From a virus: DNA of 64,000 bases. The DNA is taken from IMG/VR virus record IMGVR_UViG_3300035670_000018, positions 103,364 to 167,363 of that record; one strand, written 5' to 3'. Both the position numbers and the translations under genes were made by a program. The notes under the pieces are model-generated. The model was not told where the DNA came from. It saw only the letters and a list, made by a program, of their open reading frames with translations, and searched no databases. The first letter of the stretch is position 1. Every line of letters begins with the position of its first letter. Below are positions 1 through 64,000 of this stretch, piece after piece.

Positions 1-18
1 GCATACATCATTCTTCCT

Positions 19-489
19 ATGCTGAAACAGCTTAAGGCTACCAAGCACGGCAGCCCTTACATTGATAAGGAAGACCTGCCAGAGCATCTTCGTCTTTCTG
101 AAAGAGAAGAAGCTGTTTTCAATCACGGCTATTATGATAAGAGTCTAAATGCATCCGAAGAAGAACTTGAAGCAGCAAGCGAGAAGTTTCATTCACAGTG
201 GGTTTGGGTTCTTGATCATATGATCTGGAGCTTTGAACAGGAACTTGATGAGGACGAAGGTGATCATAACTTCTATGAACCCTATGCTCCTGATGAAGTT
301 ATCAAGCCACGCATGATCAGTGTCGTTAATAAAGATGGCACCACACTTGAAAAAGAATGGCCGAACTGGTCTGAAGATCGTGAGCGTGAGCGCGGCAAGT
401 TCAGCAAAGAAAAGTATGAGGCTTATCACAAGCGCAAGCAGCTTGGCTTTACTCTCTTCGGCAAATACTATCAGAGTTTGTGGGACTGA
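19..489 (+). CDS. Hypothetical phage protein, probably 5'-truncated by the window edge
   Basis: ORF track; frame is open from position 1. Confidence 0.6.
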   Translation: MLKQLKATKHGSPYIDKEDLPEHLRLSEREEAVFNHGYYDKSLNASEEELEAASEKFHSQWVWVLDHMIWSFEQELDEDEGDHNFYEPYAPDEVIKPRMISVVNKDGTTLEKEWPNWSEDRERERGKFSKEKYEAYHKRKQLGFTLFGKYYQSLWD

Positions 490-492
490 CAA

Positions 493-753
493 ATGAAATG
501 TGAAACATGTAAGACCGAATACAAACCGATGCAAGGTCTTGAAGATACAGATCAAGCATCTGGTTGTGCTGCAACTCTGTATCTACATGGTGGTGTGCAT
601 TATATTCTTGCTCATTATGGTTCGCGGTTTGACATGCAACGATATGCTCTTAAACGCGGATCATTCTATGATACAGGCAACATATGTGACAACTGCATAA
701 ATAACCTTATCAATGAAGGCAAAGCAGGTCTCATTGAAGATGGAGTTTGGTAA
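493..753 (+). CDS. Small Cys-rich hypothetical protein
   Basis: ORF with CxxC pairs, tightly packed in the operon. Confidence 0.55.
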   Translation: MKCETCKTEYKPMQGLEDTDQASGCAATLYLHGGVHYILAHYGSRFDMQRYALKRGSFYDTGNICDNCINNLINEGKAGLIEDGVW

Positions 754-772
754 ACAACAGAAGGAATAGAAC

Positions 773-973
773 ATGGCATATCAGACTATTTCCGAAGAAA
801 TCCTAAAGCAAGCAGCAGAGATTATGGGACCAGACAGCAACTTTCACACAGCATTAAAATGGGGAGAAGAGTATAGACAAGCAGGGATGAACCCTGTATA
901 CTATACAGACGATACCGAGAAAATGGTATTCGTAACAACAGAAGAAAAGATGAGCGGCGTTAAGTTTAACTAA
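773..973 (+). CDS. Hypothetical protein
   Basis: AAGGA SD upstream; operon packing. Confidence 0.55.
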   Translation: MAYQTISEEILKQAAEIMGPDSNFHTALKWGEEYRQAGMNPVYYTDDTEKMVFVTTEEKMSGVKFN

Positions 974-1165
974 TTTGGAGATTGTAATGAATATTCTTGA
1001 AACACAGTGGAAGCAGCGGGCCTTTGATAGTAAGTGGGAAAAGCTTGCTAAGGTTATGGACTACGATAACAAGTATGTCTATAAGTCCGAGTCGGGTGGC
1101 AATCTGACTTACATTCCCACAAAGTGGGTCACTGTTGGTGTGTTTGACTATGTGGGGGAACTTGA

Positions 1166-1465
1166 ATGAATATTAAGATTATCAAGCTAATCAATGGTGA
1201 AGACCTGATTGCAAAGGTTCTTCCTTCATCTAGTGAAGTGGTAAAGGTAGAAAATCCTGTTCGCATTGTTGTGATGCCAAACAAGATTGATCCAAAGACA
1301 CCAAATGTTGGTCTTGCTCCTTGGGCAGAGTTCAGTGATGAGAAGGTCTTTCATCTTGACAAATCACATGTATTGTGTATAATGACGCCTGTAAAAGAGT
1401 TTGTCAATCAATACAATACCATCTTTGGTGGACTCGTATTACCTAACTCTGGATTGGTTACTTAA
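1166..1465 (+). CDS. Conserved T4-like small protein (Sm-like fold suspected)
   Basis: IKIIKLINGEDLIA N-terminus resembles small proteins found next to gp43 in T4-like phages. Confidence 0.55.
   Translation: MNIKIIKLINGEDLIAKVLPSSSEVVKVENPVRIVVMPNKIDPKTPNVGLAPWAEFSDEKVFHLDKSHVLCIMTPVKEFVNQYNTIFGGLVLPNSGLVT
1356..1384 (+). promoter_or_regulatory. Sigma70-type promoter upstream of the DNA polymerase gene
   Basis: TTGACA-N17-TATAAT inside the upstream ORF. Confidence 0.7.
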
Positions 1466-1476
1466 CAAGGAATATA

Positions 1477-4029
1477 ATGACCGACTTTTACACTAACGTT
1501 CAAGTGTATGGTTCCAGAATTCTTTATAGAGGTGTAGAAAACGGCAGGAAAGTAAGACGCAAGATCGATTACTTTCCTACTTTTTTTGTGCCTGCTAAGA
1601 GTAAGACTGACTGGACTACCATTCACGGTGAGTATGTATCAGAACTGAAGCCAGGTAACATTCGTGATGCGCGAGACTTCATCAAGCAATACGAAGATGT
1701 TGATGGCTTCAAGATTTATGGCAACAACAAGTATGAGTATGCGTTCATCGGAGATACATTTGCCGATGACATTGAGTGGGATCTATCTCATATCAACATT
1801 ACCAATATTGACATTGAGGTAGGCTCAGAGAATGGTTTTCCTGAGCCTGCAACTGCATCTGAACCTATCACCGCAATCACGTTCAAGAATAAGAATAAGT
1901 TTGTGGTGTTAGGTTGTGGTGCATTTGATAATCGTCGTGAAGATGTTTGGTACATTCAGTGTCGTGATGAAGCCGATTTGCTAAATAAGTTTCTTGATGA
2001 GTGGACATTCGATTATCCAGATATCATCACTGGTTGGAATGTCAAGTTCTTTGATATTCCCTATCTTGTTAATCGGATCACCAAGATCCTTGGTGAAGTA
2101 GATGCAAAACGTCTTTCGCCGTGGCTTAATCTTGATGAGCGCCGTGTAGTCATCATGGGTCGTGAACAGATTGCATTCGTGCCTTCTGGTATCTCGGTGC
2201 TTGACTACATTGAACTCTATAAGAAGTTTGCTCCTGGTGGTCAGTCTCAAGAGTCATATAAGCTTGATGCTATCTGTAATGTAGAACTTGGTGAGCGTAA
2301 GCTTTCATATGAAGAGTATGGTTCGCTCCATACTCTTTACAAGGACAACTATCAGAAGTTCATTGAGTATAACATTCGTGACGTGGAACTGGTTGGTAAG
2401 CTTGAAGATAAGTTGCGATTGATTGAACTTGCGCTCACTCTGGCTTATGATTCCAAGTCTAACTACGATGATGTGTTCACACAGGTGCGTATGTGGGATA
2501 ACATCATATATAATTATCTGAAGAAGAAGAACATGGTCGTTCCTCCGATCATTAGGCATTCTAAGGATGCAGCGTATGTTGGTGCGTTTGTGAAAGATCC
2601 ATTGATTGGTATTCACAAGTGGATTGCAAGCTTTGACTTGAATTCACTGTATCCACATTTGATTATGCAGTACAATATCAGCCCTGATACACTGATTGAA
2701 CCTGCAAACTATGATGGTACTATGAGAGAGTTTATCTCACGAAACAATGTGACGATTGATTCACTCTTGAACCAAGAATGTAAGACTAGCGTCCTTAAGG
2801 TTGCTAATGTGACATTGACACCGAATGGCCAGTTCTTCACGAAAGAGAAGCACGGGTTCTTACCTGAAATCATGGAGACAATGTACAATGATAGGTCTGC
2901 GTACAAGAAGAAAGCTATCGCAGCTAAACAAGAAGCTGAACGCGAAACAGATCCAGGAAGAAAAGTTGAAATTGAAAAAAGAATCGCTAGGTTCAACAAT
3001 CTTCAATTGGCTAAAAAAGTTTCTCTGAACTCGGCCTATGGTGCTTTGGGTAATGAGTTCTTCCGCTTCTTTGATGTAAGACAGGCTTCTGCTATCACAA
3101 CAGCAGGTCAGTTGTCTATTCGCTGGATTGAGAATAAGCTAAATGATTATATGAACAAGCTACTCAAAACGGAGAATGAAGACTATGTTATTGCATCGGA
3201 TACGGATAGCATCTATCTCTCTCTTGATAAACTGGTCAGCAAGACTATTGTTGAGCAGAACCCAGATGCTAGTACAAAGCAAATCATCAAGTTCATGGAT
3301 AAGGTTTGTGAAGATCGCATTCAACCGTTTATTGACAAAGCTTATGCTGAACTTGCTGAGTATATTAATGCCTACGAACAAAAGATGCAAATGAAGCGTG
3401 AGGCTCTTGCTGACAAGGGTATCTGGACAGCAAAGAAGCGTTACATCATGAACGTTTACAATAACGAAGGCGTTGAGTATGCGAAGCCGAAAGTAAAGGT
3501 GATGGGCTTGGAAGTAAAGAAATCTTCCACACCAGCATTCTTTCGAGATAAGATGGAAGAGTGTATTCATATCATGCTCAACTCCACAGAAGACAAGCTG
3601 ATTAGCTATGTTGAATCTGTGCGAGACGAAATGAAGAAAGCCTTGATTTCGGACATTGCATTTCCTCGTGGTGTCAATGGACTTGAGAAGTTTAGTGATG
3701 CTAAGATGATATATGGCAAAGGTTGTCCGATACATGTTAGAGGCGCTCTTGTTTACAATCATATGCTTTCGGCCAAGAAACTGAACAAAGTGTATCCACA
3801 AATCAATGAGGGTGAAAAAATCAAGTTCATCTACATGAAAGAGCCGAATCCTATTCGCAGTAATGTCATTGCCTTTCCAATGTCTCTGCCTAAAGAGTTT
3901 GGTATCGATTCATATGTTGACTATGAAACACAGTTTCTAAAGGCTTTCGTTGAACCAATCAAGATCATAACTGAAAGCATAGGATGGAAAACTGAAAGTG
4001 TATCCAGTTTAGAAGATTTTTTCTTGTAA
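1477..4029 (+). CDS. gp43: Family B DNA polymerase (T4 gp43-like)
   Basis: Exo DIE and GWNxxxFD motifs; DLNSLYP, KxxLNSAYG and SDTDS polymerase motifs; C-terminal SLEDFF clamp-binding peptide. Confidence 0.98.
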   Translation: MTDFYTNVQVYGSRILYRGVENGRKVRRKIDYFPTFFVPAKSKTDWTTIHGEYVSELKPGNIRDARDFIKQYEDVDGFKIYGNNKYEYAFIGDTFADDIEWDLSHINITNIDIEVGSENGFPEPATASEPITAITFKNKNKFVVLGCGAFDNRREDVWYIQCRDEADLLNKFLDEWTFDYPDIITGWNVKFFDIPYLVNRITKILGEVDAKRLSPWLNLDERRVVIMGREQIAFVPSGISVLDYIELYKKFAPGGQSQESYKLDAICNVELGERKLSYEEYGSLHTLYKDNYQKFIEYNIRDVELVGKLEDKLRLIELALTLAYDSKSNYDDVFTQVRMWDNIIYNYLKKKNMVVPPIIRHSKDAAYVGAFVKDPLIGIHKWIASFDLNSLYPHLIMQYNISPDTLIEPANYDGTMREFISRNNVTIDSLLNQECKTSVLKVANVTLTPNGQFFTKEKHGFLPEIMETMYNDRSAYKKKAIAAKQEAERETDPGRKVEIEKRIARFNNLQLAKKVSLNSAYGALGNEFFRFFDVRQASAITTAGQLSIRWIENKLNDYMNKLLKTENEDYVIASDTDSIYLSLDKLVSKTIVEQNPDASTKQIIKFMDKVCEDRIQPFIDKAYAELAEYINAYEQKMQMKREALADKGIWTAKKRYIMNVYNNEGVEYAKPKVKVMGLEVKKSSTPAFFRDKMEECIHIMLNSTEDKLISYVESVRDEMKKALISDIAFPRGVNGLEKFSDAKMIYGKGCPIHVRGALVYNHMLSAKKLNKVYPQINEGEKIKFIYMKEPNPIRSNVIAFPMSLPKEFGIDSYVDYETQFLKAFVEPIKIITESIGWKTESVSSLEDFFL

Positions 4030-4035
4030 ACACTG

Positions 4036-4085
4036 ACTTGACTATCTCAAAATACTAAATAGAAGTGAAGAGGAGATAGTCAAGT
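4036..4085 (+). promoter_or_regulatory. Late promoter (TACTAAATA) inside a 13-bp hairpin that sequesters the endonuclease RBS and start codon
   Basis: ACTTGACTATCTC (4036-4048) pairs with GAGATAGTCAAGT (4073-4085); TACTAAATA at 4053-4061 lies in the loop. Confidence 0.75.
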
Positions 4086-4752
4086 GAAATACAACTTCTA
4101 CAAAATCATCAATAAGGCAAACGATAAGTCATACATAGGTATGACGAAGCGCGACATTGAGACACGATATCAGGAACACATTAGATGTGCCCTAAGCAAT
4201 CACGATCTAAACAACGATTACATCATGCCATTATATAACGCAATAAGAAAGTATGGAATCGACTCGTTTCATATCGTAGAACTCGATTCTACAGAACTTT
4301 CATCTCACAGAGATGCAGAGATATATGAAGGTAAACTGATAACAGAGAATGCATCACTATTACACATGAATGGTTATAATCTTAATCACATGAACGAAAA
4401 TGGCACAAGAACATATGAAGCACACATCAAAACAAAGATCGTAGAAAACAATACTGGTAAAAACAATCCTTTCTTCGGCAAGAAACACAGTGATGAGACG
4501 CGAAAGAAGATGTCAGATAAGGCAAAGAAAAGACTGTCTGATCCTAAAAACAATCCGCGATATGGTTATCAATACACAGAAGAAGATAGAGCAAAACACA
4601 GAGAGTCGAAAAGAAAGTTCGGTAAACCTTTCATGGCCGAAGGCATTCGATATCAGACATTATGTGAAGCATCAATGAGGTATAATGTGACGAAACAGGC
4701 AATACAGTTTAGATTGAAATCTAACACATATGAAGATTGGTATTGGTTATGA
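4084..4752 (+). CDS. Free-standing GIY-YIG homing endonuclease with NUMOD3-type repeats
   Basis: FYKI...SYIGMT motif; NPFFGKKHSDETRKKMS repeat. Confidence 0.9.
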   Translation: MKYNFYKIINKANDKSYIGMTKRDIETRYQEHIRCALSNHDLNNDYIMPLYNAIRKYGIDSFHIVELDSTELSSHRDAEIYEGKLITENASLLHMNGYNLNHMNENGTRTYEAHIKTKIVENNTGKNNPFFGKKHSDETRKKMSDKAKKRLSDPKNNPRYGYQYTEEDRAKHRESKRKFGKPFMAEGIRYQTLCEASMRYNVTKQAIQFRLKSNTYEDWYWL

Positions 4753-5288
4753 GTCTGGAACAGTTCACAAGACTGGCTGGCTCAGGGAATCCTAATCGTG
4801 AGAAGGATGACTTCTACGCGACTCCAGATTGGGCTATCGACGCTCTTCTGGATCGCGAGAAGTTTGAAGGTGAAATCTGGGAACCTGCATGTGGTGATGG
4901 TGCTATCTGTAAAAGGTTACAGCAATATGGATACAATCACATCTACGCAACCGATCTGATTGACAGAGGATATGGTGATGCTCATTTTGATTTCATGAAT
5001 AGCAATCGAAAGACAGACAACATCATTACCAATCCTCCATTTAAGATTGGAACCAAGTTTACACTTCATGCTCTTAATCTAGCCAATGATAAGGTAGTCA
5101 TGTTCAATAAGCTTTCTTTTCTTGAAGGGAAAGAAAGAAGAGATAGACTTTACTCTTTGAATATGCTAGAATGCTGTTATGTTTTTGGTGAACGAGTTGG
5201 ATTTAATGGTGGAGGTGGTATGTTGGCCTTCGCATGGTTCGTGTTCAACAAAAAGTATAATGGTAAATCAAGATTGGAATGGATATGA
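4749..5288 (+). CDS. DNA amino-methyltransferase (N6-adenine/N4-cytosine)
   Basis: DFYATP, EPACGDG SAM-binding motif, NPPF catalytic motif. Confidence 0.85.
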   Translation: MSLEQFTRLAGSGNPNREKDDFYATPDWAIDALLDREKFEGEIWEPACGDGAICKRLQQYGYNHIYATDLIDRGYGDAHFDFMNSNRKTDNIITNPPFKIGTKFTLHALNLANDKVVMFNKLSFLEGKERRDRLYSLNMLECCYVFGERVGFNGGGGMLAFAWFVFNKKYNGKSRLEWI

Positions 5289-5857
5289 GATGTAACTGTG
5301 ACGCATCATGTGGTGAGAATCGATATCACAACGTTGGTGATCGTGAATGTAGATTCCATACGGTAGAAGAATATGAAGCATATTGGGGCATTAAAAAGAC
5401 TATACTACCTGAACCAGAACGAAAGTTTTCAGACAAATATCGGGAAAAAATACAAGAGTTGAAAGACATGACAGATTATAGAGACTTTGATGAAATCATG
5501 GAACAGATTGCAGCGGAACGTAAGCAGCCTTATATTCAATCAATGAAGCGCCCTTGGGGTGAGTGGCATGTGCTTGATGTAGATCGCGGATACAAGGTCA
5601 AGCGTCTTGAGATTCTACCTGATCAGGCCATCTCGCTTCAGTATCACAATCATCGCAGTGAGCATTGGACGATTGTGCAGGGCAAAGGTAAGGTCATTGT
5701 TGATGGCAATATCTTTACCGTTGAAAAGGGAGAATCGTTTCATGTTCCTCGCATGGCTCTTCACAAGATCACGAATACTCACCTAACTGAAACTTTGATT
5801 GCTATTGAAGTGCAGATGGGTGAGATATGCAGCGAAGACGATATCGTTCGTTGCTAA
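5279..5857 (+). CDS. Cupin protein, mannose-6-phosphate isomerase type II C-terminal-like; true start may be internal
   Basis: RPWG...SLQYHNHRSEHW...EVQMG...EDDIVR. Confidence 0.85.
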   Translation: MDMRCNCDASCGENRYHNVGDRECRFHTVEEYEAYWGIKKTILPEPERKFSDKYREKIQELKDMTDYRDFDEIMEQIAAERKQPYIQSMKRPWGEWHVLDVDRGYKVKRLEILPDQAISLQYHNHRSEHWTIVQGKGKVIVDGNIFTVEKGESFHVPRMALHKITNTHLTETLIAIEVQMGEICSEDDIVRC

Positions 5858-5910
5858 ATAAAGCGTCACGGAGATACGTGACATTAACATAGACATAAAG
5901 GAGATACGAT

Positions 5911-6963
5911 ATGTCAAATCTATTCAACTCTCTACTAAAGGAGATCGACAATGAGTATGCGGGAATTGCTGATGAAGGAGTGGAAGCTGGCGATGTTACT
6001 GGCTTTATTGGCACTGGTAGCTACAGTCTCAATGCCCTCCTTTCTGGCAGCATTTACGGAGGTCTTCCTGCCAATAAAGTCACAGCACTCGCTGGAGAAC
6101 CTTCTACAGGAAAGACCTTCTATGCAATCAACATTGTCAGGCAGTTCCTCAGAGACAACGACAACGGATTCGTTTTCTACTTTGAATCCGAATCTGCTAT
6201 ATCTAAACAAATGCTGGCAGATCGTGGAGTTGACACCAAGAGAGTTGCAGTTGTGCCAGTCGCAACTATCCAAGAGTTTAGAACTCAAGCAGTAAAGATC
6301 CTCGACAAGTACATTGCAGACAAGGAAAGCAAAGAGCGTCCTCCAATGCTGTTCGTTCTCGACTCACTTGGCAATCTTTCTACTGACAAAGAAATGGCCG
6401 ACATTGCTGACGGCAAAGACACACGCGACATGACACGCGCACAGCTTGTTCGTGGTGCATTCCGTGTTCTTACATTGAAGCTTGGTAAGGCAAAGGTGCC
6501 TCTCATCGTGACCAATCACGTTTATGATGTAGTTGGATCATATGTGCCGACCAAGAAGATGGGTGGTGGTTCTGGTCTAGAGTATGCTGCATCTACTATT
6601 CTGTTTCTCTCTAAGAAGAAAGACAAGGACAAGGACGGTGGTGTGTCTGGTGCTATCATCACAGCAAATCTAAAGAAGGCACGACTGACGATTGAGAACA
6701 AGAAAGTAGAGACGTTACTTGATTATGCAACCGGTCTTGATCCTTATTATGGACTTCTTGACCTTGCTGAGAAGTTTGGAATCATTAAGAAAGTCTCAAC
6801 AAGATACGAACTACCGGATGGCACTAAAGCTTTTGAATCAGTCATTCTGATGAACCCAGAAAAGTATTTCACAAAGGACATTCTTGACCAGATTGATGAA
6901 GCATGTAAGAATGAGTTTTTGTATGGCAAGTCTAGTGTCACTGATGTGGAGGATGCATCATGA
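5911..6963 (+). CDS. uvsX: RecA-like recombinase UvsX
   Basis: GEPSTGKT Walker A, LDSLG, MGGGSG; T4 gene order. Confidence 0.95.
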
Positions 6964-7316
6964 TTCTAGGAACAGATTTCAGATTCAGCAATGTCTATAA
7001 TACTGACACTTCTGCAATTGAACTATTGACAGAAGCATACAAGGGTGTTATATTTCGCTTTACGAATGTTGGTGTTCGTGAGAATGATGATGGAACAGCA
7101 ACTCTTAGATTCTCATATGAGATCCTTTCTCCTGGCAAGTTCAAGGAAGAGAAGCTTAGAGATGATCAATACTTTGAACAACATCTTGGACTGATCCTTA
7201 ATACCTTAATTCTAGACATTGTGGAGTTAGAGAGTGCAGATAGAGAAAGTTATACTGAAGAATCTGTTGATGAAAGAATCGTACACTCGGAAGACTCTAC
7301 CGTTTCTGAAAAGTGA
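6960..7316 (+). CDS. Probable head vertex assembly chaperone (gp40-like)
   Basis: Lies between uvsX and gp41 as in T4; similar size. Confidence 0.55.
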
Positions 7317-8616
7317 ATACTTCACGAATGAGGTTGAACGTAACATATTCAACGAAATTCGTGACTTCACTATCAAGTATAACAATCTACCAACCGCAGA
7401 TGCATTGAAGATTGAGGTTGATTCGCTTCGTAATCTTACAGCGGATCAAGCAAGAGATGCTGCCAAGCTTATTGATGATTTACAAAACGACAATGTAGAT
7501 ACCAATATTGATTGGCTCATTGATAGCACTGAAAAGTTCTGTCAAGAAAAAGCAATCTACAATGCAATCATGCAGTCCATTGATATCATGAACAACAAGG
7601 GTGGCGCTCTCACAAAGGGCGCCATCCCTGATCTTCTGACACAAGCACTTGCTATCTCATTTGATCCTAATGTTGGTCACGACTATCTTGAAGACTTTGA
7701 AGAACGTTATGAGTATTACCATCGCGTAGAACACAAGATTCCTTTTGATCTTGATTTCTTCAACAAGATCACCAAGAATGGTTTCAGCAAGAAGACACTC
7801 AACATCTTTCTTGCTGGTACTGGTGTTGGTAAGTCTCTGACGATGTGTCATATCGCTGCTGCTGCACTCGCTCAAGGCAAGAATGTATTGTATATCACTC
7901 TTGAATTGGCCGAAGAAGAGGTTGCAAAACGTATTGACGCAAATCTGATGAACATCACCATTGATGATCTTCTACAGTTGCCGCAAGACTTGTATATGAA
8001 GAAAGCTGCTGTTCTCAAAAATAAGTCTCAAGGCAAGTTGATTGTGAAAGAGTATCCGACTGCATCTGCTTCTACACTGCATTTCAAAGCATTGTTGAAT
8101 GAGTTGCATTTGAAGAAATCGTTTCAGCCAGATATCATCTTTGTTGACTATCTCAACATCTGTGCTTCTGCAAGAATCAAACCTGGTGGTAATGTGAATA
8201 GTTATACATACATCAAGGCTATCGCAGAAGAGTTGCGTGGGCTTGCTGTTGAGTTTGAAGTTCCATTGGTATCTGCTACTCAGACAAACAGAACAGGCTT
8301 CACAAGCACCGATGTTGGTCTTGAAGATACATCTGAATCGTTTGGTCTACCTGCAACTGCTGACTTCATGGCTGCTCTAATCTCTACTGAACAGCTTCAA
8401 GAGTTGAACCAAATCATGGTAAAGCAGTTGAAGAATCGCTATGCTGATCCAGCAACAAACAAGAGATTTGTCATTGGAATCGACAGAGCAAAAATGAAGC
8501 TGTATGATGTAGAGCAATCTGCACAGGTAGATATTGTTGACAGTGGCCAAAAACAAGGAGCAGATGATAAGATGGTAAACCGTATGACAAACAAGTTCAA
8601 ATCTTTGAAGGTGTGA
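7234..8616 (+). CDS. gp41: Replicative DnaB-like helicase gp41
   Basis: AGTGVGKS Walker A, VDYLNI, SESFGLPATAD, KQLKNRY. Confidence 0.97.
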   Translation: MQIEKVILKNLLMKESYTRKTLPFLKSEYFTNEVERNIFNEIRDFTIKYNNLPTADALKIEVDSLRNLTADQARDAAKLIDDLQNDNVDTNIDWLIDSTEKFCQEKAIYNAIMQSIDIMNNKGGALTKGAIPDLLTQALAISFDPNVGHDYLEDFEERYEYYHRVEHKIPFDLDFFNKITKNGFSKKTLNIFLAGTGVGKSLTMCHIAAAALAQGKNVLYITLELAEEEVAKRIDANLMNITIDDLLQLPQDLYMKKAAVLKNKSQGKLIVKEYPTASASTLHFKALLNELHLKKSFQPDIIFVDYLNICASARIKPGGNVNSYTYIKAIAEELRGLAVEFEVPLVSATQTNRTGFTSTDVGLEDTSESFGLPATADFMAALISTEQLQELNQIMVKQLKNRYADPATNKRFVIGIDRAKMKLYDVEQSAQVDIVDSGQKQGADDKMVNRMTNKFKSLKV

Positions 8617-8617
8617 T

Positions 8618-8854
8618 ATGAATGATAAGATAGAACTCAGACAAAAGTTTGAAGATATAGACATATCAGATCCGTCAAAGCTAAAAGATGAAGACTTTGT
8701 TAAGATTTGGGTAAAAGACTGTTATCGCTGGCATGATAGACTACTGACCGGCAATTATCAGCACTACTGTCCAGACTGGGACTATCTACCGATTGATGAT
8801 ACATGTATGGAATTTGAAGCTTGCACTTGTAATAAGGAAACCAGCGATGAGTAA
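8618..8854 (+). CDS. Hypothetical protein
   Basis: ORF track; operon packing. Confidence 0.5.
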   Translation: MNDKIELRQKFEDIDISDPSKLKDEDFVKIWVKDCYRWHDRLLTGNYQHYCPDWDYLPIDDTCMEFEACTCNKETSDE

Positions 8855-9086
8855 GTATTACGTTCTGCCTCTTGAAACTGACGAACATGATTTCATTTGG
8901 TGCGTCATGGAAAATCAAACCGAACAATTGATTCAAGCCTTTGGATTTGAGGAAGACGCATTAGAGTATGCTAATTTTCTAGAAGATGGTGGTGCATTTG
9001 CCGGTTTTACTCCTTCATTTGTTCTACGTGAGGTTGTAATCCAGAAAGACATGAACAAGGAATTTACTTCTTTCATATCTGAATAA
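8847..9086 (+). CDS. Hypothetical T4-like protein
   Basis: AAGGA SD; GGAFAGFTP motif. Confidence 0.55.
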   Translation: MSKYYVLPLETDEHDFIWCVMENQTEQLIQAFGFEEDALEYANFLEDGGAFAGFTPSFVLREVVIQKDMNKEFTSFISE

Positions 9087-9094
9087 CAAGACAC

Positions 9095-9335
9095 AGGAAA
9101 GCGGCTGGAGAGCGTTCCGGAAGACGGTTGCTACGGATCTATCAACCCCAGAACCCTCGCTCCAGCCGCTTCCTACCTCATTCCAAACGATCCCAATAAA
9201 ATCAATGACTTAGCCACCATATAAATCAATGACTTAGCCTATGCGTCTGGTGCATATCTGCTATGCGGAGATAACCCTTGAAAATCGGGGTTGCCGACCC
9301 CATATCTAGTATGTAACAAGAGAAGAGGTATTCCA
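9095..9335 (+). repeat. Composite element copy 1: hairpin, tandem IHF sites, LysR-like box and promoter
   Basis: 9158-9335 aligns with 57692-57865; AATCAATGACTTA at 9200 and 9224. Confidence 0.85.
9241..9307 (+). promoter_or_regulatory. Repeated promoter copy 1: ATGC-N7-GCAT-N7-ATGC-N10-CTTGAA-N15-CCCCATATCT
   Basis: Seven aligned copies in the window. Confidence 0.8.
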
Positions 9336-9536
9336 TGTGAGTGTTCGCGATGTTCGGTTCTATTCATTATGAGGGCGATGACTTGCTCGGCGTATACTCT
9401 ACCCTTGAAGCGGCCCGCGCTGCTCGGGACACGTATCAGTTGCAAGAACGTCAGTATGAGTATGACGAGTTTCGTATTCGCGCTCTGGATGTAGACGCTG
9501 CGGCTTATGCCGTGCCGTTCTTCACCTCGCTCTGAT

Positions 9537-9601
9537 ATGCGTTCCGCGCATATCAGACATGCGTTTGCTGCTCTTGATAATCTGATCGACCGACACTATC
9601 T
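9537..9601 (+). promoter_or_regulatory. Repeated promoter copy 2
   Basis: ATGC-N7-GCAT-N7-ATGC-N10-CTTGAT-N15-CACTATCT. Confidence 0.75.
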
Positions 9602-10256
9602 TATGAGTATGACAAAGGAGAATAACATGACATATCGTTGGGGTGAATACATTCTTGTCATTACTGAGAATGAAAGTGGTAAGGTCGTCTATACTAAGCG
9701 GTATGAGAATATGTCTGGTACTGCTATGATGGATGAACAGAAGTTCTTTCGTCGGGACTACCCGATGCCCAAGTATCGTATTGAATGGTAAGGAAAATTG
9801 AAATGGAAAAAGTCTACGTCCTCCTTGAGAAGAATCTTGATACGAAAAATGTTCGTATTGAGGGTGTCTATGAATCTCTCAAGAAGCTTGAAGATCAAAT
9901 GTGGTTTCTCATGAACTTCAATGAGGAACAAAAGTATTACATGATTGAGGAGATGGATGTGCAATGATTAGGCACTATGCAAACGAATATCAGATTCAGC
10001 TTCAAGCTGAGGCTCTGATGGACGCTCTGGATCACAAGTATATCAACACCGCAATGACGGAAATGGAATACGACATGCGTGTGGATGCAATCAACAAGTG
10101 GGAAAAAGCGCGACTCAAGGAGTTGAAGCAGTATGCTTAGGTTCCTGCTCGGTATGGTTGTCGGCGCTTCGGCCACAACTGGTTTCGGTTTTCAGATTGT
10201 GATGGGCGCAATCGGTCTCGGCTTCATGGCTTGGGGCTTCTATGCAATGTATATGA

Positions 10257-10787
10257 ATGGTGAACTCAGTGAATATTGATATCTATGGCAAGTCTAAGCA
10301 TATGTGCAAAGCGGAAATCAAGTTCGCTACTGCATTCTTTGCTCAGTATCTAATGGGTACCAGACTCGCAAAGAATCTTGACATTGAGATTCGGATTGAG
10401 GGTCAGGGTCGCGCAGAGGGGCATTGTAATCCTCTTGATGGTGAACGGCGCCCTCGGTCCTTTGAGATTGGTATCAGACCTGGAATGCAGCGGTACAAGA
10501 TGCTCCAGTGCCTCGCGCATGAGATGGTGCATTTGAAGCAGTATGCTAAGGGTGAGTTGTCCAATGAGTTGATCACTGCAAAGTGGCAGGGAAAGACTTA
10601 CAAGCTTACCAACTCAATGGAAGACTATTTCAACTGGCCTTGGGAAATTGAAGCTTATGGTCGTGATCGGTCGCTTTATCTGTTCTATCAGGTGATGTTG
10701 AACTCGGAAAAGATCAAGTTCAAGAATGGTAAGATGTATATGAAGGGTAAGCTTTTCAAGCTTGACAAGGCTAAGAATACCAAGTAA
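10257..10787 (+). CDS. Zincin-like metallopeptidase
   Basis: AHEMVHLKQ plus PWEIEAY; start may be the GTG near 10269. Confidence 0.75.
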   Translation: MVNSVNIDIYGKSKHMCKAEIKFATAFFAQYLMGTRLAKNLDIEIRIEGQGRAEGHCNPLDGERRPRSFEIGIRPGMQRYKMLQCLAHEMVHLKQYAKGELSNELITAKWQGKTYKLTNSMEDYFNWPWEIEAYGRDRSLYLFYQVMLNSEKIKFKNGKMYMKGKLFKLDKAKNTK

Positions 10788-10796
10788 GATATACGC

Positions 10797-11024
10797 ATGA
10801 TCAAGACACAGTGGAAAATCAAGATTGGCGACATGATCCATGTTCGCACTCATTACAAGTATGGTGTGATGGATAATGTCCATATCAAGTCTGGAAAGGT
10901 AGTGCAAAGTGAGCGACATGATCCCGTTGGTACTTTTCGTTTGTATACAGGTAATCCTCAGTACCCCGTTTCTCTTATCGCAGATGAACGGGTCACTGGC
11001 ATTAAGCTTCGTGAGGTCGCGTAA
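10797..11024 (+). CDS. Hypothetical protein
   Basis: Downstream of TTGACA-N17-TAAGAT. Confidence 0.5.
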   Translation: MIKTQWKIKIGDMIHVRTHYKYGVMDNVHIKSGKVVQSERHDPVGTFRLYTGNPQYPVSLIADERVTGIKLREVA

Positions 11025-11380
11025 TGGCTAGTATTCATGTACCGTCAGGTAAACTGACATGGGAAGAAAAGTTGGAGATCCGCAAACACGCGCTAGAGTG
11101 TGCCGCTAGGACGTATCAAGGACAAGGCGCATTTAATGCAGAAAACGTTACCAATCGTGCTGCAATCTTTGAAGACTACTTGATGGGGAAGAATGATGGT
11201 TAAGTCTTATGATGTAAGTTTTCATCTTGACGAATCTCTTGCAGGATGGTATCTTTACTGCTTTGAGGACGATGATGTAGTCCATGAGCAGTTCTTCCGC
11301 GACCGCGATGATGCTCACGCTATGGGCCATCGCTTTCTTGATGGACTGTATGTCAAGGGTTTCCCGATTGAGGAACTGGC

Positions 11381-11611
11381 ATGAGAAAGCAGAGTCTTTG
11401 GAATCGATTTCTTAACTGGTACAGTCCAGTTTGGGGTATGCTCGTTCCGCTTGTCATCGCAGTAGGCTTTCTTTTTGTTCTAGAATATAAAGCAGATGAA
11501 CAAAAGCTTGCATTTTCTAATGCCTGTGCTACAATGGGTGGTGTCGCATTGATTGGACGTAACGGAACAAAAGTTTGCTTCAAGCAGGATGTTGTCCTGT
11601 CTGTACACTAA
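11381..11611 (+). CDS. Small membrane protein
   Basis: One hydrophobic segment. Confidence 0.5.
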   Translation: MRKQSLWNRFLNWYSPVWGMLVPLVIAVGFLFVLEYKADEQKLAFSNACATMGGVALIGRNGTKVCFKQDVVLSVH

Positions 11612-11628
11612 ATAAAATACAGTTTAAT

Positions 11629-11711
11629 GGCCACGTAACCGATGGCGGCTTCTACCCGCTTAACCGTAACTGGAGTTGAAAATGGGAGTTCGAATCTCTC
11701 CGTGGTCGCCA
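11629..11711 (+). tRNA. Atypical tRNA-Arg(TCT), no D-arm, expanded variable region
   Basis: GGCCACG/CGTGGTC acceptor, GGCGG-CTTCTAC-CCGCT, canonical T-arm, CCA. Confidence 0.75.
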
Positions 11712-11733
11712 TTTCAAATTATGGAGAAAGTGA

Positions 11734-12000
11734 ATGTCTGCACCGAAGACCAAGACCAAGTACACTTCTAAGGGTGAGCGTGAAGCGAACCGTAGCTTGT
11801 CAAAGGCTATCAAGCGTGATCGCACAGTCATTGAGAAGTCTCAGATCAAGCAGAAGGCATGGTTGAAGGGACAGAACCCTTGGATCGTCGTGCCGAATGA
11901 GAATACAGCCGATACTAAGGCACGGTTTGTTCGCGTTCGTGCTGAGACTGAGTGGGGTGATCCGCGCAAGGGCTTCATGTTCGGCGCGATGAAGGACTAA
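11734..12000 (+). CDS. Basic hypothetical protein conserved in T4-like phages
   Basis: GGAG SD; YTSKGER...AWLKG.NP. Confidence 0.6.
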   Translation: MSAPKTKTKYTSKGEREANRSLSKAIKRDRTVIEKSQIKQKAWLKGQNPWIVVPNENTADTKARFVRVRAETEWGDPRKGFMFGAMKD

Positions 12001-12007
12001 GATTAAC

Positions 12008-12084
12008 GCCCCCTTAGCCCAGCGGTAGGAGGCACCGGACTTAAAATCCGTACAGGGACAGTTCGAATCTGTCAGGGGGTACCA
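12008..12084 (+). tRNA. tRNA-Leu(TAA), short variable loop
   Basis: Cloverleaf, CCA. Confidence 0.9.
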
Positions 12085-12089
12085 AATTT

Positions 12090-12165
12090 GCATCTGTAGC
12101 ACAGCGGTTAGTGCTATCGGCTCATAACCGATTGGTCCTTGGTTCGAATCCAAGCGGATGCACCA
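12090..12165 (+). tRNA. tRNA with CAT anticodon (Ile2 or Met)
   Basis: Cloverleaf, ATCGG-CTCATAA-CCGAT. Confidence 0.9.
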
Positions 12166-12170
12166 AATAA

Positions 12171-12260
12171 CGGAGTGAGACTAAGAGTCAGAGAGGACTT
12201 ATAAACCTTTTGCAGCCGATTACTGCCTTTGAGGTGGAGCGTTACCACCCACTCCGACCA
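12171..12260 (+). tRNA. Atypical tRNA-Ile(TAT)
   Basis: CGGAGTG/CACTCCG acceptor, CT-TAT-AA loop, long variable arm, T-loop AGCGTTA, CCA. Confidence 0.65.
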
Positions 12261-12265
12261 ATATT

Positions 12266-12342
12266 GCCCTCGTAGCCCAACTGGCAGAGGCAGCAGATTC
12301 AAATCCTGCTCAGTGTAAGTTCGACTCTTACCGAGGGCACCA
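12266..12342 (+). tRNA. tRNA-Leu(CAA), short variable loop
   Basis: Cloverleaf, CCA. Confidence 0.88.
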
Positions 12343-12351
12343 AAAAAAAAG

Positions 12352-12392
12352 TTGACAAAAACATAAAATCCAGCTAGGATGTTGTATAAATA
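12352..12392 (+). promoter_or_regulatory. Tandem sigma70 promoter and T4-type late promoter upstream of the leader ORF
   Basis: TTGACA-N17-TAGGAT (12352-12380); TATAAATA (12385-12392). Confidence 0.8.
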
Positions 12393-12416
12393 GAATACAG
12401 TTTAAGAAAGACGGAA

Positions 12417-12503
12417 ATGAAACCCATTCTACCTCCATTTACAATTAATCAAGAAACATGCCAGCCATCATGGGCAGGTGTGATGAGGGGTTCTATGTAT
12501 TAA
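12417..12503 (+). CDS. Putative attenuator leader peptide MKPILPPFTINQETCQPSWAGVMRGSMY
   Basis: 28-codon ORF between promoters and terminator; its 3' end carries the antiterminator strand. Confidence 0.7.
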   Translation: MKPILPPFTINQETCQPSWAGVMRGSMY

Positions 12504-12527
12504 GTCTTAGTACAGACTTAGTTTCTT

Positions 12528-12566
12528 AGAACCCCGAAGCCAAAAGTTTCGGGGTTCTTCGTTTTT
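12528..12566 (+). terminator. Intrinsic terminator of the attenuator
   Basis: AGAACCCCGAAGC-CAAAA-GTTTCGGGGTTCT followed by TCGTTTTT. Confidence 0.85.
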
Positions 12567-12570
12567 ATAG

Positions 12571-12645
12571 TTGCGTCCAGTGCATAGCAGATATGCGAAA
12601 AAAGAATAAGAAAAGACTTGAAATTGGCTGCGACAAGCACTATAT
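12571..12645 (+). promoter_or_regulatory. Repeated promoter copy 3, upstream of the main tRNA array
   Basis: TTGC-N7-GCAT-N7-ATGC-N20-CTTGAA-N15-CACTATAT. Confidence 0.75.
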
Positions 12646-12697
12646 TAGATATGTAAGAGAGAAAAGAGTTTCCCAGCCGCGCGGGACAAGATGCGGT

Positions 12698-12709
12698 CGC
12701 TGTTTAACA
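12698..12709 (+). promoter_or_regulatory. boxA-like antitermination element
   Basis: CGCTGTTTAACA versus rrn boxA TGCTCTTTAACA; in the leader of a stable-RNA operon. Confidence 0.55.
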
Positions 12710-12801
12710 TTGTTAAGTTCCTATGAGTTACCCTTGCTCACTCAAGGGCGCACTGAGTAGCGAAATATCCAGTGAGGGACTGTGACTCAGCACAGCCTCA
12801 C

Positions 12802-12926
12802 ATTCTATCTCTTCAGATATGCACCGGGCATTGTAGCTACTGCCTAGTGTGGCACAGTCGCGCTGCTTCGGTGGCGTTCAAGATGAACTGTTCGATTCAG
12901 TTGGTGCATATCTGAAGTGATAGAAT
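12802..12926 (+). ncRNA. tRNA-like RNA on a long closing helix
   Basis: 23-bp terminal helix; AACTG-TTCGATT-CAGTT T-arm; UUCG hairpin. Confidence 0.65.
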
Positions 12927-12930
12927 ACAT

Positions 12931-13007
12931 TCCTCTCAAGCCAACTAGGTGGAGGCAACTGACTGTTAATCAGTGTACGACAGGTTCGAATCCTGTGGGG
13001 GGAGCCA
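12931..13007 (+). tRNA. tRNA-Asn(GTT)
   Basis: Cloverleaf, CCA. Confidence 0.92.
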
Positions 13008-13013
13008 ATTCAT

Positions 13014-13100
13014 GGACCAGTCGCCTAGTGGCTATGGCAGCAGACTCTTAATCTGTCGTGAGAAATCACATCGTGGGTTCGAGTCCCACTTGGTCCTCCA
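13014..13100 (+). tRNA. tRNA-Lys(CTT) with long variable arm
   Basis: Cloverleaf, GTGA-GAAA-TCAC arm, CCA. Confidence 0.88.
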
Positions 13101-13105
13101 ATCAT

Positions 13106-13179
13106 GGCCTATTAGTGAATGGATATCACACCGCTCTGTCTAAGCGGAGAAGCGAGTTTGAGCCTCGCATAGGTCGCCA
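13106..13179 (+). tRNA. tRNA-Asp(GTC)
   Basis: Cloverleaf, CCA. Confidence 0.9.
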
Positions 13180-13250
13180 TTTAGTACGCCTGTCCCGCTT
13201 TGGGAAGTTGGGTAGGGTTGACGGCACCCTCGCAGTACGAAAGCCGTTAT

Positions 13251-13328
13251 CTGAGTGTACGAGAGTCTGGTTACATCCCATAGATTTGGAATCTATGAAC
13301 GCAGGTTCGAATCCTGCCACTCAGACCA
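13251..13328 (+). tRNA. tRNA-Pro(TGG)
   Basis: Cloverleaf with weak D-stem, CCA. Confidence 0.88.
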
Positions 13329-13333
13329 ATTAT

Positions 13334-13407
13334 ATCAGTGTAGTGTAACGGTAGCACGGCAGCCTCCAAAACTGCTTGTCAGGGTTCGAATCCTTGCACT
13401 GGTGCCA
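13334..13407 (+). tRNA. tRNA-Trp(CCA)
   Basis: Cloverleaf, CCA. Confidence 0.92.
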
Positions 13408-13576
13408 GTCAGAAAGAGCGGTAGTCGGAGTGCGAATCCGATGAGAACATGCCTGTGATCGCACACAGGCATTAAGTATCCTCACCATAGACTTCGGTCA
13501 ACATAGAGGAACGCTCTTTCTACTTGACTTTACGTGATGCCTCGTCTATAATAAGACAACAATCAACGAGGTAACT

Positions 13577-13792
13577 ATGGCAAAGATGACGATTAAGAAA
13601 GTGATGGAATTACAAGATCATTTCATCAAAGCTGGTATTATGAAAGACCCTAAGTCTTATACCGCAGATGAATTGAAGTATCTTAATCCTGCTATTCCAT
13701 CTGACTTCATTGATGATTATGTTGATGTTCGTGATGGTAAGAAGAAAGAAAGCGACTGGCAGCGTATTCCGCTGAAGATCGAAGATTTGTAA
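13577..13792 (+). CDS. Hypothetical protein within the tRNA array
   Basis: Own TTGACT/TATA promoter and GAGG SD. Confidence 0.6.
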   Translation: MAKMTIKKVMELQDHFIKAGIMKDPKSYTADELKYLNPAIPSDFIDDYVDVRDGKKKESDWQRIPLKIEDL

Positions 13793-13798
13793 TACAAT

Positions 13799-13873
13799 GG
13801 GCTTGTAGTATAATGGGTATTATCTCCCGCTTGCACCGGGAAGAACAGGGTTCGATTCCCTGCTTGTCCACCA
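13799..13873 (+). tRNA. tRNA-Ala(TGC)
   Basis: G3-U70 pair; two U-U mismatches in the acceptor; CCA. Confidence 0.85.
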
Positions 13874-13881
13874 AGTTTAAC

Positions 13882-13955
13882 GCCTCTATAGTTCAATGGC
13901 AGAACGCCTGTTTTGTAATCAGGATATCAGGGTTCGATTCCTTGTCGAGGCACCA
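13882..13955 (+). tRNA. tRNA-Thr(TGT)
   Basis: Cloverleaf, CCA. Confidence 0.92.
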
Positions 13956-13957
13956 GT

Positions 13958-14076
13958 TTAGCGTTGTAGGAGCAGAAGTGACCTTGTTGGGATGGTCTGC
14001 TGTATGCGGCTCACAGGCGAGTTGAGGGGTTTGATCACCCCAAGTCTGGCGAGGGTTCAATTCCCTCCAACGCTAA
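13958..14076 (+). ncRNA. tRNA-like RNA with 9-bp closing stem and T-arm, no anticodon arm or CCA
   Basis: TTAGCGTTG/CAACGCTAA; GAGGG-TTCAATT-CCCTC. Confidence 0.55.
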
Positions 14077-14084
14077 TCTAATTT

Positions 14085-14153
14085 GATCTGGCTACGTAGC
14101 AGCAATGTGCGTCATGAATGTCAGACAGTCAACCAAATAACTGTGCGGTTGAC
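14085..14153 (+). ncRNA. Two-hairpin structured RNA, copy 1
   Basis: Shares GCTAC, GTCAYGAATG and ACTGTGC with 14252-14335. Confidence 0.55.
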
Positions 14154-14161
14154 ACCAGTTT

Positions 14162-14247
14162 GGGTGAGCGGCAACGACGGTGAGTTGCGGCGGACTGTAA
14201 ATCCCCTGTCTATGACTTAGAAGGTTCGAATCCTTTCTCACCCACCA
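14162..14247 (+). tRNA. tRNA-Tyr(GTA)
   Basis: Cloverleaf, variable arm, CCA. Confidence 0.9.
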
Positions 14248-14251
14248 AATT

Positions 14252-14335
14252 GATTTAGCTACTCACACAGTATGGTTACGCCATATCTTAGAGTCACGAA
14301 TGCTAAACAACCAGACTTAATACTGTGCTGTCTGG
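14252..14335 (+). ncRNA. Two-hairpin structured RNA, copy 2
   Basis: Different stem sequences with pairing kept; loop-loop CACAGTA/TACTGTG. Confidence 0.6.
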
Positions 14336-14345
14336 ATTATTTTAT

Positions 14346-14431
14346 ACTACCTTATCCAAGTGGTTGAAGGAAGGCGGCCGATAACCGTCTGGCGAAAGCC
14401 CGCGTTTGTTCGAATCAAACAGGTAGTACCA
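14346..14431 (+). tRNA. tRNA-Ile(GAT) with long variable arm and C33
   Basis: Cloverleaf, GGC-GAAA-GCC arm, CCA. Confidence 0.85.
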
Positions 14432-14509
14432 TTTCCTGTGCTTGCAATCTCTCAGTTAAAAGCTGTTGCAAGATTAAGTGTTATGTCTAATATGACATAG
14501 ACACAGGAT

Positions 14510-14794
14510 CTATTCTCTTGAAGGATAAAGACCTTCAACCACCATATGTGGTACAAGTTCGTCATCATGCCATTCGCGTCTGACTTTCTTGCCATAGTCT
14601 GGTCCAGAATCAACGAATGGTCTTAAGTCTGGTAGTGCGAAAGTGTGAATACCATCGCCACCCCAACGGGTGCCCAGTAGAGAGAACAAAGGTTCATGAT
14701 GTTGAATTTCTAATATCTGCCCGCGACATACCACAGTGTCTCTTGTGTTCCAAGTAAAAGGCAGATAAACAACTTGACTAATATAAGCTTCCAT
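14510..14794 (-). CDS. Stand-alone phage tail collar domain protein
   Basis: CRGQIL...LFSLLGTRWGGDG..TFALPDLR; minus-strand ACTAAATA at 14824-14831. Confidence 0.85.
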   Translation of the reverse strand: MEAYISQVVYLPFTWNTRDTVVCRGQILEIQHHEPLFSLLGTRWGGDGIHTFALPDLRPFVDSGPDYGKKVRREWHDDELVPHMVVEGLYPSRE

Positions 14795-14834
14795 GGTATA
14801 CTCCATTATATGAGTTGACATGGTATTTAGTTAT

Positions 14835-14908
14835 TGGGAGATCATCTAAAGGTAGGATAGCGGTCTTTGAAACCGCCGATCTTGGTTCGATTCCAAGTCT
14901 CCCAGCCA
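14835..14908 (+). tRNA. tRNA-Gln(TTG)
   Basis: Cloverleaf, CCA. Confidence 0.92.
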
Positions 14909-14960
14909 ATTCGTGCTTGCATAGCATATAGTCAATAGATGTAGCCGCACTACAATAGAC

Positions 14961-15044
14961 GGACTGGTTACCGTAGTGGCGAACGGCGCTGACTTTTAAT
15001 CAGCTATGCAAACACCGTGGGTTCGAGTCCCACCCAGTCCTCCA
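14961..15044 (+). tRNA. tRNA-Lys(TTT) with long variable loop
   Basis: Cloverleaf, CCA. Confidence 0.88.
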
Positions 15045-15049
15045 ATTAT

Positions 15050-15124
15050 GGCGCATTAGTTTAGTGGTCAGAATACTGGGCTTTCAATCCGGGGAGAAGG
15101 GTTCAATTCCCTTATGCGCTGCCA
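15050..15124 (+). tRNA. tRNA-Glu(TTC)
   Basis: Cloverleaf, CCA. Confidence 0.92.
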
Positions 15125-15129
15125 AATAT

Positions 15130-15207
15130 TGCGGGATAGAGCAGTCAGGTCAGCTTGCTAGGTTCATATCCTAGAGGTCGCAGGTTCGAATCCTGCTCCC
15201 GCTTCCA
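15130..15207 (+). tRNA. Initiator-type tRNA-Met(CAT)
   Basis: 1:72 mismatch; GCGGG acceptor; fMet-like D-arm. Confidence 0.85.
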
Positions 15208-15208
15208 T

Positions 15209-15283
15209 GCTGCATTAGTCTAGTGGTTAAGACGCAGGTCTGTGAAACCTGTTACGGCGGTTCGATTCCTCCATGCAGTACCA
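15209..15283 (+). tRNA. tRNA-His(GTG), no encoded G-1, A73
   Basis: Cloverleaf preceded by T and ending ACCA. Confidence 0.9.
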
Positions 15284-15288
15284 TTTAT

Positions 15289-15362
15289 TGCCCGGTCGTC
15301 TAACGGTAGGACGCCAGATTCTGACTCTGGCTATCGTGGTTCGAATCCATGCTGGGCAGCCA
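15289..15362 (+). tRNA. tRNA-Gln(CTG)
   Basis: Cloverleaf, CCA. Confidence 0.92.
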
Positions 15363-15366
15363 ATAT

Positions 15367-15441
15367 GGGGTAATGGTGAAATGGGAACACCGTGGTCTGC
15401 AAAACCATTATGAGTAGGTTCGATTCCTACTTACCCCTCCA
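15367..15441 (+). tRNA. tRNA-Cys(GCA)
   Basis: Cloverleaf, U73, CCA. Confidence 0.92.
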
Positions 15442-15447
15442 AACTAT

Positions 15448-15541
15448 GCATCCGTATCCCCCTTGGCTACGAACCAAGAGTAAGGTAACTGGAGATGGTC
15501 AGAGATGACTAATGCAGGTTCGAATCCTGTCGGATGCTCCA
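15448..15541 (+). tRNA. Atypical tRNA-Arg(ACG), no D-arm, expanded variable region
   Basis: GCATCCG/CGGATGC acceptor, CTTGG-CTACGAA-CCAAG, canonical T-arm, CCA. Confidence 0.75.
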
Positions 15542-15557
15542 CTAAAGGAAAACAACA

Positions 15558-15920
15558 ATGAAACTATTAATAGCAGCCTTTGCTGCCCTATTTTTAATGA
15601 CAGCACCCAGTAATGCTACAACAATGGTAGCATCATGGTATGATTGTGTTAAGCCTGGTGAATGTAGTAAACATAAGATTACTGCAAGCGGGCAAAAATT
15701 CAATCCAAATGCTTTAACAGCAGCACACAAGACATTGCCTTTCGGCACAAGACTGAGAGTTACACACAAAGGAAGATCGGTAATAGTAGTAATTAATGAT
15801 AGGGGCCCGTTCATTAGAGGCAGACATTTAGACCTATCAAGAGCAGCAGCAAGAAAGATTGGCTGCGGTGGAGTTTGCACAGTCAAGGTTGAAATCTTAG
15901 GAAAGAAGAAGAAAAGATAG
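15558..15920 (+). CDS. RlpA-like (double-psi beta-barrel) lytic transglycosylase, secreted
   Basis: Signal peptide; ASWY...TASGQKF...TAAHKTLPFGT...INDRGPF...LDLS. Confidence 0.9.
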   Translation: MKLLIAAFAALFLMTAPSNATTMVASWYDCVKPGECSKHKITASGQKFNPNALTAAHKTLPFGTRLRVTHKGRSVIVVINDRGPFIRGRHLDLSRAAARKIGCGGVCTVKVEILGKKKKR

Positions 15921-16081
15921 ACTTGACAACATGTGGGATTTAGTCTAATATATACATCGTGGCGGTAAGTAATGCGTTCCGTCATCCCGCAGCTAGAGGT
16001 TTGTGAGTGGACTGTTGACTGGAAACTCTCATTAACACAATAGTGGAGGCCGTAACCACTTTAAGAAATCGGAGCGAAATT

Positions 16082-16169
16082 GGATAGGTGGCAGAGTGGT
16101 CTATCGCATCGGTCTTGAAAACCGAAGTACCTTCGGGTACCGTAGGTTCGAATCCTACCCTATCCGCCA
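16082..16169 (+). tRNA. tRNA-Ser(TGA)
   Basis: Type II cloverleaf, CCA. Confidence 0.95.
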
Positions 16170-16186
16170 AACAAGAGGAAGATACA

Positions 16187-16333
16187 ATGAGTAAAGATTG
16201 TGGTTGTGGAAGAAGTCCGACTGGTAAGTGTATCGGTTGGCATGGGTTGACAAATGAACAATACTCTGCTAAACTACAAGAATACGAAAAGAAGAACTTG
16301 ACGGAATCAGCTCCTCAGTTGCTTCGTGATTGA
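16187..16333 (+). CDS. Small CDGSH-like Fe-S/Zn-binding protein
   Basis: CGCGRSPTGKCIGWH; GAGG SD. Confidence 0.6.
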   Translation: MSKDCGCGRSPTGKCIGWHGLTNEQYSAKLQEYEKKNLTESAPQLLRD

Positions 16334-16339
16334 ATAAAC

Positions 16340-16415
16340 GCTGCCTTGGTATAGCTGGTGCGTACATGCGCCTGAAGAGCGTGGGGACTCTGTTCGATTC
16401 AGAGAGGCAGCACCA
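16340..16415 (+). tRNA. tRNA-Phe(GAA)
   Basis: Cloverleaf, CCA. Confidence 0.9.
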
Positions 16416-16586
16416 TTTAGAGAGTTAATATGAAACTTAAAACTTGGTGGAAACATGCTGTGTTCCATTATGACATTCTAAAGGTGGATGATACTTGTGT
16501 TGATTACCTTAAGATGGTAACATTCTGGCATCCCGAATACAAAGAGTATCAGACAACAGTAAGTCATGTTTCAAACATAGAATAAT

Positions 16587-16620
16587 GCGTCTTGGGAGGT
16601 GATGGTCACCTCACCGCTCT
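16587..16620 (+). pseudogene. 5' half of a tRNA gene cut off at the anticodon loop
   Basis: GCGTCTT-GG-GAGG-TGATGGTCA-CCTC-A-CCGCT-CT, then the endonuclease promoter; no 3' half found. Confidence 0.65.
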
Positions 16621-16640
16621 CTGAAATACTAAATAGTAGT

Positions 16641-17213
16641 ATGAGATACACCATTTACAAAACGACTAATACAGTCAACGGCAAATACTACATTGGTAAA
16701 CATCAAACCATTGATCCAATGGATAACTATCTGGGTTCAGGTAAGGCTATTGCTAATGCCATAAAACTACACGGTAAAGATTCTTTTGTGAAAGAAGTTC
16801 TGTTTGATTTTGATACAGAAGAGGAAATGAACAGTAAAGAGCGTGAACTTATTACTGAAGATATCGTAAACGATCCGATGTCTTACAATTTAGGTGTCGG
16901 TGGAGAAGGCGGTCCTCACTTCAGTGGAAGAAAACATACAGACGAAACGCGAAAAAAACAGAAAAACGCAAATACAGGTCGTGTCTATGATTACGATAAG
17001 TATAGCGAAGAAAGAAAAAAGACCTTCTTTACTGAAGGCAATGAATACTGGAAGAAAAGAAAAAAGAACTTTCATACGGAAGAGAGCAAACAAAAGATTC
17101 GAGAAAAAAGGTTATTACAACCAACACCGAATTTAGGGCGCAAAATGTCTGAGGAACAAAAAGAAAAGATTCGTCAGACGCTTCTAAAGCGAAACAAGAA
17201 TATGCCTGTGTAG
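16641..17213 (+). CDS. GIY-YIG homing endonuclease (SegB-like position in the tRNA array)
   Basis: TIYKTTN...YYIGKH...YLGSG; NUMOD3 repeats; TACTAAATA at 16627. Confidence 0.9.
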   Translation: MRYTIYKTTNTVNGKYYIGKHQTIDPMDNYLGSGKAIANAIKLHGKDSFVKEVLFDFDTEEEMNSKERELITEDIVNDPMSYNLGVGGEGGPHFSGRKHTDETRKKQKNANTGRVYDYDKYSEERKKTFFTEGNEYWKKRKKNFHTEESKQKIREKRLLQPTPNLGRKMSEEQKEKIRQTLLKRNKNMPV

Positions 17214-17278
17214 TTCATTGATAGAACATGCGTCTCATAAGCGCAATGTAGGTGGTTTGATTCCACCCACAGGCACCA
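17204..17278 (+). tRNA. tRNA-Met(CAT), overlapping the endonuclease stop codon
   Basis: Cloverleaf, CCA. Confidence 0.88.
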
Positions 17279-17289
17279 AATAAATAGAA

Positions 17290-17495
17290 TGCTAACTCCG
17301 ACGGGAGTTGGCCGAGTGCAAGGAAATGACTGCTCACCAGGAGCGGTTAACTTGGCTAGATGGTGTGGTGCCCGTGCGCGACTGACGAGAGTCAGAGGCG
17401 TATCGTCTCCGACCAAGAGAATCTAGGCTGACACGTGGCAGATACAAGGTATCTTGGTCGTGTCTTGTGGGTGTACCCCAGTCCCACCTCACCTT
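17290..17495 (+). ncRNA. About 200-nt structured RNA, manA-motif-like
   Basis: Several hairpins; CGACCAAGA/TCTTGGTCG; GTGGG/CCCAC end; GTGCAAGG and GGTGTGGTGCCCG resemble the manA RNA from memory; adjacent to tRNAs. Confidence 0.55.
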
Positions 17496-17502
17496 ATTAA
17501 AT

Positions 17503-17576
17503 GCGGGTTTGTTGTAGTGGTAGCGAACTACCTTGCCATGGTAGAAGCGCGGGTTCGATTCCCGCATCCCGCTCCA
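17503..17576 (+). tRNA. tRNA-Gly(GCC)
   Basis: Cloverleaf, U73, CCA. Confidence 0.9.
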
Positions 17577-17772
17577 ATCATAAATACCAATATGCTAACT
17601 ATTCTATTTGTATTTTTGTTGTTGGGAACAGAAGTTCTTGCTTTCCTTATCATGATAGTGGTGTTAACATATGAAAAGATGTTTCCTAAAGAAGAACAGA
17701 AAAACAATATATTCTATGATGATAAGATGATAAATATTGATGACCAATCAAGGTCAAACACGAGGTAAGAAT

Positions 17773-17946
17773 ATGTTGAACACAGTTGTTGTTTTGGTTC
17801 TTGTTGCTGTTGTACTATGGGTCGGTTGGACTCTTTGGCAGAACGGCTGGGATGTAAAGAAGGCAGGTGCTGCTCTTGTAGCTGCGGCCGCTGCTGCTTG
17901 GCTCTGGATATCAGATTCGATTACATCTCTAACCGCAGGCATGTAA
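17773..17946 (+). CDS. Small two-TM membrane protein
   Basis: GAGG SD; two hydrophobic segments. Confidence 0.6.
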   Translation: MLNTVVVLVLVAVVLWVGWTLWQNGWDVKKAGAALVAAAAAAWLWISDSITSLTAGM

Positions 17947-18057
17947 TCTAGAAACCGCTCTTGGCCCGTAGCGGTATAGAAGTCTTCTGGGTAAGTCGTG
18001 CAAATGCTAATTCCAAATTATCAGGTTGCAGGACAAGCTAACGGGCTTCCAATTCAA

Positions 18058-18132
18058 GCTTCTTTCGCCAAATGGGAAGGCATCGGTTTTACACACCGAC
18101 ATGACAAGGTTCGATTCCTTGAAGAAGCACCA
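18058..18132 (+). tRNA. tRNA-Val(TAC)
   Basis: Cloverleaf, CCA. Confidence 0.92.
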
Positions 18133-18137
18133 TTAAT

Positions 18138-18219
18138 GCGAGTATGGTGAAATGGCAGACACACTTGCCTTAGAAGCAAGCGCGAAAGCATGGGGGTTCA
18201 AGTCCCTCTACTCGCACCA
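18138..18219 (+). tRNA. tRNA-Leu(TAG)
   Basis: Type II cloverleaf, CCA. Confidence 0.93.
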
Positions 18220-18225
18220 ATCACT

Positions 18226-18299
18226 GCCTCTATAGTTCAAAGGCAGAACACGGCTTTGGTAAAGCCGAAACACAGGATCGTTACCTGTTAGAGGCACCA
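18226..18299 (+). tRNA. tRNA-Thr(GGT)
   Basis: Cloverleaf, T-loop ATCGTTA, CCA. Confidence 0.88.
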
Positions 18300-18314
18300 T
18301 TTAGGAACTTAACA

Positions 18315-18812
18315 ATGATCAGAAAGAATATGGATTTAGACGAAGTTCGTGCATTCATCCAAGCACAATCTCCCGAAACAAAGATTTATCTAGGTGGCGA
18401 CTCTGAACGCTTTCAGTTGAATGGTGTATGGATGGCTGACTACATCAACGTTGTCGTTGTTCATAAGAACGGCAAGAACGGTTGTCGTGTGTTCGGTTCT
18501 GTTGTGCGTGAGCGTGACTATGACCAGCAGAAGGACAAGCCACGTATGCGTCTCATGAATGAAGTAATGAAGACTGCACAGCTTTACCTTGATCTGGAAG
18601 AAGCTATCGGTGAACGTGACTTTGAAATTCATCTGGACATCAATCCTGACTTGAAACACGGCTCATCTTGTGTTATAAATGAAGCTGTTGGTTACATTCG
18701 TGGTATGTGTAATGTGGTACCGCTAGTGAAGCCAAATGCTTGGGCAGCATCTTACTGTGCTGACAGGTACAAGGACGCTATTCAACATATTCCACAAGTG
18801 AAGGTAGGATAA
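18315..18812 (+). CDS. RNase H-like YkuK (DUF458) family protein
   Basis: IYLGGDS...RLMNEV...EIHLDIN...KPNAWAASYCAD. Confidence 0.8.
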   Translation: MIRKNMDLDEVRAFIQAQSPETKIYLGGDSERFQLNGVWMADYINVVVVHKNGKNGCRVFGSVVRERDYDQQKDKPRMRLMNEVMKTAQLYLDLEEAIGERDFEIHLDINPDLKHGSSCVINEAVGYIRGMCNVVPLVKPNAWAASYCADRYKDAIQHIPQVKVG

Positions 18813-18816
18813 AATT

Positions 18817-19266
18817 ATGACTAAGTTTTTTGTTATGTTGGCAGTGATGGCTGCTGCAATCTTTATGCTTGCTACTGGCACTAGAGCAGGAGTTGAACCT
18901 CTTGGTGAGCATGAAGTGATTATTAGGATTGACAAGTCCGATCAGAAGATGTACGTAGAAACGCCTACTGATTATTTTGAGTGGGATGTTTCTACTGGTC
19001 GTAAGGGTTATCGTACTCCTGTTGGCGTGTTTCAGCCCTATCTTTTGAGACCGATGCATTACTCAAGCAAGTATAATAACGCGCCGATGCCTCATTCAAT
19101 TTTCTTTCATGGTGGTTATGCAATTCATGCGACAACAGAAGTAAAGAAGCTTGGTCAACCCGCATCACATGGATGTATTCGTCTTAGCCCTCAGAATGCT
19201 CGTTGGTTGTATCGCATCGTAAACGAGTACGGCAAGTATAATACATATATAGAGATTACAGAATAA
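18817..19266 (+). CDS. L,D-transpeptidase (YkuD family), secreted
   Basis: Signal peptide; VSTG..TP.G; GYAIH...ASHGCIRL. Confidence 0.92.
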   Translation: MTKFFVMLAVMAAAIFMLATGTRAGVEPLGEHEVIIRIDKSDQKMYVETPTDYFEWDVSTGRKGYRTPVGVFQPYLLRPMHYSSKYNNAPMPHSIFFHGGYAIHATTEVKKLGQPASHGCIRLSPQNARWLYRIVNEYGKYNTYIEITE

Positions 19267-19270
19267 TATA

Positions 19271-19361
19271 GGAAGGATGGCCGAGAGGCCGAAGGCACCT
19301 CACTGCTAACGAGGCGTACCCTAATCAGGTACCGTGGGTTCGAATCCCACTCCTTCCGCCA
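19271..19361 (+). tRNA. tRNA-Ser(GCT)
   Basis: Type II cloverleaf, CCA. Confidence 0.95.
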
Positions 19362-19376
19362 AATTATGGATTAGTT

Positions 19377-20066
19377 ATGGAATACGATGGCATTTTCTTT
19401 ATCAATCATGCGCTGAAGGTAAATCAACTATCAGTGTATTCAAATCAGGAGCGTTTCGAGCAAACACTTGAAACGCTCTCTTCTATTAACAAGTATTGTC
19501 CCAATAACAAAGTGTTCATCTTTGATTCGTCTCCTGAAAGACCTGATGTAGAATATTTTGAGGAACTTAGCAACAGAGGCTCAATCGTTTTCTACTCTGG
19601 TGAAGAACCGGATGTAAAACGATTTTCTCAACACGGACAACGAAGTATTGCCGAATGCATCTCATTCATATACTTTCTAAGCTGGTTTCAAAAACAAGAC
19701 TTTAAGGCCAAGCGCATCTATAAGCTGTCTGGTAGATACAGACTGAATGACAATTTCATTGTTGATGATGATCGGTATAAGGATGCATTTGTCTTTGCTA
19801 ATGCTCTAGACTCATGGATGCCAAAGCACATGCAAGAGAGTATTGGAATTGATAAACTATTCAGACTTAGACTCTGGCATATGGACTACAATCTGTTAGG
19901 ACTATTCTATATACAGCTTTCAAAAATCCTTCAAGACTGTGCCAAATATCACATAGATGTTGAGCATAGCTATTATAAAAACTTGCATACATATAAGACA
20001 ATTGAACTTGACAAAATTGGTGTATGTGGTAATATAGCACCAAGTGGAGAATATATTGATGAGTAA
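19377..20066 (+). CDS. Hypothetical protein of a sugar-modification cluster (glycosyltransferase-like)
   Basis: KLSGRY motif; gene context. Confidence 0.5.
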   Translation: MEYDGIFFINHALKVNQLSVYSNQERFEQTLETLSSINKYCPNNKVFIFDSSPERPDVEYFEELSNRGSIVFYSGEEPDVKRFSQHGQRSIAECISFIYFLSWFQKQDFKAKRIYKLSGRYRLNDNFIVDDDRYKDAFVFANALDSWMPKHMQESIGIDKLFRLRLWHMDYNLLGLFYIQLSKILQDCAKYHIDVEHSYYKNLHTYKTIELDKIGVCGNIAPSGEYIDE

Positions 20067-21084
20067 AACGGTATTGATTACAGGCGGTGCAGGCTTTATT
20101 GCACATCATGTTGTAGATTGCTTCCTTAAAAACACCGACTGGCATATTGTCACATTGGATAGATTGGACTATTCAGGCAATCTCAATCGTCTACATGAAG
20201 TCCTAGAAACATATCCTCATGAAACAAGAAAGCGCGTTCGGACAGTCTTTCATGATCTGAAGGCTGAACTGAATCCTCTTGTACAGAATTTCATTGGTGA
20301 TCCAGATATCATTCTACATCTGGCCGCAGCATCACACGTTGATAGGTCTATCACACATCCTCTAGAATTCATTACCGACAACATCATGGGTACAGCCAAT
20401 CTTCTTGAGTATGCAAGACGACTGAACAATCTTGAAATGTTCCTATACTTCAGCACAGATGAAATCTTTGGTGTTGCACCTCCAGGCGTTGCGTATAAGG
20501 AACGTGATCGCTACAACTCAACTAATCCATACTCTGCATCAAAGGCTGGTGCAGAAGAACTATGCGTTGCATATGAGAATACATACAAGATGCCTATGAT
20601 GGTCACTCACACAATGAATGTGTTCGGTGAGCGTCAGACTCCAGAGAAGTTTATTCCGCTCTGTATCAAGAAGGTCATGCGCGATGAGACTGTGACCATT
20701 CATGCAGATGCAACAAAGACAAAGGCTGGTTCACGGTTCTATGTTCATGCTAAGGACGTGGCCGATGCGCTACTATTCTTGCTTCAGAACAATCCTCAGA
20801 TTGAACCAGATTATGGTCTTGCAAAGTGTCGTAAGTTTAATATCGTTGGCAAAGAAGAAGTGGACAATCTATCTCTAGCTAAGATGATTGCAGCCGCTCA
20901 AGGCAAGGAACTAAAATATGAAATGGTCGACTTCCATACGTCTAGGCCTGGGCATGATTTGCGTTATGCTCTTAGTGGTGATCTTATGCGAAGCCTTGGT
21001 TGGGAACCTCGCGTGGCTCTAAGTGATCGCATTAAGGAAGTATCTGATTGGTACGTTAACAATACAAAATGGTTAGGACTGTAA
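20059..21084 (+). CDS. dTDP-glucose 4,6-dehydratase-like NAD-dependent epimerase/dehydratase
   Basis: TGGAGFI, AAASHVDRS, STDE, YSASK, RPGHDLRY. Confidence 0.92.
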   Translation: MSKTVLITGGAGFIAHHVVDCFLKNTDWHIVTLDRLDYSGNLNRLHEVLETYPHETRKRVRTVFHDLKAELNPLVQNFIGDPDIILHLAAASHVDRSITHPLEFITDNIMGTANLLEYARRLNNLEMFLYFSTDEIFGVAPPGVAYKERDRYNSTNPYSASKAGAEELCVAYENTYKMPMMVTHTMNVFGERQTPEKFIPLCIKKVMRDETVTIHADATKTKAGSRFYVHAKDVADALLFLLQNNPQIEPDYGLAKCRKFNIVGKEEVDNLSLAKMIAAAQGKELKYEMVDFHTSRPGHDLRYALSGDLMRSLGWEPRVALSDRIKEVSDWYVNNTKWLGL

Positions 21085-21085
21085 T

Positions 21086-22306
21086 ATGAATCAATGTGAA
21101 GAAATCAAAGAGTGTATCGCTTGTGGTAACACAAACTTAGAGCCATTGCTTGATCTTGGTTCTCAGCCACTAGCTAACTCATTCTTGAAGCATGAGAACG
21201 AACCTGAGAATTTCTATCCACTTGCAACAAACTATTGCAAAGATTGCTTTCATGTTCAGTTGACACACAAAGTCAATCCTGATCTTCTATTCAAGAACTA
21301 TCTGTATGTGTCTGGCACTGCAAAGACACAGCTTGAATACTTTGAATGGTTTGCTAAGTTTGTGTATGAGAGATGTGGTAATTTCAGAAGTGTAAAGGTT
21401 CTTGACATTGGTTGCAATGATGGATCACAGCTAGATGAATTAAAGTCTTATGGCGCTCATACCTTTGGTATTGATCCAGCTGAAAATCTTCATAAGCTAA
21501 GTTCCAAGAATCACGTTGTTCACTGTGCATATTTTGATGGTACACAGTTTGCACCAAATGAATTTGCCGCTGTGATCTGTCAAAATGCATTTGCACACAA
21601 CTACAATCAGCTTGAGTTTCTCAGCAACATGAAGAAGGTTGTTGATCCTGAAGGATATATCTATATCACAACATCACAAGCTGACATGATCTTGAATTGT
21701 GAGTTTGATACAATCTATCATGAACACCTCTCGTTCTATAACATCAAGTCTATGAATGAACTGTGTAAGAGAGCCGGATTGTATATCCATGAAGTTGTGA
21801 AGCATCCAATTCATGGTACAAGCTTCATATTTGTTCTGACAAAGAACTCAGCTAAAAATCGTTCAGCATATGTTGAATTGCTTATTGAAGCTGAGAAGCG
21901 TATGGACTTACACAATCCAGAACTATATCAGAACTATGTTGAAGAGTGTAAATACATCATTGAAAGCTTTGCCGAAACAGTAGCGCAAATGAAGAGTCAG
22001 TATAAGATTATTGGTTATGGTGCACCAGCTAAGGGTAATACATTACTCAATGCTGCTAAGGTAAAGCTAGACTTTATCGTGGACGACAATCCATTGAAGC
22101 AAGGAACATTTACACCTGGTATACATATTCCTGTTTATGGTTCAGATAAGCTGAAGGAATATAAAAACGATGATGTTGTCTTTGTTCCTCTTGCATGGAA
22201 CTTCTTTGATGAAATCAAGAAGAAGATTACTGAAATGAGACCTAATCGTCTCGACATGTTTTTGAAAACTTATCCCCTAGTATATTTGGAATCAGCTAAT
22301 GAATAG
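21086..22306 (+). CDS. NDP-hexose C-methyltransferase-like SAM-dependent methyltransferase
   Basis: N-terminal CxxC...CxxC; DIGCNDG; FDTIYHEH; YGAPAKGNT. Confidence 0.9.
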   Translation: MNQCEEIKECIACGNTNLEPLLDLGSQPLANSFLKHENEPENFYPLATNYCKDCFHVQLTHKVNPDLLFKNYLYVSGTAKTQLEYFEWFAKFVYERCGNFRSVKVLDIGCNDGSQLDELKSYGAHTFGIDPAENLHKLSSKNHVVHCAYFDGTQFAPNEFAAVICQNAFAHNYNQLEFLSNMKKVVDPEGYIYITTSQADMILNCEFDTIYHEHLSFYNIKSMNELCKRAGLYIHEVVKHPIHGTSFIFVLTKNSAKNRSAYVELLIEAEKRMDLHNPELYQNYVEECKYIIESFAETVAQMKSQYKIIGYGAPAKGNTLLNAAKVKLDFIVDDNPLKQGTFTPGIHIPVYGSDKLKEYKNDDVVFVPLAWNFFDEIKKKITEMRPNRLDMFLKTYPLVYLESANE

Positions 22307-22967
22307 AATTGAAGAACTGTTTGAAACAACTGAAAAGCCCTCTACAAAGTGGTCTGGATACTTTGATGTATACGAGAGACACCTATCAAAGTTTGTAGGC
22401 AAAGCACCAAAGATCCTTGAGATTGGTGTGCTTGGCGGCGGCTCAATTGAACTGTGGCTAAAGTATTTTGGTGCAGACACTAAGGTTATAGGTATTGACA
22501 TTGATGAAAGATGCTTGAAATATACCTATGATGGTGATGCAACTGTCATAATGGGTGATCAGAATTCTACTGAGTTCTGGCAAAAGTTCCTGCAAGATAA
22601 TACAGACTTTGATATCATCATTGACGATGGTAGTCATATCATGGAACACCAGATAACTACTCTGCAACAAACATTTCCTCATCTACGTGAAGGCGGTGTT
22701 TATATTTGTGAAGATACACATACAAGCTACTGGCCAAGATGGAACGGCGAGTATGACAAGAAGGACACGTTCCTTTCATACTCAAAGTATGTCAGCGATA
22801 TCATGAACCAGCAGCACTACAAGAATAAGATAGATGAAAATACACTGAAGACGTTTCATAATCTGTATGGTGTATCATTCTATAACAGCATGGTCGTATT
22901 TGAAAAAGAGCATTTGAAGCCTTTTGAAATCAGAGACAACACCAAGCTTACAATTGGCATACGCTAA
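22299..22967 (+). CDS. Class I SAM-dependent sugar O-methyltransferase-like protein
   Basis: LEIGVLGGGS; DIIIDDGSH; GGVYICED. Confidence 0.85.
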   Translation: MNRIEELFETTEKPSTKWSGYFDVYERHLSKFVGKAPKILEIGVLGGGSIELWLKYFGADTKVIGIDIDERCLKYTYDGDATVIMGDQNSTEFWQKFLQDNTDFDIIIDDGSHIMEHQITTLQQTFPHLREGGVYICEDTHTSYWPRWNGEYDKKDTFLSYSKYVSDIMNQQHYKNKIDENTLKTFHNLYGVSFYNSMVVFEKEHLKPFEIRDNTKLTIGIR

Positions 22968-22993
22968 ATACTGTGATGCAACAGGAGAAAATT

Positions 22994-23437
22994 ATGGAAG
23001 AAGTTCATAGCACACTAAAGATTGTTTTGGCTGATACATTTACAATGTACATGAAGACACATTCATTTCACTGGAACGTAATTGGTCCAAACTTTTCAGA
23101 GTATCATGCATTCTTTGGCACGTTGTATGAGGAACTTCATGCTGCAATTGATTTGATAGCAGAACAGATTCGTGCAGCAAACTCTTTTGCTCCTAGTTCT
23201 CTTGACCGTATCAAAGAACTAACACGTATTGAGGAATCTGATACAATTCCAGCTGCTGATAGAATGTTTCAGATTCTCATCAACGATAACAACATTGTTC
23301 TAGATGCACTCAAGCAAGCATATGATGCTGCTGACAAGGCAGAGGAGTTAGGTCTTGCCAACTTTCTACAAGACCGTATGGACATTCATAAGAAGCACGG
23401 ATGGATGCTTCGCTCTACAGCAGGCATGAAGTCTTAA
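22994..23437 (+). CDS. dps: Dps family ferritin-like DNA protection protein
   Basis: FHWNVIGPNF...H..F...D.IAE; HKKHGWML. Confidence 0.92.
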   Translation: MEEVHSTLKIVLADTFTMYMKTHSFHWNVIGPNFSEYHAFFGTLYEELHAAIDLIAEQIRAANSFAPSSLDRIKELTRIEESDTIPAADRMFQILINDNNIVLDALKQAYDAADKAEELGLANFLQDRMDIHKKHGWMLRSTAGMKS

Positions 23438-24693
23438 ACTCTAGGAAGTGGTCCTGATACCATTTCACACCAACCAGTCTCTCTATCATAAGGCCACACG
23501 ATCCACTTGTGTGGCCTTATTGTTGTCTCAAACTCTCTCCATATGTTGTAGAAGTTTCCTTCTACTTTCTTCAAGTCTGCAATTTCTTCTGGTGATAGAT
23601 CGTATCTGTCTATGTCTTCACCCTGCTCATCCTGAAATATGACTGCCCAAAATTCATGGTCTTTATCTTCAATTGATTCTTTCCATACATCTATGCAATG
23701 CCTAAACACATTCTTGTATGATGCATCGTATGCTTCCTGTGTTCTGTAGATAGGATTAGGAGGATCAAACTTCATCAATGTGTATTTCTGTACGGCTCTA
23801 TCTTTAAATGAAATGCCCGCATATTCTTCATAGTCTTCAAGTGTTCGTACTGTGCCAAATCCATATTGTTCAAAATCATAATCAGCTTTATCATCATCTA
23901 CACCAAGAAGCTGCTTCACTCTCTTCAATGACTTGATGTTCAGTTCTTCCCACTTTTTGTTTTCATCCCAGTGCCTTACACGGTTCTTTCTAGTATACTC
24001 ATGCCAGCATACAATCTCATTGGGTATGAATAGATCATAACCTGCTGTATATGCTCTCACGGCCATGGATATCTCTTCGCCATGAAAATACAGATTTGGG
24101 TCGTATGGTACTTCTTCAATGAACTTACCAAACGTGAATGCAAAATGTGCAGAGAAGAATCTGGTAGGTATTGGCATCTTGCGTGTCTCAATATTCTGAA
24201 CAGATTCAGGCAACATGAATATTACACCCTCAGGAGTAAATCTATCAAATGTCAGTTTCCATACTTCTTTTGTTCTACCAGCTGGATCATTATCTGGATC
24301 ATAAGAAGGAACATATGCTGTCAGCAGAGGCTTTTCATATCCAGATTCAATGAGTTTGTCTATCATTGCTTTACACTTGGTATCCCAGCCTCTTACGAAC
24401 CTGTGATGACTATCAAGCTGAAGAGTATACTTTTCGCCAGAGTAATGCTGATTGAGAATGCTTCTGGCCCAGCAAGTGCCTAGACCATCTTTGTAGTCAA
24501 TGTCTATGATCTTGAATCTAGGGTCATCTTTATATGCATCAAGATTGTCCCACTCATCTTCTTTTGACCTCTGCCAAGCTATGGCAAATACCAAGTCTTC
24601 CGGATTGTCTGCTCGTTTGATGCAATTGCGTATTGTTGGAATCAGTTCAGGATCACGATAGGCTGCGATTTGAATGTAAATCTTGTCGGACAT
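23434..24693 (-). CDS. Skp1-type GlcNAc transferase-like glycosyltransferase
   Basis: IAAYRDPEL; LQLDSHHRF..GWD; VPYDP.LYF.GEE; GFGTVRTLEDY. Confidence 0.85.
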   Translation of the reverse strand: MSDKIYIQIAAYRDPELIPTIRNCIKRADNPEDLVFAIAWQRSKEDEWDNLDAYKDDPRFKIIDIDYKDGLGTCWARSILNQHYSGEKYTLQLDSHHRFVRGWDTKCKAMIDKLIESGYEKPLLTAYVPSYDPDNDPAGRTKEVWKLTFDRFTPEGVIFMLPESVQNIETRKMPIPTRFFSAHFAFTFGKFIEEVPYDPNLYFHGEEISMAVRAYTAGYDLFIPNEIVCWHEYTRKNRVRHWDENKKWEELNIKSLKRVKQLLGVDDDKADYDFEQYGFGTVRTLEDYEEYAGISFKDRAVQKYTLMKFDPPNPIYRTQEAYDASYKNVFRHCIDVWKESIEDKDHEFWAVIFQDEQGEDIDRYDLSPEEIADLKKVEGNFYNIWREFETTIRPHKWIVWPYDRETGWCEMVSGPLPRV

Positions 24694-24744
24694 AATATAC
24701 TCCATGATGACACATAAGTATATATGACGAAATAGGAGATTGCT

Positions 24745-24945
24745 ATGTTTAACTTTTTTAGGGACAGATTCAAGATATCAGAACAGAGGTTGCAAATCTG
24801 TAGGCAGTGTGATAAGTTCAATCATGTAAACTCTCAATGCGCTGAATGTGGTTGTTTCATGGACTACAAGACACTTCTTCCTTATGTCTCTTGTCCGTTA
24901 GATAAGTGGAAAGCCATTGAATCTGAGGAAGAGATAAATAAGTAA
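24745..24945 (+). CDS. Small Cys-rich Zn-binding protein
   Basis: RLQICRQC...CAECGC...CPLDKW. Confidence 0.65.
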   Translation: MFNFFRDRFKISEQRLQICRQCDKFNHVNSQCAECGCFMDYKTLLPYVSCPLDKWKAIESEEEINK

Positions 24946-24957
24946 AAGGAGTTTGAC

Positions 24958-25677
24958 ATGGCAGGTAAAGATAAAGAAAGACAAGAGAGAGGGTTTTTAC
25001 AAGCTGTTAAAAATGCAGTAAAAAAGAACAAAAATGGTCCTATAACTATTTTAGCAGGAAATACAAAATTAGCAAACATAATAGATGCTAAAAAGTTTAC
25101 CACATCTACGTATGATAAAGAACCATATACGGATGTTGCGCTGAAAACTAAAAATTCAAAAAGCATAAATTTATCTTTAAAAGGGGATTCAGCACCTTCT
25201 CTAGCCGGTGGTGGTATGAGAGGTCTTGAAGTCATTATTCCAGGTATTGCCGGCAAGTTCATGAAAGCAGCACATAAGAAATTGATCAGTATGGGTGTCA
25301 AAGCTGGTGATAAAGTACCTGACGTTTATGGCAAAATATCAAAAGTCAATAAGGAAAAGATTGTCATAGGAACAAAAGCGATGGGTGGACCAATTGACTA
25401 TATGTACATTGGGCCTATGGATGTAAAATCTTCCTATGATCCTAAGAATAATACACTAACTCTGAACGGTAATCTTACAGAGTCTAAAATATATGCCAAA
25501 ACACATGATTTGTATTTCAGATTGAGAGCCAGAAGAGAAGACCAGACATTTGATCCAGATGCACAACAAGGTGGTGTACCAAAGATATATGGTAGATCGC
25601 CATCTAGAGGCGATAGTGCAGGAAGAATTGTTATAACAGACAGTGTACCAAAAAATGCAGTAATAGTAGAAGTGTAA
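24958..25677 (+). CDS. Hypothetical protein, possible PD-(D/E)xK nuclease
   Basis: EPYTDV...INLSLK pattern; AT-rich. Confidence 0.45.
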   Translation: MAGKDKERQERGFLQAVKNAVKKNKNGPITILAGNTKLANIIDAKKFTTSTYDKEPYTDVALKTKNSKSINLSLKGDSAPSLAGGGMRGLEVIIPGIAGKFMKAAHKKLISMGVKAGDKVPDVYGKISKVNKEKIVIGTKAMGGPIDYMYIGPMDVKSSYDPKNNTLTLNGNLTESKIYAKTHDLYFRLRARREDQTFDPDAQQGGVPKIYGRSPSRGDSAGRIVITDSVPKNAVIVEV

Positions 25678-26909
25678 TGATAACATATCAAGACTACCTA
25701 ACAGAATCAAAAGAAGGTAAGAACCTTCACTTAGAACACCTAGAAGACGAGGTACTCAATGGCGGCGTTTCTGGCACAAGAGGCGCAATATCCTTTCTAC
25801 AGTCTCTTCGTGATATGCTTGCTGGTCATAGTAAGTCTAGAATTAATGTAACAACAAAATGGGATGGTGCACCAGCTATATTTGCTGGTGTCAATCCAGA
25901 GAACGGCAAGTTCTTTGTTGGTACTAAAGGTGTGTTTGCTCAGAACGCAAAGCTGAACTATACTAATGAAGACATTGACAAGAATCATCCTGGCGAAGGC
26001 CTAAACGTCAAACTCAAGATCGCGCTCAAGTATCTACAGGAACTTGGCATTGATGGTGTGCTACAGGGTGACATGATGTTTACGAAAGCTGATCTTAAGT
26101 CTGAGAATATTGATGGCAAACCTCACATTACATTTCAGCCAAACACAATTGTATATGCTGTACCAGAAGATTCTAATCTAGCCAAAACAATTAAAAGCGC
26201 AAAGATGGGCATTGTATGGCACACAACATACAGTGGTAAAACAATGGCAGATATGAAAGCATCTTTTGGTGCTGATATATCCAATCTTAAAGCATCACGT
26301 AATGTATGGTATAGAGATGCATCATATGTTGACGCATCAGGCACAGCAAACTTTACAGCCGAAGAAACAAAAGAACTTACCAATATTCTCAGTCAGGCTG
26401 GATCATTGTTCAGAACAATATCACCTAGAACATTGAATGAGATTGCAACGAACGACACATACAAGATTACCATCAAAGCATGGAACAATCTAAAAGTCCG
26501 TGAAGGAAAAGAGATAACAAATACATCCACACATGTCGCAGGACTCATTGCAAATGTGGAAGAAAAGCTGAACAAGTCCATTTTGGAAGCAAAGAAGGCT
26601 GATACAAAACAAAAGCGCCAGATGGAAAAAACAATCATCATGAACTTCTATAAGAACAACAGGAACGAGTTAAAGAAGATTTTTGACTTGCAAAATCTCC
26701 TGGTTCGTGCTAAAAATATGATTGTGAGAAAGCTGCAAACAGCCAGAGACACAGTGGAAACATATCTACGTACCGATGAAAAAGGTCTAAAGATTACCAA
26801 TGCGGAAGGTTTCGTGGCTATAGATCATATTGGCCGTGCAGTCAAACTGGTAGACAGATTGGAATTTTCACAAGCCAACTTCAATGCGACAAAGAACTGG
26901 TCCAAATGA
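25677..26909 (+). CDS. Conserved T4-like protein with capsid-targeting-like N-terminus
   Basis: MITYQDYLTE; KNLHLEHLED; TTKWDGAPA; EGFVA; KLVDRLEFS. Confidence 0.75.
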   Translation: MITYQDYLTESKEGKNLHLEHLEDEVLNGGVSGTRGAISFLQSLRDMLAGHSKSRINVTTKWDGAPAIFAGVNPENGKFFVGTKGVFAQNAKLNYTNEDIDKNHPGEGLNVKLKIALKYLQELGIDGVLQGDMMFTKADLKSENIDGKPHITFQPNTIVYAVPEDSNLAKTIKSAKMGIVWHTTYSGKTMADMKASFGADISNLKASRNVWYRDASYVDASGTANFTAEETKELTNILSQAGSLFRTISPRTLNEIATNDTYKITIKAWNNLKVREGKEITNTSTHVAGLIANVEEKLNKSILEAKKADTKQKRQMEKTIIMNFYKNNRNELKKIFDLQNLLVRAKNMIVRKLQTARDTVETYLRTDEKGLKITNAEGFVAIDHIGRAVKLVDRLEFSQANFNATKNWSK

Positions 26910-27592
26910 AATATAAGACATACCAAAAGAAACACAAGAATGAAGTTCGTACATTGAATGTATGGGACATTGATGATACTCTAGGTAAAACGTCAGCCAG
27001 AGTGAACGTGATGAAAGACGGTAAAATCATCAAAGTTTTAGAACCAGGTGAGTTCAATTCATACAAGCTAAAAGCTGGTGAAGAGTTTGAGTTCTCGCAG
27101 TTTCGTTCTGGCAAAGTGTTTCGTGATACATTCAAGCCTATCAGCACTGTTCTAGATCGCGCGCGTGATATTGTAATGAATCAGTCTGAGAACTCAGATT
27201 CTATTATTCTGACAGCCAGAGCAGACTTTGAAGATCACAAAGAGTTTCTACAGACATGGCGTGATCATGGATTTCCAATTGACCATGTATACGTTGAACG
27301 TTCTGGTAATCTGGCCAAACTCAAAGCAGACTCACCAGCACACATTAATAAAGGTGTTGTTCTCAAGAGATATCTAAAGACAGGCAAGTATGATCGTGTA
27401 CGCATGTGGGATGATCATGAGAAGAATCTTGATATCCTATACAAAGTTGCAGCTATGTTTCCTAACGTTGAAGCTATAGGCTATCTTGTTAAAGACGGTC
27501 GTGTCATCAAGTACACACCAAAGTCTATATCCAAAACAATTAACTCAGTCATAAAAGAGAGTGTCAGATATGCAAAATACGAAGAAGTCTGA
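26906..27592 (+). CDS. HAD-superfamily phosphatase
   Basis: WDIDDTL; ILTAR; K...WDD. Confidence 0.75.
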   Translation: MKYKTYQKKHKNEVRTLNVWDIDDTLGKTSARVNVMKDGKIIKVLEPGEFNSYKLKAGEEFEFSQFRSGKVFRDTFKPISTVLDRARDIVMNQSENSDSIILTARADFEDHKEFLQTWRDHGFPIDHVYVERSGNLAKLKADSPAHINKGVVLKRYLKTGKYDRVRMWDDHEKNLDILYKVAAMFPNVEAIGYLVKDGRVIKYTPKSISKTINSVIKESVRYAKYEEV

Positions 27593-27771
27593 GGAATGGG
27601 AACGAAAGACTGCTGACGATATATGGGTCAAACTCAAGGGTAAGCACGTACCCAACGACTATACCATAGAAGAGTGTCGTGATATTCTCAAGAGATACTG
27701 GCACAAGGCTATGGAGTCAGAACAATAAAAACACTAAATACTCTATAGGATAACATTCCTGTAGAGGGAAA

Positions 27772-30700
27772 ATGAAAATATTAGCAGTTTATCCTGGGCG
27801 ATTTCAACCATTTCATAAGGGTCACGCTCAGGTTTATCAGTGGTTAAAAAACAAGTTTGGCGATGCAGTCATTGCCACTTCAGATAAAGTAGAAGCACCA
27901 AAGAGTCCATTCAACTTCGCTGAGAAGAAACGAATGATGATGTTAGCTGGTGTGCCATCTAGTGATATTCAACAAGTCACAAATCCCTACATAGCCAGAG
28001 AAATACTCAGACAGTACGATCCCAAGACGACGGTTTTAGTCTTCGCTGTGTCGCAAAAAGACATGGAAGAAGACCCTAGATTTTCATTCAAGCCGACCAA
28101 AACTGGCAAGCCCGGCTATCTCCAACCATACAAAGGCAACGAAAAGAAGCTAAAGCCATTTGGCGATACAATGATGCCAAAAGGTTATGTCATTGTCACA
28201 CCTACCTTTACGTTTGATGTATTAGGCAAGCCTGCAACATCGGCCTCAGAACTACGTAAGCAGTTTGTTTCCTTGAATGATGAAAAACAAAAAGCTTTCA
28301 TTAAGGACTTGTTTGGCAAGTATAATGCATCTGTTCACAAGCTAATGAATGATAAGATTGGTGCAATGCTCAAGAAGCCTAAAACAGTAAAGCAGTTAAA
28401 AGAATCACTGAATATTGGTCTAACCTTTGCACGTAAGGAGATGCCTCAGATTGGTGCTGCATCTTCGTTCATGAAGTATCTCAGAGATAACGAGATTGGT
28501 TCTAAGCGTGAAAAAGTTGATCCAAGTGAATTACGTTCATCTCAAATGGAATTTGATAGAGATAAAGTTGATTCCATTCGTATGAATCCAAGCAAAAATC
28601 CAATCATCGTTTCAAACGACGGCCATGTAATGGATGGTCATCATCGCTGGCTAGCAGATAAAGAAGAAAACAGAGAATGTGATGCTATCGTATGTGACTT
28701 ACCTATTCTTGATTTACTCTATCATGCAAAGAACTATTCTCAGCAGCTAAAAGAAGAAGTGACTCGCAAAGAACTAGCACCTATGCTAGACACATTCGTA
28801 TCATTTGCATCTGACAAACTTGGTTTAAAGTCTATGCCTAGCATTAGATACAAGACAGATGATGATGACTATAATTCATTTGCTGCATACAATCCATCAT
28901 CAAACGAACTTTCCATCAGCACAATCAATCGTCATCCAATGGATATATTTCGTTCTGTTGCACATGAACTTGTGCATCACAAACAGAATGAAGATGGTCG
29001 TCTTGGTAAAGATATAGCCAAAGAAGGTGAGACTGGTTCTGATATAGAAAACGAAGCAAATGCAGAAGCAGGAAAAATCATGCGTTGGTTTGCAAAAGCT
29101 AATCCAGATATGTTTGGTAGAAGTTATGTTGTAGAATCAACAAACACTGCTGCTATGGCACCAGTTGGAGGCATTCGTGGTCTGGGCAATGTCACTGGTG
29201 AAGTATCACCTACTGTAACTTCACAATATGTAATCCACAATCAGACAGAAACCCAGAAGATGCAGGGTAATCAATTGGCTGGTTTATGGTACGATGATGG
29301 TATTGATAGTTTTTGGCTTGATGCAAAGGGTAAAAACGATTATCAGAAAAAAGCTATGAAAAGCTTCAAGAATCTTAGAGAAAATCTAAACGAAGGCATT
29401 AATGATCCTGGTAAACTTAAGGCCATCTTCTTAGCAGGTGGACCAGGTTCAGGCAAAGAATATGTAATGAATGCTACTCTTGCTGGTGAAGGATTGAAAG
29501 AAATTAACTCTGACGTTGCATTTGAATATCTTATGCAGAAGAACGGCCTTGATCTTGAAATGCCAGATGAAGAAAGAGTTGAGCGTGATATTGTTCGTGG
29601 TCGTGCAAAGAACATTACCAAAGAACAAGAACGTCTAGCACTGTCTGGTCGTCTTGGTCTGATCATCAATGGCACAGCAGATGACCTAGAAAAGATCAAG
29701 ACAATCAAGAGCCAGTTGGAAGCTGACGGTTACGAAACGATGATGGTATTCGTAAACACTTCTAATGAAGTATCGCGTGAACGCAATGTTGAACGTGGTA
29801 AGATGGGTAAGCGTAAAGTTCCAGATGGTACTGACAAGCAAGGTAATCCAGACAACTCACCTAACATTCGTCAAGAGAAGTGGGATCTAGCACAAAAGAA
29901 CATCGGTGAACTACAAAAGATATTTGGTAATGAACGTTTTGCTGTTCTAGACAATACTGCTGACATTCGTAAAGTTGGACCAGAAGAGAAAGAAAAGGTT
30001 CTGGTTAACTTCAATCGTGTCCGTCGTATGGCTCAACAGTTTGTTCGTGCTGACAACAAAAATCCAGCCGCTGCAAAGTGGATTGAGCGTGAAGCTGAGA
30101 AGCGTGGCATCACATATCAAGAGCCAAAGAGAAACAAGACGCTTACACAGATTCGTCAGGACGTTCCAAAAGTTGTTCATAAACCAGATAATGATCTAAT
30201 GCTACAGGCTAGAAGACTTGGTTTGTCTTACTATGGCTTTGGTCGTTTTGGTCGTAAAGTTGGTGGTGTAAACAAAGTATTATTCCATAGCAAAGGTGGT
30301 AAACTAATGAGAGTTCAGACAGTCAATGAAGATTTGCGCCAGTGGTTTAGTAAGACACATCCAAAAGGTAATTGGAAAAGAGTAGATACAAAAGGTAATA
30401 TTAAAGGTGATTGTGCGAGAGAACCAGGAGAGGGTAAACCAAAGTGTATGCCTGCATCTAAAGCATATTCAATGAGTAAAGAAGATCGTGCTAAGTCAGC
30501 AAAAAGAAAAAGAAGAGAGGATCCCGTGGCAGATAGGTCAGGAAAAGGCAATAAGCCTGTAATGGTAAAAACAGAGTCAGTTCAAAAAGCAATTGACAAG
30601 ATCAATCGTGATAGAATGTCAGAAGAAATTCTGTCAGAAAAGAATCAACCAACAAACCCATCTTTATGGTCAAAGGCTAAATCACTGGCCAGATCAAAGT

Positions 30701-31701
30701 TTGATGTATATCCTTCAGCATACGCGAACGGATGGGCAGCAAAGTGGTACAAGTCAAAAGGTGGTGGTTGGAAATCTGTTAATGAAGAAAAGGGTACATG
30801 CTGGGACGGTTATGTACAAAAAGGTATGAAGAAGAAAGGCAATCGCATGGTACCAAATTGCGTACCAGCAAATGAAGCATTTGAACAATTCTTAGAGACA
30901 AATGGTAACAAACCAGATAAAAAGAAAAAGAAACTAAGCCAAGAGGCAATGGATGCATCTGTACAGGGCGGATATGCTTTTGGTGCTGATGGCATTGGAC
31001 CAACATTTGCTGTCCCTCGCGCAGGCACACCATACGGATTTGGATATGGTTCTGCATACTCTGCTGGTTTATCCGAAAGTATTGTATCTTGGATGCAGTC
31101 TGAAAGAACACAACAAAAGTTTGCAACCAAGTACGGCGATCTTTGGGAAGATAAACTGGTTGAAGCTGCACTAAGACTTGAAGAAGCTGGTTGTGGTTGC
31201 AGTCATAGTGAAAAGAAGTCTATCAAGAAGCTACGTGAAGGTATGGAAGGTGGCGTCAACAATATGAGTATGATTCCAACTCAAAGAAAGAATGATGATG
31301 TAAATGAAAAGACATTAACTCCAGCTGAAATGAGTAAGCGTGAAGATATTGTAATGGCTCTGAAGCGTAAAGGCATGTCAAAAGATAAAGCTTTTCCAAT
31401 TGCTACAGCAAGAGCAAAGCAAGTTGCAGAAGAACAGCTTAATGAACGTGGTGCAGATTCAAAGGGTCTTTACAGACCAACTGAAAAGGGTGCAGGTTTA
31501 ACAAGAAAAGGTGCAAAGCACTATGGTGTAAAGACTGCTGTTACTACACCGCCTTCTAAGCTGGATCCAAAAGGTAAAGCTGCAAAGCGCCGTAAGTCAT
31601 TTTGTGCAAGAATGGGTGGCATGAAAGGCCCAATGAAAGATGAAAAGGGCAGACCAACACGTAAAGCTATGTCGCTTAGACGTTGGAATTGCGAAGAATA
31701 G
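27772..31701 (+). CDS. Multidomain protein: nucleotidyltransferase-like, ParB-like, zincin, P-loop kinase and small basic domains
   Basis: GRFQPFHKGH; DGHHRW; AHELVHH; AGGPGSGK; LxE linkers. Confidence 0.8.
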   Translation: MKILAVYPGRFQPFHKGHAQVYQWLKNKFGDAVIATSDKVEAPKSPFNFAEKKRMMMLAGVPSSDIQQVTNPYIAREILRQYDPKTTVLVFAVSQKDMEEDPRFSFKPTKTGKPGYLQPYKGNEKKLKPFGDTMMPKGYVIVTPTFTFDVLGKPATSASELRKQFVSLNDEKQKAFIKDLFGKYNASVHKLMNDKIGAMLKKPKTVKQLKESLNIGLTFARKEMPQIGAASSFMKYLRDNEIGSKREKVDPSELRSSQMEFDRDKVDSIRMNPSKNPIIVSNDGHVMDGHHRWLADKEENRECDAIVCDLPILDLLYHAKNYSQQLKEEVTRKELAPMLDTFVSFASDKLGLKSMPSIRYKTDDDDYNSFAAYNPSSNELSISTINRHPMDIFRSVAHELVHHKQNEDGRLGKDIAKEGETGSDIENEANAEAGKIMRWFAKANPDMFGRSYVVESTNTAAMAPVGGIRGLGNVTGEVSPTVTSQYVIHNQTETQKMQGNQLAGLWYDDGIDSFWLDAKGKNDYQKKAMKSFKNLRENLNEGINDPGKLKAIFLAGGPGSGKEYVMNATLAGEGLKEINSDVAFEYLMQKNGLDLEMPDEERVERDIVRGRAKNITKEQERLALSGRLGLIINGTADDLEKIKTIKSQLEADGYETMMVFVNTSNEVSRERNVERGKMGKRKVPDGTDKQGNPDNSPNIRQEKWDLAQKNIGELQKIFGNERFAVLDNTADIRKVGPEEKEKVLVNFNRVRRMAQQFVRADNKNPAAAKWIEREAEKRGITYQEPKRNKTLTQIRQDVPKVVHKPDNDLMLQARRLGLSYYGFGRFGRKVGGVNKVLFHSKGGKLMRVQTVNEDLRQWFSKTHPKGNWKRVDTKGNIKGDCAREPGEGKPKCMPASKAYSMSKEDRAKSAKRKRREDPVADRSGKGNKPVMVKTESVQKAIDKINRDRMSEEILSEKNQPTNPSLWSKAKSLARSKFDVYPSAYANGWAAKWYKSKGGGWKSVNEEKGTCWDGYVQKGMKKKGNRMVPNCVPANEAFEQFLETNGNKPDKKKKKLSQEAMDASVQGGYAFGADGIGPTFAVPRAGTPYGFGYGSAYSAGLSESIVSWMQSERTQQKFATKYGDLWEDKLVEAALRLEEAGCGCSHSEKKSIKKLREGMEGGVNNMSMIPTQRKNDDVNEKTLTPAEMSKREDIVMALKRKGMSKDKAFPIATARAKQVAEEQLNERGADSKGLYRPTEKGAGLTRKGAKHYGVKTAVTTPPSKLDPKGKAAKRRKSFCARMGGMKGPMKDEKGRPTRKAMSLRRWNCEE

Positions 31702-31743
31702 GAATTCAATAAATATAAGTAAAATCCATAGAGGACAAATAAA

Positions 31744-33150
31744 ATGCTTAACAAAAACGATCCATTAATCAGCGCAGTTCAGGAAGTAATGAAGAAAAAT
31801 CATACTGAACGTGAAGCTGTAAAATTAGTAAACGAGAAATTTGGTGTGCATGACCGTAAGGCTCTGCCACATGAGCGTCAACATGAATGGGATGCTGCAT
31901 ACAAGACTGTATTGACAGAAGGTGTAAAAGCACTTGATGAAAAACTTGTAGGCAATCAACATAAGATTGACGCAAATAAGAATGGCAGAGTTGACGGTGG
32001 TGATTTTCCGCTTCTTAAGAAGGGTGTTCGTCCCGTAGCAGAGGAAGAAGTATCTGAAGAGTCTGACAAGAAGTCTAAGTTTTTGGAAATGATTAAGAAG
32101 GCCAAAGAAAAGAAAAAGGTAAACGAGGGTTTTAATAGCCGCCACAGTTTGAGCGAGAAAGCTTCTGCTGAAAAGCAGGCTGTGGCGGCATTGAATGAAG
32201 ATGATATTGATTCATACGAAAACAGAATGACTGCTGGTCTTGGTCAGCAGTATACTCCATATGGTGGTGGTCGTTTTGGTGGTGGTGCTGCAAAGACAGG
32301 TTCAATACGTCCACGTCCAGTCCGTATTGATAATCCAAGACTAAAAAACACAAGAACCGGTGAAGTATCTACTGGAACAAGCGGACCAAAAACAAGAAAG
32401 CGTCTTGTTCGTAAGCAACAGCAACCATCAGCAGCACAACAAGGTACAATGCAAGGTCAAATCGCAAAGATGAGACAGCAGAGTGGAGATGTTGCGCCAG
32501 TTAGAATGGGTATGAATGCTGCTGATAAAGCAAAGCTGCGTATTGATCAGGCTAAGAGAAACTATCGTACAACAGTACAGAATAGACCTCCAAGTCAGAC
32601 ACCAAGTCAAAATATTCCTAAGCCAAATCCACAAGGCCAAGGAAGTGCTTTACCTCCACCAAAAACAACTTCTCCTGTTATCAGAAGAGGTGGTATGAGT
32701 ACATCACGTATTATTAAAAATGTAGCAGGAAGTGCTGCTGCGGGTGCTGCTGTAGGCGGTGCAGGTATTGCAGCGATGAGTTATTTAAATGATTTAGGCA
32801 ATAAGCCACCTCCAGCAGAAGCTAAACCTAAAGGAAAAATCTATACAGACAGAGTTCCTGAAGAGAAACCAAAAGCACAAGAAATTCCACAAAGAAAGTT
32901 GGATACACCTACACGTAAAGTTACAGATACAGAAATTATGAATGCACCACAATACAAACAAGCTGTAAAAGCTGTTGGTGGTGAAGCGAGTGCTAGAAAA
33001 ATACAACCAGGAACTAATGTGTCTGGTGTTGGCACAGTTGCTAAAGGTGAAACAATTTGGTCTAAAGTAAAGTCTCAACTTGAAAAACAACCTGCACCAG
33101 CACCTAAGGGTTTTGAAAGAGGCAACACAAAGGGTGGAGCAGGAAGATAA
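31744..33150 (+). CDS. Low-complexity probable internal head protein
   Basis: EF-hand-like DANKNGRVDGGD; repeated LxE motifs. Confidence 0.55.
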   Translation: MLNKNDPLISAVQEVMKKNHTEREAVKLVNEKFGVHDRKALPHERQHEWDAAYKTVLTEGVKALDEKLVGNQHKIDANKNGRVDGGDFPLLKKGVRPVAEEEVSEESDKKSKFLEMIKKAKEKKKVNEGFNSRHSLSEKASAEKQAVAALNEDDIDSYENRMTAGLGQQYTPYGGGRFGGGAAKTGSIRPRPVRIDNPRLKNTRTGEVSTGTSGPKTRKRLVRKQQQPSAAQQGTMQGQIAKMRQQSGDVAPVRMGMNAADKAKLRIDQAKRNYRTTVQNRPPSQTPSQNIPKPNPQGQGSALPPPKTTSPVIRRGGMSTSRIIKNVAGSAAAGAAVGGAGIAAMSYLNDLGNKPPPAEAKPKGKIYTDRVPEEKPKAQEIPQRKLDTPTRKVTDTEIMNAPQYKQAVKAVGGEASARKIQPGTNVSGVGTVAKGETIWSKVKSQLEKQPAPAPKGFERGNTKGGAGR

Positions 33151-33506
33151 TGAACAAGAAAAAACTTGCTGATATGGTCAAGACTATACGCAAAGAAAAA
33201 ATGGAAATGATGGACATGAATACATCTTCAAATGTAAAAAGTCCATCACGCGATGTTACGGAAGAGATACTGAAAGAGTATCAGGCTAGATCAGCCAAGA
33301 CTCACACTCTTGTTGGAACAAAAACACCTAGTGGAAGAAGAGGCTATCATAAGAAAGTTAGTATGCCTAAAGGCGGCTCAAAGACAAAAGACAGATATAA
33401 ACTGAGCATCCAGCTGGCCGAGAAAAAAGAAGCATCTTCTAATTCCAAGACAACAATAATAAATACTACACCAGAACAAGATTCAACTATGGTAGGCACT
33501 CAATAA
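33150..33506 (+). CDS. Hypothetical basic protein
   Basis: ORF track; coupled stop/start. Confidence 0.5.
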   Translation: MNKKKLADMVKTIRKEKMEMMDMNTSSNVKSPSRDVTEEILKEYQARSAKTHTLVGTKTPSGRRGYHKKVSMPKGGSKTKDRYKLSIQLAEKKEASSNSKTTIINTTPEQDSTMVGTQ

Positions 33507-33517
33507 GGAGAAAGTAA

Positions 33518-34111
33518 ATGTCACTTTGGACTAATCTAGATGGCGCAAAAGGCAATGGTAAGCCAGTTTTTGCCAACACAACATATAGAGTATCAAACTC
33601 TACAATTAACGCAGACAAAGCCAATACTGCAAAGTATTATGGCGCAGTTTATGGCGTATCTGCAACAGAAGCAGCAAACACACTTGCTGACGGTAAGAAA
33701 GTTGCACACGCTGGTTGGGTATCACAGAAGATTGGCACAGGTCCAATCAAGTCTGTAACAATCGTAAACGGCGGTCAAAACTATAACTCTGCTGGATACA
33801 TCGTTGTATCGGGTGGTGGTGACGGCACAGTGAACTTGGCTTATACAATTGCCAACTCACTCAATACGTTACAAACATACTCTTCTAACTCATACTTGAA
33901 CACAATTGCAACAGTCGCAATTGTTAATGGTGGTGCAGGATTTAACGTTGCTCCAACTCTTGTAGCAAACGGACCAAACAGCGCCAACTTTGCTACGTTC
34001 TCAGTAACACTAGGTGGTCGTGCTGGCCGTGTTCAGTATGAAACACTAGTTGCTATGGGATCTATTACAGGTGATGATCCAGCCGACGACAAGTATTTCC
34101 CAGGCGCTTAA
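33518..34111 (+). CDS. Probable virion structural protein
   Basis: MSLW...AHAGWV...GRAGRVQYETLVAM, a pattern I recognise from T4-like phages. Confidence 0.65.
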   Translation: MSLWTNLDGAKGNGKPVFANTTYRVSNSTINADKANTAKYYGAVYGVSATEAANTLADGKKVAHAGWVSQKIGTGPIKSVTIVNGGQNYNSAGYIVVSGGGDGTVNLAYTIANSLNTLQTYSSNSYLNTIATVAIVNGGAGFNVAPTLVANGPNSANFATFSVTLGGRAGRVQYETLVAMGSITGDDPADDKYFPGA

Positions 34112-34133
34112 TAAGAAAGAATGGCGGTAACCA

Positions 34134-35126
34134 ATGAAGAGATTTACTGAATATCTAAACGAAGATTTTGATCCTGCAATTTATAATAGTGATGGCGCTA
34201 TATCAATCAACGATCCTACCGTCGTTGATGCGATGAACGCTAATCTGGATGCTTCTACTAGTTCATCTTTTAGAACACCGTATAATGCGCTGGAAGAAGT
34301 TAGAAAGGTATTAGCCTACTACAAAATCTTTCTCCCTAAGAGTATCTTTCTAGATCAAAATCACGGCAACGATGTTTTTGAAATCTCTCAGTTTGGTGAA
34401 AAGATGGGAATGAATAATGATGGAGAAGTCGTAGCCGCCAGCGACTCTTCATTGTTCCTTTACTTTGAATGGTCAATGGACGAAAAAGGCATGTATGATG
34501 TATTTGCTTCCATTGTCAATAGTGAAGAATTAGAAGAAATCATGGCCGACTTTGATGCAGAAGTTGAAGATGATGATAGTGAACTAAATGAGTCTATTGC
34601 TGAAAAGACAAAGATGTTATACAAGCTTGTCAACAAGATGAATGCTGAAAAGCAGATGAACGAAATGCCTATGCCTGATCTAAAGAAAAAGATGGATGCA
34701 AAGAAAGCCTCTCTTCCTAACATGATGAAGGAAGATGATATGGACAAGTTTGATGATGATGACAAGCCTAAGAAGCCAAAGAAGGCTATGAAGTATCGTC
34801 ATGAAACTTCTGGTAAAGAAATCATGCACACAGGCACACCACCAAAAGGTTATAAGCTTGTAAAAGAATCAGAACAACTTGATGAACTTTCAAAAAAGAC
34901 ACTTGGTAATTATATCAAGAAAGCATCTCATGATGTAGCAACAAAGTCTGCTGCAACTGGCCGCTATGCTGATCGTGCAAATAAAGCAAGAGATGAAATG
35001 AAGAAAGGCGACTATAAGAACTGGCCACAAGGCAAGAAAGATGATGAGTTCGCAGACAAGATGTTCAAGAAATCTTGGAAGCGCAGAAAAGGCATTGCTA
35101 AGGCAGTAGATAAAATAACAAAATAA
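34134..35126 (+). CDS. Probable internal head protein
   Basis: MKRFTEYLNE; LDELSKKTLGNYIKKA. Confidence 0.6.
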   Translation: MKRFTEYLNEDFDPAIYNSDGAISINDPTVVDAMNANLDASTSSSFRTPYNALEEVRKVLAYYKIFLPKSIFLDQNHGNDVFEISQFGEKMGMNNDGEVVAASDSSLFLYFEWSMDEKGMYDVFASIVNSEELEEIMADFDAEVEDDDSELNESIAEKTKMLYKLVNKMNAEKQMNEMPMPDLKKKMDAKKASLPNMMKEDDMDKFDDDDKPKKPKKAMKYRHETSGKEIMHTGTPPKGYKLVKESEQLDELSKKTLGNYIKKASHDVATKSAATGRYADRANKARDEMKKGDYKNWPQGKKDDEFADKMFKKSWKRRKGIAKAVDKITK

Positions 35127-35512
35127 TGTTTGACAATTTGAATGATGATAACTTCCTACTTTATGCGATGAAATGCTACGATTCTCCAAATGCTATCATG
35201 AGTGAGTTTGAAGAGGATCTAAAACGAATAAAGTATGTGAAGAGATTGATAAAGAGATACAGGGCCACTGGAGAGTTAAAAGAAAGATTGATACTCAATC
35301 ATCTTATCATTCTGTCAAATGTATTTGGAACTAAGAACTCTGTGAGAATGTTGTTCTATAAAGTAGACAAGGAAGACTACGATATACTAAAGACATTCTT
35401 ACTTTTTTTACACTACATGCCAGACACAGTGTTAGGCATCAAAGGAAAGAACATCTACAGTTCGGATATCACTGTAGATGTATTTGTTGGTAAGAGACTT
35501 AGAGATATCTAA
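35126..35512 (+). CDS. Conserved T4-like hypothetical protein
   Basis: NFLLYAMKCY...EF.EDLKRIKY.KRL...LILNH. Confidence 0.7.
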   Translation: MFDNLNDDNFLLYAMKCYDSPNAIMSEFEEDLKRIKYVKRLIKRYRATGELKERLILNHLIILSNVFGTKNSVRMLFYKVDKEDYDILKTFLLFLHYMPDTVLGIKGKNIYSSDITVDVFVGKRLRDI

Positions 35513-35576
35513 AGGTATTCATATCATCGCTGGCATAGCCAATATAACACTCTGTCAATAGGTTGTCAATAGAAAA

Positions 35577-36044
35577 ATGAAGTATATTAAAGAGAATTTA
35601 GCAGGAGCAGGAACATCGGCTGATGGCGGCATGTCTGCTCCTTTTTCTGCGATGGGACAGGAAATAGACGCGAGAAGAAAAGAAAAGCCAAAAGCATTGT
35701 CTAAGGTTTCATTTGTTGACGAAGAGAATGTGGTAGGAAGTGGAGCAGTAGCAGGACTTGGTGTTGGTCCACAAGGAGAACCAGGTCGTCCTCCTCAACT
35801 CATGCCGATGGCTCGTCGTGGTAAAAAGTTTATGGGTGTAGAAACATTCATTGTTCCTTCTAAGACATTCAATACAATTAGAGATGCAAAGCGTAAAGGT
35901 AAACACTGGCGTAAGTATCTTGATGAAGATGAAGCATTTCATCACATTCGGATAGAAGCAAAGAAGAACAAGAAGAAAGCAATTATTATAGAAGATGAAA
36001 ATACAGGAGCATTATGCTTCGCAAGATATGGAAAAAATGTATGA
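35577..36044 (+). CDS. Hypothetical protein
   Basis: ORF track. Confidence 0.6.
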   Translation: MKYIKENLAGAGTSADGGMSAPFSAMGQEIDARRKEKPKALSKVSFVDEENVVGSGAVAGLGVGPQGEPGRPPQLMPMARRGKKFMGVETFIVPSKTFNTIRDAKRKGKHWRKYLDEDEAFHHIRIEAKKNKKKAIIIEDENTGALCFARYGKNV

Positions 36045-36817
36045 TTACCAGAGATATGTTAAAGCGTATAGCGCCAAATTCAAAAGAAGAGATAATTGCG
36101 CCTCTTGTTCAGTTTCTTAATCAACATATGCCTAGATATGAGGTAAATAATTATTTGCGTGTTTGTCATTTTCTTTCACAGGCCGCACATGAGTCTGCTT
36201 CTTTTAGAACATTAGAAGAATATGCATCGGGTGCAGCATATGAAGGTCGTAGAGATTTAGGTAATACACAAAGAGGTGATGGTGTACGATACAAAGGTCG
36301 TGGCATATTTCAATTGACAGGTCGCGCAAACTATCGCACTATTGGAGCTAAAATAGGTAAAGATTTAGAAAACAATCCTACTCTTGCTGCGACACATGAA
36401 GTATCTGTTTTGACAGCACTTGAATATTGGAATTCCAGAAATCTTAGCAGATGGGCAGATGCAGATAATGTTGAACGCATTACAAGGCTTATCAATGGCG
36501 GTCTGAATGGTTTTGATGATCGTAAGAAGTATCTTGCAAGATGTAAACAAATCATACCAAAAAACTTTTCTTTTGTACCACCGCCGCCTCCGCCAACTAA
36601 TCCTCTTGTGCCACCTATTGTTGTTGCAAAGCGCGGCGACAAATCTCCTTATATAAAAGACTTACAAGAGATGCTAATTCGCAAAGGTGCAAAAATATCA
36701 GCAGATGGAGATTTTGGACCAAGAACAGAACAAGCAGTTAAAGATTTCCAACAAGATAATAATCTTAAAGTAACAGGTCAGATTGATACTGACACATTAA
36801 ACAGGTTGATGGTATGA
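36041..36817 (+). CDS. Endolysin: GH19 domain plus C-terminal peptidoglycan-binding domain
   Basis: FLSQAAHES; YKGRGIFQLTGRANY; INGGLNG; DGDFGPRTEQAVKDFQ. Confidence 0.92.
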   Translation: MITRDMLKRIAPNSKEEIIAPLVQFLNQHMPRYEVNNYLRVCHFLSQAAHESASFRTLEEYASGAAYEGRRDLGNTQRGDGVRYKGRGIFQLTGRANYRTIGAKIGKDLENNPTLAATHEVSVLTALEYWNSRNLSRWADADNVERITRLINGGLNGFDDRKKYLARCKQIIPKNFSFVPPPPPPTNPLVPPIVVAKRGDKSPYIKDLQEMLIRKGAKISADGDFGPRTEQAVKDFQQDNNLKVTGQIDTDTLNRLMV

Positions 36818-37122
36818 AAGAATACAAAGAAGATTCTTGGCTAAAACAATACTGGAGACCAGCTGTTGCTTGGCAATACTTTATTGTATGTTTGTTTGAT
36901 TTCATTGTTTTTCCAGCAGCATCTATGGCGCTGCATAATCAACCATGGGATCCACTCACACTAAAAGAATCTGGATTTTATCATCTATCCATGTCTGCGA
37001 TTATAGGTGTTGCTGCTTGGACAAGAGGACAAGAAAAGATCAAAAGACTGTTTTTAGGTGATAGTACAGAAGAAGAAGTGGTTGTAGAAACAACTACACA
37101 AAAACCAACGAGAAACAAATGA
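36814..37122 (+). CDS. Holin-like membrane protein
   Basis: WRPA..W, two TM segments, next to the endolysin. Confidence 0.6.
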   Translation: MKEYKEDSWLKQYWRPAVAWQYFIVCLFDFIVFPAASMALHNQPWDPLTLKESGFYHLSMSAIIGVAAWTRGQEKIKRLFLGDSTEEEVVVETTTQKPTRNK

Positions 37123-37730
37123 AAACATTTAAACAATACCTCAATGAAATGAATCGTATTTTTCCCGATGTGGCTCCAAAAAAACAGTTTGGTGATGATA
37201 CAAAGATGAAATTGCTTTCTAAGGGTATGGTTCCACCTGAACAAAATCCAAACAAGCCTGTAGATACAACTGGAGCAAACTCTCCTTTTGCAGACAAAGC
37301 AGTCAAGTCATATAATGTAACTTCAGATAAACCGATGATAGGAAAAGATGATGCTGTAAAGAAAGCACTAGCAGCCAAAGGATATGGTCCTACAGGTGAG
37401 AAAATGAGAGCAACATCTTATCCTAATGTTCGTTCAGCAAGAGCAGGAATGGCAACAGATACCAAATTCAAGATTGCAGACGTAACAAAGAAGATCAATA
37501 CTCCTTCAGTAACACAAAAAGAACCTGTTATAAAACCAAAAGTTGGTTCTCTTGTAGCTTCACAATCTGGTTATCCAGCAGCAAAGAAGACACAAGCTCC
37601 TATTCCAAAAGCGAAGCCCGCAAATCTTACGCCTGAGAAAGAAACATTCAAACAGATTTTTGCAAGAACACCAGAGGGTCAAAAGTTTACTTGGAACGGT
37701 AAGACATATCTAAGAAAAACAAAGAAATAA
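37119..37730 (+). CDS. Probable internal head protein
   Basis: MKTFKQYLNE; C-terminal FTWNGKTY. Confidence 0.6.
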   Translation: MKTFKQYLNEMNRIFPDVAPKKQFGDDTKMKLLSKGMVPPEQNPNKPVDTTGANSPFADKAVKSYNVTSDKPMIGKDDAVKKALAAKGYGPTGEKMRATSYPNVRSARAGMATDTKFKIADVTKKINTPSVTQKEPVIKPKVGSLVASQSGYPAAKKTQAPIPKAKPANLTPEKETFKQIFARTPEGQKFTWNGKTYLRKTKK

Positions 37731-37740
37731 GAGGTAAACC

Positions 37741-38247
37741 ATGTTAGCACTACTATCACCGCTATTTGGTATTTTAGGAAGTCTATTGCCTTCCATTGTG
37801 AGAATTTTTGAGCGTAAGCAGGAGATTAAGTATGAGATTGAACTTACAAAGATCAAGTTGGATGCGGCCGAACGACAGGCCGATCTCACTTACAGTATTG
37901 AAATGGTTAAGAGTGACAGTCAGCTTCGACAATCTGCTCTTGATCATGATAAGTCTCTTGATGGTGGAAAGTTTATTAACGCACTACGCGCTTCTATCCG
38001 CCCTGTTATAACCTATACATTCTTCCTTCTATTCGTTGGTGTAAAGGTTGCAGCCGCATATGTTATGTTGTCAACTGGTCAATCTGTACCAGAGATGTTA
38101 AAAGCAGTATGGGATGTAGAAACAATGTCGCTGTTCTCTACCATTGTCGCATTCTGGTTTGGTAGCCGTGTAATGGAAAAGAGAGACGCTTTACCGCAAG
38201 TAAAGCCTCAAGTTACAGTAACAACAACAAAGAAGACCACTAAATAA
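37741..38247 (+). CDS. Three-TM holin-like protein
   Basis: SIRPVITY...FWFGSR. Confidence 0.65.
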   Translation: MLALLSPLFGILGSLLPSIVRIFERKQEIKYEIELTKIKLDAAERQADLTYSIEMVKSDSQLRQSALDHDKSLDGGKFINALRASIRPVITYTFFLLFVGVKVAAAYVMLSTGQSVPEMLKAVWDVETMSLFSTIVAFWFGSRVMEKRDALPQVKPQVTVTTTKKTTK

Positions 38248-38265
38248 ACAAAAGGGTTAATCGTC

Positions 38266-38742
38266 GTGGCTTTAGAACAAGACAATCGAATTGAAATAGA
38301 ACTACTCAAAAAAGACATAACAACAATGGCAGCATTGTTGGAAAAATTTGACACGACGATTGACAAAATGCAAGAGATTGCATCGAGTCTGTCACGAATG
38401 GTATCTTTGCAAGAGCAGAGACTTGAAACACAGGAAAAGATAACCAGGGAAGTGCAGGAATTGCTAGAAATGCGAAGACAAGAGCATAACAATAACATAA
38501 AAGATGTGTATAATCGCATTAACACTGTAAACAAAGAACTGACAGACAAGATTGAGAACACTGAAAGAACCATTCTTGGTGAAATAAAGAACCTAAGAGA
38601 TGAGTTGTCAAAGAACAAAGAAGGTATCGGTGATAGACTTGGCAAGATTGAAACTTGGAAGTATGGTGTTGGTATTGTCATTGTTGTTCTTGCTTGGCTT
38701 GCTGGGCAGACAAACGTTTTAGAAAATCTGATAGGAAAATAA
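38266..38742 (+). CDS. Coiled-coil protein with C-terminal TM segment
   Basis: Heptad-rich; hydrophobic tail; follows CTAAATA. Confidence 0.6.
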   Translation: MALEQDNRIEIELLKKDITTMAALLEKFDTTIDKMQEIASSLSRMVSLQEQRLETQEKITREVQELLEMRRQEHNNNIKDVYNRINTVNKELTDKIENTERTILGEIKNLRDELSKNKEGIGDRLGKIETWKYGVGIVIVVLAWLAGQTNVLENLIGK

Positions 38743-38743
38743 A

Positions 38744-38977
38744 ATGAACATCAAAGAAAAGTTTTATGCTAAGTTAGAACAGCTAAATGAACTTCGTGGT
38801 AAAGGTACAGTTGATAAGAAAGAAATGCAAAAGCATATTCGTCGCAAGCACGATGATGCATGGGAAAAGACACAGCGCATCCGTAAGGAAAAGAAGTCAG
38901 CTGGTCCTGCTGATACCAAAGATATGGACAAATACAGAAATCGTCTGGCAAGAATGCATAATAAACTAGACAAGTAA
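38744..38977 (+). CDS. Small basic hypothetical protein
   Basis: ORF track. Confidence 0.5.
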   Translation: MNIKEKFYAKLEQLNELRGKGTVDKKEMQKHIRRKHDDAWEKTQRIRKEKKSAGPADTKDMDKYRNRLARMHNKLDK

Positions 38978-39035
38978 CCGTTGACTTTCTAGCACCATCT
39001 GTTATAATGCCATCTAAGTACAACTAGGTGGCATT

Positions 39036-40040
39036 ATGTCTTTATACATTGACAAGAAGTTCGTTTCCTTAGTTTCTCCTAAACTGGAACGTTTCAAGCA
39101 AAAATCGGAATACTTGTGGAACTGTCGCTGCAAACTTTGCGGTGATTCCAGTAAGAACAAAGGTAAGGCTCGCGGCTATTTCTATCGTCGCAAGTCAGAC
39201 CTGTTCTATACTTGCCATAACTGTGGAACAAGTCTTTCTCTTGGCAACTTCCTCAAGGTTGTTGATCCATCACTGTATCGTGAGTATCAGATGGAACGTT
39301 TCAAGAATGAGTCATCTGGTAATGTAGCAAAACCTGACTTTGCAATCGCTAAAGCAAAGCCAGTGTTCAAGAAGCGCATTGACTTGCCGACTATTGCATT
39401 GTTGCCTTCTGGACACTATGCAAAAGAGTATCTGAAGGATCGCAAGATACCAAGCGAAAAACTCAATGATATATACTATGCTGAGAACTTCAAAGCGTTC
39501 GTCATGGAAATGCTTCCTGACTATGAGAAGACACTGTACGATGAACCACGCATTGTGTTTCCTTTCTATGATGAAGAAAAGAATCTGCTTGGTGTACAAG
39601 GTCGTGCTTTGAATAATTCCAAAATCAAGTACATCACAATCAAGCTTGATGATGATAACAGAAAGGTATTTGGCCTTGATCGCGTAGATTTCAACAAAAG
39701 AATCTATGTTGTAGAAGGTCCAATTGATTCTCTGTTCTTGCAGAATTCACTTGCAACTATGGATGCTTCGCTTTCAAACATCGTTACACTCTTAGGTAAT
39801 CACGATTATGTTTTCGTACATGATAACGAATGTCGCAATTCTGCTATTGTAAACCAGATGGAAAAGACTATAGCCAAAAATAAAAATATTTTTATTTGGC
39901 CCCAAGATGTAGTTGCAAAAGATATAAACGACTGGATCCTGACAGGAACGACATCTGCTGAAATTCAAAGTCTTATAGATAGAAATACGTTCAACTCGCT
40001 CCGAGCGAAACTTGAGTTTGAAAGATGGCGGAAAGTTTAG
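39036..40040 (+). CDS. gp61: DNA primase (T4 gp61-like)
   Basis: CKLCGDS...CHNCG zinc finger; VVEGPIDS; KDIND. Confidence 0.95.
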
Positions 40041-40657
40041 ACTTTTATGTGTATGCTTACGTTCGTGAAAATGGATCACCATACTACATTGGTAAAGGCC
40101 GAGCGCATCGCGCGTACAAGAAACATGGAAAAGTTCCTGTTCCTAAAGATCCGAATAGAATAGTTTTTCTTGAATCCAATCTTACTAACATTGGTGCATG
40201 TGCATTAGAACGTAGATACATTAGATGGTTTGGACGGAAAGACCAGAAAACAGGTATACTTCTGAATCGAACAGAAGGTGGTGAAGGTGTTCCTGGATAT
40301 ACTCATACATATGAGACGCGACAAAAACTAAGCACAACCACAAAACAATCAATGACTACTGAACGATTAGAACATATGCGTAGAGTGTATACAGGCAACT
40401 CATATAACAAAGGTAACAAATGGTCTGACATCCAGAAACAAAAAATGAGTGACTTGAAGAGAAGTCAAGGTAGTAACTGGACAGATGACCTTAGATTGAA
40501 AATGAGCATTTTGAGACGCGGTAAAAAGATAGAAAACTATCCTAAGAATAGAAAGTTGCATGATGTTGTTATTTGTCCTCATTGTGATAAGTCAGGCAAA
40601 TCAAACATAATGTATAGATGGCATTTTGATAGATGTAAGATGAAGGAAATAGCATGA
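40025..40657 (+). CDS. GIY-YIG-family homing endonuclease with C-terminal CxxC
   Basis: YVYAY...YYIGKG...R; L.NRTEGGEG; CPHC...RWHFDRC. Confidence 0.85.
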
Positions 40658-40914
40658 AAGGTGTAAGACAGTTTAGAAAACGTCCAGTCGTTATAGAAGC
40701 AATGCAGTTAACAGATGCAACGTCTGTACTGGACATTGAAGAGTGGATAAACAGCCCTACAACTGGTTATCAAACTAATCCACCGACAATCTGGATCGAT
40801 ACATTAGAAGGTCGCATGACAGCAAATGCAGGTGACTGGATTATCAAGGGTGTGAACGGTGAGTTCTACCCATGCAAAGACGAAATCTTTATCAAGACAT
40901 ATCAGGAAGTATAA
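40654..40914 (+). CDS. PGDYG-like phage protein
   Basis: RKRPVVIEA...TLEG...[16 protein letters not shown]. Confidence 0.75.
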
Positions 40915-40915
40915 T

Positions 40916-41611
40916 ATGAATAGTGTGAAGTTAGTTGGAATTACAAATCCGCAAATCCGTATACCTGTTGAAGATGCTGAACCTGGAACGTTCATGCTTC
41001 TTAGCCCAGAAAGCTTTATTGCATACTGTGCAAGAGTTAGTAATCCTTCAAATCAAAACAATACTGAAACGGCTGAAAAGCTGCTCAAGTATCTTGTGAA
41101 GCACAAGCATTGGAGCCCCCTAGAAATGGTCAATATAGTGTTAGAGATAACCACTACTAGGGACATTGCGAGACAAATTCTTCGTCATAGGTCATTCAGC
41201 TTTCAGGAGTTTTCACAAAGATACGCTGCCGTGACAGAAATGAGCGTGCCCCGCGAAGCCCGTTGGCAAGACACAAAGAATCGCCAGAACAGCATTGAGA
41301 TTTTTAATGATGAAACGGGCATAACTGATACATGGCACGATATGCAAAAAGCATTGATTGAACATGCACAAGAAAACTATGAATGGGCCATCAATAACGG
41401 CATCGCAAAGGAAGTTGCTCGTTCTGTTCTTCCTGAAGGTCTTACTATGAGTTGCATGTACGTCAATGGTAACCTTCGGAGCTGGGTGCATTATTGCCAG
41501 TTGCGTATGGACCCATCAACTCAAAAAGAACACCGTGAGATTGCTACACAATGTTGGAACATCATCACTGAGCAATTTCCCTCGCTCAAGAATGTACTAG
41601 ACAATCAATAA
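40916..41611 (+). CDS. thyX: Flavin-dependent thymidylate synthase
   Basis: RQILRHRSFSFQEFSQRY; HWSPLE; TQKEHR. Confidence 0.95.
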   Translation: MNSVKLVGITNPQIRIPVEDAEPGTFMLLSPESFIAYCARVSNPSNQNNTETAEKLLKYLVKHKHWSPLEMVNIVLEITTTRDIARQILRHRSFSFQEFSQRYAAVTEMSVPREARWQDTKNRQNSIEIFNDETGITDTWHDMQKALIEHAQENYEWAINNGIAKEVARSVLPEGLTMSCMYVNGNLRSWVHYCQLRMDPSTQKEHREIATQCWNIITEQFPSLKNVLDNQ

Positions 41612-41632
41612 AAACAATTTAGGAGTATTCGT

Positions 41633-43564
41633 ATGTCAGGCAGTAATATGTTACCGTCACTCTATCAGGAATTCATTCACAAATCAAGATACGCAAGATG
41701 GCTGTGGGATGAGAACCGTAGAGAGAACTGGGATGAAACAGTCGCTAGGTATTTCAACTTCTTTGATGAGCATATCAAGGAAGTTACTGGTTACACAGTT
41801 ACACCAGAAGAGCGTAAGCAGCTAGAAGAAGCTGTACTCAATCTTGAAATTATGCCGTCAATGCGTTGCTTGATGACTGCTGGTGAAGCACTCAAGCGTG
41901 AGAATGTTGCTGGCTATAACTGTTCGTATGTTGCTGTTGATAGCCCTCGTTCGTTTGATGAAATCCTTTACATTCTTATGAATGGTACTGGTGTTGGATT
42001 TTCTGTTGAGTCTAAGTATGTGGATCAACTGCCTGTGATCCCTGATGAACTATATCCAACTGACACAACTATTCAGGTTGCAGACTCAAAGCTTGGTTGG
42101 GCAAAGGCTCTCAAGGAACTGGTGCATCTTCTGTATGCTGGCCAGATTCCAAGTTGGGACGTTACTAAGGTTCGTCCTGCTGGTGCACCTCTCAAGACAT
42201 TTGGTGGTCGTGCATCTGGGCCGCAGCCGCTGACTGATCTATTCAAGTTCACTATTGCAACATTCAAGAAGGCTGCTGGTCGTCGTTTGACTACATTGGA
42301 GGCACATGATATCGTTTGTAAGATCGCTGAGATTGTGGTTGTCGGTGGCGTTCGTAGATCGGCGCTTATTTCTCTATCTGACCTTAGCGATGATAGAATG
42401 CGTGTTGCTAAGTCTGGCGACTGGTGGAAAGAGAATGTCCAACGCGCTCTTGCTAACAACTCTTTCGTTGCGAAGGAAAAGCCTGATGTTGGCCTCTTCA
42501 TGCGTGAGTGGCTTTCCCTCTATGAGTCGCGCTCTGGCGAACGCGGCATTTTTAGTAGAACTGCGTCTAAGAAGCAGGCTGAGAAGTTCGGACGCCGAGA
42601 CGCTGATCACGATTTCGGCACCAATCCATGTTCTGAAATCATTCTACGTTCCAGAGAGTTCTGTAATCTCACAGAGGTTGTCGTTCGTGGAGATGACACT
42701 CCCGAGTCCCTCAAGCGCAAGGTCAAACTCGCGACCATTCTTGGTACATTCCAATCCACACTTACCAACTTCAAATACCTAAGCAAGAAGTGGAAAGAGA
42801 ACTGTGAGGAAGAGCGTTTGCTTGGTGTGTCATTGACTGGTATCATGGACAATGAATTCACAAATGGTAAGGTCGCAGGTGTTGCTCATCTTGGACCAAT
42901 GTTGGAGGGACTACGAAATGAAGCTGTTGAGACTAATAAGATATGGGCTGCTAAACTTGGTATTCCTGTCTCCGCTGCTATTACTTGCGTTAAACCTAGT
43001 GGAACTGTTTCTGCCCTTGTAGACTCTGCAAGTGGTATTCACGCAAGACACGCTCCTTATTACATTCGTACCGTAAGAGCAGATAAGAAGGATCCTCTTG
43101 CAAAGATGATGAAAGATATGGGCTTCCCATGTGAAGATGATGTAATGAAGCCAGACCACACTTATGTTTTCTCATTCCCAATGAAGTCGCCAGATCATGC
43201 AGTATTTCGTAAGGATCTTTCTGCCATTGATCAACTTGAAATCTGGCTCACATATCAGCGCCATTGGGCAGAGCATAAGCCTTCTATTACTGTTTCCGTA
43301 AAAGAAGATGAATGGCCTGAAGTTGGTGCTTGGGTATATAAGAACTTTGATGAACTTTCCGGCGTTTCATTTTTGCCATTCAGTGATACAACGTATAAGC
43401 AAATGCCTTATCAAGATTGCTCTAAGGAAGAATATGAAGAACTACTCGCAAAGATGCCGAAGAGTATTGAATGGTCTGATTTGGCAAAATATGAAAAGTC
43501 AGATACCACCACAGGAAGTCAGGAACTTGCTTGCAATGCTGCCGGCGGAGGATGCGAGATATAG
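41633..43564 (+). CDS. nrdJ: Class II (adenosylcobalamin-dependent) ribonucleotide reductase
   Basis: TNPCSEI, FCNLTE, VKPSGT, C-terminal C..GGCEI; no small-subunit gene adjacent. Confidence 0.85.
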   Translation: MSGSNMLPSLYQEFIHKSRYARWLWDENRRENWDETVARYFNFFDEHIKEVTGYTVTPEERKQLEEAVLNLEIMPSMRCLMTAGEALKRENVAGYNCSYVAVDSPRSFDEILYILMNGTGVGFSVESKYVDQLPVIPDELYPTDTTIQVADSKLGWAKALKELVHLLYAGQIPSWDVTKVRPAGAPLKTFGGRASGPQPLTDLFKFTIATFKKAAGRRLTTLEAHDIVCKIAEIVVVGGVRRSALISLSDLSDDRMRVAKSGDWWKENVQRALANNSFVAKEKPDVGLFMREWLSLYESRSGERGIFSRTASKKQAEKFGRRDADHDFGTNPCSEIILRSREFCNLTEVVVRGDDTPESLKRKVKLATILGTFQSTLTNFKYLSKKWKENCEEERLLGVSLTGIMDNEFTNGKVAGVAHLGPMLEGLRNEAVETNKIWAAKLGIPVSAAITCVKPSGTVSALVDSASGIHARHAPYYIRTVRADKKDPLAKMMKDMGFPCEDDVMKPDHTYVFSFPMKSPDHAVFRKDLSAIDQLEIWLTYQRHWAEHKPSITVSVKEDEWPEVGAWVYKNFDELSGVSFLPFSDTTYKQMPYQDCSKEEYEELLAKMPKSIEWSDLAKYEKSDTTTGSQELACNAAGGGCEI

Positions 43565-44094
43565 CATTCAGTATGTCCTCCAAACTTGATTTGGGGCATA
43601 TACAAACAGGACTTGTATGTTTGTTTATACTCTTGTTCTTTAAGATAAGCAGCATACAAGTCCATCTTTTCTTCTAATATAACATCATACGAATATGGAA
43701 GTCTACCTCTGTGTCGTTCTCTTGCAGTTGATGTTGTAATGCCAAACTTGAAAAAAGACTCATTATCGTTATAAACATGAAGAACATAAAATGTTCCTGA
43801 AATGGTTTTGAGTTCAGGCTTCTTCTTGAACAGTTTTTCGCTATAATGTCCTTCTCTCTTTGTGGTAACAGTGTTTCTTAGGGCAAGTTCTATCTGTTGC
43901 TTCTTGGTTTTTTTGACGCCAAAAGTAACACACCACTTATCAACGGTGCCTTTAGAAACACCATAGTGAATAGCAAGTTTTTTGCGGGATTTGTTTTGAA
44001 CTTCGTAGAGATTGATAAACTCATCCTGATTGGGTAAAGGGATCTTACCGTCAGGTTGTCCAAAACGAAGAGGTTGAGTTCTATATATAGTCAT
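43519..44094 (-). CDS. Putative endonuclease: N-terminal HTH, C-terminal GIY-YIG-like domain
   Basis: LAIHYGVSKGTV HTH; FYVL...FKFGIT...R; GGHTECY. Confidence 0.7.
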   Translation of the reverse strand: MTIYRTQPLRFGQPDGKIPLPNQDEFINLYEVQNKSRKKLAIHYGVSKGTVDKWCVTFGVKKTKKQQIELALRNTVTTKREGHYSEKLFKKKPELKTISGTFYVLHVYNDNESFFKFGITTSTARERHRGRLPYSYDVILEEKMDLYAAYLKEQEYKQTYKSCLYMPQIKFGGHTECYISHPPPAALQASS

Positions 44095-44177
44095 AGCTGA
44101 TGCTCCTTGTAAGCGTTAGAGTAGATGGGTGCTTCCAACACCGCGATCTACATATATTTAGTAAACAGGAATTGCAT

Positions 44178-44342
44178 ATGAGCAAAGAAGTTGAGAAAAA
44201 AACATGTGGCTATTGTGAATCCACATACAAGATATTATATGACTACGAAGAAACCACAGGATCACCAAGATATTGCCCATATTGCGGTGAGGAATGCTAT
44301 AATGAAGATGAAGTGAACTTAGAGGAAAATGAAGATGAGTAA
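44178..44342 (+). CDS. Zinc-ribbon protein
   Basis: CGYC...CPYCG, acidic tail. Confidence 0.65.
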   Translation: MSKEVEKKTCGYCESTYKILYDYEETTGSPRYCPYCGEECYNEDEVNLEENEDE

Positions 44343-44473
44343 GATTTGGAACTGGTTTCTTACACCGTATGATGAAGATCAGTTTTCATCATATCTACAC
44401 AGTGGAGTTGGTTATGGTGGTATGATCTATGCACCATATGAGGTCGCAAGAAAGAAACATCATGGTGTAGGTC

Positions 44474-44812
44474 ATGGAGGTGTCTATGACTGACCGTGTA
44501 CCTGATTATGCAAAAGGTTTCAAAGACGGTTTTGCTGCTGGTCTTGAAGAAGGTAAGAAGCTTGCACCAAAAGAGCAAAAGTATAATCCATGGATTGACA
44601 CTGGTCCATATGTTGGTGAAGTGAAAGAAAGCTGCCCCAAGTGTGGTATCAAGATTAGCGGTGTAATGAACTATGTTTGCGCTTCACCAAACTGTCCAAC
44701 ATTTCCACAAATAACATGCGGCACACCAATGACAGGTCAAACAACATGGGAAAATGTTGGTACAGTAGGTTCTGCATACAAGTATGATGCCAGAGGATGG
44801 AGAATAGAGTAA
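44474..44812 (+). CDS. Hypothetical protein with Cys cluster
   Basis: CPKCG...C....C. Confidence 0.5.
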   Translation: MEVSMTDRVPDYAKGFKDGFAAGLEEGKKLAPKEQKYNPWIDTGPYVGEVKESCPKCGIKISGVMNYVCASPNCPTFPQITCGTPMTGQTTWENVGTVGSAYKYDARGWRIE

Positions 44813-44833
44813 CATACATACTCCATAGGGAGT

Positions 44834-45244
44834 ATGATCATGTGGCTATACAACGACAAAGAGATTGGTGATGATGATATTGAAGGTTATGCTTCATTCG
44901 TGTACATGATCACCAATCTTGAAACTGGTAAGAGGTATCTTGGTAAAAAAATCTTCAAGTCGATCCAAAGAAAGAAAGTCAAAGGAAAGACACGAAAGAA
45001 AAAAGTCACAAAAGATAGTGACTGGAAATCCTACTACGGATCTAACAAACTACTACAAGAAGATGTTAAGAGATTGGGATCAGATCGATTCAAAAGAGAA
45101 ATCCTAAAACTCTGTAAGACACGCGGCACAGCTTCTTATTGGGAAGCAAAGTATCAGATGCAGCATGAGGTGCTGGAAAATCCTGATCTTTGGTATAATG
45201 ATTGGATCATGTGTAAGGTTCACCGCTCACATATCAAAGACTGA
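44834..45244 (+). CDS. Endonuclease II (DenA)-like GIY-YIG nuclease
   Basis: FVYMITN...YLGKK...DW..YYGS...YN..I. Confidence 0.75.
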   Translation: MIMWLYNDKEIGDDDIEGYASFVYMITNLETGKRYLGKKIFKSIQRKKVKGKTRKKKVTKDSDWKSYYGSNKLLQEDVKRLGSDRFKREILKLCKTRGTASYWEAKYQMQHEVLENPDLWYNDWIMCKVHRSHIKD

Positions 45245-45327
45245 CTGCGACACTCTGTCATGTTGCAATGCACAACGAGAAATACTATATACTAGTGTAT
45301 CACAACATGACTGAAAGGAGTCCTACC

Positions 45328-45510
45328 ATGATTGCATGGGGAAGAGCATTTATCGCGGCCATGAACGGTTTTCGTTCAACAAGTGAAACGAGTCTAACAA
45401 GAATGTTTCGCGTGGAATACAATAGAGAGTACCAACATCTGAAAAAGTTTGGATGTGAAATAAATGATAGTTTCGTGAAACAATTCTTAGCAGACAGAAA
45501 ACAATCATAA
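45328..45510 (+). CDS. Small hypothetical protein
   Basis: AAGGAG SD. Confidence 0.55.
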   Translation: MIAWGRAFIAAMNGFRSTSETSLTRMFRVEYNREYQHLKKFGCEINDSFVKQFLADRKQS

Positions 45511-45545
45511 TCTACCTATAGTAGCATTTACTACCAAAACCAGCT

Positions 45546-45612
45546 ATGCATTCCATGTATGGCTGGTATTCTATTTCCAACGTTGAAATTCCTGGGTTCC
45601 GACCCCATATCT
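45546..45612 (+). promoter_or_regulatory. Repeated promoter copy 4 (degenerate box)
   Basis: ATGC-N7-GTAT-N7-ATTC-N10-GTTGAA-N15-CCCCATATCT. Confidence 0.7.
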
Positions 45613-45680
45613 AGTACATGATGATGAGAAAGATCCCCCTGTTCCGCACCCTCTACCGCTTCTTCATTGGCCCGCTTCCT

Positions 45681-45745
45681 ATGCGTCCCGCGCATAGCTG
45701 ATATGCGTTCGGAAGACTTGAAATTCTGACTTGCCGATCTTATAT
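45681..45745 (+). promoter_or_regulatory. Repeated promoter copy 5
   Basis: ATGC-N7-GCAT-N7-ATGC-N10-CTTGAA-N15-TCTTATAT. Confidence 0.78.
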
Positions 45746-45773
45746 ATTGTATATGACAGACAGAAAGGTTCCC

Positions 45774-46064
45774 ATGTCCTACGTTGTTTTTCAGACTGCC
45801 AACACCCGCTACGCTGGGAAAAAGGCTAAGTATGACGACCCGATCTTTGAGTCGCTTGCTGCGGCCAAGTCTCATATGTCGCGCTTGATCAAGTCTGGGA
45901 AGTTTACCGCTGATCAACTTGCTGTTGCTGAAGCTGACTACTATCACGACCACATTGAAGCGATTGTGCAGCGCACTAATCTCATGAGCGGAAAGCCGTT
46001 CTTTGAGCGTATCAATACGCCGCACTATTGTTCGTCGTCTTCTGAAACTTACTGGAGCATGTAA
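45774..46064 (+). CDS. Hypothetical protein, probably early
   Basis: NLMSG...TPHYCSSSSETYWSM C-terminus; follows repeated promoter. Confidence 0.65.
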   Translation: MSYVVFQTANTRYAGKKAKYDDPIFESLAAAKSHMSRLIKSGKFTADQLAVAEADYYHDHIEAIVQRTNLMSGKPFFERINTPHYCSSSSETYWSM

Positions 46065-46219
46065 TGTCTAGAATGTCCGCGTCTGAAATCCGTGAAATGT
46101 TTGACATGAACCCCAACATGACAGTGGCTCAGCTTGCGCGAATAGCAGGCATCACTGTCGATCAAGTCAAGCGTATTCTGATGCAATCTGTAACCTGCCC
46201 CTTCTAAGGAGAAAAACTA

Positions 46220-46492
46220 ATGAATCGTCGTGAATATAATGGTTGGACGAACTATGAAACTTGGCTCGTCAACATGTGGTACGGTGATGTTTTCAACGAT
46301 ATGGCCGAGAACGGCGAGACTGTTGATGCGGAATACATTCAGTCATTCGTTGAAGAGATGCTGGAATCTGACGGCGACCTGCCGCAGTATGGCTTTGCCG
46401 CTGATATCATGAACGCGGCCCTGCGCGAGGTTGACTGGGATGATCTGGCTGATCACTATCGCGTGGAAGAAGAGGAAGAGGTTGATGCGTAA
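46220..46492 (+). CDS. Hypothetical protein (YNGWTNYETW family)
   Basis: Motif; AAGGAG SD. Confidence 0.65.
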   Translation: MNRREYNGWTNYETWLVNMWYGDVFNDMAENGETVDAEYIQSFVEEMLESDGDLPQYGFAADIMNAALREVDWDDLADHYRVEEEEEVDA

Positions 46493-46930
46493 TCATGTAG
46501 CAAAGGCTCTGTGGGCGCCGCGATATAAACAACTTGTAATCAAGAACAAAAAGGTGTATACTCGTAAGGTAAAGCACAAGAGTAAGGAAGATGCGTAAGC
46601 ACTATCAGACATATGCCGAGATTCCGCCTTTGGTTTCAGATTACATCTTGACTGTTGCGAATCGTAAGCATATAATGAGCATTCCGTTGGACGATATCAA
46701 CTCGTTCCTTGACGGGCTCCATGAGTATCACAAGACTAAGCAGGAAGAGTATTCAGAAGGATGGGTGGAATGAAAGAGAAGATCACACTAAAGTATCGTG
46801 GCTCAGGTTATATCGTACAGGCTCTTGAGAACCGCATTCGTCCGGGTGTCGGTGTTACTCTATCGCCTGGTCAAGTTGAAGACCTGTTGCTTGAAGCAAA
46901 GCGCAACCATAACCTCACTGTGAAGATTAC

Positions 46931-47296
46931 TTGATGGCACTAGTCTATACTAAAACATCGTCTGGTCGCAAAAAGCCGTCCAAGAAGACGCTGCGGTTGC
47001 GTGAAGAACGTAAGGCATACTTCAAGTCTATTCTCAAGGACTCTACCAAAGAGCGGCCGATCAATATGCCTGAGCCATATCAAGCCAAGAATGCAATACC
47101 TCTGTCCAACTCTGTCGGTAATGGCTTCAAGCGGTCTGTTGATGACTACAAGTGGAAGCGCGACCGTGAAGAGTCCGCTGCTACCATCAAAGAGATTGAG
47201 AAGAAGAAGGCGCGGGTTGCTCCTGCTTACAATAAGGGTGCTGTCCAATACTTGACTGATGGCACTGATCCTGCTACAATAGGACGTAAGATATAG
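46931..47296 (+). CDS. Basic hypothetical protein
   Basis: APAYNKGAVQY motif. Confidence 0.6.
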   Translation: MMALVYTKTSSGRKKPSKKTLRLREERKAYFKSILKDSTKERPINMPEPYQAKNAIPLSNSVGNGFKRSVDDYKWKRDREESAATIKEIEKKKARVAPAYNKGAVQYLTDGTDPATIGRKI

Positions 47297-47487
47297 AAAG
47301 GACAGGAAATGAAGTATCGGATCTTTCTCGTTGAATCGGAACGTGGTTGGGGCCAAGATTACTGGCATGAAGATTACGATACTTACAGCGCCGCGAAAGA
47401 ACGTATTCGTTCTGTTAATGCAAAGAATACTGCTTCACGTGCCCCCGATTGGTATATGCAAGCTGAAGATAGGATTGAGTGTGTAGA

Positions 47488-47934
47488 ATGAACAAGGTAA
47501 TCGTTTTTGACATTGATGGCACTCTTGCGAACATTGAGCATCGGCGTGCCTTTGTCGCTACGAAGCCAAAGAACTGGAAGGCATTCAATGCCGGTATCGT
47601 CAATGATACTCCGCATGAGGACATTGTTGATTTGCTGAATATGTTCAGGAGTCATCCAGATTATCATCGAATCATTCTTTGTTCTGGACGCGGTGAGGAG
47701 CATCGTAAGGAAACTGAGGATCAGATGTGGAAGTTTGGTGTGAAGTATGCCCAACTCTACATGCGGCCTGCGAAGGATCATCGACCTGATTACATTGTGA
47801 AGGTCGAACTGCTTCAGCAGATCCGCAAGGAACATGGTGAACCCAAGTTCTGGTTCGATGATCGCAAGCAGGTTGTTGATGCAATCCGTGCTGAAGGTGT
47901 TCGTGTTCTTCAAGTGGCTCCGGGAGATTTCTGA
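47488..47934 (+). CDS. Polynucleotide 3'-phosphatase (PseT HAD domain)
   Basis: FDIDGTLA; SGR; LYMR...D.RPD..VK; FDDR.QVV...QVA.GDF. Confidence 0.88.
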   Translation: MNKVIVFDIDGTLANIEHRRAFVATKPKNWKAFNAGIVNDTPHEDIVDLLNMFRSHPDYHRIILCSGRGEEHRKETEDQMWKFGVKYAQLYMRPAKDHRPDYIVKVELLQQIRKEHGEPKFWFDDRKQVVDAIRAEGVRVLQVAPGDF

Positions 47935-48191
47935 TGACGTTCCTGTTAGTGATCGTCATCATTCTCCAGTGTGTCATTCTTGACAAGTTAGAAAGGCTGA
48001 TACGCAAATGAAGTACAAGGGCGGAGAGAAGGCTGCATACCCTGATGTACAGGTGATTGTCGAAAGCTTACATAAGATGAATCAAGTTCTTGGTTCAGTG
48101 CATATCGATGCAGCAATCCTCAAGTTGATTGAGGCATCATACATGATCAAGGATCTTCGCGCTCTCGTTGAGCGGCAAAAGGAATAGTGAA

Positions 48192-48773
48192 ATGAACTAC
48201 GAATTTCCAAACATATCACATATAGATGACGTTCTGTGGGCAATCAAGGACTCTCCTGAGTTTATTGTTGCTGAGAAGGAAGGATATACTGTTCTAAACT
48301 ATGTCGTGGCAACTCACGATACTTTTCCTGCTGGTGATATTCATCGGCGTGAGTGTCGTGGACTAATCTTCGATTCTGAAACTGGAAAGATCACTCGTAG
48401 ACCTCTTCACAAGTTTCATAACATTGGAGAAAAAGAAGAGACTGCTGTTGAGAACTTAGACTTTTCTAAGTCACACAAGATTTTTGAAAAGTTGGATGGC
48501 AGCATGATTGCTCCGTTTGAGATAGGCATAGGTTCTGGTGTTATTCGTTTCGGCACCAAGATGGGCGTCACTGATGTTTCCATGCAGGCCGAAGTGTTTG
48601 TTGCCGAGAATCCACGCTACATGGATTTTTCTAAGTGGTGTATCTCTAATGAGATTACTCCTATCTTTGAGTGGGTAAGTAATCAGCAGCGTATTGTTCT
48701 TGACTATCCTGAGGATAATCTCATATTGATTGCTGCCCGTCATATGATAACAGGTGAGTATATTCGCCTATAG
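48192..48773 (+). CDS. RNA ligase 1 (Rnl1/RnlA), N-terminal part
   Basis: RECRGLIF; KFHN; EKLDGS (motif I); TPIFE. Confidence 0.88.
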   Translation: MNYEFPNISHIDDVLWAIKDSPEFIVAEKEGYTVLNYVVATHDTFPAGDIHRRECRGLIFDSETGKITRRPLHKFHNIGEKEETAVENLDFSKSHKIFEKLDGSMIAPFEIGIGSGVIRFGTKMGVTDVSMQAEVFVAENPRYMDFSKWCISNEITPIFEWVSNQQRIVLDYPEDNLILIAARHMITGEYIRL

Positions 48774-48783
48774 GAATAAGAAT

Positions 48784-49377
48784 ATGGAAAACACTGATTT
48801 TTTTGATATGTTGAAGCACCACAACATTCCTGTTGTGAATGCTTACGACATTAATTCATCCAAGCATCCGTCTTACATAGTGGATATCGTTCGTCAAGCG
48901 GAAGACTTTGAGGGTGTTGTAATCTGCTGGGAAGATGGTTATCGCGTAAAATGTAAGTCGGATTGGTATGTGCGTATTCACAAGGTCAAGTCTCTGCTTG
49001 GGCAGGAGCGTGACGTTACCGCTTTGATCCTCAACAATGAACTGGACGACTTGCTTCCTGTTCTTCCTAAGGAAGACGTTGAGCGAGTGGAAAAGTTCCG
49101 TGATAAGTTAGAGGAAAAAATTGAAACGAATGCGAGAATGTGGAGTGTGACTATTCAGCATCTTCGCAACAAGATGGATAGGAAGACATTTGCTATCAAC
49201 AATGCTCATGCTTGGCATCCATTGATTCGTGGTATGATCTTTTCCTTCTGGGACAAGGAAGTCAACGAACACTTGACTTATCAGGCCATTGTTGCTATGA
49301 TACTCAAGCATTGTGGTAACAACGGTTCCTACGCAAAGGTCAAGGAAGCGTTTCTAAAGGATGTTGATTATGTCTAA
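48784..49377 (+). CDS. RNA ligase 1, C-terminal part
   Basis: EGVVI (motif IV); VKCKSDWYVRIH (motif V); LDDL. Confidence 0.85.
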   Translation: MENTDFFDMLKHHNIPVVNAYDINSSKHPSYIVDIVRQAEDFEGVVICWEDGYRVKCKSDWYVRIHKVKSLLGQERDVTALILNNELDDLLPVLPKEDVERVEKFRDKLEEKIETNARMWSVTIQHLRNKMDRKTFAINNAHAWHPLIRGMIFSFWDKEVNEHLTYQAIVAMILKHCGNNGSYAKVKEAFLKDVDYV

Positions 49378-49726
49378 CTATCATGAAAACTTCTCTAACT
49401 GGGAAGATGTTCAGCGTGAGTTCCAAATGAACGAACAGGAACCTGAGGAAGTATTGTTCGCAATGTATGATACTCCCGACTATGAGGGATATGCAGAGGT
49501 TGTTTATCGTAATGGTAACAAGTTCTACTGGGTATCTGGATCTCATTGTTCCTGCTACGGCTTGGAAGATCAATGGGAACCTGAACAGTATGATGCGAAC
49601 ACTTTCTTGAAGGTGTTTGATCGCAATCATCGTTGGACTGTTGGCAGATACTTTGATGAGGCAACTCAACTTCGTATCAGATCGCGTGTCCAAGACTTTG
49701 TGGAGAACCCTTACAATGGCGCATAA
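49370..49726 (+). CDS. Hypothetical protein
   Basis: GSHCSCYGLEDQWEP motif. Confidence 0.6.
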   Translation: MSNYHENFSNWEDVQREFQMNEQEPEEVLFAMYDTPDYEGYAEVVYRNGNKFYWVSGSHCSCYGLEDQWEPEQYDANTFLKVFDRNHRWTVGRYFDEATQLRIRSRVQDFVENPYNGA

Positions 49727-50192
49727 GCCTACACTCTACATGCTTGTCGGAGTCCCTGGCTCCGGCAAGTCTACTTGGATCGCCGAGAACTTTCCTGATC
49801 TGACTGGTTGTTATGTTGCGTCTACGGATCGCTTGATTGAAATCTATGCTATCATGCGTGGCGCAACTTATGATGATATGTTCAAGGACAACATCAAGTA
49901 TGCTGAGAAGGCAATGCTTACGCATGTCAAGGATGCTGTAATGTATGGATATAACATCATCTGGGATCAGACCAATCTCAATCGCAAGTCTCGCGCACGA
50001 AAGCTTGCTGCGGTACCTAACACTTATCGCAAGATTGGTATATTCTTTCCAACTCCTGAAACTGGAGAACTGTATCGTCGGCTTGGTTCTCGTCCTGGCA
50101 AGACCATTCCTCCATACATCATTGATGGAATGGTTGAGATGGTTGAACAGCCTAAGATTGTTGAAGGCTTTGATGAGGTTCGTGTTGTCTAG
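49716..50192 (+). CDS. Polynucleotide kinase-like P-loop kinase
   Basis: LVGVPGSGKSTW; STD; WDQTN...R. Confidence 0.85.
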   Translation: MAHKPTLYMLVGVPGSGKSTWIAENFPDLTGCYVASTDRLIEIYAIMRGATYDDMFKDNIKYAEKAMLTHVKDAVMYGYNIIWDQTNLNRKSRARKLAAVPNTYRKIGIFFPTPETGELYRRLGSRPGKTIPPYIIDGMVEMVEQPKIVEGFDEVRVV

Positions 50193-50487
50193 TTGGGGAA
50201 GTGAAGTTGAGGTTGAGCGGCGCAATCGCATCCGCTTGACCTTGGCTGCTTATGCTTATGAGTATGATGATAATCCCATCATGTCTGATGCCGAGTTTGA
50301 TGAACTATCACAAGCTATTCGTCCTGAGATTAAAACTGGACATAAGCAACATGACAAGTTCTTCCGTGAAAAGTTTGATCCAAACACAGGGATGTGGATT
50401 CGTCAGCATCCGTTTCTTCGCAAAGTAGAACGCACATATCGTTGGAATCTAAGTAAAGGATATTACAAAAATGAAAACGCTGAGTGA
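50185..50487 (+). CDS. Stand-alone NAD-dependent DNA ligase domain Ia-like protein
   Basis: AYAYEYDDNPIMSDAEFDEL. Confidence 0.65.
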   Translation: MSSWGSEVEVERRNRIRLTLAAYAYEYDDNPIMSDAEFDELSQAIRPEIKTGHKQHDKFFREKFDPNTGMWIRQHPFLRKVERTYRWNLSKGYYKNENAE

Positions 50488-50670
50488 ATATAACGCTGAG
50501 TGGTCTGAGAAGTATAAGAAACTCGGTCGTCATGAAAAGTGGATTGACATTGCATGTGATCATTGTGGTCATGAACTGGCAGGCGAGAATAGTTTGCTAA
50601 TGTCTTTTCCTCCACAACAGAACATTTATTGTCCGAGTTGTGGTTGGCAGGGTAGGAGATTTGTATACTA

Positions 50671-51354
50671 ATGAAGTTCGGCATCTTTTCTGATCTACAC
50701 ATGGAGTTTGAACCGTGGTTCTTTGAACCCGATCCTGATGTGTTCTATCTAAATGCGGGTGATACTCATCCGCACTGGATGACTCGTGATTATTTCCATT
50801 CTTTGTTCAAAGGTAAAGTCTTTGCAGTGAAGGGAAATCACGATTACTATGGTGATTCATTCTGTGATGCTGATTTGGATTTTCCTGAGTCTATCTGGGT
50901 AGAGAAATCCGACGGCAGTGTTCTTAAGATTGCTGGTGCTACTCTTTGGACTGAAATCTCACCTGTTCGTTGGTGGGACTTCAAAGAGTATATGATGGAC
51001 GCAAAACACATCAAGGGTATGAACTATGATCGGTATATGAAGGCTCATGATAATCACAAGCATTATCTGTTCAATGTAGCTAATGCTGATATCTGGGTGA
51101 TCCATCACTTGCCGTCTTATCTGTCGGTACATGAGGACTATCGTAGTTCTAATGGCAATGACTTTTTTGCTACCGAACTGTCGCACCAGATTCTTGATAT
51201 GAAGAATCCGCCGAAGCTTATCGTTCACGGACATACTCACAAGCAGTGTGACTACATGATCGGTGAGACTAGGGTTGTCTGTCATCCGCGCGGATATCCC
51301 GGCGAAAACGACTGGTATCGAAACTATGCACCGAAGATTGTGGAGATTGAATAA
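50671..51354 (+). CDS. Calcineurin-like metallophosphoesterase
   Basis: SDLH; AGD; GNHD; HH.P; HGHTH. Confidence 0.9.
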   Translation: MKFGIFSDLHMEFEPWFFEPDPDVFYLNAGDTHPHWMTRDYFHSLFKGKVFAVKGNHDYYGDSFCDADLDFPESIWVEKSDGSVLKIAGATLWTEISPVRWWDFKEYMMDAKHIKGMNYDRYMKAHDNHKHYLFNVANADIWVIHHLPSYLSVHEDYRSSNGNDFFATELSHQILDMKNPPKLIVHGHTHKQCDYMIGETRVVCHPRGYPGENDWYRNYAPKIVEIE

Positions 51355-52103
51355 TGCTTGAGGGATTGTTTCTTATACAGAAGCAGGTTATCATCGATGT
51401 TCCCAAACTTTTGTCGGAACTAGATAATTCTGCAAAGTATCCCTATGCTGAGTGGTTGATCAACAATCAAGATCGGTATGAAACGCTCAGTCTTGGTGCA
51501 TGGAGTAAACTGCAACAAGGCCTGAACGTTGAGATGGCCAAGAAGATATTGGAGACATGATGACTATACAAGATATCATTGCTTACTTCCTGCTTCTTCC
51601 GATTGGTGGCCTGCTATTGGCCGCCATGCTTCATAACATCTATGAGATGCGGAAGATCAGAGCTGAAAGTAAGATCGCTGCGGCGGAACACAAGAAGAAT
51701 ATGGATGAGCTTAACGAGAGGATCAGAAAGCGTAGAGAACGAGAAAAATTGTGGAGATTGACTAATGATTGATAAGATTCTAAATGTATTTCTATTCGTA
51801 TTTTTCATCATCTCATTGTTCTATTCCAATGTGTTCAAGTGGAATGGTGATGTTCAGAACGCCACATACTTTCTAATCAACGCTGTACTATTGGCAGTTG
51901 TTTATCAGGGAAACAAGAAATGATTACCATCTCATCCTATGAGGAAATGCAATGATGAAACTCGCCTGGATTTGCTATGACTATGTTGAAGATGGTGAAG
52001 ACTTGCCGGAGCCAGTGATCCTGTTCACTGAGCCGGATCTTTATAGATTTCGGATTATCATTCCTATTGTCTATGCTAAGATCGAAAGTGGAAAGATGGC
52101 GCC

Positions 52104-52358
52104 ATGATTACCATCTATACCAAGGACAACTGTTCCTGGTGTGTTCGTTCGAAGGAACTTATGAACCACTTAGGCATGAAGTATGAGGAAAAGAAACTCG
52201 GGTTAGACTTCACCCGTGAGGAACTCAAGGCATTGCTTCCAGAGCATTTACCCTTGACAGTCCCTCAGATTTTCGTGTATAATAAGCATATTGGTGGTTA
52301 CGATGACTTTGTTGAGTATTGTGATAGTCACGGAATAACAGGAGAACATAATGATTAA
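52104..52358 (+). CDS. Glutaredoxin
   Basis: CSWC; TVPQIF; IGGY. Confidence 0.92.
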   Translation: MITIYTKDNCSWCVRSKELMNHLGMKYEEKKLGLDFTREELKALLPEHLPLTVPQIFVYNKHIGGYDDFVEYCDSHGITGEHND

Positions 52359-52623
52359 GTTGAAGCGTACCAGAGAGATTGAGATTGATATTGAGGAAGC
52401 ACAGAATCTTGTAGCACAGGTTTTGAAGGAAGACTTTGATTTTCTCTCAAAGGAAATCAATGAAATGAAGTATAATTTGGGAACTATGAATGGCATCCAG
52501 GTTCAAGACTGGAACAACAGCATGGAAGTGCGTGATGCAATGAAGACACTCATGCGCTACTACATGACACGAAACGACTACAACGAGTTTATGGAACTTC
52601 AGAGGATATATGGCAATGTTTGA
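52351..52623 (+). CDS. Hypothetical protein
   Basis: ORF track; AGGAG SD. Confidence 0.55.
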   Translation: MIKLKRTREIEIDIEEAQNLVAQVLKEDFDFLSKEINEMKYNLGTMNGIQVQDWNNSMEVRDAMKTLMRYYMTRNDYNEFMELQRIYGNV

Positions 52624-52864
52624 TAAGGCTGAACTGAAAGAAAATCTGTCAAAGTGTGTAGCAGAGGTCAAGTTCACTAAAGCTGATGGTAGTGAACGCA
52701 AGATGCTTTGCACACTCATAGACAAGTATCTGCCTGAAGTCAGCCCTAGACCGCTTGAGGAAGCACGAAAGGAAAACAATTCTGTTCTGGCTGTCTGGGA
52801 TATTGAAAAGGAAGCTTGGCGTTCTTTTCGTCTCGATTCAATAACTAAGATTAACTATATATGA
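52610..52864 (+). CDS. WYL-like SH3 beta-barrel protein
   Basis: F.K.DGS.R...TL...VWD.EK.AWRSFR. Confidence 0.75.
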   Translation: MAMFDKAELKENLSKCVAEVKFTKADGSERKMLCTLIDKYLPEVSPRPLEEARKENNSVLAVWDIEKEAWRSFRLDSITKINYI

Positions 52865-52974
52865 GCAGAGAGTGTATAATGCCACATCCAGCTAAGAATA
52901 GACCGCGAACTGGTCGCCGTAAGATTGGATCTAAAAAGCGAAAGAAGGCTGCCAGAAACCGAAAGAGGTAAAAC

Positions 52975-53211
52975 ATGAGCAAGAGCAGGGCTGAACGTCG
53001 GCATCATCATGAGAGGATGCTAAACAAGGTCAAGAAATTCTTTTGGTATAAGAACTGGTTCTCAGGCGAAGAGCATAAGGATCAGCACTAAAGAAGAATG
53101 GCCGAGACGCGAAAGCCCTGCTCTTGCCATATGTGTGGTAATCCACGCAAACATCATAAAGATAAACTGACTATGCAAGAAAAGAGATTTGATGAGTATG
53201 AGATTGAGTAA
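52975..53211 (+). pseudogene. Small Cys-motif gene with an in-frame TAA at 53089
   Basis: Frame continues past the stop into CSCHMCGNPRK...TMQE. Confidence 0.55.
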
Positions 53212-53534
53212 TGTCCGCAGATAATGGAGTCTACATCCTACACACGGAAGGTCCTGAATACCGAGTTGCCTATCATCAGGCTATAGATAATATCTATGGG
53301 AACTTTTCCGATGCATCATTCCAGTGGCAAGGTGATCCGGAAATGATACTGGAATATTTCGGAAATGCACCCATATTTTCCAGTCTTGAAGAAGCACTTG
53401 ACAAAGCGGCTGATATAGCGTATGATTATGAATATCTTGAAAATGGAATTTGTGTCATCAACGATTTCCACGATTGGGACTTCAACTCGCTAAAGGAAAA
53501 CTATGGCAAAGAAGCAGAAAGCAATCCGCGGTAA
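53211..53534 (+). CDS. Hypothetical protein
   Basis: MSADNGVYIL motif. Confidence 0.6.
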   Translation: MSADNGVYILHTEGPEYRVAYHQAIDNIYGNFSDASFQWQGDPEMILEYFGNAPIFSSLEEALDKAADIAYDYEYLENGICVINDFHDWDFNSLKENYGKEAESNPR

Positions 53535-54663
53535 GTTCGCAGATGAAAAGTATCTCGGACAAGAACCTGACCTTCGCGGCAATGTGTCTAACGCCCAAAT
53601 TATTCAAGCATATAACTGGTATAACTATTTTTACGACTCAGCGCAAGCAAAGGCCTGGGTCATTGAGTATTTGAAGGAATTTCACAAACATGATAAGGAG
53701 TTAATCAAAAATGCCAACAGAATTGCTGATAGTAGCCTTAATAATTGCGGCTGGAACTGCCGTATACTTCTACTTGGAGGCACGCTCCCAGAAGACATTA
53801 AGAGAAGAAGCTTTGAAAGAATCACTAGACTTGCAGCTGGAAGTGGCGACACTGAAGCATCAGTTGGGCGTGACTCAGATGGAGTTGGAAGCGGAGAAGG
53901 CAGTGAAGAAGTCAAGCCGCAAGAAGACGCCAAGCGCGTAATCTCTATTCAAGAACGTGTAGCTAATCGCGCTAATGATCTGATTGCTGGTATTGAAGAA
54001 CAGATTGATTTGTTCTATCGTGAAGGCACTCAGTTCAAAGCGTCCGATTGGCTATCACAGCATGATGTAAAGCCTGCTATTGCACAGCGCATTGCAGACT
54101 ATTACAAGCCTCTGTACTCTGAACTCTTTGATGCTCTGTCTGGTAAGATGCCTGAGTTGCGTGAAGCATATTCTCATTACACCAAACCGAAACTGAAGGC
54201 TTATGTTGAGTTTATCAAGTCTATTGTTTCTGCGGCCGAGACCCGTGCTGTAGTTGTCAAGGCTGCTCGGAAGCCTCGCAAGAAGAAGGAAAAGCCGGTC
54301 TCTGTTATTGTCTCTAAACTCAAGTTCAAGGAAAAAGATGATACCTACAATGTCGTTTCAATTGATCCGAAGCAGATTGTCGGAGCTAATCAGCTATGGG
54401 TATTCAATACCAAATATCGAACTCTGGCTGTTTATAATGCTATGGGCCCTGCTGGGCTTAACGTCAAAGGTAGCACTCTGACTGGATGGGATGAAAAAAC
54501 ATCCATAGTGAAAACTTTGCGTAAGCCGACTGAACAACTGAACAAGTTGAAAGACGGTGGTAAGGTCGTCCTTCGGAAGTTCATGGATGAAATCAAGTGC
54601 AAGTCTAAGACTGCTACTGGTCGCATAAATAAAGATGTAGTGCTTGTAAGGATCATTAAATGA
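53503..54663 (+). CDS. Conserved T4-like hypothetical protein
   Basis: NWYNYF; LWVFNTKYR; KTLRKP; GRIN. Confidence 0.7.
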   Translation: MAKKQKAIRGKFADEKYLGQEPDLRGNVSNAQIIQAYNWYNYFYDSAQAKAWVIEYLKEFHKHDKELIKNANRIADSSLNNCGWNCRILLLGGTLPEDIKRRSFERITRLAAGSGDTEASVGRDSDGVGSGEGSEEVKPQEDAKRVISIQERVANRANDLIAGIEEQIDLFYREGTQFKASDWLSQHDVKPAIAQRIADYYKPLYSELFDALSGKMPELREAYSHYTKPKLKAYVEFIKSIVSAAETRAVVVKAARKPRKKKEKPVSVIVSKLKFKEKDDTYNVVSIDPKQIVGANQLWVFNTKYRTLAVYNAMGPAGLNVKGSTLTGWDEKTSIVKTLRKPTEQLNKLKDGGKVVLRKFMDEIKCKSKTATGRINKDVVLVRIIK

Positions 54664-55022
54664 CAAATGTATTCAAGTTTCCTGAGAACAAGATTGTAAG
54701 AGAAGTCCAGCCGTCTGTTGAAGAGATTGAGAAAGTCAAAGAAAAAGGCAAGATCAAATATGCTGATGCTATGATTGCAGAAATCTCTTTGAGTCTATGT
54801 GATGAACTTGAGAACTATGGAATAGACCTGAGTGATGATAGTGGTGAAATGTCCAAAGACTTTATATTTCTAACTGACGTTTTGAAAAGTATTGTATACA
54901 GAAATATGGGCATTGAACACTCTCTTCACAAGTTCATTGATGAAAACGTGGCTGTCTTTACCAATGAAAAAGAATACCGAGAGTATCTTGAAAAAGCTGA
55001 AACTGATAGCGGCGAAAACTAA
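54660..55022 (+). CDS. Hypothetical protein upstream of rnh
   Basis: Operon packing. Confidence 0.6.
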   Translation: MTNVFKFPENKIVREVQPSVEEIEKVKEKGKIKYADAMIAEISLSLCDELENYGIDLSDDSGEMSKDFIFLTDVLKSIVYRNMGIEHSLHKFIDENVAVFTNEKEYREYLEKAETDSGEN

Positions 55023-55034
55023 TAAAGGTGTAAT

Positions 55035-55889
55035 GTGGCTGTTTTGATTGACCTGAACCAGGTCCTGATTTCCAATCTGATGCAACAGATAAATTCTAAT
55101 CCCAAAGTCAAGCTTGATGAAAATCTAATTCGGCACATGGTGTTGAACAGTCTTCGGTCTTATGTCAAGCAATTCAAAGAAAAGTATGGCGACATTATCA
55201 TTTGCTGTGACAGTAAGAAATACTGGCGCAGGGATGTGTTTCCGTTCTACAAGTCTAATCGCAAGAAGGCTAGAGATGAGTCCGGCTTTGACTGGACGCT
55301 GATCTTTGAAACGCTGAACAAGATCCGCGACGAACTCAAAGAGAACTTTCCATATAAGGTGATTGATGTTGAAGGCGCAGAGGCCGATGACGTTATTGGT
55401 GTTCTCTCTGCACGACTTTCCTCGTCAGAGGACATTCTGATCCTATCTTCAGATAAGGATTTTGTCCAGCTTCAAAAGTATTCTAACGTCACTCAGTATT
55501 CACCTATTCTCAAGCGGTTTGTCAAGGTCGACAATCCACATCTTTATGTCAAGGAACATATCATCAAGGGCGACCGCGGTGACGGCATTCCAAACTTTCT
55601 GTCTGCTGACAATGTGTTTGCTCTTGGTGAACGCCAAAAAACGATAAATAGTAAGAAGCTTGAGGAGTGGCTGAAACTGAAGCCTGAAGAGTTTTGTGTA
55701 AACGAGAATATGCTTCGTGGATACAAGCGCAATCAGATGCTTGTGGATCTAGACTATATTCCTGATCACATCTCAGCACAAATTGTTGAAGCATACGAAA
55801 ATGTAAAGCCTGGAACCAGACAAAAGATGTTCAACTACTTCGTTGAGAAGCGTTTGAAGAATCTAATGGAAGTGATTCAGGAGTTTTGA
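55035..55889 (+). CDS. rnh: T4-type RNase H / 5'-3' exonuclease
   Basis: YWRR..FP.YK..R; EADD; SSDKDF.QL; GDRGDGIPN. Confidence 0.95.
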   Translation: MAVLIDLNQVLISNLMQQINSNPKVKLDENLIRHMVLNSLRSYVKQFKEKYGDIIICCDSKKYWRRDVFPFYKSNRKKARDESGFDWTLIFETLNKIRDELKENFPYKVIDVEGAEADDVIGVLSARLSSSEDILILSSDKDFVQLQKYSNVTQYSPILKRFVKVDNPHLYVKEHIIKGDRGDGIPNFLSADNVFALGERQKTINSKKLEEWLKLKPEEFCVNENMLRGYKRNQMLVDLDYIPDHISAQIVEAYENVKPGTRQKMFNYFVEKRLKNLMEVIQEF

Positions 55890-55896
55890 GGAAATA

Positions 55897-56325
55897 ATGA
55901 CAAAAAATATCCATGAAGTTTTTGAAGAGTTAGAAGCTGCACCACACAAAGAAGCAGCCAAAGCAATTCTATTCTATAATATGACACCAGGAATGCGCGC
56001 AGTCCTTCGTGCAAATTTTCATCCTGGTATCAAGTTTGTGATAGACGAAATTCCAGCATACAAAGAAAATGACGCACCCCTTGGTCTTGGTGATACATCC
56101 ATTCACAAAGAAATCAATCGCATTTATATCTTTGAACAGAACAATCCAAGAGTTGATTCTAATCTAACGTTGAAAAGAAAGAAGCAGATTCTTGTTCAAA
56201 TTCTAGAGGGACTGGAAGCGAAAGAGGCCAAGATTTTTGCTGATATGCTGATGAAGCGTATCAAGGTTAAGCATTTGACTAAGAAGATGGTTGAGGAAGT
56301 ATTTCCGGATATCTTTTCATACTGA
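55897..56325 (+). CDS. Conserved T4-like hypothetical protein
   Basis: QILEGL...EA motif; follows rnh. Confidence 0.65.
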   Translation: MTKNIHEVFEELEAAPHKEAAKAILFYNMTPGMRAVLRANFHPGIKFVIDEIPAYKENDAPLGLGDTSIHKEINRIYIFEQNNPRVDSNLTLKRKKQILVQILEGLEAKEAKIFADMLMKRIKVKHLTKKMVEEVFPDIFSY

Positions 56326-56367
56326 TTGAAGTGCCTTATATCATGATCAAACTAAAAAGGTACGGTC

Positions 56368-56757
56368 ATGTCAAGGAAATCAAAACTAGCAAAGCTGTTA
56401 GAGGCAAATGAACAATACGAATACAATACCACGGTTGAGGATTGCCAGAGATGGTTCAACATTCTCAACCGTGAACTTTTTGATAACTCCCTTCCACCTG
56501 TTGATGAGATCGATATACGCTGGCGCCGCGGCGCATACGCATACTATGACTACGACGAAAGAAAGCCAGCTGGTATCTGTAAGCTGCTCATGAACAAACG
56601 ATACAAATCCAAACAATTCTTTGTTGAAGTGCTTGCACATGAAATGGTGCACCACTATCAATACATGAATAACGAAGAGATGGGTCACGGCTCTTCGTTT
56701 ATGAAATGGCGTGACAAGTTCAATAAGAAAGGTTTGAACCTCGTTAGGGATTATTAG
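56368..56757 (+). CDS. SprT-like metalloprotease
   Basis: N..LF...L; AHEMVH; HG..F. Confidence 0.85.
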   Translation: MSRKSKLAKLLEANEQYEYNTTVEDCQRWFNILNRELFDNSLPPVDEIDIRWRRGAYAYYDYDERKPAGICKLLMNKRYKSKQFFVEVLAHEMVHHYQYMNNEEMGHGSSFMKWRDKFNKKGLNLVRDY

Positions 56758-56954
56758 CATGAAGTATAAAAAGAACTATTACGGCACTCATGAAGATTAT
56801 GATGATGACGAATATGCTGAACTAAGAGCAGGGCAAAAGAGACGCCCGATTCGCAATTGGAAGAAAGCATACTCAGAAAATGAAAATGAGGCTGACACAA
56901 TAGACGATTTTTATAGTAATCGAAAAAGTTACAGATAACGTAGCGTAAGCTGGT

Positions 56955-57019
56955 ATGCGGTGGATGCATACCAGCTATGCGTTTGATAGTCTTGAATATT
57001 CGACTTGCCGACACTATCT
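56955..57019 (+). promoter_or_regulatory. Repeated promoter copy 6
   Basis: ATGC-N7-GCAT-N7-ATGC-N10-CTTGAA-N15-CACTATCT. Confidence 0.78.
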
Positions 57020-57049
57020 TATGTGTATCGCAACAATGGAGACTACCAC

Positions 57050-57685
57050 ATGGCTATCGCTTGGAAAGAGAATCAGCACGGCTTTGAAGGCACCCAGACC
57101 GACTGGTCGGGCTATGTGCTTGAAAAGATTGTAGATCACAGCTATCGGATCATGTCCGATATTTGGGGTACTGCGGACTGGGCTCTTGTCTGGGACGAAA
57201 AGTCTAACGCTCCCAAGCGTTTGCTTGTCAATGTCTATGACATGAATCCCTCGGGCTGGTCGCCGTCTGAAATCGTAGTTGACGCTACGGAAGAGGTCAA
57301 GGCCAAGTATCGGGACTTTCAGGTCAAGCGGTTGTACGAACAGCTTCTTGGTAGCGCGGAGATTGCAGCCCGTCAGATTGAGAAGGGCTGTATCGCAAAG
57401 GTTGTCAAGGGCAAGAACGGCAAGGGTACTGTCGGGAAGGTTGTTGTCATGATGGATGCAACCTACGGTATGGGCTGGCGCTCTTCCGTAGAGAAGAAGC
57501 TGGCGATTGCCACCTCTGACGTTAAGGTCAAGAAGGCCTTACGCTCGGGTAAGGTTGCTGAGGTCTATCAGGATGTCGTGTGGGTTTGGGCTCGTAATGT
57601 CGAGCGGGTAGATATCGCTGAAATCAACCAGCATATGCTCTGGCTTGAAGCGGAGAAGCGGGTGGTACGTCCCATCGCGGCCTGA
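57050..57685 (+). CDS. Hypothetical protein with KOW-like motif, probably early
   Basis: GGAG SD; KVVKGKNGKGTVGKV. Confidence 0.65.
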   Translation: MAIAWKENQHGFEGTQTDWSGYVLEKIVDHSYRIMSDIWGTADWALVWDEKSNAPKRLLVNVYDMNPSGWSPSEIVVDATEEVKAKYRDFQVKRLYEQLLGSAEIAARQIEKGCIAKVVKGKNGKGTVGKVVVMMDATYGMGWRSSVEKKLAIATSDVKVKKALRSGKVAEVYQDVVWVWARNVERVDIAEINQHMLWLEAEKRVVRPIAA

Positions 57686-57865
57686 GCCTCCCGCTCCAGC
57701 CGCTTCCTACCGCGTCCAAAACGAAGTCAACAAAATCAATCACTTAGCCGAACGACAAATCAATGACTTAGCCCATGCTCTGGCCGCATAGCAGGTATGC
57801 AAGGTCCGACGTTGAAATTCCGACGGTCGGACCCCATATCTATAGAGTAACAAGAGAGGTTCCAA
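57647..57865 (+). repeat. Composite element copy 2, including repeated promoter copy 7 (57775-57841)
   Basis: Aligns with 9158-9335; IHF-like sites at 57734 and 57758. Confidence 0.85.
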
Positions 57866-58062
57866 TGTCCCGTAAGATCAAGCTTCCTGACACGGTTCTC
57901 CATCATGAAAATGTGAGTGTTCGTCTGGCTGTGCAGAACCTCATGCGGGCTGTACAAGCCGCTAAGTCTGGTGATGTAGACGACATGGCCACTTTCATCC
58001 GTCTGGCTCATATGTTTGAGCAGGACATTCCTTCTGAAATCCGTTTCGCAAAGGGTCGCTAA
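57865..58062 (+). CDS. Hypothetical protein, probably early
   Basis: GAGG SD after the repeated promoter. Confidence 0.6.
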   Translation: MSRKIKLPDTVLHHENVSVRLAVQNLMRAVQAAKSGDVDDMATFIRLAHMFEQDIPSEIRFAKGR

Positions 58063-58355
58063 TGGTTAAGGCTAAAGAAAAGAAGACAGTTCCGATTGAT
58101 GCTCTTATTGAGTATGCTAATGGCTATCTCGCAGCCGACTTTCCAAACGGCGACTCGCCGCAAGCTATCGCTCGGCGCACGGGCTTGATTGATATGCTGG
58201 AGCAGGCTCTGGCTACGGCCCAGCGATATCGCGGATACTCTTATCTTGACCAGCGCGGCTTTGTTCACTGCAAGCCTGGTATTAGGTGGGTTGAGGGTCA
58301 AGAGCCTAAACACTCTTTCTATGAAACTGATCCCACTCGTCGGAGGTATGCATAA
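58062..58355 (+). CDS. Hypothetical protein
   Basis: Coupled stop/start. Confidence 0.6.
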   Translation: MVKAKEKKTVPIDALIEYANGYLAADFPNGDSPQAIARRTGLIDMLEQALATAQRYRGYSYLDQRGFVHCKPGIRWVEGQEPKHSFYETDPTRRRYA

Positions 58356-58565
58356 TGGCTAAGATAAAGGACTTTCTCATCGGCGTGGAAGAGTTGGTCT
58401 GGTCGGCCCTTGAGAAGGGAATGACTGACGAGGAAAATATCTACTCCTACGTGTATATGCACGAACCGCGTGTAGATAGGGATACAGTCAAGAATATGCT
58501 TGACAGTATGCTCGGTTCCGAGTATTATATGCAGGTAAATCAGTAACAAACACAGGAAAACACAC

Positions 58566-59072
58566 ATGTCTAAGATGGCTGCTCAATTTGTCGCTCTTGA
58601 ATTCCTTAAGCAGAAGGGTTCTGCTACTCCCGCAGAAATCAATGCCCACGTCGGCAATGGTAACTATGCCGCAAAGTATATCTGCTATCTCAAGCTTTAC
58701 GGCTATGAGATTGAGACTGTAAAGGACGGTCGTACCGTTACCGAATACAAGTTCATCTCGGACGGCGATTCTGCCACTCGCAATTTCAAGTGGGTGCCGC
58801 CTGCTGAACGTGGCAAAGCCAAGACGCCGAAGGCTAAGGCTGTCAAGCAGCCGAAGGCTAAGGCTGTCAAGGTGCGTCAGTCCAAGCAGACTGCGGCGCC
58901 TGTCAAGAAGGCCGCGCGGAATGCGCTCAAGGATCGTGCTGACAAGGAAGCGGATGCTCTGCTCCGTGAAATCGGCATGAAGAATGCTGGTGAGTACGCT
59001 GGTGGTACCTACTCTGTTGATCCCGACTGGGACAGCATGGACGGTATTGACGTTGCAAACTTCCTCAAGTAA
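58566..59072 (+). CDS. Probable DNA-binding protein: wHTH-like domain plus Lys/Ala/Pro-rich repeat
   Basis: PKAKAVK x2; own TTGACA-N17-TATTAT promoter. Confidence 0.6.
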   Translation: MSKMAAQFVALEFLKQKGSATPAEINAHVGNGNYAAKYICYLKLYGYEIETVKDGRTVTEYKFISDGDSATRNFKWVPPAERGKAKTPKAKAVKQPKAKAVKVRQSKQTAAPVKKAARNALKDRADKEADALLREIGMKNAGEYAGGTYSVDPDWDSMDGIDVANFLK

Positions 59073-59082
59073 GGAGATATGA

Positions 59083-59298
59083 ATGAATAAGCGATGGCTT
59101 TTGGCAGGGTTAGCAGCCCTGCCTTTTATCGGTGTAGCTAATGCTGCACTCAACCGCAACTCTGCTACTTGGCGAGTGCCGCCTGGTATCAAAAAGATCC
59201 GTGTTCGGTCATGGAATCCAAATGGTAAGGCCAATCTTGATCGGACACTGAACGTCAAGCCTGGTGAGTTTTTTCGTATTGACGCAATTGAGAACTAG
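59083..59298 (+). CDS. Small exported protein
   Basis: Signal peptide ending ANA. Confidence 0.55.
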   Translation: MNKRWLLAGLAALPFIGVANAALNRNSATWRVPPGIKKIRVRSWNPNGKANLDRTLNVKPGEFFRIDAIEN

Positions 59299-59501
59299 CA
59301 TGATGAAATACTTCTATGGATTTCTACGGGCTCTCGGATTTGCCACTATAATCTGTTTGATTTTGATTATCGTAGCAGCGCCGTTCTTTCTGATCGGCAC
59401 GTACCTGTCTCATACAACAATCGGTCTGTATCTCATGTTGGGATGGCTTGTTGTTGTTTTTTCTGCTATCTTCTCTCCACTCTTTGTGAAGGACTAATGA
59501 A

Positions 59502-59888
59502 ATGATGAAGCGTATTCTTTCTGCTGTTGGTATTGTTGGTGTTGCTCTCGGTCTCGGTGCATGTACCGATGCTCAGATGGCATCACAGAACTTGTCCAAG
59601 GCCGCTGACTATTTTGAAATTCAGCGCCGTATCGTGTTCTATAACGGTATCACCGATTCGTATATGTTGACGATTGAGGGTCTTTGTTCTATTAAAAAAG
59701 ACAATCAGGACGTTCAGCTTGAAGTGACTTGTAAGACTGGACCGAGCGAGTACAAGAAGCATTTTCTTGGCATCTCGGACAACGTGACATATTTCGTTGA
59801 ACAGTTGCAGAATGCTAATGTGAGTGCGTACCACTATCGCGTGGTGTTCAAGCCTGCTGCTATTATTCCTGACATTGAGGTGAGGTAA
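59502..59888 (+). CDS. Conserved phage lipoprotein
   Basis: Lipobox LGAC; RRIVFYNGITD; LG.SDNVTYFVEQ. Confidence 0.8.
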   Translation: MMKRILSAVGIVGVALGLGACTDAQMASQNLSKAADYFEIQRRIVFYNGITDSYMLTIEGLCSIKKDNQDVQLEVTCKTGPSEYKKHFLGISDNVTYFVEQLQNANVSAYHYRVVFKPAAIIPDIEVR

Positions 59889-60318
59889 TGGGTAAATTTC
59901 CTGCTGCATTAGCTGCTCTTGTAATCGTTGGTGGTAGCATTATGATCGGTATAGTTGGTTTCGGATTGGGCAAAGAAGATTTGCGCGGCCGATATCATCT
60001 GTGTATTGAACTTGGTGCGCCTCAACAAAACTGCATTGACGAGTTTTTGGGGAAACGCAAATGAACGAACAGTTATACAAAGATACCGATGTGAGAGTCA
60101 TTGACCAGCGTATTGGTATGGGTATTGGTGGTCTTGATACAGTGCTTCGCCTGTATCATAAGCCCACTGGTATTCTTATTGAAATGCCTCGTATCAACAG
60201 AAATCAGTACCAAGATAAGGTACTGGCTTTTGAGATGTTAGAATACGCACTTGCAGGAGTGAAGTAAAGATGATATAATGATTCTACAAAACGCAATAAG
60301 GTATTTGGAAAACAATCA

Positions 60319-60849
60319 ATGAACATCTTCCAGATTGACAATGATCCTAAGCAAGCGGCTGAGTGGATGGTGGACAAGCATGTGGTAAAAATGGTACTTG
60401 AAACCGCACAGTTATTGTCTACCGCCCATCGGCTGCTTGATGGTGTTCAGTATGTTGATAAGACAAAGACTGGCCGCAATGTCAAGCGTTGGCGTCTGTC
60501 TGATGAACGTGAGCAAGTGCTGTATTCAGCCACACATATCAATCATCCTTCCGCTGTGTGGTGTCGTGAGAATCTTCATAACTATAACTGGCTGTATGAT
60601 CATTTCGTAGCGTTGCTTCACGAATATACATATCGTTATGGTAAGGTGCATAAGTGTGCACCGATGGCATTGACTTTACGTTTCACACCGCAGCGCATAC
60701 CGCTTGGTAATCTAACGCCAGTAACGCCTGCAATGCCTGATGAATACAAAGTGCCTGGTGATAGTGTAGAATCATATCGCAACTATTATCGTGTGGCCAA
60801 AGAAAGAATGCATTCATGGAAGAACAGAGAGGTACCACCGTGGATATGA
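60319..60849 (+). CDS. Pyrimidine dimer DNA glycosylase (DenV)-like protein
   Basis: MNIF...DKHVVKM.LE.AQLLST; H.NHP; YR.YY. Confidence 0.8.
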   Translation: MNIFQIDNDPKQAAEWMVDKHVVKMVLETAQLLSTAHRLLDGVQYVDKTKTGRNVKRWRLSDEREQVLYSATHINHPSAVWCRENLHNYNWLYDHFVALLHEYTYRYGKVHKCAPMALTLRFTPQRIPLGNLTPVTPAMPDEYKVPGDSVESYRNYYRVAKERMHSWKNREVPPWI

Positions 60850-60993
60850 CGCCCGACAAAGATGAAATCATTGCTGCTCTGAACGAAGTCATCCGCGAAC
60901 AGCAAGATACGATTGAGAGACTTAATCTGTCGATATTGTACCGTGAGATTGAGTATCAGAAACTATCAGAACGATACGCAAAGGAAACACATC

Positions 60994-61338
60994 ATGAATC
61001 ATGATGAACTACAGAATCTAATTGGTCGTCTTCGCTCGGCGTGTAATGATAAAGATAACTTTCCACGAATGGATTCGGAACTGTGCGTGAACGCCAAGAC
61101 TGCAAAGGAAGCGGCCGATGAACTAGAAGAGATTCTAAAGCTGCTTGAGAAGCAACAGAAGATCATTCGGCGTATCTATGTTGACCATTTCCCTGATACA
61201 TACTTTGTGTGTGGTGAAAGTGGCAGCAAAGATCAGAATGGACTGCCTGATCGCATTGAAGTCTGCCCTGCATATGGTGTAGACTGGTCGCAGATTTATG
61301 AGCGAACTGATAGACAGATTGGTGGAATGGGATCGTAA
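60994..61338 (+). CDS. Hypothetical protein
   Basis: ORF track; AAGGA SD. Confidence 0.55.
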   Translation: MNHDELQNLIGRLRSACNDKDNFPRMDSELCVNAKTAKEAADELEEILKLLEKQQKIIRRIYVDHFPDTYFVCGESGSKDQNGLPDRIEVCPAYGVDWSQIYERTDRQIGGMGS

Positions 61339-61742
61339 TGGCTAAATCACAATATCATTTTCATAATCATAACGTCAGGGCCGAAACGCATGTGACTGAG
61401 AGAAGGGCACCGACCGATGAGTCTGTGCGTCTTCTCAAGGAGATGGAGTTTGAAGCCAAGCAGAAGATCGTTGAGTCGATCACTGTCAACAACACCACGT
61501 TTGAGTGTAGCATTCAGATGAACATTGATCCAATCAATGATAAATCGGTGTATTGGATTGTATATAAGCTGAACGGCAAACAGGGAAAACTTGAAGTTGG
61601 TATTCCTAACTACAGAAATTTGACAGACATTGAAAAGGTTATTCATGTTCGTGATGAACTGGCCAAAGACATTGCTGCAAACATGATTGATGACCTACTC
61701 AGAACCGAACGCACACGAAATCTGTTTCTGCGCGGATACTGA
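61338..61742 (+). CDS. Hypothetical protein
   Basis: ORF track. Confidence 0.55.
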   Translation: MAKSQYHFHNHNVRAETHVTERRAPTDESVRLLKEMEFEAKQKIVESITVNNTTFECSIQMNIDPINDKSVYWIVYKLNGKQGKLEVGIPNYRNLTDIEKVIHVRDELAKDIAANMIDDLLRTERTRNLFLRGY

Positions 61743-61935
61743 GATGCACGAACACATTGACAAGGCGGCCGAAGCTGCAATAGATAAGCATGAGAGGCTT
61801 CTTCATCTGAAAACGATGGAGTTGCTTCTCGGCTCTATGGTTGCACGACAAGGCGTCAAAGAGACGCGCAAGCTTTTGTTGCAGTATGCAAGGCATCTGA
61901 GAGAGTTTCACACATAGGAGATACTAAATAGTAGC

Positions 61936-62190
61936 ATGATATATTCATTTATTGACACAGAAACCGAAGAAGAGTTTGAACTTGAGATGACATATGATCA
62001 ACTCAAGGCGTTCTTAGAAGCAAATCCACGCTTCAATCAAACATTCAAAATGAATCTTTGTGATCCCGTTCGCATGGGAGTGACAAGACCACCTACTGAT
62101 TTCTCAAAATATGTTTTAGGTAGAGTGAAAGAAACAAATCCATTAGGTGGTGCAGTAGAGAGAAGATACACAATACCCAAAGAAGTATGA
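61936..62190 (+). CDS. Conserved small protein upstream of phoH
   Basis: Late promoter TACTAAATA at 61923; Y.F.D.ET.E. Confidence 0.6.
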   Translation: MIYSFIDTETEEEFELEMTYDQLKAFLEANPRFNQTFKMNLCDPVRMGVTRPPTDFSKYVLGRVKETNPLGGAVERRYTIPKEV

Positions 62191-62273
62191 GTATCAAACA
62201 CAAAAGAAGACGAGTTTCAAAAGGAGATGGTCACGCAGGTGATTCGTCTCCTTTTGCTTTTAAAGGAGCCAAA

Positions 62274-62984
62274 ATGTCTAAGAAACCAAAGAACAAGACT
62301 AGACAACCAGAAGCACAAAAGCAGGCTGCTCATTTTGAGTTAAGACACATCAAGCCGCTTACACCAAATCAGGAGAAAGCATTCAATGCGTATCGACAAG
62401 GTTACCACCTCATGCTCCACGGTTTTGCTGGAACAGGCAAAACATTCTGTGCCCTCTATCTTGCTCTAAATGAAATCTTGACAGGCAACTCAATATACAA
62501 TAAAATAATCATTGTGCGTTCAGTTGTACCTTCCAGAGACATGGGATTTCTTCCTGGTTCTATGAAAGAAAAAGCTGCTGTGTATGAAGAACCATACCGC
62601 GAGATTTGTGATAGTCTCTTTGGGCGTGGCGATGGATATGATATACTGAAGATGAAAGGTATTGTTCAGTTTACGACAACATCATTCTTGCGTGGTATCA
62701 CATTCAATAACGCAATCGTGATACTGGATGAAAGTCAGAACTTGTCATTCCAAGAAGCAGACACAGTAATGACTCGTATGGGTGATGAGAGCCGCATCAT
62801 TGTATGTGGTGACTTCAGACAGACAGACTTGGTAAAGCCACATGAGCGTGAAGGCATCACTCAGCTTATGGCAATCACCAAGCGAATAAATACTTTTCAT
62901 CATGTAGATTTCCAGAAAGAGGACATTGTGCGTTCTGGTCTGGTCAAGTCATACATCATCCAAAAGGACGCAATGGGGCTATGA
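62274..62984 (+). CDS. phoH: PhoH-like ATPase
   Basis: GFAGTGKT; GFLPG; LRGITF; DESQN; DIVRSGLV. Confidence 0.95.
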   Translation: MSKKPKNKTRQPEAQKQAAHFELRHIKPLTPNQEKAFNAYRQGYHLMLHGFAGTGKTFCALYLALNEILTGNSIYNKIIIVRSVVPSRDMGFLPGSMKEKAAVYEEPYREICDSLFGRGDGYDILKMKGIVQFTTTSFLRGITFNNAIVILDESQNLSFQEADTVMTRMGDESRIIVCGDFRQTDLVKPHEREGITQLMAITKRINTFHHVDFQKEDIVRSGLVKSYIIQKDAMGL

Positions 62985-63814
62985 AGACATTCAAACAATA
63001 TCTAGAAGAGCAGTTATGGTCTGCTATCAAACTACCAGACGGTACAATCAAGAGAGGAAAGTTCCCTCATTCATCTCATGAAGAGATCCGCGATAAGCAT
63101 GGACTTGAGATTACAAAAGATCACAAGATGGGGTTTGTTATGGTCAAGGACGGCAAGAAGACATTCATGGATCGTTCTGAAGCTGCAAAGCATATCGGTC
63201 GACAAACTGACAGAGCAGACAGCACACACTTGAAACCACGCGACCAGATCAATCGTGATGATGATCCTTTTGCAGGAAGTTATGCATCGCCCGACCAGAT
63301 CAAATCAAATGTTTTAGCGATGAGAAAGTTTGGCACAATCCTCAAAGAAGGTAATCCTCTCTCGCGTATGAGAAGTCTTGAAAAAGAAGGTAGACACTTC
63401 ATTGCCATCTCAACTGAAAGACCAGGCTTGTCAAAGAAAGAAGTCTCGGCAAGAAATCAGAAACTTGTTTCTATGGCAAGAGAAGCTGGCTTTGGTGTTC
63501 GTAAGGCTGAAGGACGATACGAAGGTAGCAAAGAATCCTCACATATCATTCATGCTAAAGAACCTGGTCGTGAAGCTGGTGCAGAACTTGTAGCTTTTGG
63601 TCGTAAAGCAGGCAAACACTTTGATCAAGATTCTGTCTTGCATCATAATGGTAAAACTGCTAGACTAATAGGTACAAACACAACCGGTTTTCCGGGAATG
63701 GATAAGTCAGAAAAAGTTGGTGGTAAACTCAAATACAACAACCCTGAGTCGCCATTTCAAACTGAACTCAGACCTTCAAAGAAAAGATCACCAGCAAGAT
63801 TTACTACGGAGTGA
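62981..63814 (+). CDS. Two-domain probable internal head protein
   Basis: MKTFKQYLEE; internal LKEG; FDQDSVL. Confidence 0.6.
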   Translation: MKTFKQYLEEQLWSAIKLPDGTIKRGKFPHSSHEEIRDKHGLEITKDHKMGFVMVKDGKKTFMDRSEAAKHIGRQTDRADSTHLKPRDQINRDDDPFAGSYASPDQIKSNVLAMRKFGTILKEGNPLSRMRSLEKEGRHFIAISTERPGLSKKEVSARNQKLVSMAREAGFGVRKAEGRYEGSKESSHIIHAKEPGREAGAELVAFGRKAGKHFDQDSVLHHNGKTARLIGTNTTGFPGMDKSEKVGGKLKYNNPESPFQTELRPSKKRSPARFTTE

Positions 63815-63944
63815 GTATGAGTTACAGTAAAGAGTGTTTAGATTACATAAAAGAATGTTTAGTCAAAGAAGATCGTAAGCCTATTGGCATGTATGGAACG
63901 TGGGCATATTATGCTGCAAAGAAAAAAGAGCACGAGAAAAACAA

Positions 63945-64000
63945 ATGCCAAGATTAGTTCTCATTACAGGTGGATTTGATCCAGTACATTCAGGTCACAT
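63945..64000 (+). CDS. Start of a cytidylyltransferase-like protein, truncated by the window end
   Basis: MPRLVLITGGFDPVHSGH. Confidence 0.75.
   Translation, partial: MPRLVLITGGFDPVHSGH

What the first reader, a model, noticed from the sequence alone, without database searches (positions are those of the whole stretch)
9241..9307. Seven-copy promoter combining a LysR-type box with RpoH-like -35/-10 elements
Seen: ATGC-N7-GCAT-N7-ATGC, then 10 nt, then (C/G)TTGAA-N15-(CCCCATATCT, CACTATCT or TCTTATAT), at 9241, 9537, 12571, 45546, 45681, 56955 and 57775. Spacing is fixed except at 12571, where the gap is 20 nt, one extra helical turn. The copies sit at the head of small-gene clusters and the tRNA array. 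Established: alternating tetramers spaced by 7 nt (T-N11-A) are the OxyR/NodD LysR pattern, and CTTGAA...CCCCAT is the sigma32 consensus. From memory, GCAT-N3-TG-N3-T resembles the rhizobial LsrB/VtlR site. Inference: early phage transcription recruits a host LysR activator and possibly the heat-shock sigma factor, unlike T4's sigma70/MotA scheme.
Basis: partly seen in the sequence, partly recalled or inferred. Interest (0 to 1): 0.75.

Follow-up and report, generated by a model that had tools for sequence, protein, structure and literature searches.

The report
Host LysR-box promoters in a phage
Eight promoters of this uncultured T4-like phage copy, base for base and in the same register, the host promoter type that the alphaproteobacterial LysR regulator LsrB/VtlR switches on, and unrelated phages of SAR11 and roseobacter-like hosts carry the same box, so phages of this bacterial class probably borrow that host activator for a special set of early genes.

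Summary
The window holds 7 copies, and the 167-kb genome holds 8, of a ~75-bp module:
- an ATGC-N7-GCAT-N7-ATGC box;
- a 10-nt gap (20 nt at 12571);
- xTTGAA;
- N17;
- a CCATAT- or CTATCT-type -10.

The LysR/LsrB reading is strongly supported. In a Rhizobium genome the same 26-bp box lies between an lsrB-type gene and the AbcR1 sRNA, with the same gaps to the -35, the -10 and the RNA start. A weight matrix built only from sites downstream of bacterial lsrB genes ranks seven modules highest in the phage genome; 12571 comes about fifteenth. The phage encodes no LysR domain.

The RpoH reading is not supported. Published work assigns the matching host promoter (PabcR1) to sigma-70 and finds it independent of RpoH. 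Sequence alone cannot exclude RpoH.

The phage also has at least 24 canonical TTGACA-N17-TATAAT promoters, so the modules form a second promoter class, not the whole early scheme.

The box recurs in at least 32 groups of viral contigs and in the cultured Pelagibacter phage HTVC031P. First-stage notes of this scan flag similar operators in other phage genomes. No binding or transcription experiment exists.

The parts
9241..9307 (+). Module 1: box 9241-9266, -35 CTTGAA 9277-9282, -10 CCATAT 9300-9305, predicted start about 9312. Drives a 61-aa ORF (9350-9535).
9537..9603 (+). Module 2: box 9537-9562, -35 CTTGAT 9573-9578, -10 CTATCT 9596-9601. Its first dyad is extended to a 10-bp hairpin that includes the stop codon of the upstream ORF. 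Heads a run of small ORFs up to 12000.
12571..12647 (+). Module 3: box 12571-12596 (1 mismatch), 20-nt A-rich gap, -35 CTTGAA 12617-12622, -10 CTATAT 12640-12645. It follows an intrinsic terminator (12528-12558) and heads the tRNA block that starts at 12931.
45546..45612 (+). Module 4: degenerate box 45546-45571, -35 GTTGAA 45582-45587, -10 CCATAT 45605-45610. It carries a 12-bp hairpin with two G.U pairs and drives a conserved 27-aa ORF (45618-45701).
45681..45747 (+). Module 5: box 45681-45706 (overlaps the end of the 27-aa ORF), -35 CTTGAA 45717-45722, -10 TTATAT 45740-45745. Heads a cluster of small genes that includes a 47-aa HTH-like ORF and a PNK-phosphatase gene.
56955..57021 (+). Module 6: box 56955-56980, -35 CTTGAA 56991-56996, -10 CTATCT 57014-57019. 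An 11-bp (extendable) hairpin lies directly after the upstream stop codon. Drives a 211-aa ORF (57050-57685).
57775..57841 (+). Module 7: box 57775-57800, -35 GTTGAA 57811-57816, -10 CCATAT 57834-57839. Heads a cluster of small genes.
9200..9239 (+). Two copies, 24 bp apart, of a 16-bp repeat that matches the IHF consensus WATCAANNNNTTR, directly upstream of module 1.
   Evidence: 4 matches in the window against 0.05 expected
57734..57773 (+). The same tandem IHF-like repeat directly upstream of module 7. A third pair precedes the copy at genome position 75553.

Best explanation
Each module is a promoter for host RNA polymerase that is activated by the host's LsrB/VtlR-type LysR regulator. Inferred: a tetramer sits on three strong half-sites, and a weak fourth that abuts the -35, spaced one helical turn apart at about -70, -59, -48 and -37. 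This is the arrangement of the host promoter PabcR1. From there it would help RNA polymerase, most probably with the housekeeping sigma factor, to start about 46 nt after the box. The phage would then use the modules as a second, activator-boosted class of early promoters for small takeover-type genes and for its tRNA block. This class works beside its ordinary TTGACA/TATAAT early promoters and its TATAAATA late promoters. Shown: the sequence and register are the same as in host LsrB sites, and the box is conserved in related phages. Inferred: that the regulator binds, that it activates, and which sigma factor is used.
For: 1) Same site in a host. In Rhizobium sp. 2YAF20 (L127) the order is: a LysR gene (Pfam HTH_1 and LysR_substrate), the 26-bp box, N10, GTTGCC, N17, CCATAT, then AbcR1 (Rfam ar15, 122.9 bits), a second ar15 and an ArsR gene. 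This is the lsrB-abcR1-abcR2 locus of PMC8844928. The sRNA starts 47 nt after the box; the phage start is predicted 46 nt after it.
2) Published work places the LsrB motif GCAT-N3-TG-N3-T at -61 to -49 in PabcR1. Removing that motif cut promoter activity more than 22-fold, activity was nearly basal in the lsrB mutant, and LsrB bound the promoter in EMSA. In the phage the same motif falls at -60 to -48.
3) Fourteen box-bearing bacterial loci have a full-length LsrB orthologue (40-62% identity) that ends 20-90 bp upstream of the box on the same strand. In an unbiased sample of 40 regions downstream of lsrB, 15 carry the box with at most 2 mismatches, against 1.6% of shuffles.
4) A matrix built from 15 bacterial sites, chosen only for a perfect first dyad, scores seven modules at 16-24 bits, the highest-scoring sites in 2 x 167 kb (background mean -34, sd 9.6); only their own reverse-strand echoes score alongside them. 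The 12571 copy ranks about fifteenth at 9.2 bits.
5) Bacterial hits to the exact box are mostly Alphaproteobacteria. The phage carries an alpha-type permuted tmRNA. LsrB orthologues were found in 70 of 121 genomes sampled across the class.
6) The phage has no LysR HTH domain. No phage protein is shared widely among unrelated box-bearing contigs.
7) All 24 distinct upstream sequences, from the 35 of 42 orthologous loci of the 211-aa gene that were examined, keep the module, while the N7 spacers vary.
8) The gap is 10 or 20 nt, also in relative L112, which keeps the box on the same face of the helix.
Against: There is no experiment on any phage copy: no mapped start site and no binding data. The host is unknown, so it is not shown that it has an LsrB orthologue. 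An alpha-type tmRNA is only a hint, because phage Melnitz carries one although its host is OM43 (PMC9004378). ATGC-N7-GCAT dyads are also used by unrelated LysR regulators, such as NtcB and the 26-28%-identical regulators next to boxes in other phyla, so another LysR protein could be the partner. The -35 is near consensus, so the promoters may need the activator less than PabcR1 does. In four of the eight modules the box is embedded in a strong hairpin with covariation, which is a constraint that protein binding does not explain. The cultured rhizobiophages phiM12, phiM9 and P10VF lack the box.
Confidence: 0.65

Rival explanations
1. The box has the same LysR role, but the core promoter is read by the heat-shock sigma factor RpoH. 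The module class would then be tied to stress or to RpoH levels.
For: CTTGAA-N16-CCCATAT is as close to the S. meliloti RpoH1 consensus CTTGAA-N16-CCTATAT as to the sigma-70 consensus. The phage uses a clearly different motif, TTGACA-N17-TATAAT, at 24 or more other promoters, so the two classes could use different sigma factors. Four modules carry CCCCAT, as in the E. coli sigma-32 -10 element (my own knowledge).
Against: Host promoters of the same register (PabcR1 type) have the same CCATAT-type -10. PabcR1 stays active in rpoH insertion mutants and is assigned to sigma-70 (PMC8844928). I know of no LysR activator shown to work with RpoH holoenzyme (own knowledge).
Confidence: 0.2
2. A phage-encoded DNA-binding protein recognises the box, by analogy with T4 MotA. 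The modules would then be true middle promoters, and the likeness to host LsrB sites would be mimicry or competition.
For: Marine T4-like phages lack identifiable middle promoters (PMC9004378), and this class could fill that gap. Small HTH-like ORFs exist, for example the 47-aa ORF at 46064-46207 with weak HTH hits (E about 1e-3).
Against: The same box occurs in unrelated podovirus-like and roseophage-like contigs that share no candidate protein with this phage within the DNA held. The box and its register are those of a proven host site. The -35 is kept, unlike in sigma appropriation by MotA/AsiA. No LysR domain is present in the phage.
Confidence: 0.1
3. The palindromes act mainly as RNA hairpins (terminators or 3'-end stabilisers of the upstream transcription unit), and their likeness to LysR sites is secondary.
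For: Four of the eight modules fold into hairpins of -18.6 to -25.9 kcal/mol (z -4.4 to -6.5). In the orthologue alignment A1, 96.6% of cells pair, 3 pairs change on both sides, and all 11 wobble cells are U.G in the sense strand. The hairpins start at or just after upstream stop codons.
Against: The other four modules have no such hairpin yet keep the box and its spacing. The third half-site and the fixed 10/20-nt distance to the -35 have no role in a hairpin. Host sites downstream of lsrB are the same sequence. No T-run follows the stem directly.
Confidence: 0.04
4. The host LysR protein binds the box but represses, for example as a brake or a host-state sensor, rather than activating.
For: LysR proteins can repress, and the near-consensus -35 suggests that the core promoter could fire unaided.
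Against: Half-sites centred at -64 and -53, upstream of the -35, are in the activator position, not the occluding position. At the matching host promoter LsrB activates.
Confidence: 0.05

Closest known systems
PabcR1, the LsrB/VtlR-dependent promoter of the AbcR1 sRNA in Sinorhizobium, Agrobacterium and Brucella (PMC8844928, PMC7486931)
   Same: The box sequence is the same, including GCAT-N3-TG-N3-T at about -60 to -48, with tandem T-N11-A dyads. The 10-nt gap to the -35, the N17 spacer, the CCATAT-type -10 and the distance to the RNA start also match.
   Different: The module lies in a lytic phage, in 8 copies, and drives protein-coding gene clusters and tRNAs rather than an sRNA beside lsrB. 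Its -35 is closer to consensus. Some copies are extended into hairpins or preceded by tandem IHF-like sites.
NtcB box of the Anabaena nirA promoter (bioRxiv 10.1101/2022.10.10.511513)
   Same: The half-sites and spacing are identical, ATGC-N7-GCAT-N7-ATGC-N7-GCAT, and a LysR tetramer is seen bound there by cryo-EM.
   Different: The NtcB box lies at -100 to -64 and works together with NtcA through a DNA loop. Here the box lies at -71 to -46 and abuts the -35. NtcB is cyanobacterial.
T4 middle promoters (MotA box with AsiA)
   Same: Both form a second, activator-dependent promoter class of a T4-type phage beside consensus sigma-70 early promoters and TATAAATA late promoters.
   Different: The MotA box replaces the -35 and is read by a phage protein after sigma appropriation (own knowledge). 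Here the -35 is kept, the box lies upstream, and the likely reader is a host protein.
OxyR-type four-half-site operators (ATAG-N7-CTAT, twice)
   Same: Four half-sites lie in successive major grooves 11 bp apart, read by a LysR tetramer that activates from upstream of the -35 (own knowledge).
   Different: The half-site sequence differs, and no redox dependence has been tested here.

Membership tests
LysR-type (LTTR) activated promoter of the LsrB/VtlR regulon kind | Interrupted dyad T-N11-A that contains the LsrB/VtlR motif GCAT-N3-TG-N3-T | tested here: met
   All eight copies have ATGC-N7-GCAT. The central GCATA-N-CWG-N-TATGC contains the motif on one strand or the other.
LysR-type (LTTR) activated promoter of the LsrB/VtlR regulon kind | A recognition site centred near -65 and a weaker site reaching the -35, in the same register as PabcR1 | tested here: met
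   The dyad centres fall at -64 and -53 relative to the predicted start, and the motif at -60 to -48, against the published -61 to -49. The gaps are identical to those of L127 PabcR1. The start site is predicted, not mapped.
LysR-type (LTTR) activated promoter of the LsrB/VtlR regulon kind | Sequence indistinguishable from bona fide host sites beside lsrB | tested here: met
   A matrix built from 15 sites downstream of bacterial lsrB genes ranks seven modules as the highest-scoring sites in the phage genome, alongside their own reverse-strand echoes; the eighth (12571) ranks about fifteenth.
LysR-type (LTTR) activated promoter of the LsrB/VtlR regulon kind | The cognate regulator is present in the cell where the promoter works | tested here: inconclusive
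   The host is unknown. The phage has no LysR HTH domain. LsrB orthologues were found in 70 of 121 sampled alphaproteobacterial genomes, including a SAR11 genome. The alpha-type tmRNA is only a hint to the host.
LysR-type (LTTR) activated promoter of the LsrB/VtlR regulon kind | Protein binding, and regulator-dependent transcription | not testable with these tools
   This needs EMSA or footprinting and reporter assays.
RpoH (sigma-32 type) promoter | -35 CTTGAA and -10 CCTATAT at N16, distinguishable from the sigma-70 consensus | tested here: inconclusive
   The modules fit the RpoH1 consensus and the alphaproteobacterial sigma-70 consensus about equally well. Host promoters of the same register are reported to be independent of RpoH.
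T4 middle promoter | A MotA box centred at -30 that replaces the -35; phage motA and asiA genes | tested here: not met
   The -35 is conserved and the box lies at -71 to -46. motA and asiA themselves were not searched for.

The most novel reading that the evidence does not exclude
Phages of Alphaproteobacteria, from T4-like myoviruses to T7-like pelagiphages of SAR11 and roseophage-like viruses, have repeatedly placed the operator of one conserved, redox-sensing host LysR regulator (LsrB/VtlR) in front of early genes. This one host protein would then gate early phage transcription across the class. In marine T4-like phages it would supply the 'missing' middle or boosted-early promoter class.
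Probability: 0.45. Interest if true: 0.8.

Novelty: new variant of a known kind. Interest (0 to 1): 0.68.

Why it matters
Lytic phages are known to use host factors such as IHF. I found no report of a phage early-promoter class built on a host LysR-type activator, and full-text searches for LsrB or VtlR together with phage promoters found none.

If the reading is right, it has three consequences:
- It identifies a host protein on which part of the early programme of abundant marine phages depends, including relatives of cultured SAR11 phages.
- It offers a candidate for the unidentified middle-type promoters of marine T4-like phages.
- It gives a sequence signature that points to an alphaproteobacterial host for uncultured viral contigs.

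It also extends the known LsrB/VtlR regulon motif to the whole class, for example to DUF6280 genes in Rhodobacteraceae.

Tried and rejected
- Near-identity search of the region against cultured phages found nothing. The closest cultured relatives by DNA polymerase and helicase are cyanophages and Melnitz, at 52-61% identity, so there is no host assignment.
- ARAGORN in the script box missed the tmRNA. Rfam found it.
- Pelagibacter phages Eistla and HTVC019P have no box, although L011 is 89% identical to Eistla. The early end of the HTVC031P record (1-6000) also has none. The box in HTVC031P lies at the other end of the linear record.
- The rhizobiophages phiM12, phiM9 and P10VF have no box with at most 1 mismatch. 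A direct test with those S. meliloti phages is therefore not available.
- A sigma-54 reading of TGG...TGC within the box was rejected: the spacing is 9, not 10, and GG is present in only a few copies.
- Searches for sigma-70 regions 2 and 4 in the phage gave only sub-threshold hits, probably the late sigma gp55 and a small HTH protein.
- The Rfam SorX hit downstream of a Rhodobacteraceae box scored barely above threshold and was not pursued.
- The RpoH paper by Barnett et al. 2012 is not held in the library.

Full report
WHAT IS THERE

The window is the last 64 kb of a single 167,363-bp virus record with 40% G+C. The record is a T4-type myovirus. Its family-B DNA polymerase, UvsX-like recombinase and gp41-like helicase are closest to those of cyanomyoviruses and the Melnitz phages, at 50-61% identity. 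It carries 27 tRNA genes.

The pattern ATGC-N7-GCAT-N7-ATGC gives 7 matches with at most 1 mismatch where 0.45 are expected. Six are sites on the + strand; the seventh is a reverse-strand echo of the 12571 site. A degenerate copy lies at 45546, and an eighth copy lies outside the window at genome position 75553.

Every copy continues with:
- a 10-nt gap (20 nt at 12571);
- xTTGAA;
- 17 nt;
- a CCATAT-, CTATCT-, CTATAT- or TTATAT-type -10;
- a conserved leader of about 25 nt with a Shine-Dalgarno site.

The finer box consensus is ATGCR-N5-YGCATA-N-CWG-N-TATGC. This amounts to three half-sites 11 bp apart, plus a weak fourth that abuts the -35. With a start site placed 7 nt after the -10, the dyad centres fall at -64 and -53.

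A matrix of the promoter part alone finds no copy without a box. The modules head clusters of small genes, mostly of unknown function, a peptidase gene, a PNK-phosphatase gene and the main tRNA block.

THE BOX IS A HOST LsrB/VtlR-TYPE SITE

Literature:
- The NtcB box of Anabaena has the same half-sites and spacing, and a LysR tetramer is seen bound to it.
- The VtlR/LsrB motif is GCAT-N3-TG-N3-T.
- In S. meliloti PabcR1 that motif lies at -61 to -49, upstream of a sigma-70 promoter, with tandem T-N11-A dyads. The promoter needs LsrB and stays active in rpoH mutants.
- In the phage the motif falls at -60 to -48.

Bacterial genomes:
The hits are mostly Alphaproteobacteria: Brucella/Ochrobactrum, Rhizobiaceae, Devosia, other Hyphomicrobiales, Rhodobacteraceae and Pelagibacteraceae.
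- In Rhizobium sp. 2YAF20 the order is: a LysR gene, the box, N10, GTTGCC, N17, CCATAT, AbcR1 (Rfam ar15, 122.9 bits), a second ar15 and an ArsR gene. The sRNA starts 47 nt after the box. This is the published lsrB-abcR1-abcR2 locus, and its register is that of the phage modules.
- Fourteen of the loci have a full-length LsrB orthologue (40-62% identity) that ends 20-90 bp upstream of the box.
- LsrB orthologues were found in 70 of 121 genomes drawn evenly from the class, including a 0.9-Mb SAR11 genome.
- I fetched 40 regions downstream of lsrB without regard to the box. Fifteen carry it with at most 2 mismatches, against 1.6% of shuffles.
- A matrix built from 15 of these bacterial sites was run over both strands of the phage genome. 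Seven modules are the highest-scoring sites, at 16-24 bits against a background of -34 +/- 9.6; only their own reverse-strand echoes score alongside them. The 12571 copy ranks about fifteenth, at 9.2 bits.
- Host promoters from Hyphomicrobiales share 41-50% gapless identity with the promoter half of the modules, because the -35 and -10 lie in the same columns.

The phage itself has no LysR HTH domain.

CONSERVATION AND SPREAD IN PHAGES

I collected orthologues of the 211-aa gene downstream of module 6 by protein similarity. There are 42 loci at 61-97% identity. I examined the upstream regions of 35 of them, which gave 24 distinct sequences. All keep the box, the gap, the -35 and the -10, while the N7 spacers vary. 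A 20-nt gap recurs in a relative, L112, so the helical face is preserved.

These fall into 32 nucleotide-similarity clusters:
- 44 loci are relatives of this phage.
- 15 are Pelagivirus-like. L011 is 89% identical over 96% of its length to Pelagibacter phage Eistla.
- 12 are roseophage-like.

The cultured Pelagibacter phage HTVC031P has a perfect four-half-site box. It lies in the non-coding stretch between its last late gene and its early genes. No protein of this phage is shared widely with the unrelated box-bearing contigs. This argues for a host reader rather than a common phage-encoded one.

WHICH SIGMA FACTOR

The modules fit the S. meliloti RpoH1 consensus and the alphaproteobacterial sigma-70 consensus about equally well. 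The matching host promoter is sigma-70 type and independent of RpoH. I therefore favour RpoD, at roughly 2:1, but sequence cannot decide.

The phage also has 24 matches on the + strand (3 on the - strand, about 1 expected) to TTGACA-N16-18-TATAAT with at most 1 mismatch. It has 13 (+) against 2 (-) copies of TATAAATA. There are thus three promoter classes, and the modules are the smallest. Marine T4-like phages are reported to lack identifiable middle promoters, and the module class is a candidate for that role.

AN EXTRA LAYER: HAIRPINS

In four modules (genome position 75553, and 9537, 45546 and 56955) the first dyad is extended into a hairpin of -18.6 to -25.9 kcal/mol. In the orthologue alignment of module 6:
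- 96.6% of cells pair;
- three pairs show changes on both sides;
- all wobble cells are U.G in the sense strand.

These hairpins begin at or just after the upstream stop codon. They probably also end or stabilise the upstream transcript. The other four modules lack them, so the hairpin is an added feature and not the core function.

LIMITS

Nothing here is experimental. The host is unknown, and the alpha-type tmRNA is only a hint, because Melnitz carries one although its host is OM43. Other LysR proteins use the same dyad. Both collection scans were capped, so the counts are lower bounds.

First-stage notes of this scan flag the same kind of operator in other phage genomes and LysR boxes before DUF1127 genes. 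I did not check those notes.

Noticed in passing
window 9200-9239 and 57734-57773; genome about 75500-75545: A tandem 16-bp repeat that matches the IHF consensus WATCAANNNNTTR, with copies 24-27 bp apart, lies directly upstream of 3 of the 8 modules. It is conserved in many IMG/VR relatives.
   Followed up: partly
window 45618-45701: A conserved 27-aa ORF (core ..LYRFFIGP..) is driven by module 4, and its 3' end overlaps the box of module 5. Relatives differ at synonymous positions, which suggests a real small protein or leader peptide. It has no Pfam hit.
   Followed up: partly
whole genome, e.g. window 1356, 13524, 38981, 46648, 52254, 53398, 58500, 62478: There are 24 + strand matches (3 on the - strand) to TTGACA-N16-18-TATAAT with at most 1 mismatch. 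This is a large class of E. coli-like consensus promoters in a phage whose host is probably alphaproteobacterial.
   Followed up: partly
window 46064-46207: A 47-aa ORF just downstream of module 5 has weak helix-turn-helix hits (sigma-70 region 4 at E 0.035; several HTH families at E about 1e-3). It may be a small early DNA-binding protein.
   Followed up: no
L125, L140, L157, L185, L191, L194, L208, L213, L217, L223, L229 (Rhodobacteraceae): In Rhodobacteraceae the same box precedes a highly conserved gene of about 105 aa belonging to family DUF6280 (E 1e-45). This gene may be an unrecognised member of the LsrB-type regulon.
   Followed up: partly
genome 2409-2817 (L240 409-818): The phage encodes a permuted two-piece tmRNA of the alphaproteobacterial type (RF04321 at 100 bits, RF01849 at 56 bits).
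   Followed up: partly
L131, L148, L193, L235 (Pelagibacteraceae): SAR11 genomes carry the box upstream of a conserved non-coding stretch. SAR11 has very few regulators, yet one sampled genome keeps an LsrB orthologue at 46% identity.
   Followed up: no

What the first reader, a model, noticed from the sequence alone, without database searches (positions are those of the whole stretch)
11629..11711. Second D-armless tRNA-Arg (TCT) sharing the displaced GTAACTGGAG motif
Seen: an 8-nt linker (TAACCGAT) replaces the D-arm, and the variable region carries the same GTAACTGGAG (11666-11675) as the ACG gene although the stems differ in sequence. These are the only two Arg tRNAs in the window and both have this architecture. 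It follows its own CTAAATA late promoter. Inference: a selected Arg-specific structural class rather than decay.
Basis: partly seen in the sequence, partly recalled or inferred. Interest (0 to 1): 0.8.

Follow-up and report, generated by a model that had tools for sequence, protein, structure and literature searches.

The report
Phage arginine tRNA, D-arm rewired
The flagged 83-base element is very probably a working arginine tRNA of a marine T4-like phage whose D-arm is not missing but rebuilt from two separated strands that pair around the anticodon arm, a non-cloverleaf design that recurs in hundreds of phage sequences and that standard tRNA finders miss.

Summary
The sequence facts hold. 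11629-11711 has an acceptor stem, an 8-nt linker, a UCU anticodon arm, a 23-nt segment with the 10-mer, a T-arm and an encoded CCA. The 10-mer occurs twice in the 167-kb genome, both times in these two elements. ARAGORN and Rfam's tRNA model miss both.

"D-armless" is wrong. In 75 distinct homologues the linker pairs with the segment after the anticodon arm:
- Linker 3 with post 16 is canonical in 75/75 and linker 6 with post 5 in 75/75, with three to four Watson-Crick types each. Linker 4 with post 15 is canonical in 73/75.
- An 8-nt bulge, UAAYUGGA, keeps the D-loop landmarks.
- Its A20-like base is A in 175/175 Arg members.
- A Levitt-type 15-48 pair covaries without exception.

So the 5' D-stem strand and the D-loop lie after the anticodon arm.

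The phage's 28 canonical tRNAs cover every amino acid except Arg. The two rewired genes (UCU, ACG) could read about 97% of its Arg codons. Across viral arrays they fill isoacceptor slots.

The class is 94% Arg and 6% Ile. I found no paper describing it, but this scan has met it repeatedly on other DNA. Expression, charging and the selective reason are untested.

The parts
11608..11614 (+). CTAAATA box, a possible T4-type late-promoter variant 15 nt upstream of the gene
   Evidence: Present but not enriched in the window. The closest relatives L045, L117 and L336 have TATAAATA, and L091 and L025 have ATAAATA, at the equivalent position.
11629..11635 (+). Acceptor stem, 5' strand
   Evidence: Pairs with 11701-11707. 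All 7 pairs covary in 75 homologues and are 98.9% paired.
11636..11643 (+). 'Linker': invariant U8 and A9, then the D-stem strand that runs into the anticodon stem (analogue of 22-26)
   Evidence: Window pairs: 11638-11676, 11639-11675, 11640-11666, 11641-11665, 11642/11664 (A/C). The family shows 100%, 97%, 100% and 100% canonical pairing, with 3-4 Watson-Crick types at the three pairs that vary; the third pair is an invariant C-G.
11644..11660 (+). Anticodon arm, 5 bp with a 7-nt loop; anticodon UCU at 11651-11653
   Evidence: all five pairs covary.
11661..11666 (+). Segment after the anticodon arm: two mostly conserved bases (UA), then the strand that pairs with the linker (analogue of 10-13)
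11667..11674 (+). 8-nt bulged loop UAACUGGA, the D-loop analogue (A14, R15, G18, G19 and A20 equivalents)
   Evidence: Near-invariant in 80 T1 sequences. The base after GG is A in 175/175 Arg members. The purine after UA covaries with the last base before the T-stem (A/U 168, G/C 13, G/G 5).
11675..11676 (+). Two bases that close the helix above the bulge by pairing with linker positions 4 and 3
   Evidence: Columns 47 and 48 of A1: C-G 50, U-A 13, A-U 8; and G-C 40, A-U 30, U-A 3, C-G 1.
11677..11683 (+). Conserved UGAAAAU connector to the T-arm (variable-region analogue); its last base is the 48-like partner of the Levitt-type pair
11684..11700 (+). T-arm with TTCGAAT loop
   Evidence: 99.2% paired.
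11701..11711 (+). Acceptor 3' strand, discriminator G, encoded CCA
   Evidence: CCA is encoded in 139 of 186 family members.
15448..15541 (+). Second rewired tRNA-Arg (anticodon ACG at 15469-15471), subtype T2-long: 7-nt linker 15455-15461, D-loop analogue 15486-15493, extra GNRA-capped arm 15496-15511, T-arm 15514-15530, U73 and CCA
   Evidence: It aligns full-length to the T1 covariance model at 46.9 bits, E about 8e-12.

Best explanation
Both elements are functional phage tRNA-Arg genes of a 'transposed D-arm' design. Instead of the order [1-9][10-21][22-43][44-76], the chain runs [1-9][22-26 analogue][anticodon arm][10-13 analogue][D-loop analogue][connector][T-arm]. The 'linker' pairs with the bases just after the anticodon stem and with the two bases after the GGA motif. 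This forms a D-stem-like helix that can stack on the anticodon stem. The 8-nt UAAYUGGA loop bulges from that helix where a D-loop would sit. Inferred: the loop's GG contacts the T-loop, its purine forms the 15-48 pair, and its A acts as the A20 identity element, so the molecule can adopt the usual L-shape. It would then be charged by the host ArgRS and read AGA/AGG (UCU gene) and, after A34-to-I editing by host TadA, CGU/CGC/CGA (ACG gene). Shown here: the helix, the conserved loop, the covarying tertiary pair, the Arg bias, and the gap-filling role in tRNA sets. Not shown: transcription, processing, charging, decoding, the 3D fold, or why phages select this design.
For: Helix: in 75 distinct T1 sequences, 96.7% of cells pair, against 63% in shuffles and about 40% in slid controls. 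Columns 10-48, 11-47 and 13-37 are 100%, 97% and 100% canonical with 3-4 Watson-Crick types each (n=80, 0/2000 shuffles). RNAalifold finds the same pairs unprompted. The rival local hairpin is only 70% paired and broken at its variable positions. T2 shows the same inner pairs. Core landmarks: U8, A9, the A14-like A and GG are invariant or nearly so. The A20-like base is A in 175/175 Arg members but U in 9/11 Ile members. The Levitt-type pair shows A/U 168, G/C 13, G/G 5 and no exceptions. Function: the genome's 28 canonical tRNAs cover 19 amino acids and lack only Arg. AGA+AGG are 46% and CGT+CGC+CGA are 51% of its Arg codons. The genome has no ArgRS. Among 175 rewired Arg instances, a canonical tRNA-Arg with the same anticodon shares the locus only 13 times, and rewired ACG never co-occurs with canonical ACG in 47 rich arrays. 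CCA is encoded in 139/186. The elements are always embedded in tRNA arrays.
Against: Nearest-neighbour energies do not favour the long-range helix: -18.4 vs MFE -22.1 kcal/mol for T1 and -20.8 vs -28.2 for T2. One helix position is often A/C or A/A (32/75), and the outermost T2 pair is only 62% canonical. Equating the bulge with the D-loop, and the L-shape itself, rest on conserved letters and one covarying tertiary pair, not on a structure. Pair counts are per sequence, not per independent event. Homologues were collected with sequence patterns; the tested pair positions were left free only in the scan. An earlier check of this class on other DNA reportedly made 'part of it' fall, and I could not learn which part.
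Confidence: 0.8

Rival explanations
1. They are conserved tRNA mimics that are not used for decoding. For example, they could be decoys that soak up a host tRNA-Arg-directed nuclease, or regulators that bind ArgRS. On this reading they keep tRNA-Arg recognition features without serving the ribosome.
For: No charging or decoding data exist. The window holds other tRNA-like RNAs without anticodon arms, according to unchecked first-reader notes. Anticodon nucleases do attack tRNA-Arg (PMC2610378; colicin D in PMC12409363). The genome encodes a T4 Rnl1-type ligase.
Against: A decoy would not need to complement canonical isoacceptors, yet same-anticodon canonical genes are nearly always absent from the locus (13 of 175). 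This phage would have tRNAs for 19 amino acids but none for Arg. Six different Arg anticodons are used. The acceptor stem, discriminator, encoded CCA and T-arm are all under tRNA-like constraint.
Confidence: 0.12
2. They are truly D-armless tRNAs of the mitochondrial type. The linker is an unpaired D-replacement loop, and the motif lies in a local variable-arm hairpin, as the first reader described and as the minimum-free-energy fold suggests.
For: The MFE fold of 11629-11711 has that local hairpin and is 3.7 kcal/mol better than the proposed fold.
Against: The local hairpin is only 70% paired across 75 homologues. Its variable pairs are broken in 33-47 of 75 sequences. The linker-to-post pairs are 97-100% canonical with compensatory changes.
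Confidence: 0.04
3. They are decaying tRNA-Arg pseudogenes that lost the D-arm by deletion.
For: Gene finders and Rfam do not recognise them, and GenBank records leave the homologous places unannotated.
Against: There are 186 distinct sequences with the same layout in unrelated phages, compensatory changes in all helices, invariant tertiary-core letters and a preserved CCA. They are the only Arg tRNAs of this genome.
Confidence: 0.02

Closest known systems
Canonical bacterial and phage tRNA-Arg (cloverleaf; e.g. E. coli tRNA-Arg ICG and argU UCU, from my own knowledge; canonical tRNA-Arg genes annotated beside the rewired ones in Caulobacter phage Ccr10, Xanthomonas phage X1 and Stenotrophomonas phage DLP_6)
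   Same: 7-bp acceptor stem, discriminator and CCA. 5-bp anticodon stem with a CU-NNN-AA type loop. TTCGA T-loop. U8, an A14-like A, GG, an A20-like A and a 15-48-type covarying pair. Arg anticodons ACG, UCU, UCG, CCG, CCU and GCG.
   Different: There is no D hairpin between positions 9 and 26. The 5' D-stem strand and the D-loop lie 3' of the anticodon arm, so the anticodon arm is nested inside the D-stem-like helix and the D-loop analogue is a bulge rather than a hairpin loop. Not recognised by ARAGORN or RF00005.
D-armless mitochondrial tRNA-Ser(AGY/AGN) and other truncated mitochondrial tRNAs (reviewed in PMC4394434, which surfaced but which I did not read; the comparison rests on my own knowledge)
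   Same: No D hairpin at the usual place, and a short stretch between the acceptor and anticodon stems.
   Different: In the mitochondrial cases the D-arm is lost and replaced by an unpaired loop, and they work with specialised mitochondrial factors. Here the D-stem and D-loop equivalents are retained in a new order, the T-loop and GG landmarks are intact, and the setting is bacterial translation.
Class II tRNAs with a long variable arm (bacterial Leu, Ser, Tyr)
   Same: The window's ACG element and 22 other T2-long members carry an extra 5-6-bp hairpin before the T-arm, often GNRA-capped.
   Different: The arm is added to a rewired core, the identity is Arg, and short T2 and T1 members lack it.
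Circularly permuted tRNA genes of the red alga Cyanidioschyzon merolae (my own knowledge)
   Same: The segment order in the gene differs from that of the standard tRNA.
   Different: Those genes are cyclic permutations that are restored to a normal cloverleaf by processing. The order here (A-C-B-D) is not a cyclic permutation, and the 5' and 3' ends are standard, so the mature RNA must keep the rewired topology.

Membership tests
Cloverleaf tRNA (Rfam RF00005) | Score at or above the 29-bit gathering threshold; detection by a standard tRNA finder | tested here: not met
   No RF00005 match at either place even at E<=10, and no ARAGORN call.
Cloverleaf tRNA (Rfam RF00005) | Acceptor stem, anticodon arm and T-arm with a TTCGA-type loop, discriminator and CCA | tested here: met
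Cloverleaf tRNA (Rfam RF00005) | D hairpin between position 9 and the anticodon stem | tested here: not met
   Only 7-8 nt lie there.
Rewired (transposed D-arm) phage tRNA class, as defined by the alignments made here | Linker starting UA whose positions 3-7 pair with bases after the anticodon stem and after the GGA motif | tested here: met
   Window pairs 11638-11676, 11639-11675, 11640-11666 and 11641-11665. Family statistics.
Rewired (transposed D-arm) phage tRNA class, as defined by the alignments made here | 8-nt UAAYUGGA bulge, with the 15-48-type partner just before the T-stem | tested here: met
   11667-11674 and 15486-15493. A with U in both window genes; the family shows no exceptions.
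Rewired (transposed D-arm) phage tRNA class, as defined by the alignments made here | Full-length match to covariance model R1 above the canonical tRNAs | tested here: met
   90.9 bits for T1 (a seed member, so by construction), 46.9 bits for T2 and 32.7 bits for the best canonical tRNA.
tRNA-Arg identity (bacterial ArgRS: A20, C35, U/G36; established knowledge) | C35 and U36 or G36 in the anticodon, and A at the A20-equivalent position | tested here: met
   Anticodons UCU and ACG. The A20-like base is A in 175/175 Arg members and U in 9/11 Ile members.
tRNA-Arg identity (bacterial ArgRS: A20, C35, U/G36; established knowledge) | Aminoacylation with arginine | not testable with these tools
   No ArgRS in the phage genome, so a host enzyme would be needed. 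No biochemical data.
Mitochondrial-type D-armless tRNA | D-arm replaced by an unpaired loop | tested here: not met
   The linker is base-paired with compensatory changes, and the alternative fold is not supported.

The most novel reading that the evidence does not exclude
The rewired body plan is a counter-defence adaptation. Re-threading the D-arm would make phage tRNA-Arg (and some tRNA-Ile) invisible to tRNA-targeting nucleases that read D-arm and anticodon-stem geometry, whether these belong to the host or to the phage's own host-shutoff system. The tRNAs would still be charged by ArgRS and accepted by EF-Tu and the ribosome. That would make this a natural non-cloverleaf tRNA working in bacterial translation.
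Probability: 0.3. Interest if true: 0.92.

Novelty: new variant of a known kind. Interest (0 to 1): 0.8.

Why it matters
All tRNAs known to work on bacterial ribosomes are taught as cloverleaves. This would be a natural, widespread tRNA whose core is threaded in a different order while keeping the tertiary landmarks, which would show that the L-shape matters rather than the cloverleaf connectivity.

It has three practical consequences. Phage tRNA complements are systematically under-counted: this phage looks Arg-less to ARAGORN and Rfam, and GenBank records leave the homologous genes unannotated. The design offers a ready-made scaffold for orthogonal tRNA engineering. It also raises a testable question about which enzymes (ArgRS, TadA, RNase P, anticodon nucleases) tolerate or reject the new topology.

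This genome is a clean test case because it relies on the rewired form alone for arginine, with both subtypes side by side.

Tried and rejected
- Megablast of the 5-kb region against cultured phages found nothing. Only short blastn hits to the RNA itself led on.
- The loose pattern scan of bacterial genomes gave 120 loci, of which one was real. The Flavobacterium hits have no tRNA fold and no tRNA neighbours and were dropped as chance matches.
- 'Phage-only' is therefore not claimed. The true cellular instances (a Bradyrhizobium scaffold and several MAG contigs) lie in dense tRNA arrays whose phage or mobile origin I did not test.
- CTAAATA as an enriched promoter word: not enriched.
- Sigma-70 and terminator scans around the gene showed nothing above shuffles.
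- Single-sequence folding gave z-scores of 0.15 and -1.64, and the MFE fold proved to be the wrong structure.
- RNAalifold's extra pairs 8-50 and 9-49 involve invariant letters and are absent from the T2 layout, so I left them out.
- The covariance model's alternative register for T2 (linker 4 with post 16) fails at family level, because linker 4 is an invariant C while post 16 is G in only about 15% of sequences.
- Six literature searches found no description of this architecture.
- I could not find which part of the earlier checked claim fell.
- Neighbouring proteins are a GIY-YIG homing endonuclease, a DPBB protein, an RNase H-like protein and YkuD; none has an obvious tRNA-specific role.

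Full report
**1. What is at the coordinates**

Window 11629-11711 (+ strand) reads as follows:
- a 7-bp acceptor stem, 11629-11635 with 11701-11707;
- an 8-nt stretch, TAACCGAT;
- a 5-bp anticodon stem with loop CTTCTAC (anticodon UCU);
- 23 nt that contain the 10-mer at 11666-11675;
- a T-arm with a TTCGAAT loop;
- discriminator G and an encoded CCA.

The companion at 15448-15541 has the same plan, with a 7-nt stretch, anticodon ACG and 35 nt before the T-arm.

ARAGORN tRNAs in the window but neither of these. Rfam's tRNA model gives no hit at either place even at E<=10.

The window is part of a 167,363-bp viral record that CheckV rates complete. The 10-mer occurs exactly twice in it, at these two places. 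The phage is a T4-like marine myovirus, with a gp43 polymerase about 52% identical to those of Synechococcus phages.

**2. It is a family, not an accident**

Short blastn hits led to unannotated places inside the tRNA clusters of four cultured phages: Vibrio phage D260, Caulobacter phage Ccr10, Xanthomonas phage X1 and Stenotrophomonas phage DLP_6. All four have the same body plan.

A structural parser then gave 186 distinct elements.

| Property | Result |
|---|---|
| Arg anticodons | ACG 94, UCU 58, UCG 14, CCU 6, GCG 2, CCG 1 (175 in all) |
| Ile anticodons | UAU 7, GAU 4 (11 in all) |
| Other amino acids | none |
| CCA encoded | 139 of 186 |

Two subtypes exist:
- T1 has an 8-nt linker and a 23-nt post-anticodon segment. 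The flagged gene is T1.
- T2 has a 7-nt linker, in a short form or in a long form with an extra arm. The ACG gene is T2-long.

In 596 Gb of cellular genomes, highly specific patterns hit only 4 and 13 places. The real instances there lie in dense arrays of 6-25 tRNAs within 8 kb. The Flavobacterium hits are not tRNA-like.

**3. The D-arm is not missing**

A table of linker against post-anticodon positions showed Watson-Crick covariation. I tested this formally on an ungapped MAFFT alignment of 75 distinct T1 sequences (A1).

| Pair (A1 columns) | Canonical | Pair types |
|---|---|---|
| linker 3 with post 16 (10-48) | 75/75 | G-C 40, A-U 30, U-A 3, C-G 1, G.U 1 |
| linker 4 with post 15 (11-47) | 73/75 | C-G 50, U-A 13, A-U 8, U.G 2 |
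| linker 5 with post 6 (12-38) | 75/75 | C-G, invariant |
| linker 6 with post 5 (13-37) | 75/75 | G-C 63, A-U 7, C-G 3, U-A 1, G.U 1 |
| linker 7 with post 4 (14-36) | 43/75 | five canonical types; the other 32 are mostly A/C or A/A |

The whole structure is 96.7% paired. Shuffles give 63% and slid controls about 40%.

RNAalifold predicts the same long-range pairs on its own.

The thermodynamically preferred alternative is a local hairpin in the 'variable region'. It is only 70% paired, and its variable pairs are broken in 33-47 of 75 sequences.

T2 behaves alike at its inner pairs. Columns 11-38 and 12-37 are 100% paired, and 14-33 shows C-G 47 and G-C 8. Its outermost pair is weaker, at 62% canonical, though it shows four Watson-Crick types.

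**4. What the displaced motif is**

Eight bases bulge out between the two parts of the helix, with consensus UAAYUGGA. Their letters match the landmarks of a bacterial tRNA-Arg D-loop: A14, R15, G18, G19 and A20 (established knowledge of tRNA numbering).

Two statistics support this equivalence:
- The base after GG is A in 175 of 175 Arg members, but U in 9 of 11 Ile members. A20 is the main D-loop identity element for bacterial ArgRS.
- The purine after UA covaries with the last base before the T-stem, as A/U 168, G/C 13 and G/G 5, with no exceptions. This is the pattern of the Levitt 15-48 pair.

U8 and A9 are invariant.

The simplest description is a transposition of segment 10-21 to the 3' side of segment 22-43. 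The strand that enters the anticodon stem (22-26 analogue) now follows A9 directly. The strand that leaves the anticodon stem continues as the 10-13 analogue and then as the D-loop analogue.

This is inference from pairing and conserved letters. No three-dimensional model was available.

**5. The ACG gene's extra arm**

In 23 T2-long members, a 5-6-bp hairpin lies between the D-loop analogue and the T-arm. Twenty distinct stem sequences occur, and the loops are mostly GNRA tetraloops; the window's is GAGA.

A covariance model built from T1 alone aligns the ACG gene full-length at 46.9 bits. The best canonical tRNA of the window scores 32.7 bits. No further member is present in the window.

**6. 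Evidence for function**

- The genome's 28 canonical tRNAs cover 19 amino acids and lack only Arg.
- Of 2,143 Arg codons in 152 long ORFs, AGA is 41%, AGG 5%, CGT 30%, CGC 16% and CGA 6%. UCU, together with ACG read as ICG, would therefore cover about 97%.
- The phage has no ArgRS core domain, while the same search hits all 14 control genomes.
- Across 159 viral loci there are 175 rewired Arg instances. A canonical tRNA-Arg with the same anticodon shares the locus only 13 times. In 47 arrays with at least 15 canonical tRNAs, rewired ACG travels with canonical UCU, CCU, UCG or CCG but never with canonical ACG.

This complementarity is what a decoding isoacceptor predicts, and it is not what a decoy predicts.

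**7. Surroundings**

The UCU gene sits in a 122-nt gap between two small ORFs, 11381-11611 and 11734-12000. Both ORFs match PHROGs of unknown function.

CTAAATA at 11608-11614 is not an enriched word. However, the closest relatives carry TATAAATA or ATAAATA at the same distance upstream. A late-type promoter is therefore plausible but unproven.

The ACG gene starts 6 nt after tRNA-Cys and is presumably co-transcribed with the array.

The array also holds these genes:
- a GIY-YIG/NUMOD3 homing endonuclease, 16599-17213;
- a DPBB-fold protein, 15558-15920;
- an RNase H-like protein;
- a YkuD transpeptidase.

The genome also encodes a T4 Rnl1-type RNA ligase. T4 uses this enzyme family to mend tRNA cut by an anticodon nuclease (established knowledge).

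**8. Weak points**

- The nearest-neighbour energy of the proposed fold is worse than the MFE: -18.4 vs -22.1 kcal/mol for T1 and -20.8 vs -28.2 for T2. That model ignores tertiary contacts and penalises the bulge.
- Pair counts are per sequence, not per evolutionary event.
- The homologues were gathered with sequence patterns. The tested pair positions were left free in the scan, but not in that.

**9. Why phages would select this design**

This is open. The papers I read give context only:
- Overexpressed PrrC cleaves tRNA-Arg(UCU) strongly (PMC2610378).
- Colicin D targets CGN-reading tRNA-Arg, and PARIS AriB makes base-specific D-loop contacts (PMC12409363).

Escape from such nucleases is therefore a reasonable hypothesis. 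I give it about 0.3. Spread by hitch-hiking with homing endonucleases, without any special advantage, is the null.

**10. Relation to what is known**

Six full-text searches found no description of this architecture.

I had reached my reading before opening this scan's earlier notes. Those notes show that follow-up agents found the same class on other DNA more than 15 times, mostly T1 UCU genes in Felix O1-like, T5-like, kura-like and jumbo phages, and read it the same way. One note warns that a later check made part of such a claim fall, without saying which part. For that reason I do not claim that the class is phage-only, never annotated or proven functional.

New to my knowledge in this window:
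- Both subtypes sit side by side as the sole Arg tRNAs of an otherwise complete 20-amino-acid set.
- The class has an Ile minority.
- The A20-like and Levitt-type statistics support the D-loop equivalence.
- The rewired genes complement canonical isoacceptors.

Noticed in passing
window 13014-13100, 14961-15044, 14346-14431: tRNA-Lys(CUU), tRNA-Lys(UUU) and tRNA-Ile(GAU) have normal D-arms but long, hairpin-forming variable arms (84-87 nt), which is unusual for these class-I tRNAs. The Ile gene also gets no Rfam tRNA hit. A first-reader note on this genome (e1-5669145) says the same.
   Followed up: partly
window 17294-17495: Full-length manA RNA motif (RF01745, 61.6 bits, above its gathering score) inside the tRNA array, between tRNA-Met and tRNA-Gly.
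   Followed up: no
window 16599-17213: GIY-YIG/NUMOD3 (Seg-like) homing endonuclease gene within the tRNA array (phrog_314, E 4e-44). Earlier notes of this scan report homing endonucleases next to rewired tRNA-Arg genes in other phages. Here it lies about 1 kb from the ACG gene, not adjacent.
   Followed up: partly
window about 48351-48773 (G000:C1:151714-152136): T4 Rnl1-type RNA ligase match (PF09511, 74.9 bits) with one TAG inside the matched stretch. This could reflect tRNA-repair capacity, hinting at anticodon-nuclease pressure.
   Followed up: no
L008:4010-4186, L049 (- strand), L058:4498-4890, L316, L324, L329, L339, L355: Eleven elements with the same rewired layout carry Ile anticodons (UAU 7, GAU 4), an A73 discriminator and mostly U at the A20-like position. 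They often occur in arrays that do not encode CCA. UAU-anticodon Ile tRNAs are themselves rare in bacteria.
   Followed up: partly
L286 (Bradyrhizobium sp. BR13661 scaffold), L188 (Blastocatellia MAG), L289 (Cellvibrionaceae MAG): Rewired tRNA-Arg genes inside arrays of 6-25 tRNAs within 8 kb on contigs filed under cellular genomes. Whether these are prophages, misbinned phage contigs or bacterial tRNA arrays was not tested. In L188, ARAGORN calls a 92-nt 'tRNA-Ile(tat)' right after the rewired gene.
   Followed up: no
window 15558-15920, 18315-18812, 18817-19266: Protein genes interspersed in the tRNA array: a DPBB-fold (lytic transglycosylase-like) protein, a PF04308 RNase H-like protein and a YkuD L,D-transpeptidase-domain protein.
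   Followed up: no

What the first reader, a model, noticed from the sequence alone, without database searches (positions are those of the whole stretch)
12352..12566. Leader-peptide attenuator upstream of a phage tRNA array: candidate sensor of general tRNA shortage
Seen: a sigma70 promoter (12352-12380) and a late promoter (TATAAATA, 12385) precede a 28-codon ORF (12417-12503, MKPILPPFTINQETCQPSWAGVMRGSMY) that is below the ORF-track cutoff. A strong intrinsic terminator follows (stem 12528-12558 plus T-tract). GGGGTTCTA at 12487-12495, in the last codons, is the exact complement of TAGAACCCC (12527-12535), the terminator's 5' arm. The TAAGTCT/AGACTTA hairpin (12501-12520) nests between them, so the two folds are mutually exclusive. 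Established: this is the layout of trp/his/leu-type attenuators, but those use runs of one amino acid. This leader has 18 of 20 amino acids (no Asp or His) and many A-ending codons (AAA, CTA, CCA, ACA, CAA, GAA, TCA, GCA) that match anticodons encoded downstream. Inference: a ribosome reaching the stop masks the antiterminator strand and transcription ends. Stalling at roughly codons 2-19, caused by scarce or cleaved host tRNA, allows read-through into the 25 downstream tRNA genes. That would be on-demand tRNA replenishment, possibly against anticodon-nuclease defences. Caveat: other promoters lie downstream (12571, about 13524, 14774, about 15923), so the attenuator controls only part of the array's output.
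Basis: partly seen in the sequence, partly recalled or inferred. Interest (0 to 1): 0.95.

Follow-up and report, generated by a model that had tools for sequence, protein, structure and literature searches.

The report
Attenuator-like leader inside phage tRNA array
A T4-like phage carries, inside its cluster of tRNA genes, a conserved mini-gene whose RNA can fold either into a transcription stop signal or into a shape that blocks it. This is the layout of a bacterial attenuator, and it may let the phage tune tRNA production to how well ribosomes are translating.

Summary
One correction: the element lies inside the tRNA array, not upstream of it. ARAGORN finds three tRNAs before it and 24 after.

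I found homologues in four sequence clades of uncultured T4-like phage contigs. There is one copy per genome, always co-oriented within or at the head of a tRNA array.

What is conserved:
- **Structure:** four helices, supported by compensatory changes: 1:2, P2, P3 and the terminator.
- **Region 2:** it repeats the terminator's 3' arm in all four clades.
- **Reading frame:** a 25-28 codon frame always stops 6-7 nt after region 2. All indels are 3 nt long.
- **Peptide:** it is not conserved. One clade uses a different frame through region 2.

Together these fit a translated leader better than a micro-protein or a purely non-coding RNA.

Evidence against:
- A strong promoter follows the terminator in the window's clade.
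- The ribosome-binding site is weak.
- The terminator wins at equilibrium for almost every modelled ribosome position.
- There is no run of regulatory codons.
- Leader codons match phage anticodons no better than ordinary phage genes do.

The "general tRNA shortage" sensor idea has only suggestive support, from unusually high amino-acid diversity in three clades. My verdict is a probable ribosome-mediated attenuator (about 0.5). It would be a new variant of a known kind, and it is untested experimentally.

The parts
12352..12380 (+). sigma-70-type promoter, TTGACA-17-TAGGAT, directly after tRNA-Leu(caa)
   Evidence: scores it 10 of 12. The -35 TTGACA is conserved in clades A, B and C. In B, C and part of A the -10 is TATAAA.
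12385..12392 (+). TATAAATA, a T4-type late-promoter-like box that overlaps the likely transcription start
   Evidence: It is present in the window, L002, L011, L017, L023 and L029, but reads TACTAAATA in L003, L005, L007, L021 and L022. It is therefore not universally kept.
12407..12416 (+). purine-rich tract with a weak Shine-Dalgarno-like GGA 2 nt before the ATG
   Evidence: One search compares it with the phage's own genes, which usually have GGAG or AGGA 5-8 nt upstream. Clades A, B and C keep a purine tract and clade D has none. The GGA is lost in L018 and L022.
12417..12503 (+). leader ORF of 28 codons plus a TAA stop
   Evidence: A 25-28 codon ORF is present in all four clades, and its stop lies 6-7 nt after region 2.
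12431..12438 (+). region 1 (anti-antiterminator strand), which pairs with 12483-12491
   Evidence: Minimum-energy folds. A C-rich region 1 opposite the GGGG of region 2 is seen in every clade, with a different sequence in each.
12457..12482 (+). P2 hairpin, nested inside the 1:2 pairing
   Evidence: Five of its 7 pairs show compensatory changes across clades.
12483..12495 (+). region 2. The core GGGGTTCTA (12487-12495) equals the terminator's 3' arm and is complementary to region 3.
   Evidence: It is invariant in clades A, B and D and 8 nt long in C. Clade C was found without requiring region 2 in the search pattern.
12499..12522 (+). P3 hairpin, which holds the stop codon in its 5' arm and is nested inside the 2:3 pairing
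   Evidence: -7.7 kcal/mol. Four of its 9 pairs show compensatory changes. Clade C has a different stem sequence at the same place.
12527..12535 (+). region 3, TAGAACCCC, shared by the antiterminator and the terminator
   Evidence: The 2:3 hairpin including P3 is -23.6 kcal/mol.
12528..12566 (+). intrinsic terminator: a 13-bp stem with a 5-nt loop, then a T-tract
   Evidence: and (-21.1 kcal/mol). In the + strand scan of 11500-20000 it is one of only two stems longer than 7 pairs; the other (19448-19479) is followed by a poor T-run.
12618..12646 (+). second promoter, TTGAAA-17-TATATT, downstream of the terminator. It is context rather than part of the switch.
   Evidence: It is conserved in clades A and B. 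Clades C and D have no counterpart.

Best explanation
This is a ribosome-mediated, trp-type transcription attenuator built into the tRNA array of a group of uncultured T4-like phages.

**Proposed mechanism:**
1. Transcription starts at the element's own promoter, or arrives from the five tRNA-type genes upstream, and enters a 25-28 codon leader.
2. Region 2 can pair with region 1 (the anti-antiterminator) or with region 3 (the antiterminator, pre-organised by the nested hairpin P3).
3. Region 3 otherwise pairs with region 4 to form the terminator.
4. A ribosome that reaches the stop codon sits on region 2, so transcription ends.
5. With no ribosome, the 1:2 pairing gives region 2 a partner and the terminator again wins.
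6. A ribosome held on or near region 1 (around codons 9-12, T-I-N-Q in the window) leaves region 2 free to trap region 3. RNA polymerase then reads on into the tRNA-mimic RNA and the main tRNA block.

**Shown:** the sequence features, their conservation, helix covariation and reading-frame retention.

**Inferred:** translation of the leader, the kinetic competition between folds, and read-through.

What slows the ribosome is unknown. Overall decoding capacity is one candidate.
For: 1. **Layout.** It is present at the stated coordinates.
2. **Distribution.** Homologues fall in four clades. There is one copy in each of the four records searched in full. Where flanking DNA is held it is co-oriented within or at the head of a tRNA array.
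3. **Structure.** On the model-fitted alignment 97% of cells pair and 13 pairs carry compensatory changes. No shuffle out of 500 reaches this.
4. **Region 2.** It repeats region 4 in all clades. This includes clade C, which was retrieved by a terminator-only pattern. None of the unrelated terminators with the same arms has the repeat, and the background rate is 3 of 218.
5. **Energies.** The antiterminator hairpin is -23.6 kcal/mol and the terminator -21.1. Transcripts cut after region 3 fold into the 2:3 form in clades A, B and C.
6. **ORF retention.** An ORF of 25 or more codons ending within 12 nt after region 2 has shuffle probabilities of 0.14, 0.11, 0.09 and 0.05 per clade. The length differences are all multiples of 3.
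7. **Peptide not conserved.** pN/pS is 0.5, and the variable columns per codon position are 10, 11 and 10. Clade C reads region 2 in another frame with another stop codon one base away.
8. **No promoter after the terminator in C and D.** No promoter-like site lies between the terminator and the next RNA genes, so those genes seem to need read-through.
Against: - In the window's clade and in clade B, a strong promoter lies 60-90 nt after the terminator, so the switch can add only part of the downstream output.
- The ribosome-binding site is weak (GGA 2 nt from the ATG) and absent in clade D.
- With ribosome footprints masked at equilibrium, terminator probability is at or above 0.79 for nearly every position. 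In clades B, C and D antiterminator probability stays at or below 0.07 at elongating positions (codon 2 onward); only the initiation position in B reaches 0.22. Any antitermination must therefore be kinetic.
- The inner 5 bp of the terminator are not covered by region 2, which gives region 4 a foothold.
- There is no run of one codon, and leader codons match phage anticodons only at the genome background rate.
- Regions 2, 3 and 4 do not vary, so the 2:3 pairing itself has no covariation support.
- No expression data could be obtained.
Confidence: 0.5

Rival explanations
1. It is a stand-alone small RNA gene. The promoter drives a structured RNA of about 170 nt (P1-P4) that ends at its own terminator and acts in trans, like the other structured RNAs in this array. 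The ORF would be incidental.
For: - It has its own promoter and terminator, and another promoter follows in clades A and B.
- The helices covary.
- Stretches predicted to be unpaired are invariant at the nucleotide level, for example ATTAATCAAG, with no synonymous change across QPSWAG.
- The ribosome-binding site is weak.
- There is no third-position bias.
- The same array holds a manA RNA and a tRNA-mimic RNA.
- From memory: the T4 tRNA cluster also encodes small stable RNAs.
Against: - The ORF is retained in four clades with 3-nt indels and a fixed stop position.
- This reading does not explain why region 2 copies the terminator's 3' arm.
- In clades C and D the downstream RNA genes have no detectable promoter of their own.
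- No Rfam family matches.
Confidence: 0.25
2. It is an ordinary micro-protein gene of 25-28 aa with a normal terminator. The peptide itself would be the functional product, for example a small modulator of host factors.
For: - The ORF and start codon are kept, and indels are in frame.
- Clades A and B share a recognisable peptide pattern.
- From memory: T4 encodes functional peptides of this size, such as the 26-aa Stp.
Against: - pN/pS is 0.5 and variation is equal at all three codon positions.
- The peptides of clades C and D are unrelated to those of A and B, and clade C uses another frame through the conserved RNA motif.
- There is no PHROG or Pfam match.
- The conservation tracks RNA helices, not residues.
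Confidence: 0.1
3. It is a factor-dependent switch. The same alternative folds are set by a phage or host protein, a small molecule or an RNA that binds the conserved single-stranded stretches. The ribosome would not be the sensor.
For: - Unpaired stretches are invariant, for example ATTAATCAAG and GTTTCTTAG.
- At equilibrium the terminator is favoured whatever the ribosome position.
- The ribosome-binding site is weak.
Against: - The ORF is retained, and its stop lies exactly where a terminating ribosome would cover region 2.
- No known riboswitch, T-box or leader family matches.
Confidence: 0.1

Closest known systems
Leader-peptide transcription attenuators of enterobacterial amino-acid operons (trp, his, leu, thr, pheA, ilv)
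   Same: A short ORF overlaps region 1 and ends near region 2. The pairings 1:2, 2:3 and 3:4 are mutually exclusive. An intrinsic terminator is present. The antiterminator forms first, and the terminator is at least as stable overall.
   Different: - There is no run of codons for one amino acid.
- The downstream genes are tRNAs and a tRNA-mimic RNA, not biosynthetic enzymes.
- It is phage-encoded.
- Extra conserved hairpins, P2 and P3, are nested inside 1:2 and 2:3.
- A second promoter follows in two clades.
- No Rfam leader family matches.
pheST (pheM) leader attenuator of E. coli
   Same: Leader-peptide attenuation controls a component of the translation apparatus, so output is tied to tRNA charging. 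This comparison is from memory.
   Different: pheM is rich in Phe codons and controls a tRNA synthetase. Here the leader is compositionally diverse and the controlled genes are tRNAs.
pyrBI and pyrE attenuators (transcription-translation coupling)
   Same: Regulation by how closely the ribosome follows the polymerase, rather than by a specific codon run. This would fit a sensor of general translation rate. This comparison is from memory.
   Different: In pyrBI the leader ORF runs through the terminator, so a close ribosome blocks the hairpin physically. Here the ORF stops 24 nt before the terminator, and a separate antiterminator exists.
T-box leaders
   Same: A cis-acting terminator/antiterminator switch that reports tRNA status.
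   Different: There is no T-box match in Rfam and no specifier or T-box bulge is evident. The element is half the size of a T-box and carries an ORF.
Small stable RNAs of phage tRNA clusters (T4 species 1 and 2 RNAs; manA RNA, RF01745)
   Same: Structured non-coding RNAs sit among phage tRNA genes. A manA RNA lies in this same array at 17294-17495.
   Different: Those RNAs have no conserved ORF and no terminator/antiterminator duplication. The T4 RNAs are cut from the tRNA precursor (from memory), whereas this element has its own promoter and terminator.

Membership tests
Leader-peptide (ribosome-mediated) transcription attenuator | Intrinsic terminator between the promoter and the regulated genes | tested here: met
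   A 13-bp stem plus T-tract lies at 12528-12566, at -21.1 kcal/mol. It is conserved in all clades.
Leader-peptide (ribosome-mediated) transcription attenuator | Antiterminator that is mutually exclusive with the terminator | tested here: met
   12487-12495 is the exact complement of 12527-12535. The 2:3 hairpin is -23.6 kcal/mol and is the minimum-energy fold of transcripts cut after region 3. It is present in four clades. It has no covariation, because the arms do not vary.
Leader-peptide (ribosome-mediated) transcription attenuator | Anti-antiterminator (region 1) that lies inside the leader ORF and pairs with region 2 | tested here: met
   The 1:2 pairing appears in the minimum-energy folds of all clades, with different region 1 sequences. 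Helix 2 is 92% paired, and one of its pairs shows a compensatory change.
Leader-peptide (ribosome-mediated) transcription attenuator | Short translated ORF whose stop places the ribosome on region 2 | tested here: inconclusive
   The ORF is kept in four clades with its stop 6-7 nt after region 2, and the indels are 3 nt long. However, the ribosome-binding site is weak or absent, and translation itself could not be tested.
Leader-peptide (ribosome-mediated) transcription attenuator | Regulatory codons: a run or enrichment of codons for the sensed amino acid in the region 1 zone | tested here: not met
   No amino acid is repeated in tandem in clade A. Clade B has AAT AAT. The leader is unusually diverse instead.
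Leader-peptide (ribosome-mediated) transcription attenuator | Regulated genes depend on read-through, with no promoter between the terminator and those genes | tested here: inconclusive
   Not met in the window or in clades A and B, where a promoter lies at 12618-12646. In clades C and D no promoter-like site was found. The scan covers only sigma-70-type promoters.
Leader-peptide (ribosome-mediated) transcription attenuator | Read-through changes when leader translation is slowed or abolished | not testable with these tools
This needs reporters, Term-seq or Ribo-seq.
Rfam leader, riboswitch and T-box families | Match to a curated covariance model | tested here: not met
   No family reaches even E = 0.1 on 12380-12935, and none reaches its gathering score on 11500-20000 apart from tRNA and manA.

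The most novel reading that the evidence does not exclude
The leader is a "pan-codon" sensor. It packs 18-19 of the 20 amino acids into 26-28 codons, so a shortage or cleavage of almost any tRNA slows the ribosome over region 1. That opens the terminator and lets polymerase into the phage's own set of 20 or more tRNA genes. The result would be a feedback loop matching phage tRNA supply to decoding capacity, possibly triggered by host anticodon nucleases.
Probability: 0.15. Interest if true: 0.9.

Novelty: new variant of a known kind. Interest (0 to 1): 0.62.

Why it matters
As far as I know, and as far as three full-text searches show, tRNA genes are not known to be controlled by leader-peptide attenuation, and no phage tRNA array has a described cis-regulator.

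If the element works as its layout suggests, it would couple phage tRNA production to the actual performance of ribosomes in the infected cell. That bears on two open questions: why large phages carry tRNA sets, and how they respond to codon mismatch, host shut-off or tRNA-cleaving defences.

It also gives a compact part of about 170 nt with clear, testable mutations. Even if it turns out to be a small RNA, it is a conserved, uncatalogued structured RNA specific to phage tRNA arrays.

Tried and rejected
- **Close relatives in the phage collection.** blastn of 12000-13000 against INPHARED matched only tRNA genes, with no homologue of the element.
- **Chance pattern hits.** L009, L010 and L012-L015 were unrelated coding DNA.
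- **Terminator-only pattern.** The scan returned mostly unrelated terminators (about 40 of 61 loci), which I used as controls.
- **Anchoring on the downstream tRNA-mimic RNA.** This found no new clade.
- **80 loci of helicase relatives.** Almost none has a tRNA array, and none has the element.
- **Isolate and MAG genomes.** The scan gave four chance hits and no clue to the host. L167 from the last viral scan was also a chance hit.
- **Weak covariance-model hits.** L039, L067 and L075 are terminators only. L039 has an unrelated 20-codon ORF.
It does not separate the hypotheses, because the terminator is favoured almost everywhere.
- **Codon-anticodon matching.** No enrichment.
- **A 5' A-rich to 3' U-tract helix in the minimum-energy fold.** It is not kept in relatives, so I ignored it.
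- **Peptide families.** None found.
- **Literature.** Three searches found no report of such an element.

Full report
**Where we are.** The window is the last 64 kb of a 167-kb viral metagenome record. Its DNA polymerase is about 50% identical to those of T4-like cyanomyophages, and it also carries a DnaB-type helicase and a ribonucleotide reductase. It is therefore a distant T4-like myovirus. ARAGORN finds 27 tRNA genes, all on the + strand, between 12008 and 19361.

**Observation.**
- promoter TTGACA-17-TAGGAT at 12352-12380
- TATAAATA at 12385-12392
- ATG ORF at 12417-12503
- GGGGTTCTA at 12487-12495, complementary to TAGAACCCC at 12527-12535
- nested hairpin at 12501-12520
- a 13-bp terminator with T-tract at 12528-12566

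The region 12400-12570 folds far better than shuffled sequence, with z = -5.4.

One correction matters. Three tRNA genes (12008-12342) lie upstream, so the element is inside the array. In relatives it always sits between tRNA-Leu(caa) and tRNA-Asn(gtt).

**Relatives.** Exact-word and gapped-pattern scans of viral and metagenome contigs found 15 distinct full-length versions of the element. They fall into four clades:
- A: the window, L002, L003, L005, L007, L011, L021, L022 and L023
- B: L017 and its near-identical copies
- C: L029 (identical to L064) and L066
- D: L026

Clade C was retrieved by a pattern that specified only the terminator, yet it carries region 2. None of the unrelated terminators with the same arm sequence does.

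A covariance model built from clades A and B recovers C (48 and 44 bits) and D (25 bits). It finds exactly one copy in each of the four phage records searched in full. In all clades the element is co-oriented with tRNA genes and lies within or at the head of a tRNA array.

Scans of isolate and MAG genomes gave only chance hits. Relatives chosen by helicase similarity mostly lack tRNA arrays and all lack the element.

**RNA structure.** Minimum-energy folds of every clade show the same plan:
- a C-rich region 1 paired to the GGGG of region 2
- a hairpin, P2, nested between them
- a hairpin, P3, that holds the stop codon
- the terminator

On the model-fitted alignment 97% of cells form pairs. 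Thirteen of 35 pairs show changes on both sides: 5 of 7 in P2, 4 of 9 in P3, 3 of 13 in the terminator and 1 of 4 in the 1:2 helix. No shuffle out of 500 reaches these values, and sliding the partners collapses pairing to 56% or less. That alignment leans towards the model. Within clades A and B alone there is too little variation to say much.

Regions 2, 3 and 4 are invariant. The 2:3 antiterminator is therefore supported by conserved complementarity and rarity, not by covariation. Among 218 other terminator-like hairpins in 1.57 Mb, only 3 have such an upstream complement.

**Energetics.** The 2:3 hairpin with P3 nested inside is -23.6 kcal/mol, and the terminator is -21.1. Transcripts cut after region 3 adopt the 2:3 fold in clades A, B and C. 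For L007, whose region 4 is weaker, the antiterminator is even the full-length minimum-energy fold.

Once region 4 exists, the terminator state is favoured by about 14 kcal/mol if region 1 is free to take region 2. It is favoured by only about 4-5 kcal/mol if region 1 is masked; that figure is my arithmetic on the values.

I also modelled 30-nt ribosome footprints at equilibrium. Terminator probability is 1.0 when the ribosome is at or near the stop codon. It stays at or above 0.79 almost everywhere else. Antiterminator probability reaches 0.76 and 0.52 only with the A site at codons 9-10 in the window, and never exceeds 0.07 at elongating positions in clades B, C and D; at the initiation codon in B it reaches 0.22. 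Any antitermination must therefore be kinetic, as in the classical attenuators. Because region 2 does not cover the inner 5 bp of the terminator, region 4 has a foothold.

**Is the ORF real?**
- All four clades have a 25-28 codon ORF, starting with ATG (GTG in clade C).
- The stop lies 6 or 7 nt after region 2. It is TAA in clades A and B, TGA in C and TAG in D.
- After dinucleotide shuffling of the upstream part, an ORF of 25 or more codons ending there arises with probability 0.14, 0.11, 0.09 and 0.05 in the four clade representatives. That is roughly 5e-4 for three independent lineages.
- The length differences are all multiples of three: three events within A and B, and a +3/-3 pair within C.
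- The peptide is poorly conserved. pN/pS is 0.5, and the variable columns are spread 10, 11 and 10 over the three codon positions.
- The clade D peptide shares only its last residues with those of A and B. Clade C reads the conserved region 2 in a different frame.
- No PHROG or Pfam family matches.

A retained frame, a fixed stop position and an unconstrained peptide are what a leader peptide predicts. They fit a micro-protein poorly, and a purely non-coding RNA only by luck.

Three cautions apply. The Shine-Dalgarno-like GGA lies only 2 nt from the ATG, is lost in two variants and is absent in clade D, whereas the phage's genes usually have GGAG or AGGA 5-8 nt upstream. Clade C also has a shorter ATG ORF in the A-type frame. 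Several stretches predicted to be unpaired are invariant at the nucleotide level, which could mean a binding site.

**What would be regulated?** In the window and in clades A and B, a strong promoter (TTGAAA or TTGACT-17-TATATT) lies 60-90 nt after the terminator. It precedes a conserved RNA of about 280 nt that ends in a tRNA-mimic domain, followed by tRNA-Asn and the rest of the array. Here the switch can add only to downstream output.

In clade C the terminator is followed directly by the same conserved RNA and then by tRNA genes. In clade D it is followed by tRNA-Ala 10 nt after the T-tract. In neither case is there a sigma-70-like site in between. Those genes seem to depend on read-through, which argues that the terminator is leaky or regulated.

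**The "general tRNA shortage" idea.** The leaders are compositionally diverse, with these counts of distinct amino acids:

| Leader | Distinct amino acids | Residues |
|---|---|---|
| window | 18 | 28 |
| L002 | 18 | 26 |
| clade B | 19 | 27 |
| L029 (clade C) | 19 | 27 |
| L066 (clade C) | 18 | 27 |
| clade D | 14 | 25 |

Windows of the phage's own proteins average 13.5-14. Against stop-free nucleotide shuffles (mean about 14.6), the probabilities are 0.03, 0.018, 0.003, 0.0013, 0.017 and 0.64, in the table's order. Other clade A members have only 15-17 distinct amino acids, with P between 0.1 and 0.5. This is suggestive, not compelling.

Leader codons match phage anticodons exactly in 15 of 27 cases, against 54% in phage genes, P = 0.50. 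No amino acid is repeated in a run. The position where a stalled ribosome best frees region 2 in the window coincides with the invariant ACA ATT AAT CAA stretch. Clade B has AAT AAT there, and tRNA-Asn is the first tRNA downstream. I record this as a lead only.

**Comparison with known systems.** The element works like a trp/his/leu-type attenuator in layout. It fails one defining feature, the regulatory codon run. Two others are unresolved: translation of the leader, and dependence of the downstream genes on read-through. It matches no Rfam leader, riboswitch or T-box family. Three full-text searches found no report of attenuation in a phage tRNA cluster.

**Verdict.** The attenuator reading is the best-supported explanation, at about 0.5. 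A stand-alone small RNA comes second at about 0.25, and a micro-protein gene or a factor-dependent switch are at about 0.1 each. The specific "senses all tRNAs / counter-defence" claim stays speculative, at about 0.15. I class the element as a new variant of a known kind, with conserved and testable anatomy but no expression data.

Noticed in passing
window 17294-17495 (+): A manA RNA (RF01745) scores 61.6 bits, above its gathering score of 55.2. It lies between tRNA-Met and tRNA-Gly inside the array.
   Followed up: no
window 12650-12930 (+); also L029, L064, L066 and L007: The second promoter drives a conserved structured RNA of about 280 nt. It ends in a tRNA-like domain whose acceptor-type stem is extended to about 22 bp (12802-12926), with a T-arm-like TTCGATTC. 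Its fold has z = -4.1 and it has no Rfam match. Clade C keeps it directly after the terminator. It has a Y-RNA-like or tRNA-mimic architecture.
   Followed up: partly
window 12700-12722 (+); L029 and L066 downstream of the terminator: The motif CTGTTT(A/G)ACATTGTTAAGTTCC is conserved between clades A and C. It contains the small inverted repeat TTAAC-ATT-GTTAA. Its function is unknown.
   Followed up: no
window 12582-12597 (+), just upstream of the second promoter: A conserved small hairpin (GCATA...TATGC) lies between the terminator and the -35 box of the next promoter. It is kept in clades A and B with changes in the loop. It could be an operator or a processing site.
   Followed up: no
L007 and L006, downstream of the element: In this clade A variant the usual post-terminator segment is replaced by a different promoter (TTGCAA-17-TATATT) and a protein-coding ORF, which comes before the tRNA-mimic RNA. 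Region 4 is also weakened to GGGGTTTTT, and the antiterminator becomes the minimum-energy fold.
   Followed up: partly
L002, L005, L011 and L023 (relatives), equivalent to window 12171-12260: ARAGORN calls a 92-nt tRNA-Ile with anticodon TAT between tRNA-Met and tRNA-Leu(caa) in relatives. It calls nothing at the equivalent place in the window.
   Followed up: no
L083 11689-13320: Among 37 helicase-related loci checked, this is the only one with a tRNA array. It has 6 tRNAs starting 300 nt after the helicase gene and has no copy of the element. tRNA arrays are therefore patchy in this phage group.
   Followed up: partly

What the first reader, a model, noticed from the sequence alone, without database searches (positions are those of the whole stretch)
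14085..14335. Duplicated two-hairpin kissing-loop RNA flanking tRNA-Tyr
Seen: two elements (14085-14153 and 14252-14335) share GCTAC...GTCAYGAATG and ACTGTGC, while the stems differ but still pair (TCTGGC/GTCAGA vs TTTAGC/GCTAAA; GTCAACC/GGTTGAC vs CCAGAC/GTCTGG). Loop-loop pairing is possible (CACAGTA/TACTGTG in copy 2, GCAG/CTGT in copy 1). I cannot match them to a known riboswitch or ribozyme. Inference: an undescribed RNA motif, possibly a self-cleaving or processing element or a protein decoy.
Basis: partly seen in the sequence, partly recalled or inferred. Interest (0 to 1): 0.7.

Follow-up and report, generated by a model that had tools for sequence, protein, structure and literature searches.

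The report
New structured RNA in phage tRNA arrays
Two copies of a conserved, previously undescribed folded RNA flank the tyrosine tRNA gene in the tRNA cluster of an uncultivated T4-like freshwater phage; the fold is well supported, but what the RNA does is unknown.

Summary
Elements at 14084-14153 (W1) and 14251-14335 (W2) share the reported boxes, and their stems differ but still pair.

They belong to a real family. I found 14 distinct "type A" sequences and 9 "type B" sequences in about 30 viral or metagenome contigs, plus a looser "type C". All lie inside tRNA arrays of related phages, 4-8 nt after a tRNA 3' end and on the tRNA strand.

Pair counts support the fold:
- Type A: 97.1% of cells paired, 7 pairs changed on both sides.
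- Type B: 97.3% paired, 14 such pairs.

The refined fold is a 2-bp P1 extension, a bulged A, P1, a variable arm P1a closed by AC/GU, a conserved 7-nt strand CAYGAAU, then P2 with a conserved 10-13 nt loop.

No Rfam family matches any type. The elements are not tRNA-like, cannot form an HDV-like fold, and are not homologous to T4 rnaC/rnaD. The pattern found no member in 185,579 prokaryote species genomes.

The proposed kissing loop is not a family feature. It is 8 nt in W2 and at most 4 Watson-Crick nt elsewhere.

Best reading: a stable small RNA cut out of the tRNA precursor and recognised by a protein. Self-cleavage remains possible but untested. The scan had noted this same stretch once before, from an overlapping window, and not on other DNA.

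The parts
13524..13552 (+). Sigma-70-like promoter (TTGACT-17-TATAAT). It probably starts the unit orf71 - tRNA-Ala - tRNA-Thr - tRNA-like RNA - W1 - tRNA-Tyr - W2 - tRNA-Ile.
   Evidence: 11 of 12 consensus positions. This is a consensus match only. No stronger promoter match (at most 10 of 12) and no terminator-like site lies between it and W1/W2.
14084..14153 (+). W1, a type A element. P1 extension U14084-G14085 pairs with C14126-A14127. A14086 is bulged. P1 is 14087-14092 with 14120-14125. U14093 is unpaired. P1a is 14094-14112 (AC...GU closing pairs, GCAA tetraloop). The conserved strand CAUGAAU is 14113-14119. P2 is 14128-14134 with 14147-14153, with loop AAAUAACUGUGC at 14135-14146.
   Evidence: (96.9 bits).
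14162..14247 (+). tRNA-Tyr (GUA), flanked by the two elements.
14251..14335 (+). W2, a divergent type A paralogue. P1 extension 14251-14252 pairs with 14308-14309. A14253 is bulged. P1 is 14254-14259 with 14302-14307. P1a is 14261-14294, a longer arm with inner hairpin UAUGG/CCAUA. The conserved strand CACGAAU is 14295-14301. P2 is 14311-14316 with 14330-14335, with loop UUAAUACUGUGCU at 14317-14329.
   Evidence: (54.2 bits, E 2.4e-9).
14266..14273 (+). CACAGUAU in the 5' side of W2 P1a. It is complementary to AUACUGUG (14320-14327) in the W2 P2 loop. This possible pseudoknot is specific to W2.
   Evidence: Relatives reach only 3-4 WC nt. Type B carries a CACAG box at the same place, but there it pairs with CUGUG inside P1a.

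Best explanation
W1 and W2 are two paralogous members of an undescribed family of 70-115 nt structured RNAs. The family lives inside the tRNA arrays of a clade of uncultivated T4-like freshwater and subsurface phages.

The elements have no recognisable promoter or terminator of their own. They sit 4-8 nt after the CCA of one tRNA and about 8 nt before the next gene, on the tRNA strand.

Proposed mechanism:
1. The element is transcribed as part of the polycistronic tRNA precursor.
2. It is released by the enzymes that mature its neighbours: RNase P at the 5' end of the downstream tRNA, and RNase E or exonucleases behind the upstream CCA.
3. It persists as a stable small RNA.

The fold is largely rod-like: P1a, an asymmetric internal loop, P1 with a bulged A, then P2. 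The variable arm P1a is peripheral. About 25 invariant unpaired nucleotides lie in the CAYGAAU strand and the P2 loop. I infer that these form a specific recognition surface, most likely for a phage or host protein, so that the RNA acts as part of an RNP or as a decoy.

Shown: family, fold, strand and context. Inferred: excision, stability and protein binding.
For: Family and fold:
- 14 type A and 9 type B distinct sequences.
- Pair counts are 97.1% and 97.3% paired, with 7 and 14 pairs changed on both sides. No shuffle reaches the observed cells paired, cells with double changes or covariation score, and slid controls reach 22-51% paired.
- RNAalifold independently recovers P1, P2 and the UG/CA extension. 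That extension covaries in type B (UA/UA, CA/UG).
- A structural descriptor finds 22 distinct sequences against 3 in shuffles.
- The type B model, built without L122, hits the L122 type A element at E 8e-13, which links the two types.

P1a as a peripheral arm:
- It varies from 12 to 51 nt, with interchangeable GNRA loops GUGA, GCAA and GUAA.

Context:
- The element always follows a tRNA 3' end directly, on the tRNA strand.
- The best promoter match upstream is 13524-13552, and no terminator-like site lies before W1 or W2.
- A 1216-nt contig from a freshwater metatranscriptome library carries a relative's element together with tRNA-Ile.

Precedent:
- T4 keeps two stable small RNAs of unknown role, rnaC and rnaD, at the end of its tRNA cluster.
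Against: - No transcript ends, abundance or stability were measured. The RNA-library evidence is a contig, which cannot show ends or exclude DNA carry-over.
- No binding protein is identified.
- A rod-like fold is assumed. In types B and C a 4-6 nt linker separates P1 and P2, so a compact fold is possible.
- Two candidate tertiary pairings exist (UCAYG with UGUGA, and UAC with GUG), which would suit a ribozyme or aptamer core as well as a protein site.
- The family is small and its members are closely related, so part of the pair statistics reflects shared ancestry.
Confidence: 0.5

Rival explanations
1. The element is a new class of self-cleaving ribozyme. It trims the 3' trailer of the upstream tRNA or separates array members, as proposed for theta (HDV-like) ribozymes in gut phages.
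For: - It lies within 4-8 nt of a tRNA 3' end, as theta ribozymes lie within 5 nt.
- It is small, with a variable peripheral arm.
- About 25 invariant nucleotides lie in a junction strand and a loop, and these could pair with each other (UCAYG/UGUGA, 3-5 bp in every type, read from the sequences).
Against: - No Rfam ribozyme family matches at E<=10.
- The HDV-like P2 pairing cannot be formed, and the hammerhead core is absent (read from the sequences).
- In type A, P1 and P2 abut with no linker, which favours a coaxial rod that keeps the loop and the conserved strand apart.
- The candidate tertiary pairs never covary, because the loop is nearly invariant.
- Host RNase P and RNase E already explain processing of the many element-free spacers in the same array.
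Confidence: 0.12
2. The element is a passive processing or folding spacer. It is a stable hairpin module that insulates the unusual class II tRNA-Tyr from its neighbours, presents the AU-rich flanks to RNase E and RNase P, and is then degraded.
For: - It occupies a tRNA-like slot flanked by the same AAUUU and AGUUU spacers seen between plain tRNAs.
- Most copies lie next to tRNA-Tyr, across three different tRNA-Tyr sequence types.
- A relative, L151, lacks the element altogether and joins tRNA-Ala to tRNA-Tyr directly, so it is dispensable.
Against: - A mere spacer would not keep about 25 unpaired nucleotides invariant while its stems change.
- Type C sits between tRNA-His and tRNA-Gln, not near tRNA-Tyr.
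- Tandem A+B pairs occur.
Confidence: 0.2
3. The element is a cis-regulatory leader (riboswitch, attenuator or protein-binding operator) that controls a downstream gene, for example the small S4/TyrRS-C-terminal-like ORF that follows it in some relatives.
For: - In L129, L137, L140 and L163, P2 is followed by a ribosome-binding site and a 58-59 aa S4-domain ORF. Pfam gives S4 at 2e-12 and SYY_C-terminal at 2.9e-10.
- In L129 and L137, P2 is followed by a U run.
Against: - In the window and most relatives the next gene is a tRNA or another copy of the element, not an ORF.
- The window's genome has no homologue of the S4 ORF.
Confidence: 0.05
4. The element is a decayed tRNA gene or a chance similarity with no function of its own.
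For: Its length (about 70-80 nt) and its position are those of a tRNA.
Against: - The tRNA covariance model does not touch the elements even at E<=10.
- There are no acceptor or T-arm features.
- The stems are kept by compensatory changes, and the loops are invariant across contigs whose flanking tRNAs differ.
Confidence: 0.02

Closest known systems
Phage T4 species 1 and species 2 RNAs (rnaC, rnaD)
   Same: They are small stable RNAs of unknown function, encoded in the tRNA cluster of a T4-type phage, on the tRNA strand and separated from tRNAs by a few nucleotides. The window's phage is T4-like, with about 50% DNA polymerase identity to cyanomyoviruses.
   Different: There is no sequence or structure homology. 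Model R1 gives no hit in the rnaC/rnaD interval, and the best hit elsewhere in the T4 region is 11.7 bits. rnaC carries a tRNA-like T arm, which the present elements lack.
Theta (minimal HDV-like) ribozymes next to phage tRNAs (PMC10879173)
   Same: They lie immediately beside phage tRNA genes, and a role in tRNA 3'-trailer processing is proposed.
   Different: The nested double-pseudoknot fold cannot be drawn here. No HDV-like Rfam family matches. The habitat also differs: gut phages versus freshwater and subsurface T4-like phages.
manA RNA (RF01745) and other orphan phage RNA motifs (wcaG, GOLLD, ROOL)
   Same: These are conserved structured RNAs of unknown function carried by T4-like phages. 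A manA RNA sits in this same tRNA array at 17294-17495, between tRNA-Met and tRNA-Gly. That GOLLD and ROOL often neighbour tRNAs is my own knowledge.
   Different: Their folds and sizes are unrelated, and no Rfam match covers the elements.
Pistol ribozyme (resemblance recalled from memory only)
   Same: It combines one hairpin with a stem that has an internal loop, and the hairpin loop pairs with the internal-loop strand.
   Different: The order of the parts is mirrored (hairpin 3' rather than 5'), the conserved nucleotides differ, and Rfam Pistol does not match at E<=10.

Membership tests
Any Rfam 15 family | Covariance-model score at or near the family's gathering threshold | tested here: not met
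   Gathering scan of the window. E<=10 scans of 13940-14560 and of L134 and L122, which carry types A, B and C. No match overlaps any element.
tRNA / tRNA-like | Cloverleaf with acceptor stem and T arm (RF00005, ARAGORN) | tested here: not met
   ARAGORN and RF00005 at E<=10 call the flanking tRNAs but not the elements.
HDV-like / theta ribozyme | Location within a few nucleotides of a tRNA end | tested here: met
   The element starts 4-8 nt after the CCA of the upstream tRNA. Theta ribozymes lie within 5 nt.
HDV-like / theta ribozyme | Nested double pseudoknot, in which P2 pairs the segment after the P1 5' strand with the 3' tail and a short P3 leads directly into the P1 3' strand | tested here: not met
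   Read from the sequences. No complement of UACG exists downstream of P2 in W1, W2 or relatives. About 11 nt separate the inner hairpin from the P1 3' strand. No HDV-family Rfam hit.
Hammerhead ribozyme | Conserved core CUGANGA ... GAAA around a three-way junction | tested here: not met
   The core is absent from the sequences, and there is no Rfam hammerhead hit at E<=10.
T4 rnaC / rnaD stable RNAs | Position inside a T4-type phage tRNA cluster on the tRNA strand | tested here: met
T4 rnaC / rnaD stable RNAs | Sequence or structure homology to rnaC or rnaD | tested here: not met
   R1 run with filters off on the T4 region gives no hit in 1909-2172 of L166. The sequences are unlike.
   8 WC nt in W2 only. 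The other 13 type A sequences have 3-4 WC nt, and where 4-5 (with G-U) they use the stem of the GNRA hairpin.
Self-cleaving ribozyme (any class) | Site-specific self-scission in vitro | not testable with these tools
   This needs a bench assay.

The most novel reading that the evidence does not exclude
The conserved strand and P2 loop form the active site or binding pocket of something new. One option is a new class of self-cleaving ribozyme that matures phage tRNA arrays independently of host RNases. The other is a decoy RNA that titrates a host tRNA-directed defence nuclease or tRNA-modifying enzyme. The P2 loop of type A carries CUGUGA, which resembles a GUN anticodon loop, and the elements cluster around tRNA-Tyr.
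Probability: 0.12. Interest if true: 0.85.

Novelty: new member of a known kind. Interest (0 to 1): 0.5.

Why it matters
Phage tRNA arrays are now seen as tools for sustaining translation and escaping tRNA-targeting host defences. Yet the non-tRNA RNAs embedded in them, such as T4 rnaC and rnaD, have had no known function for about 50 years.

This family offers a compact and tractable case. It has three subtypes, a variable arm and an invariant core, and it is often present in two copies. It can be synthesised and tested directly for self-cleavage, for processing by RNase P or RNase E, and for protein binding.

If it proves catalytic or acts as a decoy, it would add a new functional class to phage tRNA islands. 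If it is only a stable by-product, it still gives annotators a model for a recurrent "gap" in these arrays.

Tried and rejected
- The first IMG/VR pattern (GTCAYGAATG ... It returned only chance matches and one conserved coding gene with fixed 49-nt spacing.
- Megablast of 13000-15500 against cultured phages found nothing. Distant blastn matched only tRNA-Tyr.
- A neighbour-protein search with the 103-aa tail-collar ORF found no relatives.
- R1 candidates at L122:531-626 (20.7 bits, coding region), L175 and L162 are chance matches.
- The genome contigs pattern scan returned 9 stretches, none confirmed by R1.
- R1 does not detect type B, and R2 finds no type B in the window's genome.
- Tertiary pairing could not be resolved. 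Two registers are possible in all types (UCAYG:UGUGA and UAC:GUG), but the loop is invariant, so no covariation can separate them. The first register with a 0-1 nt connector also looks sterically strained.
- K-turn, hairpin-ribozyme loop A and T-loop readings of the conserved strand and loop were considered and dropped, because the required partner nucleotides are missing or not conserved.
- A small peptide reading of the AUG in CAUGAAUG was dropped, because the stems covary and the frames are not kept.
- Read laying returned only Logan contigs. The parts of the stretch without cover, and the RNA-library contig, say nothing about transcript ends or levels.
- Any link to the S4-like ORF is not general.

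Full report
**Setting.** The window is the last 64 kb of a 167-kb IMG/VR virus record.
- Its DNA polymerase is a T4-type family B enzyme, about 50% identical to those of cyanomyoviruses.
- ARAGORN finds 27 tRNA genes at 12008-19361, all on the + strand.
- Rfam adds a manA RNA at 17294-17495 inside the array.
- Near-identical DNA occurs in subsurface metagenomes. Freshwater and lake runs hold only a small share of its words (0.06-0.24), and of these only RNA libraries X13, X17, X18 and X20 were laid.

**Observation.** The sequence shows two elements that flank tRNA-Tyr (14162-14247).
- Both contain TGAT, a 5-6 nt stem strand, TAC, a variable hairpin, GTCAYGAATG, the complementary stem strand, CA, and a second hairpin whose loop holds ACTGTGC.
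- The stems differ between the copies but still pair.

**Family.**
- A tightened pattern scan of IMG/VR returned 24 stretches, of which 16 carry the complete element directly behind a tRNA.
- Metagenome contigs added three more.
- Scans keyed on the phage tRNA-Tyr and on a second loop type uncovered a "type B" form.
- After removing duplicates there are 14 type A and 9 type B sequences.
- A covariance model of type A (R1) scores W1 at 96.9 bits and W2 at 54.2 bits. These are the only hits in the whole phage genome.
- A model of type B (R2), built without L122, hits the L122 type A element at E 8e-13. L122 has a type A core with the long type B-like arm, so the two types are homologous.
- A looser "type C" has three sequences between tRNA-His and tRNA-Gln. 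It shares UAC, GUCGC, AAU and a loop AAUAAACGUGC, and both its stems covary.
- A structural descriptor that covers A and B finds 22 distinct sequences in 0.95 Mb searched, against 3 in shuffled sequence.
- The same pattern found no genuine member in one genome from each of 185,579 prokaryote species.
- Blast found none in cultured phages.

**Fold.**
- Type A pairs counted on A2: 97.1% of cells are standard pairs, and 7 of 15 pairs change on both sides. No shuffle reaches the observed covariation score, and slid controls give 22-35% paired.
- Type B on A3: 97.3% paired, and 14 of 26 pairs change on both sides.
- RNAalifold recovers P1 and P2 on its own and adds two pairs, UG with the "linker" CA, around a bulged A. 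In type B this extension appears as UA/UA and CA/UG, which is covariation.
- P1a is closed by invariant AC/GU. It ranges from 12 to 51 nt, carries interchangeable GNRA tetraloops in the short forms, and has a conserved GCUUGA hexaloop in the long forms.
- G-U pairs occur on the + strand only, so the structure belongs to an RNA made in the tRNA direction.
- Left unpaired and nearly invariant are the bulged A, one pyrimidine after P1, the strand CAYGAAU (CGCCAAGUU in type B) and the P2 loop.
- The P2 loop begins GA and ends GA in most members, and AA...GC in W1, L163 and type C. That is compatible with tandem sheared pairs under a small apical loop. This last point is inference.

**Kissing loop.**
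- W2 has 8 Watson-Crick nucleotides between its P1a and its P2 loop.
- W1 has 3. The other type A members have 3-4, and where 4-5 (with G-U) the nucleotides lie in the stem of the GNRA hairpin.
- Type B carries a CACAG box at the same place as W2, but it pairs with CUGUG inside P1a, with a CGCAG/CUGCG double change in L155.
- The loop-loop contact may therefore be real in W2, but it does not define the family.
- Two other tertiary registers are possible in all types and cannot be separated without variation in the loop.

**What it is not.**
- No Rfam family matches at E<=10 on types A, B or C.
- It is not a tRNA or a tRNA mimic.
- It cannot form the HDV-like fold of the theta ribozymes, which also sit beside phage tRNAs.
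- It lacks the hammerhead core.
- It has no homology to T4 rnaC or rnaD.

**Context and mechanism.**
- Every copy lies 4-8 nt after a tRNA CCA and a few nucleotides before the next tRNA, a second element or a small ORF.
- In the window, the best promoter match upstream is at 13524-13552, and no terminator-like site precedes the elements.
- A 1216-nt contig from a freshwater metatranscriptome library carries a relative's element and continues into tRNA-Ile. This is compatible with co-transcription but is not proof.
- I therefore read the elements as array members that are transcribed with the tRNAs and freed by RNase P and RNase E or exonuclease action on their neighbours.
- The invariant unpaired core, next to freely varying stems and a dispensable arm, argues for a specific recognition surface. 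I favour protein binding, because type A looks rod-like with P1 and P2 abutting.
- A new self-cleaving class, a passive processing spacer and a cis-regulatory leader remain as rivals.

**Verdict.** This is a real, conserved and apparently undescribed RNA family of narrow distribution. It is a new member of the known kind "orphan structured RNAs of phage tRNA clusters". Its function is open and directly testable.

Noticed in passing
window 13956-14077: A 122-nt RNA lies between tRNA-Thr and W1. It has a 9-bp acceptor-like closing stem, a canonical T arm (GAGGGTTCAATTCCCTC) and three further hairpins, but no normal anticodon loop. ARAGORN misses it, and RF00005 gives only 16.9 bits on its 3' part. 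Relatives L123 and L149 carry different long tRNA-like RNAs in the same slot.
   Followed up: partly
L129 11104-11280 (-), L163 4044-4223 (+); also L137, L140: A stand-alone 58-59 aa S4-domain protein resembles the C-terminal domain of tyrosyl-tRNA synthetase (Pfam S4 2e-12, SYY_C-terminal 2.9e-10). In L129, L137 and L140 it is encoded between the element and tRNA-Tyr. It is absent from the window's genome.
   Followed up: partly
It lies between tRNA-Met and tRNA-Gly.
   Followed up: yes
window 14432-14520: A strongly folded double hairpin lies after tRNA-Ile (-25.4 kcal/mol, z -3.78, 0 of 200 shuffles as good). It sits at the end of the transcription unit and faces a convergent tail-collar-domain ORF (14510-14821, minus strand). 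It may be the unit's 3' end or terminator.
   Followed up: no
window 12166-12265, 13180-13250, 13408-13520; L122 3501-3696: Several other inter-tRNA gaps in this array and in relatives hold non-coding stretches that look structured by eye. One is a conserved element of about 190 nt between tRNA-Tyr and tRNA-Ile in L122, L130, L131 and L147. The array is rich in unannotated RNAs.
   Followed up: no
L131, L133, L134, L135, L139 (for example L133 4480-4673): Type A and type B elements occur in direct tandem, separated by about 4 nt, upstream of a second type of tRNA-Tyr (GGGTAGGTAAAGC...).
   Followed up: partly
window 16599-17213: A homing-endonuclease-like ORF (phrog_314, 4e-44) lies inside the tRNA array, as segB does in the T4 tRNA cluster.
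   Followed up: no
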